In this document: positions 1-13,208 of the stretch, piece after piece
Layout: the number at the start of each line of letters is the position of its first letter
How positions within the stretch are numbered: position 1 is the stretch's first letter
Origin: a virus
Lineage: Duplodnaviria; Heunggongvirae; Uroviricota; Caudoviricetes
Virus record (IMG/VR): IMGVR_UViG_2671180439_000003
Direction: 5' to 3' (one strand)
Length of the DNA: 13,208 bases
Translations under genes and position numbers: made by a program
Notes under the pieces: model-generated
The model's input: the letters and a program-made list of their open reading frames with translations, nothing else
What the model was told of the DNA's origin: nothing
Database searches by the model: none

Positions 1-245
1 GTCATCCATATCACCACGTCAAAGGGTGACAGCAGGCTCATAAGACGCCCCAGCGTCGCCATAGTGCGCTCACCGAATACGTGCGCAACAACCGTCTTCC
101 GGAGACTGTCATACGCGTAAAACAGCCAGCGCTGGCGCGATTTAGCCCCGACATAGCCCCACTGTTCGTCCATTTCCGCGCAGACGATGACGTCACTGCC
201 CGGCTGTATGCGCGAGGTTACCGACTGCGGCCTGAGTTTTTTAAG
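1..245 (-). CDS. insB: IS1 InsB frame (C-terminal part of the InsAB' transposase), partial; truncated by the window edge
   Basis: Hand translation of the -1 frame after the A6C motif gives ...[64 protein letters not shown]..., which matches recalled IS1 InsB. The ORF runs off the start of the window. Confidence 0.8.
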
Positions 246-493
246 TGACGTAAAATCGTGTTTAGGCCAACGCCCATAATGCGGGCTGTTGCCCGGCATC
301 CAACGCCATTCATGGCCATATAAATGATTTTCTGGTGCGTACCGGGTTGAGAAGCGGTGTAAGTGAACTGCAGTTGCCATGTTTTACGGCAGTGAGAGCA
401 GAGATAGCGCTGATGTCCGGCGGTGCTTTTGCCGTTACGCACCACCCCGTCAGTAGCTGAACAGGAGGGACAGCTGATAGAAACAGAAGCCAC
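218..493 (-). CDS. insA: IS1 InsA (transposition regulator, N-terminal part of the InsAB' transposase)
   Basis: 91-aa [43 protein letters not shown]... ending ...[11 protein letters not shown], recognised as IS1 InsA with zinc-finger cysteines. It ends just after the A6C slippery site. Confidence 0.95.
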
Positions 494-543
494 TGGAGCA
501 CCTCAAAAACACCATCATACACTAAATCAGTAAGTTGGCAGCA

Positions 544-840
544 TCACCCATCCGAGCATCTGCGTTTCTTCGCGATAGAACGCAGTGAGATACCTATAAC
601 AAAGTGAGCAATGATCAGTTCATATTCTTCTGGTTTATATTTACGCAACCGCACCACACAACCGTCTATCATGATCCCTTCATCATCATCACACTGGAGG
701 CGTGACTTTTTACCGTGTGGTAAAAGCCCCTTGAAGCCTGCCGCGATCGGCTGCCAGTCCACTCCGCTGTTATCTGCTGCTGCCCATGCTCCCCAGCGGT
801 CCAAAACCTCGTACATATCACGCATCAAATCTCTCCACAA
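544..840 (-). CDS. Hypothetical prophage early-operon protein, C-terminally truncated by the IS1 insertion (probable true start is the ATG at 825)
   Basis: ORF ends ...SIAKKRRCSDG with its last codon and TGA stop (546-544) supplied by the IS1 terminal repeat (IS1 boundary at 548). The track start at 840 is TTG; an in-frame ATG with a gagag RBS-like sequence lies at 825-823. Confidence 0.4.
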   Translation of the reverse strand: MWRDLMRDMYEVLDRWGAWAAADNSGVDWQPIAAGFKGLLPHGKKSRLQCDDDEGIMIDGCVVRLRKYKPEEYELIIAHFVIGISLRSIAKKRRCSDG

Positions 841-842
841 AA

Positions 843-1232
843 TCAGGCCAGCACACCAATTGCCAGCGCGCGATCGATAAATCGAAAAATTAGCTCCAGT
901 TGGGAACCATACTTCTCTTCAAATGCCACAGTGTCCACATGCAACTCGTCGTGATGCTTTCTGCACAAAGGCAATACAAAGAGGTCATGCGCTTTTGTAC
1001 CCTGGCGACGCGCCTTACGCGTTAACCAGCCTTCTGCTTCCAGCCGTGCGATAGCCGTTCTGACGGTACTCATCCCCGCGCCAATCTGGCGGGCAATGGT
1101 TTCAATTGATGGCCAGCACACACCTTCGTCATTACTGAAATCAGCCAGGCGGGCCATAATTGCCACACTGGATAATTTCATGCCTGACGCTGCGCAACCA
1201 TCCCATACATAGCCGGTTAATTTAGTGCTCAT
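843..1232 (-). CDS. Phage early-region helix-turn-helix DNA-binding protein (replication-organiser-like N-terminal domain)
   Basis: 129-aa ORF with an HTH-like segment WPSIETIARQIGAGMSTVRTAIARLEAEGWL. Its ATG (1232) overlaps the stop of the upstream gene, as in phage coupled operons. Same strand as the Cro-like gene. Confidence 0.6.
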   Translation of the reverse strand: MSTKLTGYVWDGCAASGMKLSSVAIMARLADFSNDEGVCWPSIETIARQIGAGMSTVRTAIARLEAEGWLTRKARRQGTKAHDLFVLPLCRKHHDELHVDTVAFEEKYGSQLELIFRFIDRALAIGVLA

Positions 1233-1646
1233 GACCGACCTCTATTTCCCTGAATTTACGACGAAACTGTTCGAGCGGGCTGAAGCACTCATGCTCATAG
1301 CCTTCGCGGAGGTAGATAACCCGTTGTGTTTCCGGCTCCCAACGAATGACTCTGACGGGCACTCCGTAGTGATCTTTGAACCAGCGGTTAACTTCTCGCA
1401 AAGGACTGTCTCCTTCTGCCGGTTGAAATCCCCCACAGCCCACTCAGCAAAGCTGTGGGTTACAATTTCCCTGTCACCTGGTACATTCACTGCATAGCAA
1501 TACTCCACCTTCGCTTTTCCACCCGGTACAGGAAGCGCAATCAGTTGCGAGTGACGGTAGTGTGTTGTTATAAACTGTTCATGCGTTAGTTTCTCCACAG
1601 TCACGACACGCCACGGCGCCCGGAGCTGCACACTCGCGGGCGTCAT
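1222..1646 (-). pseudogene. Phage early-operon gene that appears frame-disrupted at a C5/G5 homopolymer (1430-1434); two partial frames (1242-1745 track ORF and 1222-1443) would fuse if the run were G6
   Basis: Frame B reads ...[11 protein letters not shown] and then degenerates into a serine-rich tail. Frame A reads [72 protein letters not shown] and ends with a stop overlapping the next gene's ATG. By hand translation, one extra G in gctgtgggggatttc joins B to A. Confidence 0.35.
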
Positions 1647-2130
1647 TACTTTCTGAAATGCAAAATATTTTGTAGACCAGTGCTGCATGCTCCTGCAGCT
1701 TCGAAATTGAGAGATACAGCTCGTCGTTAATTGCTGTTTTCTCATGCGGTTCCACTACACCGTCTTCAATTGCTGAACGAATCTGTTTTGAATAACTGCC
1801 GATCTGTTCAATGACCTCCAGCAGGCGTTGGTTGATATCGGCGTTGTCCACATCCTCGACATCAGGAAGAGACACAAAGACGCCATTTGCAGACTGCGCC
1901 ACAGCGTCAGCAATGAAGTGAGTTCCACCAGCACGTTGCAAAATCATTGCCCATCCCAGCGGGAAAATCTGATCGCCATCGGCACGAAGGCGGTTAAATA
2001 ATGCGTTCTCTGTTACATCCAGCCAGTCAGCAGCTTCAGCGTACCCCCCCGGCAACGCTGCGATAGTTTTTCTGACAGCTTTCACGTACCACTCAGGCTG
2101 TTTTTCTACTTTCCAGTGATGCTTACCCAC
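1579..2130 (-). CDS. Prophage early protein of unknown function (e14 YmfL-like by position and recollection)
   Basis: 183-aa ORF. GTG start at 2130 is preceded by GGAGG 6 nt upstream and overlaps the Cro-like gene stop by 8 bp. It is second in the leftward early operon. Confidence 0.6.
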
Positions 2131-2383
2131 GGTTCACCTCCTGTTCCTGTGGTTTAAACCCATTCTGGTTTTGGCTAGATTGAAAACGTGCCGGATAAAG
2201 AATCTGCATTTCGCTGACTTCACCCTTAAAAAAATTGGCTAATCGTTCTGCAAGCTCGATAGATGGAATCTGCTCCAGCCTCTCAATACGACTCAACGTC
2301 GCTGGATTGACTTGAACACCCGCAGCAACATGCTGCAAAGTGAAACCATGCGCCTTACGCACATTTCGTAATGGTGATTGCAT
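2123..2383 (-). CDS. Cro-like HTH transcriptional regulator (XRE family)
   Basis: ATG at 2383 preceded by GGAGGG with correct spacing. HTH segment GFTLQHVAAGVQVNPATLSRIE. Divergent from the CI-like repressor across a 97-bp operator-like region. Confidence 0.7.
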   Translation of the reverse strand: MQSPLRNVRKAHGFTLQHVAAGVQVNPATLSRIERLEQIPSIELAERLANFFKGEVSEMQILYPARFQSSQNQNGFKPQEQEVNRG

Positions 2384-2480
2384 ATGCCCTCCAAATATTG
2401 CGCGTTATGCATGTTATTTCACGCAATTATTTTGCGCAAGTTGATTTGCTTATCACGCAATAAAGAAATGTAATAAACGC
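2384..2480. promoter_or_regulatory. Divergent promoter/operator region between the Cro-like and CI-like genes
   Basis: Repeated motif tcacgcaat at 2419-2427 and 2453-2461, palindrome ttgcgcaa at 2432-2439, and related ttgcgcg at 2398-2404. A candidate -35 TTGCTT (2446-2451) and -10 TGTAAT (2469-2474) on the plus strand would place the transcript start at or next to the repressor ATG. Confidence 0.5.
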
Positions 2481-3173
2481 ATGAACATAGGAAACCGAGT
2501 CAGACAACTTCGCCAAGCGAAGAACATGAAAATCGCCGATCTCGCTGAAGCAATAGGAGTAGATGCGGCGAACATCTCGCGCTTAGAAACGGGTAAGCAA
2601 AAACAATTTACCGAACAAACACTGAGTAATATTGCCAAGAGCTTAGGTGTTGATATTGCTGATCTCTTTACCTCTGCCCACAAAAGTAATACTGTATATA
2701 AAAACAGTAATAATGAGGATGTTGCGCAGGTGAAGGATGTGTTCCGTATTGAAATGCTGGATATCAGTGCCAGTGCGGGAAATGGCCTTATCCAGGGCGG
2801 TGATGTCATTGATGTGATTCATGCCATCGAATACAGAACTGATAATGCTGTATCAATGTTCGGCGGACGACCAGCCAATCACATCAAAGTTATCAACGTT
2901 CGTGGGGACAGTATGTGTCCAACCATTGAGCCAGGAGATCTCATCTTCGTTGATATCAGCATCAATCAGTTTGATGGTGATGGTATATATGTCTTTGGTT
3001 TTGATGACAAAATATACGTTAAAAGACTTCAAATGATTCCTGACAAACTGCTGGTGATTTCTGATAACCAGATTTACCGTGAATGGGGAATTACTAGCGA
3101 AAACGAACACCGATTCATGGTCTTTGGAAAGGTCTTAATCAGTCAGTCGCAAACCCTTAAGAGACATAATTAA
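2481..3173 (+). CDS. CI-like phage repressor: N-terminal XRE-type HTH plus C-terminal S24 (LexA/CI-type) autopeptidase domain; resembles e14 CohE
   Basis: 230-aa ORF. HTH MKIADLAEAIGVDAANISRLETGKQ. S24 catalytic serine in VRGDSMCPTIEPGDLIFVD and lysine in KIYVKRLQM. Followed by an intrinsic terminator. Confidence 0.85.
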   Translation: MNIGNRVRQLRQAKNMKIADLAEAIGVDAANISRLETGKQKQFTEQTLSNIAKSLGVDIADLFTSAHKSNTVYKNSNNEDVAQVKDVFRIEMLDISASAGNGLIQGGDVIDVIHAIEYRTDNAVSMFGGRPANHIKVINVRGDSMCPTIEPGDLIFVDISINQFDGDGIYVFGFDDKIYVKRLQMIPDKLLVISDNQIYREWGITSENEHRFMVFGKVLISQSQTLKRHN

Positions 3174-3192
3174 CCTCAATATCCCATCCATC

Positions 3193-3217
3193 GGCCACCT
3201 AAAGGTGGCTTTTTATT
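3193..3217 (+). terminator. Rho-independent terminator downstream of the CI-like repressor gene
   Basis: Hairpin gccacc/ggtggc (3194-3199 and 3204-3209) with a 4-nt loop, followed by tttttatt (3210-3217). Confidence 0.6.
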
Positions 3218-3228
3218 ACCTATAAATT

Positions 3229-3264
3229 TGCATATCTCGCAAATATCACTTGCATATCTCGCAA
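3229..3264 (+). repeat. Two direct copies of the 14-bp sequence tgcatatctcgcaa, 22 bp centre to centre
   Basis: Exact copies at 3229-3242 and 3251-3264, in noncoding DNA just after the repressor terminator. Confidence 0.5.
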
Positions 3265-3429
3265 TTTAATTTTATCTTTTGTTCCAGACCAACTACAGGA
3301 TTACAACAAAATCTGGTTGCAACACGGTGCATGTGTCGTAAGCAGTCAGTAAATGTCAAAAACGAACAGGCAGGACGCCCACGAAGTAGCCGCCTGGGGC
3401 ATATGAAGTCCAGGATGATTCGTTAGCAA

Positions 3430-3453
3430 CAAAAAAGCGTCCTACAGGACGCT
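3430..3453 (-). terminator. Rho-independent terminator on the minus strand, at the 3' end of the Ag43 remnant ORF
   Basis: Stem agcgtcc/ggacgct (3436-3442 and 3447-3453) with loop taca; on the minus strand it is followed by a T6 run (plus-strand aaaaaa at 3430-3435). Confidence 0.5.
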
Positions 3454-4810
3454 TAGCTCTTTAACAATCTGGTCCCCATCAACAAGTAACTGATAACTTG
3501 AGGAGGTGTGAAATGCACAAAACAGAACCAAAAATCGTCGCGCCCGGATGCCCAGACGGAAGCCGGCACGCACATGTTGTGCACTGCCATGCCCGAACTT
3601 CACATAACCGGCGTTATCCTGGCCGTCATCCAGGGAGAGTCCCTGCCAGGTGTACTGCAGTTGCGGCTCCAGCATCAGATTGTCAGTGATACTGAAGAGC
3701 AGACCGGTTTCCAGTGAGCCCAGCCAGCCCCAGCCCCGGGCGCGGAAGTCGTTATTGTCCGATGACGCTTTCATGCTGTGGCGGGTTCCCTGTGCCACAA
3801 TGTCAGCCCACAGGCCGGAGGACGTGTGTGTCAGATTCAGGTATCCGCCCAGGCTGCCGGCATCATCCCGGACCGTGCCGGCGCGGGAACCGTCATCATC
3901 CTTAACATCAACGGAAGAATGGCCTGCAGCACCATATACCCCTGTCGTCAGAGACATACCGGCAACCTCTGTTCTCAGCAGGTCACCCTCCAGACGGACG
4001 AAGCCATAGCTGCCGCTGCTTTCCGGCGTGGCTCCACGGGCAATACCCCCCATTCAGCGTGGTATCCAGTGCGTGACCATGTACAGTCTGGTCGCCGCCG
4101 GCATAAACCACAGTGGTATTTGCCGTTCCTTCAGCAGCCACAATCTGACGACCATTTTTATTGATGGTGGTGCGTACGGCATCTCCGTAGACGGTCTGCC
4201 CTGTATCACCATTTTCTGCATCCGGTCCCCCTTCCGCGCCGGTATTCACAACCGTGTCGGTTGCCATTGCGCCGGATTTGACGGCCTGCCAGCCCTTCTC
4301 ATTAATGACGGTACCCGTTGCAATCCCGCCTTCATGTACCCACTGCTCACCGCCGTTCAGAGTGGTATTCACTGCCTGCCCCTGAAGGCTCTGTCCGCCT
4401 CCGGCACTGATAACCGTGTCTGAAACGCTTCCTCCGGCATTCACTCTCTGAAGACCACCACCGGTGACAGTAGTGTTGTTGGCGGTACCGCCATTTTGTA
4501 TCCATTGGCCGCCGGTATTCGCCTCGTTATCCGGCCCATACTCCAGCCCGGTACTGATGGTCATTCCGTTGGCCGTACCGAGAACAATCTGGTTGTCATG
4601 ATTTGTCAGTGTTCCGCCGCTCACGGTTTCTCCCGCCTGTACGACCGTGTCAGCAGCCAGTGCCGGGACTGATGTGACAGCAGCAAGAGACAGCACAATC
4701 GCCACACCGGCGCATTTTCCCCGTGAGCGGGCCAGTTCGGAAGCCACCACCAGGGTGCCCGTAATGTGATTCCATACCAGCCTGTAGCTGGTGTTCAGAT
4801 GTCGTTTCAT
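3442..4810 (-). pseudogene. flu: Antigen 43 (Ag43) self-associating autotransporter gene, disrupted: N-terminal passenger part, internal deletion/frameshift near 4046-4051, and 3' truncation of the beta-barrel domain
   Basis: N-terminal ORF begins MKRHLNTSYRLVWNHITG... with a long autotransporter signal peptide, then ...AADTVVQAGETVSGG... repeats; ATG at 4810 has an AGGA RBS. The second ORF in another frame contains ...GGIARGATPESSGSYGFVRLEGD...YVKFGHGSAQHVRAGFRLG, then non-barrel sequence with no C-terminal aromatic residue. Total about 1.37 kb, against roughly 3.1 kb recalled for intact flu. Confidence 0.85.
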
Positions 4811-5019
4811 CAGCTTTTCCTTACAGAGGGTGAATAAAAAAGCCGGTACCCACAAATGTGGATACCGGCAGGTACAAAACAGCATGGTCAGATAAAGTGG
4901 TTTTTCCCGGACATAAATGCTTCCCCTCTCTCATCCGCCAGAGAAGTATCAGTCCGTTGTGTGCAATTCCGTTCTGCATGATGAAGAGATTCAACTGCCT
5001 TTTCGCAGGCCATTAACCA

Positions 5020-5070
5020 CTATAAACGATCGATAGCAACGATCGATACCTGTTTTATCGATCGTTTTAT
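5020..5070 (-). promoter_or_regulatory. agn43 phase-variation switch region: three clustered Dam GATC sites (OxyR-binding region)
   Basis: GATC at 5028-5031, 5041-5044 and 5060-5063 within aaacgatcgatagcaacgatcgatacctgttttatcgatcg, about 220-250 bp upstream of the flu start codon on the same strand. Confidence 0.75.
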
Positions 5071-5182
5071 TCTATTGATTGCAAGGCGGTCACGCAAGAG
5101 AAACAGGAGGAGCATGAGGTGTTTGTGTCATGTTTTCAGTTGGTTAACGCAATGTAATCAGGCATTTCCCCTGGCAGACTGT

Positions 5183-6055
5183 TCAGAAGAAAATCCAGTT
5201 CCATACAGCGCGGGCAACAGAGACCACCGAGTCACGGACGGCACGCAGAACCGTGCGTGCAACAGAGGCAATACAGACGCTCTCCGCCGTGTCAAATATC
5301 CGGTCCACCGCACCGGTAAACTGTTCACGGGCCTGAGACCGGACAGATTCCGTGCGCAGCTCGTCCTGCAGGCGGGTCATCAGGGGACTGGTGGCATGGT
5401 CGGGAAGCGCCGTCATGAGCGCACTGACCAGCGTATCCAGTTCCCAGCCGGTGCGGGCCGATACGGCAACAACCGGATGTACGGGCCGGAACAGACGGAA
5501 TACCGCATCTGTTTTCTCACGAATATTCTGTGCCTGTGCGGGAGAAGGCTGAATGCCGGCCATATCCCATTCATGGCAGGGCTCCGTTTTGTCGGCCTGC
5601 GTCACCACAAACAGCACCTGCTGATGTCCCCGGTGCAGGATGTGTCGCCAGAAATACTCATCCACAGACAGGGCACGGTCATCGGCTTTAATCAGCCACA
5701 GTACCAGGTCAAGTTCAGGCAGAATGTCACGGTACAGGGCTTCATACTCTGCATCCCTGTCCCGGCTCTCGCCCACCCCGGGCAGGTCAGTGATAATCAT
5801 GCTGTGACCGTGGCCACTCAGACGGAAGCGCCGCACTTCCCGGGTGCCGGCGTGAACATCACTGACCGGGGTGACCTCCCCCTGAAACAGTGCATTACAG
5901 AGTGAGGATTTACCGGCCCCGCTTTTACCCATAATGCCAATCACGGGTTCGTGACTGGTGAGTTTACGCAGATGTTCCAGGATGTGACGGGAAAGTGAGT
6001 AAGGCAGGGAAGAAAGTGGTTTTTCAATTGCCTCAATGGCATCAGACGGATTCAT
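5183..6055 (-). CDS. yeeP: YeeP/YkfA/YfjP-family GTPase of unknown function (CP4-type island gene upstream of flu)
   Basis: P-loop GIMGKSGAGKSS, DLPG (G3) and TQAD (G4-like) motifs. Positioned immediately upstream of Ag43 on the same strand, as in CP4-44. Start assigned to the ATG at 6055; the track ORF extends to a non-ATG start at 6094. Confidence 0.75.
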   Translation of the reverse strand: MNPSDAIEAIEKPLSSLPYSLSRHILEHLRKLTSHEPVIGIMGKSGAGKSSLCNALFQGEVTPVSDVHAGTREVRRFRLSGHGHSMIITDLPGVGESRDRDAEYEALYRDILPELDLVLWLIKADDRALSVDEYFWRHILHRGHQQVLFVVTQADKTEPCHEWDMAGIQPSPAQAQNIREKTDAVFRLFRPVHPVVAVSARTGWELDTLVSALMTALPDHATSPLMTRLQDELRTESVRSQAREQFTGAVDRIFDTAESVCIASVARTVLRAVRDSVVSVARAVWNWIFF

Positions 6056-6070
6056 ACATGTATTCCCGGT

Positions 6071-6108
6071 GAAAAAAGACAAAACCCCGCGCACCGGAAA
6101 GGTGGCGG
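6071..6108 (-). terminator. Possible minus-strand intrinsic terminator (GC-rich bulged hairpin plus T-tract) just upstream of the yeeP-like start
   Basis: Plus-strand ccccgcgcaccggaaaggtggcgggg forms a stem of about 10 bp with one bulge. On the minus strand it is followed by a T-rich run (revcomp of gaaaaaagacaaaa at 6071-6084). Confidence 0.35.
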
Positions 6109-6318
6109 GGGATTCACGGAGATAATATCTGTCTGAAATTATTTAGAATGCACCTGGTGCACTGCAAAGGAAAGGCAATATTCCGTTCCTCCTCCTTGTC
6201 GTGAATACCCCAGGTATCTCACAATATACACCGACTTACTCCGGGGCTGCCTGAACCACAAGATTGCTGTAGAATTGCCCCCAATGATTCAGGTCCAAAC
6301 CAGGCAAATGGATTAAAA

Positions 6319-7875
6319 ATGACAAGTATTCAACAACGAGCAGAACTGCACCGCCAGATATGGCAAATTGCCAATGATGTCAGAGGTTCTGTTGACGGAT
6401 GGGATTTTAAGCAATACGTTCTGGGCGCGCTTTTCTACCGTTTTATCAGCGAAAATTTTTCCAGCTATATTGAAGCCGGTGATGACAGTATCTGTTATGC
6501 GAAACTGGATGACAGCGTAATTACTGATGACATTAAAGACGATGCCATCAAAACTAAAGGCTACTTCATCTACCCAAGTCAGCTTTTCTGCAACGTAGCT
6601 GCGAAAGCAAATACCAATGACAGACTGAATGCAGATTTAAACAGTATCTTCGTTGCTATCGAAAGTTCTGCTTACGGTTACCCTTCAGAAGCTGACATCA
6701 AAGGTTTGTTTGCTGATTTCGATACCACCAGTAACCGCCTGGGTAACACCGTTAAGGATAAAAATGCCCGCCTGGCTGCGGTTCTGAAAGGGGTTGAAGG
6801 GTTAAAGCTTGGCGACTTTAACGAACATCAGATTGACCTGTTCGGCGATGCCTATGAGTTCCTGATTTCTAACTATGCGGCGAATGCTGGTAAGTCAGGC
6901 GGCGAGTTCTTTACACCGCAGCACGTCTCCAGGCTGATTGCACAACTGGCAATGCACGGCCAGACCCACGTTAACAAAATCTACGACCCGGCAGCAGGTT
7001 CCGGTTCGCTGTTGTTGCAGGCTAAAAAACAGTTTGATGACCATATCATCGAAGAAGGTTTTTTTGGTCAGGAAATCAACCATACGACCTATAACCTGGC
7101 GCGTATGAACATGTTTTTGCACAACATCAACTACGACAAGTTTGATATCAAGTTGGGCAATACGCTGACTGAGCCGCACTTCAGAGATGAAAAACCGTTT
7201 GATGCCATCGTTTCTAACCCGCCGTATTCGGTGAAATGGATTGGCAGCGATGACCCGACGCTGATTAACGATGAACGTTTTGCCCCGGCTGGCGTTCTGG
7301 CCCCCAAATCCAAAGCTGACTTCGCGTTTGTATTACATGCGCTGAACTATCTTTCGGCCAAAGGTCGTGCTGCGATTGTCTGCTTCCCGGGTATTTTTTA
7401 CCGTGGCGGCGCGGAGCAGAAAATCCGTCAGTATCTGGTCGATAATAACTATGTCGAAACCGTGATTTCACTGGCACCGAACCTGTTCTTTGGCACCACC
7501 ATTGCCGTAAACATTCTGGTGCTGTCTAAACATAAAACGGATACCAAAGTTCAGTTTATTGACGCCAGCGAACTGTTCAAAAAAGAGACTAACAACAATA
7601 TCCTGACCGATGCCCATATCGAACAGATTATGCAGGTATTTGCCAGCAAGGAAGATGTTGCTCATCTGGCGAAATCTGTCACGTTTGAGACCGTTGTCGC
7701 GAATGACTATAACCTGTCGGTAAGCAGCTATGTGGAAGCGAAAGATAACCGCGAAATTATCGATATCGGTGAGCTGAATGCTGAGCTGAAAACCACGGTC
7801 AGCAAAATCGACCAGTTGCGCAAAGATATTGATGCGATTGTGGCTGAAATTGAAGGCTGCGAGGTGCAGAAATGA
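6319..7875 (+). CDS. hsdM: Type I restriction-modification system methyltransferase subunit HsdM (N6-adenine MTase)
   Basis: 518-aa ORF. N-terminal HsdM domain ([34 protein letters not shown]), AdoMet motif [11 protein letters not shown], catalytic motif IV NPPYS. Stop overlaps hsdS start (ATGA at 7872-7875). Confidence 0.95.
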
Positions 7876-9098
7876 GCGAGTTGAGTTATCTGGAAAAATT
7901 GCTGGATGGGGTTGAGGTTGAGTGGTTGCCATTGGGGGAAGTCTCAGCCTTAAGAAGAGGCAGAGTTATGTCAAAGGGATATTTAACTGAAAATTTTGGC
8001 CCATATCCTGTCTATAGCTCTCAAACTGCAAATAATGGGAAAATAGGTTCTATCAATACCTTCGATTTTGATGGCGAATATATAAGCTGGACAACAGATG
8101 GCGCAAATGCAGGCACTATGTTCTATCGAACAGGTAAATTTTCAATAACTAATGTTTGCGGCCTGATTACATTAAAAAGTAAATACTCATTAATCTACAA
8201 ATTTCTGTTTTACTGGCTAACAATAGAAGCCAAAAAACATGTTTACTCAGGAATGGGAAACCCCAAGTTAATGAGTCATCAGGTTGAAAATATACCTGTA
8301 CCAATCCCCTGCCCGGATAATCCGGAAAAATCCCTCGCCATCCAGTCTGAAATCGTTCGGATTCTGGACACATTCAGCGCCCTGACAGCAGAACTGACAG
8401 CAGAACTGACAGCAGAGCTTAACATGCGTAAAAAACAATACAACTACTATCGCGACCAGTTGTTGAGTTTTAATACCGAAGATGTTCCACATTTACCTAT
8501 GGGACAAAAAGATATTGGCGAGTTTATCCGGGGTGGTACTTTTCAGAAAAAAGACTTTATAGATGCAGGTGTAGGGTGCATACACTATGGTCAAATCTAT
8601 ACGTATTACGGAACATATACAGAAAAAACAAAAACATATATTTCAACCGCACTTGCAAAAAAATGCAAGAAGGCTCAAAAGGGAGATTTGATTATCGCAA
8701 CTACTAGTGAGAATGATGAGGATGTATGTAAAGCTGTTGCATGGTTAGGCAGTGAAGATATAGCAGTAAGCAGTGATGCCTGTATTTACAAACATAATTT
8801 AAACCCTAAGTATGTCTCATATTTTTTTCAAACAGAACAATTCCAAAATCAAAAAAGACAGTATATTACTGGCGCAAAAGTTCGGCGTGTAAATGCTGAT
8901 AATTTATCTAAGATATTAATTCCAGTTCCTTCTATGGAGATACAGGAACGTATAGTATCCATTCTCGATAAATTCGACACCCTGACAAACTCCATCACTG
9001 AAGGTCTTCCGCGTGAAATCGAGTTGCGCCAGAAACAATACGAATACTACCGTGATTTACTGTTCAGTTTCCCGAAACCTGAAACTGCCAGTAATTAA
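7872..9098 (+). CDS. hsdS: Type I R-M specificity subunit HsdS, type IC (EcoR124 family) architecture with two target-recognition domains and a central TAEL-repeat region
   Basis: 408-aa ORF. Conserved N-terminus [23 protein letters not shown], central [58 protein letters not shown]-terminal [40 protein letters not shown]. Two visibly AT-rich variable segments between the conserved blocks. Confidence 0.95.
8385..8420 (+). repeat. Tandem 12-bp repeat (acagcagaactg twice, then acagcagagctt) encoding [12 protein letters not shown] in the HsdS central conserved region
   Basis: Read directly: in-frame copies at 8385-8396, 8397-8408 and 8409-8420; the third has two synonymous changes. Confidence 0.9.
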
Positions 9099-9219
9099 TT
9101 GAGCATTGCTACCGATCGGACCACCTTAACACCCGGTCAGTATATAGACTATTTTTTACGCGCCGGAAGTCACTCTTAACGCCCTTCCGGCTCTTGCCAG
9201 GCGGCACAAAGGATGCGCT

Positions 9220-12200
9220 ATGACTAATCAAACACACACCATTGCTGAATCCAATAACTTTATCGTCCTTGATAAGTACATCAAAGCTGAGCAAACAAGC
9301 GACAGCTACCAGAGCGAATCGGACCTGGAACGTGAACTGATTCAGGACCTGCGGAATCAGGGTTATGAATTTATTTCCGTAAAATCACAGTCGGCAATGC
9401 TGTCCAATGTTCGGGAACAGCTTCAGAGCCTCAATGGTGTGATGTTTAATGACAGCGAGTGGCGGCGCTTCACGGAGCAGTATCTGGACAACCCCAGCGA
9501 TGGTATTCTGGATAAAACCCGTAAAATCCATATCGACTATATCTGCGACTTTATTTTTGACGACGGGCGTCTTGAGAACATCTATCTGATCGATAAAAAG
9601 AATCTCATGCGCAACAAAGTGCAGATTATCCAGCAGTTTGAACAGGCAGGTTCTCACGCTAACCGTTATGACGTAACTATCCTGGTTAATGGCTTGCCTC
9701 TGGTGCAAATCGAACTGAAAAAGCGCGGCGTGGCGATTCGTGAGGCTTTCAACCAGATACATCGTTACAGTAAAGAGAGTTTTAACAGCGAAAATTCCCT
9801 GTTTAAGTATCTGCAACTGTTCGTCATTTCTAACGGCACCGATACCCGTTACTTTGCCAACACCACAAAGCGCGATAAAAACAGTTTTGACTTCACCATG
9901 AACTGGGCGAAATCAGACAACACGCTGATTAAAGACCTCAAAGACTTTACCGCCACCTTTTTCCAGAAACATACTCTGCTGAATGTTCTGGTGAACTACA
10001 GCGTTTTTGACAGTAGTCAGACGCTACTGGTGATGCGACCGTACCAGATTGCAGCTACCGAACGAATTTTATGGAAAATCAACAGTTCCTATAAAGCGAA
10101 AAACTGGTCCACTCCCGAAAGTGGTGGCTTTATCTGGCACACCACCGGTTCCGGTAAAACACTGACCAGCTTTAAAGCCGCGCGTCTGGCAACAGAACTG
10201 GACTTTATTGATAAAGTCTTCTTCGTGGTCGACAGAAAAGACCTCGATTACCAGACGATGAAGGAATATCAGCGTTTTTCGCCAGACAGCGTCAACGGCT
10301 CGGAAAATACCGCAGGCCTTAAACGAAATCTGGATAAGGACGATAACAAAATTATCGTCACTACTATTCAGAAACTCAATAACCTGATGAAAGCAGAAAG
10401 CGACCTGCCTGTATATAATCAGCAAGTGGTGTTCATATTTGATGAATGCCACCGCAGCCAGTTTGGAGAAGCGCAGAAAAACCTGAAGAAGAAATTCAAA
10501 CGCTATTATCAGTTTGGTTTTACCGGCACACCTATTTTCCCGGAAAACGCTTTAGGCTCAGAAACGACCGCCAGCGTATTTGGCCGTGAATTGCATTCGT
10601 ATGTGATTACCGATGCGATTCGAGATGAAAAAGTGCTTAAATTCAAGGTGGACTACAACGATGTGCGGCCACAGTTTAAGTCTTTAGAGACAGAAACTGA
10701 CGAGAAAAAACTAAGTGCGGCTGAAAATCAGCAGGCGTTTCTTCATCCCATGCGTATTCAGGAAATCACGCAATATATTCTGAATAATTTCCGCCAGAAA
10801 ACTCACCGTACCTTCCCTGGCTCAAAAGGTTTTAATGCTATGTTGGCAGTGAGCAGCGTGGATGCCGCGAAAGCCTATTATGCGACGTTTAAACGGTTAC
10901 AAGAAGAAGCCGCTAATAAATCGGCTACCTATAAACCGCTGCGTATTGCGACAATCTTCTCCTTTGCCGCCAATGAAGAACAAAATGCCATTGGTGAAAT
11001 TTCCGATGAAACTTTTGATACCAGCGCAATGGACAGCAGTGCTAAAGAGTTTCTGGACGCTGCAATTCGTGAATATAACAGCCATTTTAAAACTAACTTT
11101 AGCACCGACAGTAACGGTTTTCAGAACTACTATCGTGATTTAGCCCAGCGGGTTAAAAATCAGGATATCGATCTGCTAATTGTCGTGGGGATGTTTTTAA
11201 CCGGCTTCGATGCTCCAACATTGAACACGCTATTCGTCGATAAAAACTTGCGTTTTCACGGCCTGATGCAGGCATTCTCCCGCACCAACCGCATTTATGA
11301 CGCCACTAAAACCTTCGGTAATATCGTCACTTTCCGGGATCTGGAACGCTCAACTATTGATGCCATAACGCTGTTTGGTGACAAAAACACCAAAAATGTG
11401 GTGTTAGAAAAGAGTTATACAGAGTATATGGAAGGCTTTACTGATGCTGCCACTGGTGAAGCTAAACGCGGCTTCATGACAGTAGTTTCAGAACTGGAAC
11501 AACGGTTCCCTGACCCTGCCAGTATTGAAAGTGAAAAAGAGAAGAAAGACTTCGTTAAACTGTTTGGCGAATACCTGCGTGCCGAGAACATCCTGCAAAA
11601 CTATGATGAATTTGCCACGCTGAAAGCCCTGCAACAAATCGATCTGAGCGATCCTGTTGCGGTAGAAAAATTCAAAGCAGAACATTATGTGGATGATGAA
11701 AAGTTCGCTGAATTGCAAACAATTCGTCTCCCTGCTGATCGCAAGATTCAGGATTATCGTTCTGCCTATAACGATATTCGCGACTGGCAGCGCCGTGAGA
11801 AAGAAGCTGAGAAAAAAGAGAAATCAACCACTGACTGGGATGACGTAGTTTTTGAGGTCGATTTGCTGAAGTCTCAGGAAATAAACCTGGATTATATCCT
11901 TGGACTGATTTTCGAACACAACAGACAAAATAAAGGCAAGGGCGAAATGATCGAAGAGGTCAAACGCTTAATTCGTTCAAGCCTAGGGAACCGTGCTAAA
12001 GAGGGCCTGGTGGTCGATTTTATTCAGCAAACGAACCTGGATGATTTACCGGACAAAGCCAGCATCATTGACGCATTCTTTACGTTTGCTCAACGCGAAC
12101 AGCAACGTGAAGCAGAAGCCTTGATCAAAGAAGAAAATCTCAATGAAGAGGCGGCGAAACGCTATATTCGCACATCTTTAAAACGCGAATACGCCACCGA

Positions 12201-12336
12201 AAATGGCACGGAATTAAACGAGACACTGCCCAGACTCAGTCCTTTAAATCCGCAATATAAAACGAAAAAAAAGACTGTTTTTCAAAAAATTAGCGCATTT
12301 ATTGAAAAATTTAAGGGGGTGGGTGGAAAGATTTAG
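9220..12336 (+). CDS. hsdR: Type I R-M restriction subunit HsdR (endonuclease/translocase), EcoR124I-HsdR-like
   Basis: 1038-aa ORF with AAGGA RBS. PD-(D/E)xK residues D151, E165, K167 in [19 protein letters not shown] fall at the positions recalled for the EcoR124I HsdR active site. Helicase motifs TGSGKT, DECH, TGTP. Length equals the recalled EcoR124I HsdR length. Confidence 0.95.

Positions 12337-13208
<872 letters not shown>

Follow-up and report, generated by a model that had tools for sequence, protein, structure and literature searches.

Temperate phages of the SfII/e14 family couple lambda-like regulation to a myovirus body and integrate at thrW or icd. Repressors can outlive the prophages that encoded them: in Rac, RacR keeps ydaS/ydaT shut off, as DicA does for dicB in Qin. 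Within the family, Shigella phage SfII (GenBank KC736978 / NC_021857; cI, cro, cII/YmfL) is complete and inducible, carrying int/xis, gtr, replication, nin, lysis and structural genes; it is a viable phage that has been induced from its lysogen (PMC3772137). The e14 element of K-12 (ymfK-ymfT-ymfL-ymfM-oweE) is defective, with a truncated replication gene, and expression of its ymfM leads to filamentation (bioRxiv 10.1101/2020.11.19.390815). TUM9868 carries a complete prophage at icd, with integrase, excisionase, lysis and structural genes.

The window analyzed here, a DNA stretch of 13,208 nt, holds at 549–3546 a stranded piece of about 3 kb from a lambdoid-type prophage of the SfII/e14-type E. 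coli kind. Its order is a truncated Q, a fusion of an O-like gene with DUF968, DUF4222/ymfM, ymfL, cro, an operator region, cI, a terminator, and a second operator pair. Window positions 998 to 3424 (∼2.4 kb) are 98.8% identical to SfII, and 998 to 3556 are 98.9% identical to the TUM9868 prophage. We consider it highly probable that the fragment descends from a recently decayed SfII/e14-family temperate phage and that its cI–cro switch is intact and acts as proposed below. The original prediction of an orphan immunity module was borne out: the switch is present and the genes for the phage body are gone, with no integrase or structural gene in the window or beside the fragment in the chromosomes of PCN061 and CH4784. 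Without genes for integration, replication, lysis, or morphogenesis, and with a rearrangement junction at each end, the fragment is a defective prophage remnant, unable to excise or replicate, to cause lysis, or to form particles. Still intact is the exchangeable immunity cassette (cro, OR, cI, terminator, OL/PL) at approximately 2156 to 3360, limits set by comparison with a PCN061 sibling prophage of another immunity type, together with ymfL and the DUF4222 gene. The expected early genes are also present, in part as pseudogenes (the fusion ORF at 843–1232, and ymfM with a 2-bp insertion).

By sequence, the immunity genes are of SfII type and not of e14 type. CI is 99.6% and Cro 100% identical to the SfII proteins, and OR is identical; operators, terminator, and left operator pair are shared, with one change in the terminator loop and one in OL2. 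Whereas SfII is complete, the fragment is deleted or truncated outside the cassette, and its Q and DUF968 are of another allele (79% nucleotide identity). The likeness to e14 that had been proposed holds for the layout and for ymfL and ymfM (95% identical each); it fails for the immunity genes, where CI matches YmfK at only 38% over 39 aa and Cro has no match to YmfT. Moreover, e14 has intE/xisE and sits in icd, whereas the fragment lacks an integrase and lies near ykgL/fdeC. The CII-like regulator ymfL (1579–2130, minus strand; 183 aa; Pfam Phage_CP76, E 1.5e-13) is intact, with a single change from SfII cII/YmfL (99.5% identity).

The intact cI gene (2481–3173, plus strand) encodes a 230-aa repressor with an N-terminal helix-turn-helix (HTH) domain, a linker, and an S24 domain. 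Opposite to it lies an intact cro-like HTH gene of 86 aa (2123–2383, minus strand; Pfam HTH_3, E 5e-10), and the 97 bp between the two confirm the predicted divergent pair with an operator-like intergenic region. The CI HTH (residues 7–64; HTH_3, E 1.2e-11; HTH_26, E 1.8e-12) and the C-terminal Peptidase_S24 domain (PF00717, E 5.5e-19) were both recovered. Ser144 (GDSM) and Lys181 (YVKRL) fall, in alignment, on the catalytic Ser-Lys pair of UmuD′ (GDSM, VKKL), Ser60 and Lys97 of UmuD; the autopeptidase dyad is thus kept, as predicted. The sole Ala-Gly in CI, A99-G100 (SASA|GNG), falls in the linker between the domains and is the putative cleavage site. Inactivating changes relative to a functional homolog were sought, and the comparison with SfII CI yielded 229 of 230 identical residues; the one difference, V159I, is conservative and places there the Ile found naturally in phage mEp460 CI, although it sits between the two catalytic residues, where it might affect cleavage. 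RecA-stimulated cleavage of this repressor during the SOS response is plausible from its sequence.

The right operator/promoter region (2384–2480, 97 bp) contains one exact TTGC-N7-GCAA site (2446–2460) and degenerate copies at 2398–2412, 2412–2426, and 2425–2439. Five exact matches to this motif occur in the window against 0.48 expected, a count of at least five being reached in none of 200 shuffles, and those at 2446, 3228, and 3250 lie on either side of cI. The latter two make up a predicted left operator pair on the plus strand, two exact copies of TTGCATATCTCGCAA at 3228–3242 and 3250–3264, that is kept in SfII, TUM9868, AR437, and mEp460. OR half-sites are likewise kept in the AR437 and mEp460 cassettes, given as 90 to 93% diverged. 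An intrinsic terminator (3193–3218, plus strand; fold −11.9 kcal/mol, z-score −2.6) follows cI in a terminator scan and is annotated in SfII. A consensus sigma-70 scan returned no promoter in 2384–2480 (OR) or 3220–3290 (OL). Weaker hexamers that could serve as PR and PRM are legible by eye in OR, and a putative promoter directed away from cI overlies the left operators (−35 TTGCAT at 3250, −10 TATCTT at 3273).

This layout of divergent cI and cro, a multioperator region, and a second predicted operator cluster beyond cI is that of a lambdoid immunity region. As in lambda, the repressor is an S24 protein of the self-cleaving type, cI and the leftward promoter point in the same direction, and a cII-like gene follows cro. 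Unlike lambda, the 15-bp operators bear no sequence similarity to lambda operators, and the fragment has neither rexAB nor a recognizable N gene. If it works as in lambda and SfII, CI expressed from a promoter in OR would bind the TTGC-N7-GCAA operators on either side of its gene, silencing cro-ymfL-ymfM/DUF4222 and the leftward promoter and repressing incoming phages of SfII immunity. DNA damage would inactivate CI through RecA-stimulated self-cleavage at Ala99-Gly100.

Within cI lies a second candidate SOS element. A LexA box, TACTGTATATAAAAACAGTA, occupies 2690–2709 (plus strand; cI codons 70–77) in an element spanning 2667–2709. It agrees with the LexA consensus (CTGT-N8-ACAG / TACTGTATATATATACAGTA) at 18 of 20 positions and is the single match in the window at up to three mismatches; 200 shuffles gave none. 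The umuD and sbmC boxes are identical to this 20-mer at all positions (PMC3009722), and a −35-like TTTACC (2667–2672) stands exactly 17 nt upstream of TACTGT, the spacing of the umuDC promoter (PMC9074414). The box is kept in five CI lineages at 67 to 96% identity, and a codon test indicates conservation at the DNA level. In addition, the DNA downstream of the box encodes a UmuD-sized S24 domain with a cleavage site near its N terminus, and UmuD′ was the best match to CI in a comparison with solved structures. The element differs from umuDC in lying inside an ORF, in the linker, in having a weaker −35 (TTTACC) and a putative promoter, and in the absence of a separate downstream gene or umuC. 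Lambda cI has no such box. LexA would be expected to occupy the site in this cI. We found no description in the literature of a LexA box within this cI.

A tentative reading is that the linker of cI in SfII, mEp460, several Stx2a phages, and relatives in Salmonella and Klebsiella holds a working umuDC-type SOS promoter/operator that makes an anti-repressor, although we regard this as rather doubtful. Cleavage of LexA would then turn on an internal transcript for the C-terminal S24/dimerization domain only. The product would be UmuD-sized, starting near Val84–Val88 with the Ala-Gly 12 to 16 residues in, and, by mixing with full-length CI, would loosen repression, as an anti-repressor nested in the repressor gene. 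If so, prophage induction would gain a second, LexA-timed input, and the orphan module would be a direct LexA target producing a CI C-terminal fragment during SOS. A functional LexA operator at this site, in a phage family this widespread, would be an undescribed input to a CI-type switch.

The suggestion that the repressor had been retained, in the sense of selection, found no sign in its favor. The whole-module arrangement occurs in 2 of 5,426 E. coli genomes, two records alone span the Ag43 junction, and the fragment is 98.8 to 99% identical to intact prophages; together these point to recent decay. Because such identity leaves too little time for decay, the intactness of the switch is uninformative about selection or function. 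The same rarity and identity, along with three independent truncations or deletions and a private 2-bp insertion that signal ongoing decay, would fit young debris whose cI may still be made, with no measurable effect on the host, and which drift will remove. We judge this somewhat unlikely, since an autoregulated cI–OR cassette that exactly matches the one in a functional phage is normally expressed whatever its location. Homologs of cI are found in 1,040 of the 5,426 complete E. coli genomes (∼19%), implying that phages of this immunity type are common, and in 397 records the cI is 99% identical or more. With the cassette normally expressed and its target phages common, some immunity phenotype is likely even without selection; superinfection immunity from the module is plausible by analogy. 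At most, strains of the lineage are predicted to resist common SfII-immunity phages and to be able to donate the cassette to a neighboring prophage. The orphan module is in itself of minor interest: repressors left behind in dead prophages are well known, and the present example is rare, young, and already covered gene by gene by the RefSeq annotation. The LexA box, and the overlap of ymfM with DUF4222 described below, may carry more weight.

Such donation could be read as the significance of the fragment, a reservoir from which related phages recombine an alternative immunity cassette. In PCN061 a complete sibling prophage with another cI/cro sits at thrW, 27 kb from the fragment and in the same orientation; it matches window positions 998–2155 at 96.8% (1.16 kb) and 3361–3556 at 96.4% (0.2 kb), with nothing between. 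PCN061 and CH4784 each have one copy of the fragment's own cI. Among 80 IMG/VR loci whose ymfL and DUF4222 genes are near-identical, 24 have an SfII-type cro and 56 other immunity types; the cassette has therefore been exchanged in nature. Against this, no hybrid phage was observed, the left-hand homology is short (∼200 bp), and donation would be a consequence rather than a function, compatible with a decayed phage whose switch still works. As an account of the fragment we hold it to be unlikely. The sibling prophage, like the internal deletion, the operator pair beyond cI, and the LexA box, had been overlooked in the original prediction.

The genes that CI would silence bear on a further reading, in which cI is indispensable because it holds down a harmful gene of the cro operon, ymfM and/or ymfL. 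The locus resembles Rac (RacR-YdaS/YdaT) and Qin (DicA-DicB) in that a repressor outlasts a dead prophage beside genes whose derepression halts division or growth. ymfM (1242–1582, minus strand), a homolog of the e14 SOS-inducible division inhibitor (95% identical to K-12 YmfM, 109 aa), is broken in the window by a TA insertion, aligned at 1569–1570, after which it reads MNSL-stop. The insertion was missing from PCN061, CH4784, 2,606 E. coli genomes, and the IMG/VR and metagenome scans. Loss of ymfM alone, through a private mutation, is as expected on relief of such a constraint. However, ymfM is intact in PCN061 and CH4784, the insertion could be a sequencing error, and e14 lysogens withstand SOS induction of ymfM. 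The fragment is also too young to reveal retention, whereas the Rac and Qin modules are old and widespread and RacR is essential; the fragment's repressor differs further in being a putatively SOS-cleavable S24 protein. Addiction-type retention is thus distinctly improbable.

The 3′ half of ymfM overlaps, in the +1 frame, an intact DUF4222 gene of 59 aa (1222–1401, minus strand; Pfam DUF4222, E 1.3e-18) with a TTG start codon preceded by an AAGGAG ribosome-binding site; its last bases are in turn shared with the beginning of the O-like gene. The DUF4222 frame is under strong purifying selection and is much better conserved than the overlapping ymfM. Published ymfM constructs are unable to separate the effects of ymfM from those of DUF4222 in SOS-inducible filamentation by e14.

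Three junctions bound and interrupt the fragment. On the left, a partial IS1 (1–548; insA at 218–493, minus strand; 480–548 the IS1 end) cuts off phage Q; its terminal inverted repeat stops exactly at 548, so the boundary is 548/549, where the leftward operon had been predicted to end. The remaining Q pseudogene (549–825, minus strand) retains ∼93 of ∼119 codons, its C terminus lost to IS1; it matches Pfam Phage_antitermQ over profile positions 1 to 92 of 118 (E 2.4e-37), and across 93 aa it shares 91% identity with the Q protein from TUM9868. The second junction lies in a 129-aa ORF (843–1232, minus strand) that joins the first 77 codons of an O-like replication initiator (HTH_36) to the last 52 codons of a DUF968/HNH gene, with both Pfam domains on one frame; the deletion junction is at 998–1002, with a 5-bp overlap. 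By BLAST, 4,212 bp are absent relative to SfII and 3,576 bp relative to TUM9868. On the right, Ag43-derived DNA does begin, although at 3546–3549 and not at about 3530: Ag43 pseudogene homology starts at 3546 and phage homology reaches 3549, with blastn homology to TUM9868 and the PCN061 sibling extending to ∼3556. The last phage segment is an early-left leader remnant (3265–3549, plus strand; last phage base ∼3546–3549) with a predicted hairpin at 3435–3454.

We propose that three events left the fragment stranded: an IS1-associated rearrangement removing everything past Q codon 93, an illegitimate deletion (5-bp overlap) joining the replication gene to DUF968, and an illegitimate join (∼4-bp overlap) placing the early-left leader on the Ag43 pseudogene. 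A 13-kb window with insertion sequences on both flanks called for a check on whether the fragment is an assembly artifact or belongs to a complete and contiguous prophage. Nothing was found in favor of this, and it is extremely improbable, because PCN061 and CH4784, the two closest complete genomes and independently assembled, align with the window end to end (99.80% and 99.87%) and carry all three junctions in their chromosomes. In these two genomes, RefSeq annotates an IS1A transposase at the corresponding place; past IS1 come chromosomal genes (ykgL or fdeC), and on the other side Ag43 is followed by a type I restriction system.

The phage-derived part of the window is what is left of a prophage of a familiar kind; the remnant is young and rare and carries an intact SfII immunity cassette, a real but ordinary arrangement. 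At its left end, the leftward operon is cut by IS1, as the original prediction held: the terminal repeat of the IS1 right end stops at 548, and antiterminator Q follows from 549 with 93 of its ~119 codons left (Q', 549-825, -). Next comes an ORF of 129 codons (843-1232, -), which joins the N-terminus of an O-like replication initiator (HTH_36; codons 1-77) to the C-terminus of a DUF968/HNH protein (the last 52 codons). DUF4222 (1222-1401, -), the ymfM frame (1242-1582, -), the CII-like ymfL (1579-2130, -) and cro (2123-2383, -) lead to a 97 bp intergenic region and the divergent cI (2481-3173, +). An intrinsic terminator after cI (3193-3218) was found by terminator scan and folding; it is followed by two exact operator copies, TTGCATATCTCGCAA, starting at 3228 and 3250, and a leader of ~290 bp runs up to Ag43 DNA. 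The divergent CI/Cro pair with an operator-like intergenic region was thus borne out, with three sites flanking cI. So was the run into Ag43 DNA, although its real junction lies at 3546-3549 and not at ~3530; early genes are indeed present but include the deletion-fusion pseudogene and a frameshifted ymfM. Past the Ag43/Cah autotransporter pseudogene, with its truncated beta-domain, lie a YeeP-like GTPase gene, hsdM-hsdS-hsdR and an IS5-family element. An Rfam scan of 400-3700 at E values up to 1 gave one chance-level match only.

The window as a whole is DNA of E. coli. End-to-end alignment gave 99.80% identity to PCN061, a porcine ExPEC strain, and 99.87% to CH4784, a human isolate; because the window is close to, yet different from, both genomes, it derives from a third, closely related strain. 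Over positions 998-3424 the window shares 98.8% identity with SfII, a temperate lambdoid Shigella phage of myovirus morphology obtained by inducing its lysogen (PMC3772137). Compared with the SfII proteins, Cro shows no difference, YmfL a single one, and CI only V159I, with Ile159 shared by CI of phage mEp460. A complete prophage at icd of strain TUM9868, with intE/xisE, lysis, head and contractile-tail genes, matches 998-3556 at 98.9% identity. Relative to these references, the deletion between the O-like gene and DUF968 measures 3,576 bp (TUM9868) or 4,212 bp (SfII), with a 5-bp overlap at its junction (998-1002). The P276M prophage (98.3% identity, DUF968 end included) was dropped as a reference "parent", being itself rearranged with an O::KilA-N fusion. 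The predicted resemblance to e14, the cryptic prophage of K-12, proved partial: K-12 YmfL and YmfM are each 95% identical to the window copies, but CI and Cro have no relationship to their e14 counterparts, the repressor YmfK and the Cro-like protein YmfT, which rules out e14 as the source. The module is thus an SfII immunity region on an e14/SfII-family backbone.

The immunity cassette is intact, essentially as in a working phage. CI keeps both domains that had been read from the sequence, HTH (E 1e-11) and Peptidase_S24 (E 5.5e-19), and in the alignment with UmuD' its Ser144 and Lys181 fall on the two catalytic residues; the sole Ala-Gly of the protein, A99-G100, lies within the linker. The window has five copies of the motif TTGC-N7-GCAA where 0.48 would be expected, and 0 of 200 shuffles reached five; three of the five exact sites flank cI. 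The operator region OR holds three degenerate copies besides, the half-sites of which are kept in cassettes differing by 7-10%. Co-occurrence of the motif with SfII-type cro (24/24 against 0/56 loci with other types) was discounted as functional evidence: it is true but trivial, since the motif belongs to the swapped cassette. A consensus promoter scan gave no hit at OR, at OL or near the LexA box described below, so that every promoter assignment is a reading by eye and is inferred. CI would be made from a promoter in OR, where the candidate TTGCTT-17-TGTAAT would have its transcript begin with the ATG of cI, in the manner of lambda PRM. Bound to the 15-bp sites of OR and OL, CI would silence cro-ymfL-ymfM/DUF4222 and the leftward promoter and would also repress incoming phages of SfII immunity; RecA* would set off its cleavage at A99-G100. 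A literature search returned nothing relevant on SfII immunity or operators.

The module is an orphan. The fragment has lost, or has only broken versions of, everything needed for excision, replication, late transcription, lysis and morphogenesis, and cI is single-copy in PCN061 and in CH4784. Homologues of cI occur in 1,040 of 5,426 complete E. coli genomes, and cI at least 99% identical in 397 records; the whole module with its Ag43 junction is covered in two of the 5,426, PCN061 and CH4784 only. To call the repressor "retained" over-reads these data. Its intactness is not evidence of selection, because the fragment is ~99% identical to intact phages and very rare, as recent decay would give. 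That the fragment is simply an inert relic is possible though rather unlikely.

A second possibility involves a neighbor. At thrW, 27 kb away from the fragment, PCN061 carries a complete sibling prophage of the SfII/e14 family that is oriented like the fragment (2390-37150 of the compared region L094, PCN061 record 264389 to ~299150). It matches the window over 998-2155 at 96.8% and 3361-3556 at 96.4% with nothing between, which places the exchangeable immunity cassette at ~2156-3360. The repressor, Cro and operators of the sibling differ from those of the window, and the two elements are therefore not of one immunity type. In IMG/VR, 80 loci have near-identical ymfL and DUF4222; of these, 24 have SfII-type cro and 56 other types, a split that reflects the mosaic exchange commonly seen for immunity cassettes. 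Recombination between fragment and thrW prophage could swap immunity or delete ~58 kb; that the fragment serves as donor of a cassette to its neighbor is unlikely in our estimation. We consider it improbable that, by analogy with Rac or Qin, the repressor is kept for its silencing of ymfM or ymfL. An assembly artefact was tested and rejected as scarcely credible: the junctions with IS1 (IS1|Q') and with Ag43, like that of the deletion, are real and common to PCN061 and CH4784.

The window begins within IS1, and the arrangements to its left are known from PCN061 and CH4784. Beyond IS1 lies a truncated ykgL in PCN061 (compared locus L001, 19064-19945) and a truncated fdeC in CH4784 (locus L006, 7106-11945), and the ykgL-fdeC block has opposite orientations in the two genomes. 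The differing DNA and the inverted block point to IS1-mediated rearrangement after Q was truncated.

Two features within the fragment may be more notable than its orphan status: a umuDC-type LexA box conserved in cI, missed by the original prediction, and the overlap of ymfM with DUF4222. The box, TACTGTATATAAAAACAGTA at 2690-2709, departs from the LexA consensus in only two of its 20 positions (18/20); at up to three mismatches it is the only match in the window, and 200 shuffles gave none. The SOS boxes of umuDC and sbmC are the same 20-mer, 20/20 (table in PMC3009722). It covers cI codons 70-77, in the linker between the two domains. The hexamer TTTACC (2667-2672), which starts the 2667-2709 element, lies exactly 17 nt upstream of TACTGT and repeats the layout of the umuDC promoter (TTGACA, 17 nt, TACTGT; oligonucleotide in PMC9074414). 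Five CI lineages, with amino-acid identities of 67-96%, have box, hexamer (TTTAC(C/A)) and spacing in the corresponding place of the gene (SfII, mEp460/AR437, Salmonella 118970_sal3 gp116, Klebsiella ST147-VIM1phi7.2 and Flotzy/Eeyore), and all three are missing from CI homologues at 49% identity or less. Across 31 close relatives the 20-mer varies at a single spacer base, and the flanking codons are the most variable of the gene. Among codons whose amino acid is invariant in the five lineages, 3 of 3 in the box (ACT, GTA, AGT) are also codon-invariant, compared with 11 of 64 elsewhere; the residue before the final Ser of the box is N, H or S, always with third-position C, so that CAG is kept. 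The box is thus conserved at the DNA level, which makes LexA binding very likely. We found no published description of LexA boxes inside phage repressor genes, the cI box included.

We favor, as an unproven reading, a putative SOS-controlled internal promoter in cI that would yield a UmuD-sized C-terminal fragment from near V84-V88. In most lineages in-frame GTG codons are preceded, at a distance of 8-10 nt, by SD-like motifs, though not convincingly so in Klebsiella. Such a fragment could poison CI dimers. Alternatively, the box may act as a roadblock to cI transcription, or it may be a maintained relic of a umuD-like ancestor; the best match of CI among solved structures is UmuD'. A promoter on the minus strand at the box is disfavored, the -35 position reading CACCTG (0/6). 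Citrobacter phage Omnitron, in which only residues 86-230 match, was ruled out as a free-standing UmuD-like relative. Its gene (583-1338 of locus L102) encodes a full-length CI that shares only the C-terminal domain (50% identity), has an unrelated N-terminal domain and is without the LexA box; it is a case of domain shuffling at the linker, near the location of the box, and not a stand-alone gene. Separately, two related prophages (L094, 14306-14325; L003, 16361-16380) have LexA-like boxes with four mismatches to consensus ~8 nt inside the 5' end of the DNA methyltransferase gene that lies downstream of Q, which suggests SOS control of that gene.

The K-12-style ymfM ORF has 112 codons, and its 3' half holds the whole DUF4222 ORF in the +1 frame; in RefSeq the annotated gene is ymfM for K-12 but DUF4222 for other strains. 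The overlap (1222-1582, -, in the window) is also seen in the compared loci L005 (8823-9161), L088, L089, L091, L092, L093 and L007. A related-loci search with DUF4222 gave only 97-100% identical copies, too close for a reading-frame test, and was replaced by tblastn against phages. Between diverged phages, differences in the overlap sit at DUF4222 third positions (5/1/25 at codon positions 1/2/3 for K-12 against Klebsiella). Identity in the DUF4222 frame is 0.67-0.90, whereas that in the ymfM frame, 0.31-0.49, is no better than in the non-coding third frame. The 80 IMG/VR loci encode 4 DUF4222 variants and 27 YmfM variants, with nearly all YmfM variation within residues 62-112. By these measures DUF4222 is under strong purifying selection, and the overlapping half of YmfM evolves like non-coding sequence, yet it is open. 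Four diverged lineages have an open ymfM frame, which synonymous codons drawn at random would give only 3-8% of the time; a Serratia phage without the upstream ORF has three stops there, the chance expectation. Codons 1 to ~58 of ymfM are conserved and form a separate 53-codon ORF in Yersinia phage YeP3. An open frame beyond chance, together with this pattern, suggests that both frames are translated, with constraint only on DUF4222 and the N-terminal half of YmfM. The study that attributed SOS filamentation to ymfM cloned the whole ORF and reported no truncation or frameshift control (bioRxiv 10.1101/2020.11.19.390815); the nested DUF4222 was therefore co-expressed in the published constructs.

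A TA insertion at 1569-1570 of the window, outside DUF4222, ends ymfM after four codons (MNSL-stop). It was not found in PCN061, CH4784, 2,606 other E. coli genomes, IMG/VR or a metagenome scan, and the allele search over the set of 5,426 E. coli genomes gave no carrier; the insertion either arose by mutation very recently or reflects an error in sequencing. In mEp460 gp41 (L007, 1861-3012) and in L093 (1358-2500), the ymfM-like frame runs through DUF4222 into the Rha/antirepressor gene. This run-on is annotated in mEp460-type and Salmonella phages as a single protein of ~380 aa; the true Rha start in these phages is probably downstream of DUF4222.

To the right of the fragment, the Ag43/Cah pseudogene (3548-4885) has its signal peptide and AIDA repeats, a frameshift near 3983-4053 and a beta-barrel that stops at profile position 181 of 255. 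The adjacent YeeP-like GTPase gene (5183-6094) is intact, a pairing with Ag43 typical of CP4-type islands. The central region of HsdS (8382-8393) has three TAEL repeats in the window and CH4784 and two in PCN061; such a change in repeat number alters target spacing in type IC systems, for example EcoR124I/II.

Follow-up and report, generated by a model that had tools for sequence, protein, structure and literature searches.

The window (the whole 13,208-nucleotide stretch of DNA analysed here, IMG/VR record IMGVR_UViG_2671180439_000003) carries on its minus strand a gene of the Ag43/Cah family, agn43, with its ATG at 4810. The frame from this ATG begins MKRHLNTSYRLVWNH and reaches ...HGHALDTTLNGGY, after which 19 out-of-frame residues lead to a TGA; a second frame, GGIARGATPESS... 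/ GGIARGATPESSGSYGFVRLEG..., runs in a different register down to about 3550. As reference we used the intact 949-codon allele of E. coli 19SZHZ713Rt (NZ_CP080070.1, locus L002, CDS 6291-9137; 949-aa protein WP_157700656.1), which agrees with the window in its upstream GTPase gene, its leader and its switch of three GATC sites. The features of the region are:

2481..3173, plus strand: repressor of the XRE family (cI-like); in the prophage remnant joined to agn43 it is the first gene
3442..4053, minus strand: a mechanical ORF of 203 aa (MGGIARG...), whose ATG is made by the aATG of the left flank; not regarded as a gene
3546..3556, minus strand: second junction, where Ag43 homology stops (...CGTCTGGGCA) and lambdoid prophage homology starts (...GGCGCGACGATTTTTGG)
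3550..4047, minus strand: agn43 3' segment, CDS nt 2005 to about 2552, 99.6% identical to the reference and out of frame with the 5' segment; it encodes the first two-thirds of the β-barrel translocator
3983..3985, minus strand: premature TGA closing the frameshifted N-terminal ORF (256 native and 19 out-of-frame residues)
4044..4047, minus strand: deletion junction with one kept copy of GGTA, placed by base-by-base comparison with both parental sites
4044..4810, minus strand: agn43 5' segment, CDS nt 1-767 (residues 1-256), 99.4% identical to and collinear with the reference; it encodes the ESPR signal peptide and, after it, the β-helical passenger up to about its 205th residue
4046..4051, minus strand: G6 homopolymer, read as C6 on the plus strand and already present in the left flank of intact alleles
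4829..5065, minus strand: leader/sRNA region, matching the Rfam IS102 RNA at 73.7 bits (gathering score 46)
5028..5063, minus strand: phase-variation switch region with three GATC sites (5028-5031, 5041-5044, 5060-5063) in 36 bp, intact in the window
5183..6055, minus strand: gene of the YeeP-like GTPase family, which in CP4-44-type islands usually lies next to agn43 on its upstream side

Pfam searches identify an ESPR (PF13018, residues 6-50) and AIDA repeats (PF16168) in the N-terminal ORF, that is, the signal peptide and an AIDA-type β-helical passenger of which only about the first 205 residues are left. The C-terminal ORF matches PF03797 over profile positions 22-181 of 255 only, the remainder being prophage-derived sequence, and a complete C-terminal β-barrel translocator is absent. 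In the intact allele the autochaperone domain AC_1 (PF18883) occupies residues 488-599 and PF03797 begins at residue 673; Pfam finds no AC_1 in either window ORF, and this domain falls inside the deleted interval. The NCBIfam equivalog profile for Ag43/Cah, NF033177 (948 positions), is matched over positions 1-257 by the N-terminal ORF (510.6 bits) and over positions 668-836 by the C-terminal ORF (399.4 bits), as against 1981 bits for the intact reference protein, and neither fragment gives a full-length match above the curated cutoff of 1200 bits over 948 positions. Judged by its domain content, the window thus holds the remnant of a member of the Ag43/Cah family and not a functional member. 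The product of the 203-aa ORF would be a barrel fragment without a signal peptide, running into prophage-derived sequence.

A megablast comparison of window positions 3300-5100 with 5,426 complete E. coli genomes recovers intact Ag43/Cah alleles at 98-99.5% identity, in matches that come as two pieces and together span 2,796 bp. Against the reference there is no continuous collinearity: the match breaks after CDS nt 767 and resumes at nt 2005, with 99.4-99.6% identity on the two sides. The missing segment measures 1,241 bp (1241 mod 3 = 2), which puts the two parts out of frame; relative to the intact 949-aa type, CDS nt 768-2004 and all sequence beyond nt ~2552 are missing from the window, and the gene is frameshifted. 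A preliminary description of this DNA, made from the sequence alone, had placed an internal deletion of Ag43 at this position and sequence, with a plus-strand C6 at 4046-4051, a loss of well over 1 kb and two frames meeting out of frame at the G6 tract. The alignments and the NF033177 and Pfam matches bear all of this out.

On the minus strand the junction reads ...acgctgaatggggggtattgcc..., and the two frames meet at acgctgaatGGGGGGTAttgcc. The left parental site, GGGGGGTACC, is GGTACC at CDS nt 764, and the right one, GGCGGTATTGCC, is GGTATT at nt 2005. Read as codons, the left parent is CTG AAT GGG GGG TAC CAG (LNGGYQ) and the right parent AAC AAC GGC GGT ATT GCC (NNGGIA), so that N-G-G is indeed encoded on both flanks, as had been pointed out. 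The sole exact sequence common to the two sites is GGTA (nt 764-767 and nt 2005-2008), with six of seven positions agreeing if it is taken as GGnGGTA; beyond it the flanks have no extended similarity. The junction is thus that of a short-homology deletion, in which a direct repeat is present at both parental sites and a single copy is retained; microhomology of at least 4 nt is found in only about 2.2% of simulated random deletions in agn43. The right breakpoint falls where the autotransporter β-domain begins, at residue ~668 of the 949. Given the positions of AC_1 and PF03797 in the intact protein, the deletion takes out the distal part of the passenger together with the autochaperone and the linker. 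The lost stretch had been described as passenger domain, and the rest of the passenger is gone; the autochaperone and linker have been lost with it, however, and the right end lies in the β-domain.

The preliminary description missed a second lesion at the 3' end of the gene. Ag43 homology stops at ~3546-3549, at position 836 of 948 of the NF033177 profile, and from 3556 downwards the window matches, at 96.6% identity, a lambdoid prophage early region that includes the XRE/cI-like repressor, an HTH protein, ymfL and others. The barrel is cut at about codon 850 of 949, and the last ~100 codons are lost. At this second junction the window has ATCCG where both parents have AGCCA; the junction is illegitimate, and the fusion point lies just upstream of the cI-like XRE repressor. 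Downstream of agn43 the window thus has prophage DNA, whereas NZ_CP080070.1 has DUF905, DUF932 and antirestriction genes.

The same double lesion is present in E. coli PCN061 and CH4784, which are 99.8-99.9% identical to the window over 11-13 kb of context and share its neighbourhood of hsdRMS, YeeP-like GTPase, prophage remnant with XRE repressor and ymfL, and IS1A. These are the only two of the 5,426 complete genomes in which the junction aligns as one piece. RefSeq already lists the remnant as pseudogenes PCN061_RS27395 (NZ_CP006636.1), corresponding to window 4810..3550, and ACUZ7U_RS17455 (NZ_CM166352.1), both with the two junctions and flanking genes of the window and with the PGAP call 'autotransporter domain-containing protein; frameshifted; incomplete; missing C-terminus'. 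The occurrence of the allele in PCN061 and CH4784 indicates that it is real, inherited within one lineage and already catalogued. An assembly artefact was considered and rejected, because the identical junction is present in two independent complete genomes in addition to the window. The window differs from these two pseudogenes by 10-14 SNPs. It alone differs, PCN061 and CH4784 being the same, at 1571-1572, 3698, 5392, 1738, 322, 287 and 263; among them are a 2-bp insertion (TA) shortly downstream of ymfL and a Pro-to-Leu substitution in what is left of the barrel. As the window differs from both relatives, its source is a third isolate within this lineage.

The region upstream of the gene is preserved. 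The leader that matches the IS102 RNA is the region annotated as IsrC in K-12, where isrC lies upstream of flu, and the three GATC sites are situated ~220-250 nt upstream of the ATG at 4810. The GATC switch of agn43 is governed by Dam and OxyR. The predicted Dam/OxyR switch of the window, its sites intact, is now in control of a dead gene. The middle GATC (5041-5044) is intact in the window and CH4784, while in PCN061 a G->T change at 5044 turns GATC into TATC, and this loss suggests that the switch is decaying in a lineage in which the gene is already dead.

The restriction-modification system adjoining agn43 is of type I (hsdRMS). Its hsdS gene (plus strand, 7872-9098) contains three tandem 12-bp repeats in the HsdS central region (window 8385-8420). 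The window and CH4784 have three copies of this TAEL repeat and PCN061 has two, through a 12-bp deletion at 8405-8416; PCN061 thus departs from the window both in this repeat and in the middle GATC. In type IC systems (EcoR124I versus EcoR124/3) an increase from two to three TAEL copies lengthens the recognition spacer by 1 bp. By analogy, these near-identical strains probably differ in type I restriction-modification specificity. Both ends of the window lie in mobile-element sequence, namely part of an IS1A at 1-505 and the transposase ORF of an ISKpn26-like IS5-family element at 12484-13206. The IS1A abuts a truncated fdeC in CH4784 versus ykgL in PCN061, from which it appears that the locus has been rearranged differently in each.

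The tract at the junction deserves separate treatment, since slippage in it had been put forward as a cause of the lesion. That proposal fails, as intact alleles have the same G6. Of the three carriers, the window and PCN061 have G6 and CH4784 (locus L007, ~9095) has G7, which may reflect real slippage or a homopolymer sequencing error. With G6 the frame stops at codon 276 and with G7 at codon 279, while G5 or G8 would bring the two parts into frame. It could be argued from the difference in length between carriers, and from the in-frame fusion at G5 or G8, that the tract is a phase-variable contingency homopolymer whose slippage turns a shortened Ag43 on and off. However, both observed lengths are out of frame, so that no tract-length variants toggle a functional ORF; the G7 that supplies the variation may itself be the sequencing error; and in intact alleles, which have G6, any change in length would be inactivating. 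Even an in-frame G5 or G8 product would lack the autochaperone and the last ~74 of the 255 barrel profile positions and end in prophage-derived sequence, which implies that the tract is not a working contingency switch. We give this reading next to no credence.

Among known relatives, flu of K-12 (b2000), in the CP4-44 cryptic prophage, belongs to the same family and has the gene order yeeP, isrC, flu. The retained 5' and 3' parts of agn43 in the window are 87.7% and 95.5% identical to it, but flu is intact and longer (1039 aa), and its nt 764 site is GGATACC and not GGTACC. Internally deleted alleles with short-homology junctions like that of the window include the pseudogene of the O104:H4 outbreak lineage (1,088-bp deletion) and the alleles of OW848980.1 (935 bp) and NT1N31 (919 bp). 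Published Ag43 surveys leave out pseudogenes and truncated sequences (PMC6668479, PMC10058404), and we found no description of agn43 deletion junctions in the literature. We searched the 5,426 complete E. coli genomes with a split query made of CDS nt 1-700 and nt 2002-2550, which ranks internally deleted alleles above intact ones. This recovered about 50 genomes in at least 15 structural classes; an equivalent query from K-12 flu returned the same allele set and no new classes. A metagenome scan for other junctions at nt 764, using the pattern ACCACGCTGAATGGGGGRTAD, turned up no Ag43 contig, its one hit being unrelated and due to chance.

Junctions of the short-homology type also occur in no fewer than 14 other agn43 alleles, each deleted independently. 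We mapped 16 internal deletion junctions, and two more, joining agn43 to an antirestriction gene, were found afterwards. Breakpoints recur in different combinations: nt ~496 is a left end four times, in strains 035152, SW4848 and GN4751 and isolate 3702594, nt 1698-1703 is used four times and nt 2005 three times. Three deletions have their left end at nt 764-767 and run to nt 2005 in the window, to nt 1698 in OW848980.1 and to K-12 nt 1851 in the O104:H4 lineage; their differing right breakpoints indicate independent events. The 949-type gene has four canonical GGTACC sites (at nt 496 in most alleles, and at nt 764, 901 and 1820), and every one of them serves as a breakpoint. The junctions compare with expectation as follows, for a motif that was chosen post hoc and a small sample (16-18 junctions):

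Junction touching GGTACC: 7 of 16; expected 2.6% if uniform and 4.6% given microhomology of at least 4 nt; binomial P 8e-8 and 3e-6
Junction on GGTA/GGATA: 10 of 16; expected 2.6% if uniform and 7.6% given microhomology of at least 4 nt; binomial P 1e-12 and 3e-8

Five to six junctions have no GGTA-type motif, and the one at locus L016, with zero microhomology, still ends at GG|TACC. For this post hoc motif and these 16 junctions, the availability of microhomology does not explain the reuse of GGTA/GGATA. The two additional deletions (L020, ~2205; L012, ~4011) begin within agn43 and end in the antirestriction gene, which lies ~1.5 kb downstream. One of them joins GGCGGATA|CC to GGTGGTA|TCTGG (GGATA|CC x GGTA|TC), and the other falls at TAAC. 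The GGTA-type junction in the antirestriction gene suggests that the breakpoint preference is not confined to agn43 sequence.

In-frame internal deletions of 1,038 bp and 1,299 bp are present at L015 (1501-3309) and L016 (1501-3048), and these, together with L018 (1501-3027), carry annotations as intact but short proteins (602, 515 and 508 aa respectively), the 602-aa form occurring in at least eight complete genomes. From their sequences they may be functional mini-Ag43 variants without most of the passenger. The window allele is out of frame and has no autochaperone domain, and for it we rejected the possibility of a natural short Ag43 variant. E. coli FY26 (NZ_CP101741.1; L004, 727-5813) has a head-to-tail partial duplication of agn43, in which the join (~3321) connects K-12 flu nt 1-2595 to nt 627-3120 and has no GGTA motif.

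We conclude that the window very probably contains what is left of a dead Ag43/Cah autotransporter adhesin gene of the 949-aa type, destroyed by two illegitimate-recombination events. The structure, breakpoints, microhomology, frameshift and inheritance in one lineage were directly observed. The internal deletion joined nt 767 to nt 2005 via the GGTA direct repeat, with one copy kept, the partners being the passenger GGTACC that ends the native G6 tract and the GGTATT at the start of the β-barrel domain. It removed residues ~257-667, comprising most of the β-helix, the autochaperone and the linker, and shifted the frame to a stop 19 codons on; the fusion to the lambdoid prophage remnant cost the barrel its last ~100 codons. 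Without a barrel, the product is predicted not to be exportable and hence to be non-functional. For the internal deletion we infer a RecA-independent short-homology mechanism, either replication slippage or a break followed by microhomology-mediated rejoining.

Spontaneous deletions in lacI, in the 1982 work of Albertini, Hofer, Calos and Miller, reportedly also arose between short direct repeats with one copy retained, and the extent of homology is said to predict the hotspots of that spectrum. The agn43 deletions are unlike those of lacI in using GGTA-type sites of 4-7 nt over available repeats of 9-12 nt. In the window a perfect 12-nt repeat, ACAACGGCGGTA (nt 779-790 and 1997-2008), begins 12 nt downstream of the left breakpoint and went unused, although the homology-length rule would favour it; this counts against the explanation just given. 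It also counts against homologous, RecA-type unequal recombination between N-G-G-encoding passenger repeats, an idea which the preliminary description had favoured and which draws on the N-G-G of both flanks and on the construction of the passenger from ~19-residue repeats. RecA-mediated recombination needs far more than 4 nt of identity. Here the exact identity is 4 nt between flanks of no extended similarity, one end lies in the β-domain and not in a passenger repeat, and the longest repeats available were passed over, so that recombination between passenger repeats does not fit and is very improbable. The preliminary description was therefore right in what it observed, and its interpretation is supported in part.

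The short-homology reading of a single deletion has also to be set against one in two successive steps, namely a deletion of 935 bp (nt 767 to 1698, as in OW848980.1) and an in-frame one of 306 bp (nt 1703 to 2005, as in PEC145). As 935 + 306 equals 1241 exactly, the window junction could equally be the sum of the two; their combined junctions reproduce the window sequence GGGGGGTATTGCC, and each component, both using GGGTAT at nt 1698-1703, is found separately in other strains. Yet PCN061, CH4784 and the window all have the full deletion, with no intermediate among them, and a single event is more parsimonious, so we consider the two-step course unlikely. Somewhat less improbable, though still doubtful, is a site-specific break, in which a nuclease for GGTACC-like sites cut at nt 764, and possibly at a related site too, and the ends were rejoined through GTA(C/T) overhang homology. 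R.KpnI recognizes GGTAC^C, and candidates for such a nuclease are a KpnI-family enzyme acting when its restriction-modification system is acquired or lost, or the promiscuous activity of such an enzyme. Such a break would account for the use of every GGTACC site (that at nt 496 in four alleles, nt 764-767 in three), for the excess of junctions touching GGTACC or lying on GGTA/GGATA, and for the L016 junction that ends exactly at GG|TACC without microhomology. It is also in keeping with the non-canonical breakpoints: with Mg2+, R.KpnI cuts GaTACC and GGTAtC relatively well compared with other sites carrying one substitution (PMC1885652). These same variants are the non-canonical breakpoints in agn43, and one junction of the GaTACC x GGTAtC type has its far end in the adjacent antirestriction gene; it is thus conceivable that a restriction-type break came first and microhomology joining after it. 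Against this stand the choice of the motif after the data had been seen, the number of junctions (16-18), the five to six without the motif and the several partner sites that differ from GGTACC at 2-3 positions, and replication slippage with an unexplained sequence preference fits the data too. To our knowledge, none of the gyrase or topoisomerase I consensus, IS target, REP/RAYT or integron secondary sites fits the GGTA preference.

The feature in the window is, then, an ordinary pseudogene for which two public genomes already have an annotation, and the only unexpected result is that independent agn43 deletions reuse GGTACC-like breakpoints. We tentatively suggest that agn43 deletions, including at least one that reaches into the antirestriction gene, form preferentially at GGTACC and its close variants GaTACC, GGTAtC and GGTAtt, implying a sequence-specific break or some other site-specific step that is followed by microhomology joining. 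A candidate agent would be self-restriction by a KpnI-like promiscuous endonuclease, in which case the junction of the window would be a hotspot hit three times independently. The allele is to be taken as null in studies of aggregation and biofilm formation in its lineage, and by itself it changes nothing. If the clustering at GGTACC-like sites is true, the junctions of pseudogenes found in nature would preserve the record of an activity that breaks DNA sequence-specifically in E. coli populations, perhaps that of restriction enzymes turned on their own host, which would explain the repeated loss and shortening of a common surface antigen.

Follow-up and report, generated by a model that had tools for sequence, protein, structure and literature searches.

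Organization of the hsd operon

The window, that is, the whole stretch of 13,208 nt that was analysed and to which all coordinates refer, carries an intact chromosomal type IC restriction-modification (R-M) operon of E. coli. The ORF list gives the gene order hsdM-hsdS-hsdR, in which the hsdM stop codon overlaps the hsdS start codon in the ATGA at 7872-7875, and a gap of 121 bp lies ahead of hsdR (Table 1). Complete Pfam domains were found in HsdM, HsdS and HsdR, and identical loci in RefSeq annotate the window HsdS as WP_020233939.1. The operon is located on an E. coli island, next to the gene of a YeeP-like GTPase and to a gene or gene remnant for Ag43.

Table 1. Genes of the hsd operon and regions of HsdS in the window
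Feature	Coordinates	Strand	Description	Basis
hsdM	6319..7875	+	N6-adenine methyltransferase subunit, 518 aa	ORF list; Pfam N6_Mtase and HsdM_N
hsdS	7872..9098	+	specificity subunit, 408 aa, ATG start	ORF list; two Pfam Methylase_S stretches
HsdS N-terminal conserved region	7872..7940	+	aa 1-23	96% identity to EcoR124I HsdS
HsdS TRD1	7941..8291	+	first target recognition domain, 5' half-site; aa 24-140	19% identity to EcoR124I TRD1
HsdS central conserved region	8292..8471	+	D1 helix of the coiled coil; aa 141-200	87% identity to EcoR124I
TAEL repeat	8385..8420	+	length-variable element; aa 172-183	three in-frame 12-bp units
HsdS TRD2	8472..8927	+	second target recognition domain, 3' half-site; aa 201-352	20% identity to EcoR124I TRD2
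HsdS C-terminal conserved region	8928..9098	+	D2 helix and stop codon; aa 353-408	88% identity to EcoR124I
hsdS-hsdR intergenic spacer	9099..9219	+	121 bp; sigma-70-like consensus match at 9126-9155	
hsdR	9220..12336	+	restriction/translocase subunit, 1038 aa	Pfam HSDR_N, SWI2_SNF2/ResIII, T1R_D3-like and EcoR124_C

In type IC systems, hsdR has a separate promoter. The weak sigma-70-like match within the hsdS-hsdR spacer is a possible candidate for such an element, proposed from a consensus scan in which this region did not exceed shuffled sequence in its number of hits.

All three subunits were matched over their full length by proteins of the EcoR124 system. HsdM matched the EcoR124 M protein 7bst_D with 1153 bits, HsdR matched residues 1-1038 of the 1038 residues of EcoR124I HsdR (2w00_A) with 2265 bits, and HsdS aligned end to end with EcoR124 HsdS in the PDB (7bst_A; E = 2e-74). 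The limits quoted for type I families are more than ~70% similarity within a family and less than 30% between families (PMC10030836). The similarity of HsdM and HsdR together with the layout of HsdS places the window system, at the sequence level, in the type IC (EcoR124) family, to which the initial annotation had assigned it; the lengths given there for HsdS (408 aa) and HsdR (1038 aa) agree with the ORF list.

The 12-bp TAEL array and its place in HsdS

The central part of hsdS contains a short tandem array. Tandem Repeats Finder placed it at 8382-8416, with a period of 12, the unit CTGACAGCAGAA, 2.9 copies at 100% matches and a score of 70, and detected no second comparable array within the window. 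When read in frame, the array consists of three 12-bp units at 8385-8420, each encoding TAEL, as initially described, and this frame places the repeat at aa 172-183; the third unit, ACAGCAGAGCTT, shows two synonymous differences from the first two, ACAGCAGAACTG. By simple arithmetic, an exact 12-mer followed by itself twice is expected at ~4^-24 per position, or ~5e-11 per 13-kb window, so that a chance origin of the array is negligible.

The array lies in the central conserved region, exactly where the 404-aa HsdS of EcoR124I (7bst_A) carries two TAEL copies. A position of the repeat away from the boundary of the two recognition domains had been named as one observation that would refute the switch; the alignment of HsdS with EcoR124I puts the repeat between TRD1 and TRD2 and so does not refute it. 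The locus thus presents what a spacer switch calls for, namely a 12-bp tandem repeat encoding a four-residue helical unit, situated in D1 between the TRDs.

Recognition domains and relationship to known type IC systems

The prototype of the type IC family is the EcoR124I/II pair of plasmids R124 and R124/3, which shares with the window the operon order, the HsdS architecture and the position of the TAEL repeat. EcoR124II has three copies like the window, and the R124 pair, like the window allele, comprises natural two- and three-copy forms. However, the EcoR124 system is plasmid-borne and the window system chromosomal, and the repeat unit is spelled differently, as CTGACAGCAGAA in the window and as the accgctgagctt type in the EcoR124 mutagenesis primers (PMC10644984) and in plasmid alleles. 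The recognition domains differ as well. Since the window TRDs are only ~20% identical to those of EcoR124 (19% for TRD1 and 20% for TRD2), the target differs from GAA...RTCG, and the EcoR124II specificity, GAAN7RTCG, was ruled out for the window HsdS. The view that the lengths of 408 and 1038 aa fit an EcoR124II-like enzyme therefore held for the lengths and failed for the specificity; judging from the TRD sequences, the HsdS length of 408 aa shared with EcoR124II is a coincidence.

No characterised enzyme sharing the window TRDs was found in the literature, a literature search for the allele under six of its RefSeq accessions produced no match, and no methylome for strains carrying the allele was found in the literature by strain name or among ST167 methylome papers; the preprint on ST101 assigned a motif to the pIP1206 allele only. 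The TRD2 protein of the window is 100% identical to the TRD2 of Klebsiella plasmid alleles, and the TRD2 of the plasmid pIP1206, read as RTTG, is a clear but distant relative of it.

The pIP1206 system (RefSeq NC_010558) is one of the closest known systems, and it corresponds to the F-plasmid type IC system RM.EcoST101IX (= Eco067II). It is 100% identical at the nucleotide level to RM.EcoST101IX, to which SMRT-detected methylation of CCAGN6RTTG was assigned (bioRxiv 10.1101/2020.06.07.138552). It shares with the window 99% identity in HsdM and 98% in HsdR, and its HsdS carries three TAEL copies at the same place; unlike the window HsdS, this HsdS comprises 427 aa rather than 408 aa, with an unrelated TRD1 and a distantly related TRD2. 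The two alleles have recombined in pYDC107_184, where nt ~1-545 of hsdS, including the three-copy tract, match the window allele at 100% identity and the remainder matches pIP1206 hsdS, also at 100%. The window TRD1 is thus joined to the other TRD2, and this chimeric hsdS sits beside the hsdM and hsdR of the pIP1206 type, an indirect hint that subunits of the family may complement one another. H208 (pB39_p0111) was considered as a two-copy twin of the pIP1206 allele and was rejected, as it carries a different allele of 401 aa.

EcoDXXI (TCAN7RTTC) and EcoprrI (CCAN7RTGC) are also type IC systems, and each has three TAEL copies (review PMC3874165), as does the window. The EcoprrI operon embeds prrC, whereas the window has no such gene between hsdS and hsdR.

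Outside this group, the type IC system NgoAV of Neisseria gonorrhoeae varies between strains from 0 to 3 LEAT copies in the central region of HsdS, and in its methylomes one repeat went with GACN6TGC and two repeats went with GACN7TGC (PMC6789123). It resembles the window allele in the population-level polymorphism of a four-amino-acid repeat in central HsdS, but it belongs to another organism, its repeat is LEAT, and its specificity is also set by a poly-G frameshift that truncates HsdS. Moreover, the link between repeat and methylome is proven for NgoAV, whereas for the window allele it is a prediction.

Repeat number and the spacing of the recognition site

The control of spacer length by repeat number has been textbook knowledge since 1987-89, and relaxed spacer specificity with four repeats was reportedly described by Gubler and Bickle in 1991. 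EcoR124I, with two TAEL copies, recognizes GAAN6RTCG, and EcoR124II, with three, recognizes GAAN7RTCG (review PMC3874165). Deletion of one TAEL unit converted EcoR124II into EcoR124I and changed the set of phages that were restricted (PMC10644984). The precedents for a change of one base pair in the spacer per repeat comprise only EcoR124, EcoDXXI hybrids and NgoAV (PMC3874165, PMC10644984, PMC6789123).

What the repeat count predicts is the Me-interval, the number of bases between the methylated adenines (review PMC3874165). By analogy, three copies in the window HsdS are predicted to give 8 bases between the methylated adenines, and two copies would give 7. The initial annotation had predicted an N7 spacer from the three copies. 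The expectation of the longer spacing is retained, but N7 was too literal, as an 8-base Me-interval corresponds to N7 only for half-sites of 3 and 4 nt in which the adenine is placed as in EcoR124. The pIP1206 HsdS rules out a necessary correspondence between three copies and N7: it has three TAEL copies, yet its site, reported as CC(m6A)GN6RTTG (bioRxiv 10.1101/2020.06.07.138552), is written with N6, as can occur with a 5' half-site of 4 nt.

Natural copy-number variants in E. coli and Klebsiella

The window allele was found in E. coli chromosomes, including those of ST167 strains, with two, three or four copies of the repeat on otherwise identical haplotypes. Over the 6-kb hsdMSR region, 0 SNPs separated Y5 (three copies) from NDM3 (two copies), YJ4 and CREC-629 (three copies) from 22AR0434 and CREC-532 (two copies), and ES11 (three copies) from TUM17668 (two copies), while the window and CH4784 (three copies) differed from PCN061 (two copies) by 1 SNP. 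Four copies were present in 1000C-3. Alleles with no difference other than the number of repeats therefore exist in nature, in agreement with the description of the repeat as a built-in switch. The same was observed for the Klebsiella plasmids CP140501 and OY978172, whose hsdS is 90% identical to that of the window: their HsdS proteins have two and four copies, respectively, and are otherwise identical, and their HsdM and HsdR proteins are identical.

Since four haplotypes each occur with two and three copies at a distance of 0-1 SNP, at least four independent gains or losses of 12 bp are implied, a count which assumes that the four haplotypes are separate lineages and that the tract was not moved between them by recombination. 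Over the same 6 kb, the close haplotypes showed 13 SNPs beside these at least four changes, all of which are differences between isolates; such between-isolate data suggest that the repeat changes at a high rate.

Both main states are common in the wider family, as indicated by copy counts derived from the query span minus the hit span lengths. Among sampled plasmid records, three copies were found in 27/58 and two copies in 31/58; among sampled E. coli records, the corresponding figures were 26/59 and 32/59, and one record of the 59 had five copies. In a further set of matches, span lengths pointed to ~24 two-copy and ~30 three-copy records. These frequencies were sampled at the DNA level because the protein database gave no useful copy-number counts. 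The exact 408-aa protein was absent from the matches listed in this large database, none of the 120 matches listed had three TAEL units in unbroken succession, the two-copy linker length was seen in 98 of these 120, and three imperfect units were seen in four (P0045, P0056, P0077 and P0078).

The distribution of copy numbers bears on the view that, in this lineage, the repeat is an invariant structural part of the D1 helix and does not act as a switch in practice. With three repeats, the linker from LD.F to R.KQY in D1 has 17 aa and equals that of the C-terminal helix, three repeats are apparently the optimum number (review PMC3874165), and all 30 best chromosomal matches have the three-copy length. 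This view is nevertheless contradicted by the five loci of the same allele with two copies and the one with four that lie at 0-1 SNP from three-copy loci, by the two-copy records inferred from span lengths, and by the Klebsiella plasmid pair, and we regard it as very improbable.

It is more improbable still that the 12-bp length differences are artefacts of assembly or sequencing. Short tandem repeats are open to miscalling, and the sole one-copy protein of the window allele, P0024, derives from one short Logan contig and could itself be an artefact. However, the 36-bp tract is much shorter than a sequencing read, every difference is an exact multiple of 12 bp and stays in frame, and many complete genomes, obtained independently in various laboratories and countries, show each of the states again. 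RefSeq also holds distinct protein accessions for the three-copy form (WP_020233939 and WP_050019106) and the two-copy form (WP_042047042, WP_001293044 and WP_086977492).

Route of unit gain and loss

The 12-bp array would gain or lose units through slipped-strand mispairing or unequal crossing-over. The spelling of the unit is specific to the haplotype (GAA, GAG or CTTACCGCTGAG) and is unchanged by copy number; the retention of this private spelling, together with the lack of flanking SNPs, fits deletion or duplication in place. A different route would be the homologous import of the central segment from other type IC hsdS genes as the main source of copy changes. The pYDC107_184 hsdS is a clean chimera with its crossover just 3' of the repeat, and two or more type IC loci are present in many genomes, with up to six matching places per genome. 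Yet the conserved private spelling and unchanged flanks of the two- and three-copy forms within each haplotype speak against import as the main route, which we consider unlikely, and a change within the array itself is the preferred reading.

Integrity of the system

Copy variation could be neutral, and without effect on restriction or methylation, if the system were inactive or being lost. ISVsa5 interrupts the hsdS gene of 1000C-3 and ISEc45 that of FDAARGOS_1251, hsdR of YDC107 is annotated as frameshifted, and four and five copies occurred only in IS-disrupted genes among the E. coli chromosomes examined. Given that some relatives are decaying in this way, part of the length variation could be neutral. 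As a general account, however, decay is unlikely. The window and 13 of 14 E. coli chromosomal loci with the same allele have hsdM, hsdS and hsdR annotated as intact, full-length ORFs, the exception being 1000C-3. The two- and three-copy pairs share intact HsdM and HsdR, with identical proteins in three of the four pairs (the HsdR accession of PCN061 differs from that of CH4784), and every change in length keeps the gene in frame. In addition, HsdM and HsdR are 98-99% identical to those of a system with SMRT-detected methylation. These features are consistent with a window enzyme that is probably active.

A probable natural spacer-length switch and its implications

We consider it highly probable that the type IC operon of the window is intact and chromosomal and that its TAEL copy number acts as a natural switch of spacer length. 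By analogy with EcoR124I/II, each TAEL unit would add about one helical turn to D1, and this extra turn would shift and rotate TRD1 and TRD2 by roughly one base pair of the target. A bipartite m6A site with the wider of the two predicted intervals would result from three copies, and each change of one unit would retarget both methylation and restriction while leaving the recognition domains untouched.

A broader proposal is more tentative, and we regard it as somewhat less probable than not. In ST167 and related E. coli, the TAEL tract may be a contingency locus with several states; alleles with this TRD pair were found with one to four copies. Switching would recur on epidemiological timescales, at ~1000x the rate of the average site, so that sub-lineages of a carbapenem-resistant high-risk clone might differ in the plasmids and phages that they restrict and in their m6A pattern, and the locus may exchange modules with type IC systems of F plasmids that share its cell, as in the pYDC107_184 chimera.

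The window is a natural example of a specificity switch that is already known; it adds no new mechanism or principle, and its value is practical. For automated prediction, the comparison with pIP1206 indicates that repeat number sets the distance between methylated adenines and not the count of N's in the written motif. The allele sits in the chromosomes of clinically important E. coli, ST167 strains included, and public genomes already hold natural isogenic pairs one TAEL unit apart. Such pairs are suited to asking whether, in an epidemic lineage, a 12-bp slip alters the methylome and the barrier that restriction sets against plasmids and phages.

Type IC assignment and the TAEL repeat

The three genes of the window, arranged in the order hsdM, hsdS and hsdR, encoded proteins with the domains of a type I restriction-modification system: Pfam N6_Mtase and HsdM_N in HsdM, two Methylase_S stretches in HsdS, and HSDR_N, SWI2_SNF2/ResIII, a T1R_D3-like domain and EcoR124_C in HsdR. 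HsdR matched the crystallised EcoR124I HsdR (2w00_A) across all 1038 residues (2265 bits), HsdM matched the EcoR124 M protein 7bst_D (1153 bits), and the alignment of HsdS with the EcoR124 S protein known from cryo-EM (404 aa; 7bst_A, E = 2e-74) ran from one end to the other. These full matches and complete domains bore out the EcoR124-family assignment of the initial annotation; judged by sequence, the system is type IC and carries the features of that family and of an EcoR124I/II-type spacer switch. The window system is likely to be active, as none of its three ORFs is disrupted and its HsdM and HsdR share 99% and 98% identity with their counterparts in the SMRT-characterised system of the F plasmid pIP1206.

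In HsdS, identity to EcoR124I was 96% at the N-terminus, 87% in the central region and 88% at the C-terminus, whereas the two target recognition domains, TRD1 and TRD2, reached only 19% and 20%. Both recognition domains thus differ from those of EcoR124, and an EcoR124II specificity was rejected for this enzyme. The same alignment placed the repeat at the TRD1-TRD2 boundary, as had been proposed, the EcoR124 S protein carrying two TAEL units at the exact site of the three found here. Tandem Repeats Finder reported a period-12 array of 2.9 copies with 100% matches (unit CTGACAGCAGAA), which in frame corresponds to 12 residues forming three TAEL units, the third departing from the first two at two synonymous positions; the in-frame units agreed exactly with the initially annotated coordinates. 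A chance origin of a perfect triple 12-mer within 13 kb is not plausible. With three units, the linker of the central conserved helix (D1) spans 17 aa and equals in length the corresponding linker of the C-terminal helix (D2), which fits the remark in a review that three repeats look optimal (PMC3874165).

Coordinates of features in the window and in related records
Record	Feature	Coordinates	Strand	Remarks
Window	IS1A fragment	1-493		Annotation of the 99.9%-identical CH4784 locus
Window	Decayed lambdoid prophage remnant	about 547-3171		Q antiterminator fragment, DUF968 fragment, ymfL, HTH/XRE regulators (CH4784 annotation)
Window	Weak 9-bp x3 array, TGATGTCAT	2801-2827		In XRE-family regulator gene
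Window	Ag43-type autotransporter	about 3548-4809		Frameshifted and truncated (CH4784 annotation)
Window	YeeP-like "GTPase family protein" gene	5183-6094	-	Between Ag43 and hsdM
Window	hsdM	6319-7875		4-bp overlap with hsdS
Window	hsdS	7872-9098	+	ORF, 408 aa
Window	Period-12 array	8382-8416		Tandem Repeats Finder
Window	Three TAEL units, in frame	8385-8420		aa 172-183
Window	hsdR	9220-12336		1038 residues
Window	Weak 12-bp x1.9 array	11796-11818		In hsdR; encodes part of a lysine/glutamate-rich stretch
Window	Small hypothetical ORF	12310-12501	-	Overlaps final hsdR codons
Window	ISKpn26 (IS5-family) transposase gene	within 12310-13208		Begins directly after hsdR
1000C-3 (L009)	hsdS, 4 units	5837-8413		Interrupted by ISVsa5
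FDAARGOS_1251 (L018)	hsdS, 5 units	2527-5236		Interrupted by ISEc45
pYDC107_184 (L023, CP025708)	Chimeric hsdS	201-1445		Compared with window 7872-8420 and pIP1206 (L021) 1659-2942

Genomic setting

The window showed 99.8-99.9% identity to the chromosomes of two E. coli strains, CH4784 and PCN061, and an hsdMSR block with this TRD pair was found in 62 of 5,426 complete E. coli genomes, including Y5, CREC-532 and CREC-629, listed as ST167 in a published comparison (PMC6392093). The block has Ag43 and a YeeP-like GTPase gene as neighbours, as in CP4-44-type islands, and after it comes a copy of ISKpn26; the YeeP-like gene marks the system as a mobile-island component rather than a classical hsd locus. 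The window lineage has a truncated Ag43 gene, with a prophage remnant and IS1 ahead of it; in other ST167 genomes an intact agn43 occupies the upstream position (equivalent to window 1-4885). The HsdR C-terminus is full length despite the overlapping minus-strand ORF, and ends as the pIP1206 HsdR does.

Copy-number variation within one allele

The 6-kb hsdMSR region was compared between the window and 14 fetched chromosomal loci of the same allele. Three copies were found in the window, CH4784, Y5, YJ4, CREC-629, LR-31, FDAARGOS_1298, ES11 and LWY24, two in PCN061, NDM3, 22AR0434, CREC-532 and TUM17668, and four in 1000C-3; with the YDC107 chromosome, the sequence-checked loci besides the window numbered 15. 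Not a single SNP in 6 kb separated Y5 (three) from NDM3 (two), YJ4 and CREC-629 (three) from 22AR0434 and CREC-532 (two), or ES11 (three) from TUM17668 (two), and one SNP separated the window and CH4784 (three) from PCN061 (two), as well as Y5 (three) from 1000C-3 (four). A static repeat is contradicted by these two-, three- and four-copy forms at 0-1 SNP per 6 kb, and the built-in switch postulated initially held as a variable element. By span length, about 30 of the 60 matches listed had three copies, 24 had two and one had four.

Assembly artefacts are an unlikely source of the 12-bp differences, since the tract is no longer than 36 bp, all length changes stay in frame and are exact multiples of 12 bp, and every copy state recurs across numerous complete genomes of independent origin. 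For some relatives, in which IS insertions or a frameshifted hsdR were seen, a dying system under neutral drift is possible; it does not fit the four two-/three-copy pairs, in which all three genes are intact.

The four haplotypes with both forms are 3 to 168 SNPs apart and lie in different flanking contexts, and at every copy number the unit spelling is haplotype-specific (...GAA in the window/Y5 group, ...GAG in the YJ4 and ES11 groups). Import of copy number by recombination is a real process in the type IC family, as the chimeric hsdS of pYDC107_184 attests, but it fits poorly here, given the haplotype-private spellings and the absence of flanking SNPs. The simplest reading of these sequences would be at least four independent changes between two and three copies and one change to four, all in place. 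In the three haplotypes nearest to each other, 13 SNP events over 6,006 sites stand against four repeat events; this small sample roughly suggests that the tract changes on the order of a thousand-fold faster than an average site.

Between alleles, the units differ synonymously (CTGACAGCAGAA, CTGACAGCAGAG, CTTACCGCTGAG; window 8382-8419 versus the fetched relatives L008, L014, L002 and L021) and are uniform inside each allele. Such homogeneity would be the pattern expected under repeated contraction and expansion (concerted evolution).

Copy number beyond the allele

Two Klebsiella plasmids carried an hsdS with 90% identity to that of the window and, in the encoded protein, a TRD2 with 100% identity. 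CP140501 (IncN) had two units and OY978172 four, their HsdS being otherwise identical and their HsdM and HsdR proteins identical too. For family-wide frequencies, DNA matches to the central region were sampled at even steps and copies derived from span length: 27 of 58 plasmids had three copies, 31 two and none five, and 26 of 59 E. coli records had three, 32 two and one five, the last (FDAARGOS_1251) being confirmed by sequence. Among the E. coli chromosomes examined, four and five copies occurred only in IS-disrupted hsdS, and more than three copies may persist mainly after the gene is already dead; the four-copy hsdS of OY978172 is intact.

A single-unit form of the window allele, a 400-aa protein from one short contig, may be an artefact. 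The exact 408-aa HsdS was absent from a 15-billion-protein collection, although RefSeq genomes carry it as WP_020233939.1. None of the 120 matches listed there had a perfect three-TAEL run, three-unit variants being imperfect only, and the nearest relatives of the window allele among them were two-copy forms. Copy-number frequencies drawn from that collection would be misleading.

Repeat number and the recognition site

EcoR124I, with two TAEL units, recognizes GAAN6RTCG, and EcoR124II, with three, GAAN7RTCG, the change being put down to unequal crossing-over at the 12-bp repeat; three units are likewise present in EcoDXXI and in EcoprrI, and hybrids with altered repeat number changed their spacers as predicted (PMC3874165). 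Removal of one unit from EcoR124II moved restriction to phages bearing N6 sites (PMC10644984). In natural strains of N. gonorrhoeae, NgoAV with one LEAT repeat methylates GACN6TGC, and with two, GACN7TGC (PMC6789123). By analogy, the three-unit window enzyme would methylate a bipartite site in which 8 bases separate the methylated adenines, and the interval for its two-copy relatives would be 7. The pIP1206 HsdS also carries three TAEL units, and RM.EcoST101IX, identical to the pIP1206 system, is assigned CC(m6A)GN6RTTG, in which G, N6 and R make up the same 8-base interval. The written count of N's thus depends on the half-sites, which qualifies the initial prediction that three copies give N7.

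A natural chimera and the novelty of the polymorphism

In strain YDC107, the chromosome carries the window-type allele with two copies and an hsdR annotated as frameshifted. On pYDC107_184, a chimeric hsdS lies between pIP1206 hsdM and hsdR: from nt 1 to ~545 it is 100% window allele (TRD1, central region and three TAEL units in window spelling), and the remainder (TRD2 and C-terminus) is 100% pIP1206 hsdS, with the crossover just 3′ of the repeat. This gene parallels in nature the EcoR124/EcoDXXI domain swaps made in the laboratory.

The switching mechanism itself is not new, and neither is its natural polymorphism within populations, which is on record for Neisseria. The recurrent two-, three- and four-copy polymorphism inside ST167 and related genomes, of which a literature search found no published account, is new, as is the pair of uncharacterised TRDs in a type IC system on the E. 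coli chromosome, and the pYDC107_184 chimera offers a route to the TRD1 half-site.

Follow-up and report, generated by a model that had tools for sequence, protein, structure and literature searches.

Genes and family of the hsd locus

The window (the whole stretch of DNA that was analyzed, 13,208 nucleotides) carries three full-length hsd open reading frames between 6319 and 12336, all on the plus strand and exactly where the original prediction had placed them. The ATGA overlap between hsdM and hsdS that it described is likewise found, at 7872-7875. The genes and the features discussed below are as follows.

6095-6318, plus strand: intergenic DNA that separates hsdM from the divergent GTPase gene; likely promoter region of hsdM-hsdS
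6319-7875, plus strand: hsdM, N6-adenine DNA methyltransferase subunit, 518 aa
7872-9098, plus strand: hsdS, specificity subunit, 408 aa; ATGA overlap with the hsdM stop
7938-8300, plus strand: first target recognition domain (TRD1), about aa 23-143, AT-rich; limits approximate, from the alignment to EcoR124I HsdS
8382-8420, plus strand: 12-bp tandem repeat encoding TAEL three times, aa 172-183, in the central conserved helix of HsdS
8469-8927, plus strand: TRD2, about aa 200-352, AT-rich
9099-9219, plus strand: hsdS-hsdR gap, 121 bp; candidate separate hsdR promoter
9220-12336, plus strand: hsdR, restriction/translocase subunit, 1038 aa
12333-12336, plus strand: TTAG, made up of the third base of the closing Ile codon (ATT) and the hsdR stop TAG; likely target site of the IS5-family element
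12337-13208, minus strand: IS5-family element, ISKpn26-like, running off the window end

Residues 1-518 of HsdM match residues 3-520 of EcoR124I HsdM (7bst_D) with 5 substitutions (~99% identity), and residues 1-1038 of HsdR match residues 1-1038 of EcoR124I HsdR (2w00_A) with ~20 substitutions (~98% identity). Both proteins align over their full length and without gaps, and neither truncation nor frameshift was found. The catalytic motifs general to type I restriction-modification (R-M) systems are present in both: DPAAGSG (motif I, around residue 223) and NPPY (motif IV, residue 300) in HsdM; and D151, E165, K167, QxxxY (179), GSGKT (310) and DECH (408) in HsdR, none of them substituted relative to 2w00_A. 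Motifs I and IV, the D151/E165/K167 triad and the helicase motifs had all been predicted. Profile searches matched HsdM to Pfam N6_Mtase and HsdM_N and to NCBIfam TIGR00497 (hsdM, 649 bits), HsdR to Pfam HSDR_N, SWI2_SNF2/ResIII, T1R_D3 and EcoR124_C (E = 1e-71) and to NCBIfam TIGR00348 (hsdR, 762 bits), with both NCBIfam scores far over the cut-off, and HsdS to Pfam Methylase_S twice.

Type I families are set by complementation, antibody cross-reaction and sequence (PMC3874165). The 98-99% end-to-end identity of HsdM and HsdR to those of the prototype EcoR124I makes complementation between the subunits of the two systems very likely. HsdS has the type IC organization of conserved N-terminus, TRD1, central TAEL helix, TRD2 and conserved C-terminus, and the gene order is hsdM-hsdS-hsdR with hsdM and hsdS adjacent, an order that Murray, in 2000, reportedly described as typical of type IC. 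The original type IC reading is borne out by these likenesses, and, judged by its sequence, the locus is an intact, ordinary member of the well-studied EcoR124 family. As a set of genes it holds nothing unusual: the family has a known mechanism and solved structures, and records of the three exact proteins already stand in RefSeq. HsdM is identical to WP_000200813.1 and occurs in this exact form on at least 1000 contigs, the exact HsdR sequence occurs on 586 contigs, and the hsdS DNA is 100% identical to that of strains CH4784 and Y5, annotated as WP_020233939.1. Relative to strain ET300, synonymous and nonsynonymous codon changes stand at 30:3 in hsdM and 90:23 in hsdR, indicating that both genes are under purifying selection between diverged chromosomal copies.

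The closest known relative in layout is EcoR124II (EcoR124/3), the type IC system of plasmid R124/3 with target GAA N7 RTCG, which shares the gene order, the conserved frame of HsdS and three TAEL repeats in the central helix (PMC3874165), as well as HsdM (~99%) and HsdR (~98%) of equal lengths, save that the solved HsdM chain has two additional N-terminal residues. Unlike EcoR124II, which lies on an IncFIV plasmid, the window locus sits in a chromosomal CP4-44-like island, its HsdS has unrelated TRDs and hence presumably other half-sites, and the DNA upstream of its hsdM differs except for a short -10-like block. EcoR124I (target GAA N6 RTCG; solved structures 2w00 and 7bst) is alike in gene order, HsdM/HsdR identity and HsdS frame, and differs from the window copy in having one TAEL repeat fewer and other TRDs. 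EcoprrI (prrABD), compared here by its description, is also a chromosomal E. coli type IC system with three TAEL repeats (PMC3874165), but it has the anticodon nuclease gene prrC embedded between hsdS and hsdR, where the 121-bp gap of the window holds no open reading frame and no prrC-like gene. Finally, the hsd cassettes of the P1-like phage-plasmid p1919D3-2 and of phages phi456 and vB_EcoM-673R5 are ~96% identical to the window in DNA, with a likeness that sets in a few bases ahead of hsdM and ends exactly at the hsdR stop. Their hsdS-hsdR gap is near-identical to that of the window; they differ in their hsdS TRDs and in their flanks on both sides, with phd/doc upstream on the phage-plasmid.

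Chromosomal setting and noncoding DNA

Matching E. coli chromosomes place the locus on the chromosome, in a CP4-44-like island beside a yeeP-like GTPase gene, IsrC and Ag43, which answers the earlier question of plasmid or chromosome. Of the original likening to the plasmid-borne type IC family, the family and gene order stand, and the locus itself is not plasmid-borne. Chromosomal placement is common for the family: type IC hsdS matches in complete E. coli genomes fall in 906 chromosomal versus 674 plasmid-borne places, and about a quarter of strains carry the family. RefSeq annotation of a 99.9%-identical chromosome confirms the predicted neighbors (IS1A, a lambdoid prophage remnant, Ag43 and the IS5-like ISKpn26), adds the GTPase gene, and reports Ag43 as frameshifted and truncated. 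The core of the earlier reading, an intact type IC system in horizontally acquired DNA, holds. The term IS-bounded is apt as description and does not extend to a composite transposon, a candidate that we rejected: IS1 has no relation to the IS5-family element, and in relatives the hsd-IS5 unit occurs where IS1 is missing. In strain Y5, this unit adjoins an intact Ag43, with neither IS1 nor the prophage remnant.

Upstream of hsdM, bases 6095-6152 recur in ~2800 GTPase-bearing E. coli genomes, and the whole 6095-6318 stretch is joined to hsdM in 577 of 5426 genomes, nearly all of them chromosomal. Likeness to plasmid copies by megablast begins only at ~6306-6316. Global alignment to those copies revealed a single conserved block, TTGCTGTAGAAT at 6264-6275, which contains the -10-like hexamer TAGAAT. 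A strict promoter scan upstream of hsdM returned no site; the region nevertheless is probably the hsdM-hsdS promoter. Type I systems generally give hsdR its own promoter, and the hsdS-hsdR gap is a candidate for one: it carries a sigma-70-like TTAACA-18-TATTTT at 9126-9155 and is identical at 124 of 127 positions to the phage-plasmid copy, compared with ~96% for the less conserved coding DNA. The word operon, as first applied to the three genes, is loose, since hsdR is set apart by this gap and its sigma-70-like match. A structured RNA or attenuator in the gap was rejected, as its fold is no better than that of shuffled sequences (z = -0.84) and has no Rfam match.

At the other end, an IS5-type inverted repeat, GGAAGGTGCGAATAAG, starts at 12337, directly after the hsdR stop, and an ISKpn26-family transposase is annotated for this element in matching chromosomes. 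Because the element begins only past the stop codon, the C-terminus of HsdR is the native one (...KFKGVGGKI, the same as in EcoR124I), which rules out truncation or extension of HsdR by the IS. In L001, the element is 1196 bp long with terminal inverted repeats; TTAG lies on both sides of it in 5 related chromosomes, and the hsdR-IS junction occurs in 213 of 5426 genomes. A clean empty site was not obtained, since strain Ec387, which has no IS here, has unrelated DNA past the hsdR stop; the flanking TTAG thus fits simple insertion without proving it.

Recognition domains and repeat number of hsdS

HsdS aligns with EcoR124I HsdS (7bst_A) over residues 1-22, ~144-199 and ~353-408, while neither TRD aligns. 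As predicted, the variable segments are AT-rich: GC content is 0.355 in TRD1 and 0.344 in TRD2, compared with 0.435-0.488 in the conserved hsdS segments, 0.463 in hsdM and 0.439 in hsdR. Both TRDs recur elsewhere. A plasmid hsdS (H55) has the TRD1 half at 95.7%, and HsdS proteins common in E. coli (P0044 and P0094, the latter on at least 1000 contigs) join the same TRD2 to different TRD1s. Because both TRDs are unrelated to those of EcoR124I and EcoR124II, the half-sites should differ from theirs. A PDB search gave no TRD-level likeness to solved S subunits except two weak Thermoanaerobacter matches, a homologue search for the specificity of HsdS returned generic names only, and the literature searched gave neither a recognition sequence nor methylome or plaquing results for this allele; an ST131 methylome paper deals with other families. 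The exact 408-aa HsdS is absent from a large protein collection, though present in RefSeq, and none of the top 120 HsdS homologues in that collection has three perfect TAEL units. We treat the absence as an unexplained gap in the collection.

The one noteworthy feature of the locus is the 12-base repeat in hsdS, whose copy number varies among near-identical natural strains. The three TAEL repeats had been overlooked in the original prediction. Tandem Repeats Finder (TRF) reports the array at 8382-8416 (period 12, 2.9 copies, 100% matches). Of the 60 listed complete genomes that share the recognition domains of the window, 34 carry three repeats (hsdS of 1227 bp) and 26 carry two (1215 bp). The alleles of PCN061 and of ST167 genomes differ from the window solely by the loss of one 12-bp unit, and in these two-TAEL sister alleles, found in PCN061 and many ST167 genomes, HsdS is 404 aa with the linker length of EcoR124I. 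The genomes form three haplotype clusters, at least 24 differences from one another, and each cluster contains both repeat states with 0-5 other differences over 8.1 kb. Both states lie inside three haplotype backgrounds, and therefore a switch of the EcoR124I/II type has occurred at least three times in nature. To judge by strain names such as NDM3-NDM6 and SUISSEKPC3NDM5, and by a 'strain 167' set from Houston (taken here to be ST167), lineages with both states would include carbapenemase-carrying ones.

Tandem repeats are prone to miscalling, and long-read assemblies of unclear polishing quality are numerous among these genomes, so we considered that the two- versus three-repeat difference might be an assembly or sequencing artefact. 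This is extremely improbable: the 36-bp array is far below any read length, the difference is always one exact in-frame 12-bp unit with nothing else changed, the 34 and 26 genomes come from many laboratories and countries, and each form has its own RefSeq record (WP_020233939.1/WP_042047042.1 and WP_050019106.1/WP_001293044.1). These results demonstrate that the two/three-repeat polymorphism of this hsdS is natural and recurrent.

Proposed function and its alternatives

We put at roughly 85% the probability that the locus is a functional type IC (EcoR124-family) R-M system in a chromosomal CP4-44-like island of E. coli; its enzymatic activity and its promoters are inferred from sequence. Its homology with EcoR124I predicts a methyltransferase of one HsdS with two HsdM, which would modify a single adenine in each half-site of a bipartite target; joined by one or two HsdR, it would become an ATP-driven translocase-nuclease and cleave incoming DNA, of phages or plasmids for example, that lacks the methylation. 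Both TRDs, AT-rich as they are, would set a half-site pair other than that of EcoR124I, and the three TAEL repeats the longer spacer, 7 nt as in EcoR124II, EcoDXXI and EcoprrI.

Cargo of degraded islands is frequently silenced, and the locus could likewise be a silent or decaying remnant whose frames are intact but which is unexpressed or inactivated by substitutions. The neighboring DNA is indeed degraded (truncated, frameshifted Ag43, prophage fragments and ISs), and the island in the window has lost part of Ag43 and more through IS1/prophage rearrangement. Upstream of hsdM, the plasmid copies have different DNA and the strict scan gave no consensus promoter, and a frameshift of hsdR in at least one relative, YDC107, indicates that the locus can decay. 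Yet the catalytic motifs are untouched by the ~25 substitutions relative to EcoR124I, synonymous changes far outnumber nonsynonymous ones between diverged copies, the upstream region has been retained with hsdM in 577 genomes, and conservation with the plasmid copies covers the -10-like block as well as the hsdS-hsdR gap. We thus regard a remnant as unlikely. Somewhat less likely still is a chiefly epigenetic, not defensive, role, in which the TAEL switch would act as a slow, phase-variable change of methyltransferase specificity that alters host expression in the manner of a phasevarion. Both repeat states do recur in natural lineages, and a phasevarion role has been suggested for repeat-driven specificity changes of type I systems (PMC7383803); however, full-length hsdR is kept under purifying selection, and with only two or three 12-bp units the repeat should switch rarely by the standard of true simple-sequence contingency loci. 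In addition, a study of three E. coli type I systems reportedly found methylation to have no influence on host gene regulation (PMC8287963).

The main reading also takes in the repeat, for which the family has a published rule. Two TAEL repeats specify N6 and three specify N7, a rule transferable to EcoDXXI hybrids (PMC3874165), and phage plaquing recently confirmed conversion of EcoR124II to EcoR124I (PMC10644984). Through slippage or unequal crossing-over, one 12-bp unit has been gained or lost on several occasions in nature, taking the locus from three repeats to two or back, and the target spacer of this allele should change between N7 and N6 accordingly. We tentatively propose, at a little under even odds, that the locus may be a naturally toggling two-state restriction barrier, with N7 and N6 targets on the same half-sites within single epidemic lineages, such that plasmids and phages from one sublineage would meet restriction in its sister, and the population would be hedged against phages that had escaped one of the two specificities. 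If so, the EcoR124I/EcoR124II switch of the laboratory would have its first natural counterpart on a population scale.

These data correct the picture of type IC systems as plasmid-borne, as chromosomal copies in E. coli outnumber plasmid ones, and they identify one recurrent home, the slot by the yeeP-like GTPase of CP4-44-like islands (577 genomes). The repeat change behind the EcoR124I/II spacer switch, known from laboratory plasmids, is a recurrent natural polymorphism in clinically important clones. If both repeat forms are active, close isolates would accept different foreign DNA, which would bear on plasmid spread and on the choice of phages or cloning hosts for these strains.

Gene content and family of the hsd locus

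A six-frame ORF list placed three co-directional genes exactly where the original prediction had put an intact hsdM-hsdS-hsdR operon, and the ATGA overlap of hsdM and hsdS was found at 7872-7875.

6319-7875, + strand: hsdM, 518 aa
7872-9098, + strand: hsdS, 408 aa
9220-12336, + strand: hsdR, 1038 aa

HsdM carries Pfam N6_Mtase and HsdM_N domains (NCBIfam TIGR00497, 649 bits; cut-off, 243), HsdS carries two Methylase_S domains, and HsdR carries HSDR_N, SWI2_SNF2/ResIII, T1R_D3-like and EcoR124_C domains (NCBIfam TIGR00348, 762 bits; cut-off, 285). The predicted catalytic residues were also present at their positions (DPAAGSG and NPPY300 in HsdM; D151, E165 and K167 in HsdR), and HsdR additionally has QxxxY179, GSGKT310 and DECH408. 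GC fractions bore out the AT-richness noticed in the variable hsdS segments, which encode the target recognition domains (TRD1, 0.355; TRD2, 0.344), compared with 0.435-0.488 in the three conserved hsdS segments, 0.463 in hsdM and 0.439 in hsdR. RefSeq already holds all three proteins (WP_000200813.1, WP_020233939.1 and WP_020233940.1).

A search of solved structures upheld the proposed assignment to type IC. HsdR aligns without gaps over residues 1-1038 to residues 1-1038 of EcoR124I HsdR (2w00_A); its ~20 substitutions leave the catalytic motifs untouched, and its C-terminus (...KFKGVGGKI) is identical. HsdM shows five substitutions when its residues 1-518 are aligned to 3-520 of EcoR124 HsdM (chain 7bst_D). 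In HsdS, similarity to the EcoR124I S subunit (7bst_A) is confined to the N-terminal 22 residues, ~144-199 (the central helix region) and ~353-408 (C-terminal), while both TRDs are unrelated. The locus is thus a type IC (EcoR124-family) system of different specificity. The ORF list contains no prrC-like gene between hsdS and hsdR, because the gap is 121 bp and holds no ORF. In type I systems of this sort hsdR is driven by its own promoter, and a consensus scan of the gap found TTAACA-18-TATTTT at 9126-9155; the RNA fold of the gap was unremarkable.

From these features we infer, with a probability of about 0.85, that the locus encodes an active EcoR124-type enzyme, its activity, promoters and motif all being predictions. 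M2S1 would methylate a bipartite target, and R1-2M2S1 would translocate and cut unmodified DNA. The two novel TRDs would define the half-sites and three TAEL units (four-residue repeats in the central helix of HsdS) the spacer, which may toggle when the 12-bp array occasionally undergoes slippage or unequal crossing-over. Family, architecture, mechanism and repeat switch are already textbook; a literature search found no methylome or plaquing results for this hsdS allele.

Chromosomal island, mobile cassettes and the IS5-family junction

The entire window matches two E. coli chromosomes, CH4784 and PCN061, at 99.8-99.9%, and 3546-13208 matches many further chromosomes at 99.2-99.4%. These matches make the locus chromosomal, a point that the original prediction had left undecided. 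RefSeq annotation of the matching chromosomes agreed with the neighbours it had named, listing IS1A, lambdoid prophage fragments, an Ag43 gene that is both truncated and frameshifted, a gene for a GTPase, hsdM, hsdS and hsdR, and an IS5-family element resembling ISKpn26. In Y5 and like relatives, the hsd genes lie within an undamaged island with a P4-type integrase, a CbtA/YeeU toxin-antitoxin pair, a KlcA/ArdB-type antirestriction gene, full-length Ag43 and the GTPase gene. Rfam placed an IS102/IsrC small RNA (73.7 bits; gathering score 46) on the - strand at 4829-5065, in the interval that separates the Ag43 remnant from the GTPase gene. An RNA in this place marks the region as CP4-44-like, with the yeeP-isrC-flu order that the E. 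coli K-12 prophage CP4-44 has. Together, the chromosomal matches, the Y5 island and IsrC identify the hsd locus as chromosomal cargo of a CP4-44-like island, of which the window copy is reduced by an IS1/prophage rearrangement.

Similarity to the intact-island relatives starts at 3546 (in the feature at ~3174-4885). Left of it, a prophage remnant and IS1, which also truncates fdeC, replace the C-terminal part of Ag43 and all else of the island (antirestriction gene, CbtA/YeeU and integrase), a rearrangement shared with CH4784 and PCN061 only. The window strain thus lost the island's KlcA/ArdB-type antirestriction gene and kept the restriction system.

The intergenic DNA upstream of hsdM was joined to hsdM in 577 of 5426 complete E. 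coli genomes, essentially on chromosomes only. Islands without it hold other cargo in the same GTPase-adjacent slot, one of them a ParA gene with a different type I system a few kb beyond. Type IC hsdS matches occurred in 1304 of the 5426 genomes, at 906 places on chromosomes and 674 on plasmids. That type IC systems can be chromosomal was already known, since a recent review notes them in the leuX hotspot (PMC12707154).

Plasmid copies are ~96% similar by megablast from ~6306-6316 to exactly 12336; the best plasmid matches are P1-like phage-plasmids with phd/doc upstream, and three phage records (H211-H213) carry the same hsdR. In plasmid p1919D3-2 (3226-10075 of its locus), a near-identical EcoR124-family cassette adjoins phd/doc, as it does on P1-like phage-plasmids, and the phage genomes H211-H213 contain such cassettes too. 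Temperate phage-plasmids thus serve as one vehicle for the EcoR124 family. In a global alignment, window and plasmid copies have only a short block upstream of hsdM in common, TTGCTGTAGAAT at 6264-6275, which contains a -10-like TAGAAT; the hsdS-hsdR gap is identical at 124 of 127 positions, and no common sequence was found past the hsdR stop codon.

The inverted repeat of the IS5-family element, GGAAGGTGCGAATAAG, begins at 12337, one base past the hsdR stop TAG. The element is 1196 bp with TTAG on either side in CH4784, Y5, PCN061, YDC107 and Iso00041, a pattern consistent with simple insertion at a TTAG that contains the stop codon; HsdR is therefore unaltered. Other genomes share the left junction, but to its right they have another flank, or the IS itself is truncated. 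At least five different right-hand contexts follow the junction (window 12337-13208 and nine of the compared loci, L006-L011, L013, L016 and L017): a CPBP/sugar-utilisation cluster, IS903B with prophage tail genes, a broken N6-methylase with DUF262 genes, dms genes, and lut genes. A matching TTAG is missing from some of these alternative flanks; the IS evidently acted as a recombination or deletion point. With the junction in 213 genomes versus 62 with this hsdS allele, the insertion is old and later became a rearrangement point. A search for a true empty site found none; in Ec387, which has no IS, the DNA past the stop codon is unrelated. A 63-aa ORF at 12311-12502 (- strand), listed in RefSeq as hypothetical protein WP_306315095.1, runs across the IS5 terminus and the hsdR 3' end; the insertion junction alone created it, and the gene call is probably spurious.

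Selection, signs of specificity exchange, and decay

Relative to a diverged copy in ET300, codon changes were 30 synonymous and 3 nonsynonymous in hsdM, and 90 and 23 in hsdR, a pattern that indicates purifying selection on both genes. Divergence was 2.2% in hsdM and 3.8% in hsdR, whereas hsdS differed at just 5 of 1227 bases. Diverged backbones therefore carry one and the same hsdS allele, which is what movement of specificity genes by recombination would produce, and among homologues the window TRD2 is joined to other TRD1s. In one 407-aa HsdS homologue (P0028, matching window 7872-9098), TRD1 is duplicated in place of TRD2; judging from homodimeric S subunits that have been engineered, it should read the TRD1 half-site in palindromic form. 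The chromosomal hsdS of E. coli Ec387 (4753-5961 of its locus), in the same island slot, combines the EcoR124I TRD1 (GAA half-site) and three TAEL units with a different TRD2, a natural counterpart of hybrids that were constructed in vitro in the 1990s. Decay of the locus does happen: in YDC107, a one-base deletion (window-equivalent position 10678) frameshifts hsdR, making this strain a predicted natural restriction-minus, modification-plus derivative.

Repeat number in HsdS

The window HsdS has three TAEL units at residues 172-183, unlike EcoR124I, which has two; they are encoded by a perfect 12-bp tandem repeat at 8382-8416 (2.9 copies, 100% matches). EcoR124I, with two repeats, recognizes GAA N6 RTCG, and EcoR124II, with three, GAA N7 RTCG; EcoDXXI and EcoprrI also have three, and hybrids with an altered repeat number show the predicted shift in spacer (PMC3874165). 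EcoR124II that has lost one unit restricts a different set of phages (PMC10644984). By this published rule, the window allele should read its two half-sites over the longer spacer.

Both window TRDs occur in 62 complete genomes; among the 60 listed, 34 have a 1227-bp and 26 a 1215-bp hsdS. A single 12-bp unit separates the PCN061 and ST167 alleles from that of the window, to which they are otherwise identical. When the window and 14 chromosomal loci were aligned over window 5101-13208, both repeat states appeared within each of three haplotype clusters.

Repeat states within the haplotype clusters
Cluster with three repeats in CREC-629, SUISSEKPC3NDM5 and CM IVRI KOL-1; two in CREC-532 and ECO11
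Cluster with three repeats in Y5 and 167_CM132950; two in 167_CM132955 and YDC107
Cluster with three repeats in the window; two in PCN061

Over these 8.1 kb, other differences numbered 0-5 positions inside a cluster and at least 24 across clusters, so repeat number has changed independently at least three times. It is very unlikely that assembly error created the difference, because the array is only 36 bp, both states come from assemblies of many sources, and the two forms stand as separate RefSeq proteins. A one-repeat form was seen in a single contig (P0024). The exact 408-aa HsdS (7872-9095) is absent from a 15-billion-protein collection, though present in RefSeq, and three perfect TAEL units occur in none of its 120 top homologues there versus 34 of the 60 complete genomes listed; the absence is probably a gap in that collection.

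We found no description of this recurrent natural 2/3-repeat polymorphism in the searchable literature. It is a modest observation, in clinically important lineages, and is directly testable with existing long-read data.

Follow-up and report, generated by a model that had tools for sequence, protein, structure and literature searches.

An ISKpn26 element at the stop codon of a chromosomal EcoR124-type hsdR gene probably bridges two formerly separate loci

Results

The hsd genes and the end of hsdR

The window (the whole 13,208-bp stretch of DNA analysed here) carries, on the plus strand, hsdM (6319–7875; 518 aa, Pfam N6_Mtase/HsdM_N), hsdS (7872–9098; 408 aa, two Pfam Methylase_S domains) and hsdR (9220–12336; 1038 aa), the last encoding an EcoR124-family (type IC) restriction subunit. 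All three genes are intact, as judged from the ORF list, from Pfam and, for hsdR, from an alignment with EcoR124I HsdR (PDB 2w00) in which residues 1–1038 of the window protein pair with residues 1–1038 of chain 2w00_A (2265 bits). The Pfam domains of HsdR are HSDR_N, SWI2_SNF2/ResIII, T1R_D3-like and EcoR124_C, the C-terminal helical domain, which spans residues 728–1031.

The hsdR stop codon, TAG, occupies 12334–12336 in the ORF list of the window. Together with the last T of the preceding ATT codon it forms TTAG (12333–12336), a YTAR-type tetranucleotide that is the left flank of an insertion sequence (IS); the junction reads ...GGA AAG ATT TAG followed directly by GGAAGGTGCGAATAAGCAGG.... 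An earlier interpretation, made from the DNA letters alone (the sequence-only reading), had placed the stop codon inside a TTAG bordering an IS5-type repeat that starts at 12337, and the window sequence confirms these coordinates. It had further proposed that the protein was left unaltered, assuming that the native gene ends here. Relatives bear this out. The hsdR genes of strains W150 and ET979, whose 3′ flank is uninterrupted, are 96–97% identical to that of the window and end at the identical ...AAG ATT TAG, followed by TAGTAACAAAAGGAAC...; in the uninterrupted relatives L006 and L007, TTAG stands directly before TAGTAACAAAAGG. A plasmid homologue (95.9% identical) has its stop at the same codon position, and none of these uninterrupted EcoR124-type genes (W150, ET979, plasmid copy) runs past it. 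HsdR is unaltered by the IS junction and keeps its native 1038 residues, and the restriction enzyme is expected to be unchanged.

A perfect 12-bp tandem repeat (2.9 copies) is found in hsdS at 8382–8416 and corresponds to three TAEL units in the central region of HsdS. HsdS of PCN061 has two TAEL units and 404 aa versus 408 aa in the window, the loci being otherwise 99.8% identical. TAEL repeat number varies here between near-identical chromosomal loci, a difference that we take to be the classical EcoR124I/EcoR124II repeat-number switch. This switch alters the spacer length of the recognition sequence.

The left part of the window is a patchwork. Positions 1 to ∼ 550 are the end of an IS1 (InsA at 218–493). 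A lambdoid prophage immunity fragment, with genes for a CII/YmfL-like protein (1579–2130, minus strand), a cro-like HTH protein (2123–2383, minus strand) and a cI-like S24/HTH repressor (2481–3173, plus strand), is fused to a broken agn43 autotransporter gene (3442–4885). Only PCN061 and CH4784 have this left part (1–4885) in common with the window; strain Y5 has an intact agn43 and a CP4-like core there.

The element next to hsdR is ISKpn26

All DNA past the stop codon belongs to ISKpn26, an IS5-family element on the minus strand, of which the window holds the first 872 of 1196 bp (12337–13208). The IS part of the window aligns over 880 bp, at 98.7–99.4% identity, with elements annotated as ISKpn26 in more than 2,900 plasmid records, and 12337–13208 is at least 99% identical to the RefSeq 'IS5-like element ISKpn26' in thousands of Escherichia coli replicons. 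With at least 99% identity to copies in thousands of plasmids and chromosomes this is no chance match, and the IS5-family assignment of the sequence-only reading can be narrowed to ISKpn26.

Since the window stops within the element, which extends past its edge with an expected end at ∼ 13532, the full copy was read in strain Y5 and in PCN061, the closest public relative (99.8% identity across all 13,208 bases). It is 1196 bp long in both (6638–7833 of locus L001 and 12638–13833 of locus L014). The 16-bp terminal inverted repeat next to hsdR (GGAAGGTGCGAATAAG, 12337–12352) agrees with its far-end counterpart (GGAAGGTGCGAACAAG) in 15 of 16 bases. The 3′ part of the transposase gene (12484–13208, minus strand) supplies the C-terminal 240 codons of a protein of 326 aa (ORF list, RefSeq, Pfam); its full copy (6785–7765 of locus L001) matches Pfam DDE_Tnp_1 at 4.3e-34 and DUF772 at 3.3e-21. 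ISKpn26 abuts hsdR with its IRR, the end that lies past the transposase stop, hence hsdR and the transposase gene are convergent. A 63-aa chimeric ORF (12311–12502, minus strand; RefSeq hypothetical protein WP_306315095.1) has its start within ISKpn26, runs out through the terminal repeat and stops in the strand antisense to the hsdR 3′ end. ORFs that read outward in a similar way have been annotated beside other ISKpn26 copies; the one here is probably spurious, an annotation artefact.

The 4-bp YTAR target of IS5 has been documented from 220 reconstructed duplications (PMC5009759), and a 4-bp CTAG duplication has been reported for ISKpn26 itself (PMC8023600); TTAG fits this target, as the sequence-only reading had noted. 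The non-IS part of the window contains 106 YTAR sites, of which 39 lie within hsdR, and the site at the stop codon is the only one of these 39 at which HsdR is spared. The end of hsdS also carries a YTAR site (TTAA). YTAR always contains TAA or TAG, and a stop codon needs only a preceding pyrimidine to be a target; hence it is a predictable and benign outcome, and no surprise, that an IS5-family end abuts one.

The flanks of ISKpn26 derive from different loci

The sequence-only reading looked to the far end of the element for a matching 4 bp, and TTAG does follow that end directly in Y5 and PCN061. It is, however, not a demonstrated duplication, since the right flank comes from another locus: it consists of the last 12 codons of a different, truncated gene of 152 aa, followed by a pectin-utilisation module. 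In WP9-S17-ESBL-11 this flank is free of the IS and reads ...CATTGTTCTA TTAG TTTGCATTC..., inside an intact 152-aa ORF that lies before a CPBP (Rce1-like) protease gene; the match between WP9-S17-ESBL-11 and Y5 (8,054 bp, 99.7%) begins with its first base exactly at TTAG. The ORF is described as a membrane-protein gene preceding the CPBP protease gene and an oligogalacturonate-utilisation module. It is a real conserved gene, because a pap island contains a paralogue with 94% identity and the very same C-terminus (LLVCIHSLITTIK). Starting as it does 12 codons before the end of this gene, the right flank is what remains of a truncated gene, and hsdR is not the body that it lacks. The native flank of hsdR (TAGTAACAAAAGG..., ∼ 14 kb) is absent; it has been lost from the first base past the stop and is not what comes after the IS.

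Removal of the IS and of one TTAG does not restore a sequence known to be uninterrupted in relatives, as each IS-free flank has another partner. The reconstructed empty site, an 800-bp query made up of 400 bp of the hsdR 3′ end including TTAG and 400 bp of the right flank (compare GGAAAGATTTAGTTTGCATTCATTCACTG and GGAAAGATTTAGTTTGCATTC), found no match at a coverage of at least 80% in 5,426 complete E. coli genomes. Matches cover one half each, and those to the right half begin exactly at TTAG. Two precursor junctions were also sought: A, in which the 152-aa ORF runs into the left end of the IS, and B, in which the right end of the IS meets the native flank of hsdR. Junction A had no true match in the 5,426 complete E. 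coli genomes; four apparent matches have no bearing on it, as they come from a paralogous locus in a pap island, where an IS5 follows the CPBP gene. Junction B was likewise absent from these genomes, and the exact junction k-mers gave no match in GTDB species-representative genomes or JGI metagenomes.

A replaced cargo segment downstream of hsdR

The restriction–modification (R-M) island is CP4-like and integrative, with the order DUF4942 ... CbtA/YeeU ... antirestriction ... Ag43 ... GTPase, then hsdMSR. It stands at tRNA-Thr (thrW) in Y5 (L011), next to tRNA-Ile in ET979 (L012/L013) and next to nfeF in W150 (L015). Y5 and ET979 are collinear until the hsdR TAG, and homology is back right after the Y5 IS1, whose outer end is the point of resumption; from there a LacI-family regulator, a maltoporin and galactan-utilisation genes are shared up to the integrase end (20.9 kb at 97.8%). 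W150 shares the ET979 island backbone. The intervening stretch in ET979 and W150 comprises ∼ 14.4 kb of IS fragments, a group II intron and raffinose/sucrose genes. In Y5 it is 11.5 kb long and consists of ISKpn26, the ORF remnant, the genes for CPBP, a beta-helix protein, an MFS transporter, a cupin, a dehydrogenase, oligogalacturonate lyase and RpiB, and IS1. The foreign module beyond ISKpn26 amounts to ∼ 9 kb in the lineage of the window. As the interval differs between shared backbones, ISKpn26 at the hsdR stop forms the left edge of a cargo segment that has been replaced. The right region of PCN061 is too rearranged (IS3, prophage) to inform on the deleted interval.

A composite transposon (ISKpn26–module–ISKpn26) was considered and rejected: the right boundary is IS1 in Y5 and IS3 in PCN061, and in WP9-S17 the ISKpn26 copy by which the oligogalacturonate lyase gene is cut short has TTAG and CTAA as its flanks, which do not match (L010, 6513–7718). 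Non-matching 4-bp flanks are also found at further IS5-family copies in L013 (46613–47833, TTAA/ATAA) and L009 (∼ 6971–8165, TTAA/CTAA). These three copies likewise sit at rearrangement junctions, that of L010 at the other end of the same pectin module.

Some further observations concern the island as a whole. An element of roughly 50 kb, with the CP4-like core, the GTPase gene, hsdMSR, variable cargo, galactan-utilisation genes and AlpA, is present at three chromosomal sites in three strains. The integrase WP_047928884.1 is identical in ET979 and W150; the Y5 annotation shows no integrase gene in the stretch from the island to tRNA-Thr. About 20 kb to the left of the window region, Y5 has an S8 peptidase and AAA ATPase gene pair (L008, 14976–18422) inside a P4-like satellite element (ogr/delta, psu, integrase) that adjoins the R-M island. 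The pair may be defence hotspot cargo.

Origin of the junction

Joints made by a transposase characteristically have the IS end exactly at a YTAR site, as here, and this part of the earlier proposal, that the joint falls exactly at the stop codon, stands. A simple insertion is not supported, since the flanks are non-contiguous and the empty site was found in 0 of 5,426 genomes. Comparison of the sequences suggests instead, with good probability, that one ISKpn26 copy bridges two TTAG sites that were never adjacent, following an old, IS-mediated swap or deletion of the downstream DNA. The left TTAG would be that of the hsdR stop and the right one that 12 codons before the end of the 152-aa gene, and the interval that originally followed hsdR would have been replaced by ISKpn26 and the foreign pectin module. 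Two routes can be envisaged. In the first, the hsdR TTAG and the 152-aa ORF would each have carried an ISKpn26, both oriented alike, and homologous recombination between these copies would have left a single hybrid one. In the second, a single copy in the 152-aa ORF would attack the hsdR TTAG on the same molecule, an intramolecular transposition with adjacent deletion. Both would give the same product. We regard the first as slightly more likely, because recombination between IS copies often causes deletions in E. coli (98 of 857 IS events were deletions between homologous copies; PMC5009759) and because other IS5-family copies have non-matching flanks. The order of events and the route we infer from sister islands that are 96–98% identical and lie at other chromosomal sites, rather than from a direct ancestor, because neither precursor junction was found.

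The strongest rival is that ISKpn26 simply inserted into a TTAG at which hsdR already abutted TTTGCATTC..., in an unsampled ancestor, duplicating the TTAG and merely pushing what lay downstream 1.2 kb further away. A single insertion would give what is seen, a full-length element of 1196 bp whose terminal repeats are intact and which has TTAG at either end, and ISKpn26 is known to make 4-bp duplications (PMC8023600). The failure to find either precursor junction in the E. coli genomes, GTDB representatives or JGI metagenomes also counts against the bridging of two sites. However, besides the missing empty site, the right flank is a truncated conserved gene whose lost body is not hsdR, and both uninterrupted sister islands (W150, ET979) carry a different hsdR flank. 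A simple insertion would moreover require an earlier, unrelated fusion of the two loci at exactly the tetranucleotide later picked by the IS. The matching TTAG itself is unremarkable, because only four tetranucleotides are allowed and two independent YTAR sites agree by chance in ∼ 25–40% of cases (our calculation, with genomic site frequencies from PMC5009759). We consider this explanation improbable and retain the bridging of two separate TTAG sites as the preferred reading.

Transcription past the stop codon

The 3′ untranslated region of hsdR has been replaced from its first base, and the hsdR transcript would now be expected to read into the IS, antisense to the convergent transposase mRNA. 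The sequence-only reading held that the native 3′ UTR and terminator had been removed. The first half of this is correct. Loss of a terminator is unsupported, because a simple scan found no intrinsic-terminator-like site in 860 bp of the native hsdR flank. When both 3′ flanks of hsdR, native and IS-derived, were scanned for terminators and promoters, nothing exceeded chance. It is very unlikely that the insertion was functionally selected, be it as a terminator, for regulatory or antisense control of hsdR, or to tune restriction via mRNA stability. The junction is stably inherited with hsdMSR intact in 201 genomes, and the IS has, 99 nt past the stop at 12435–12448, a weak hairpin with a T-run behind it; yet the two weak matches of this kind in the IS part equal the shuffle expectation (1.6), the native flank shows no terminator to lose, clonal inheritance alone accounts for persistence, and the whole locus is readily lost in relatives.

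Distribution and later rearrangements

The left junction, hsdR to IS, is present in 201 of the 5,426 complete E. coli genomes, and the right junction, IS to CPBP gene, in ∼ 30. That the whole arrangement is an assembly or annotation artefact, such as a collapsed IS copy joining two contigs, can practically be dismissed: IS copies are classic misassembly sites and the window ends inside one, but the left junction recurs in these 201 independently assembled complete genomes, ∼ 23 of which have the full hsdR–IS–CPBP structure with an intact IS, ESBL_DR28 has the same structure with IS903B nested in the IS, and Y5 contains this single ISKpn26 copy only, so that there is nothing to collapse.

The sequence-only reading had also suggested that the IS could serve as a handle for rearrangement of the R-M locus, and four relatives agree with this. 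In ESBL_DR28 (L018) the IS903B lies at ∼ 934–942 of ISKpn26, with hsdR and the CPBP gene still flanking. NDM6 (L017) has kept hsdR and the left half of ISKpn26, and the part beyond IS903B is replaced by prophage DNA. H106 (L004) has kept IS903B, the right-hand ISKpn26 fragment and the CPBP gene, without hsdMSR. In A23 (L003) an IS3 has inserted in ISKpn26, and hsdMSR and ∼ 36 kb more, up to yagU, are lost.

Discussion

Taken alone, the feature is an ordinary IS junction, already contained in the RefSeq annotation of ∼ 200 genomes; the element, its target preference and the junction were known, and their importance is small. The IS nevertheless marks a cargo-exchange point of a mobile island and has seeded further IS903B and IS3 events, by which some relatives lost their type I R-M system. 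Such losses could affect DNA uptake barriers in carbapenemase-associated strains among the matches (isolates NDM3–NDM6, 'strain 167'). A more general lesson is that a matching 4-bp flank is weak evidence for simple insertion of an IS5-family element, because only four target tetranucleotides exist.

We also speculate, without much confidence, that IS5-family elements could settle on pyrimidine-preceded stop codons and so leave the ORF intact. Such 'stop-codon docking' may be systematically enriched among fixed IS5/ISKpn26 copies, and these might then provide portable homology through which genomic islands exchange cargo modules. If true, it would allow the kind of module swap that hsdR and the pectin module appear to have undergone here.

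The R-M genes resemble the type IC systems EcoR124I and EcoR124II (plasmid R124; PDB 2w00) in the equal length of HsdR, its end-to-end alignment with very few substitutions, the gene order hsdM–hsdS–hsdR and an HsdS with the TAEL repeat. In contrast to these, the window system is chromosomal, in a CP4-like integrative island and adjoining a YeeP/YkfA-type GTPase gene, and the plasmid copies have other DNA after the hsdR stop.

The element has everything by which ISKpn26, of the IS5 group in the IS5 family, is recognized: a length of ∼ 1.2 kb (1196 bp), 16-bp inverted repeats beginning GGAAGGTGCGAA, a 326-aa DDE transposase (DDE_Tnp_1), near-identity (at least 99%) to annotated copies and 4-bp YTAR flanks. 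It differs from them in context only, its two 4-bp flanks coming from different original target sites. The arrangement resembles the deletions and segment replacements that IS elements mediate, by homologous recombination between copies (PMC5009759) or by adjacent deletion, in that one IS is left between formerly separate sequences with each junction at a canonical target site; neighbouring IS1, IS3 and IS903B copies behave alike in relatives. Whereas the flanks left by such events are usually non-matching, as in L010, L013 and L009, both are TTAG here and mimic a target-site duplication.
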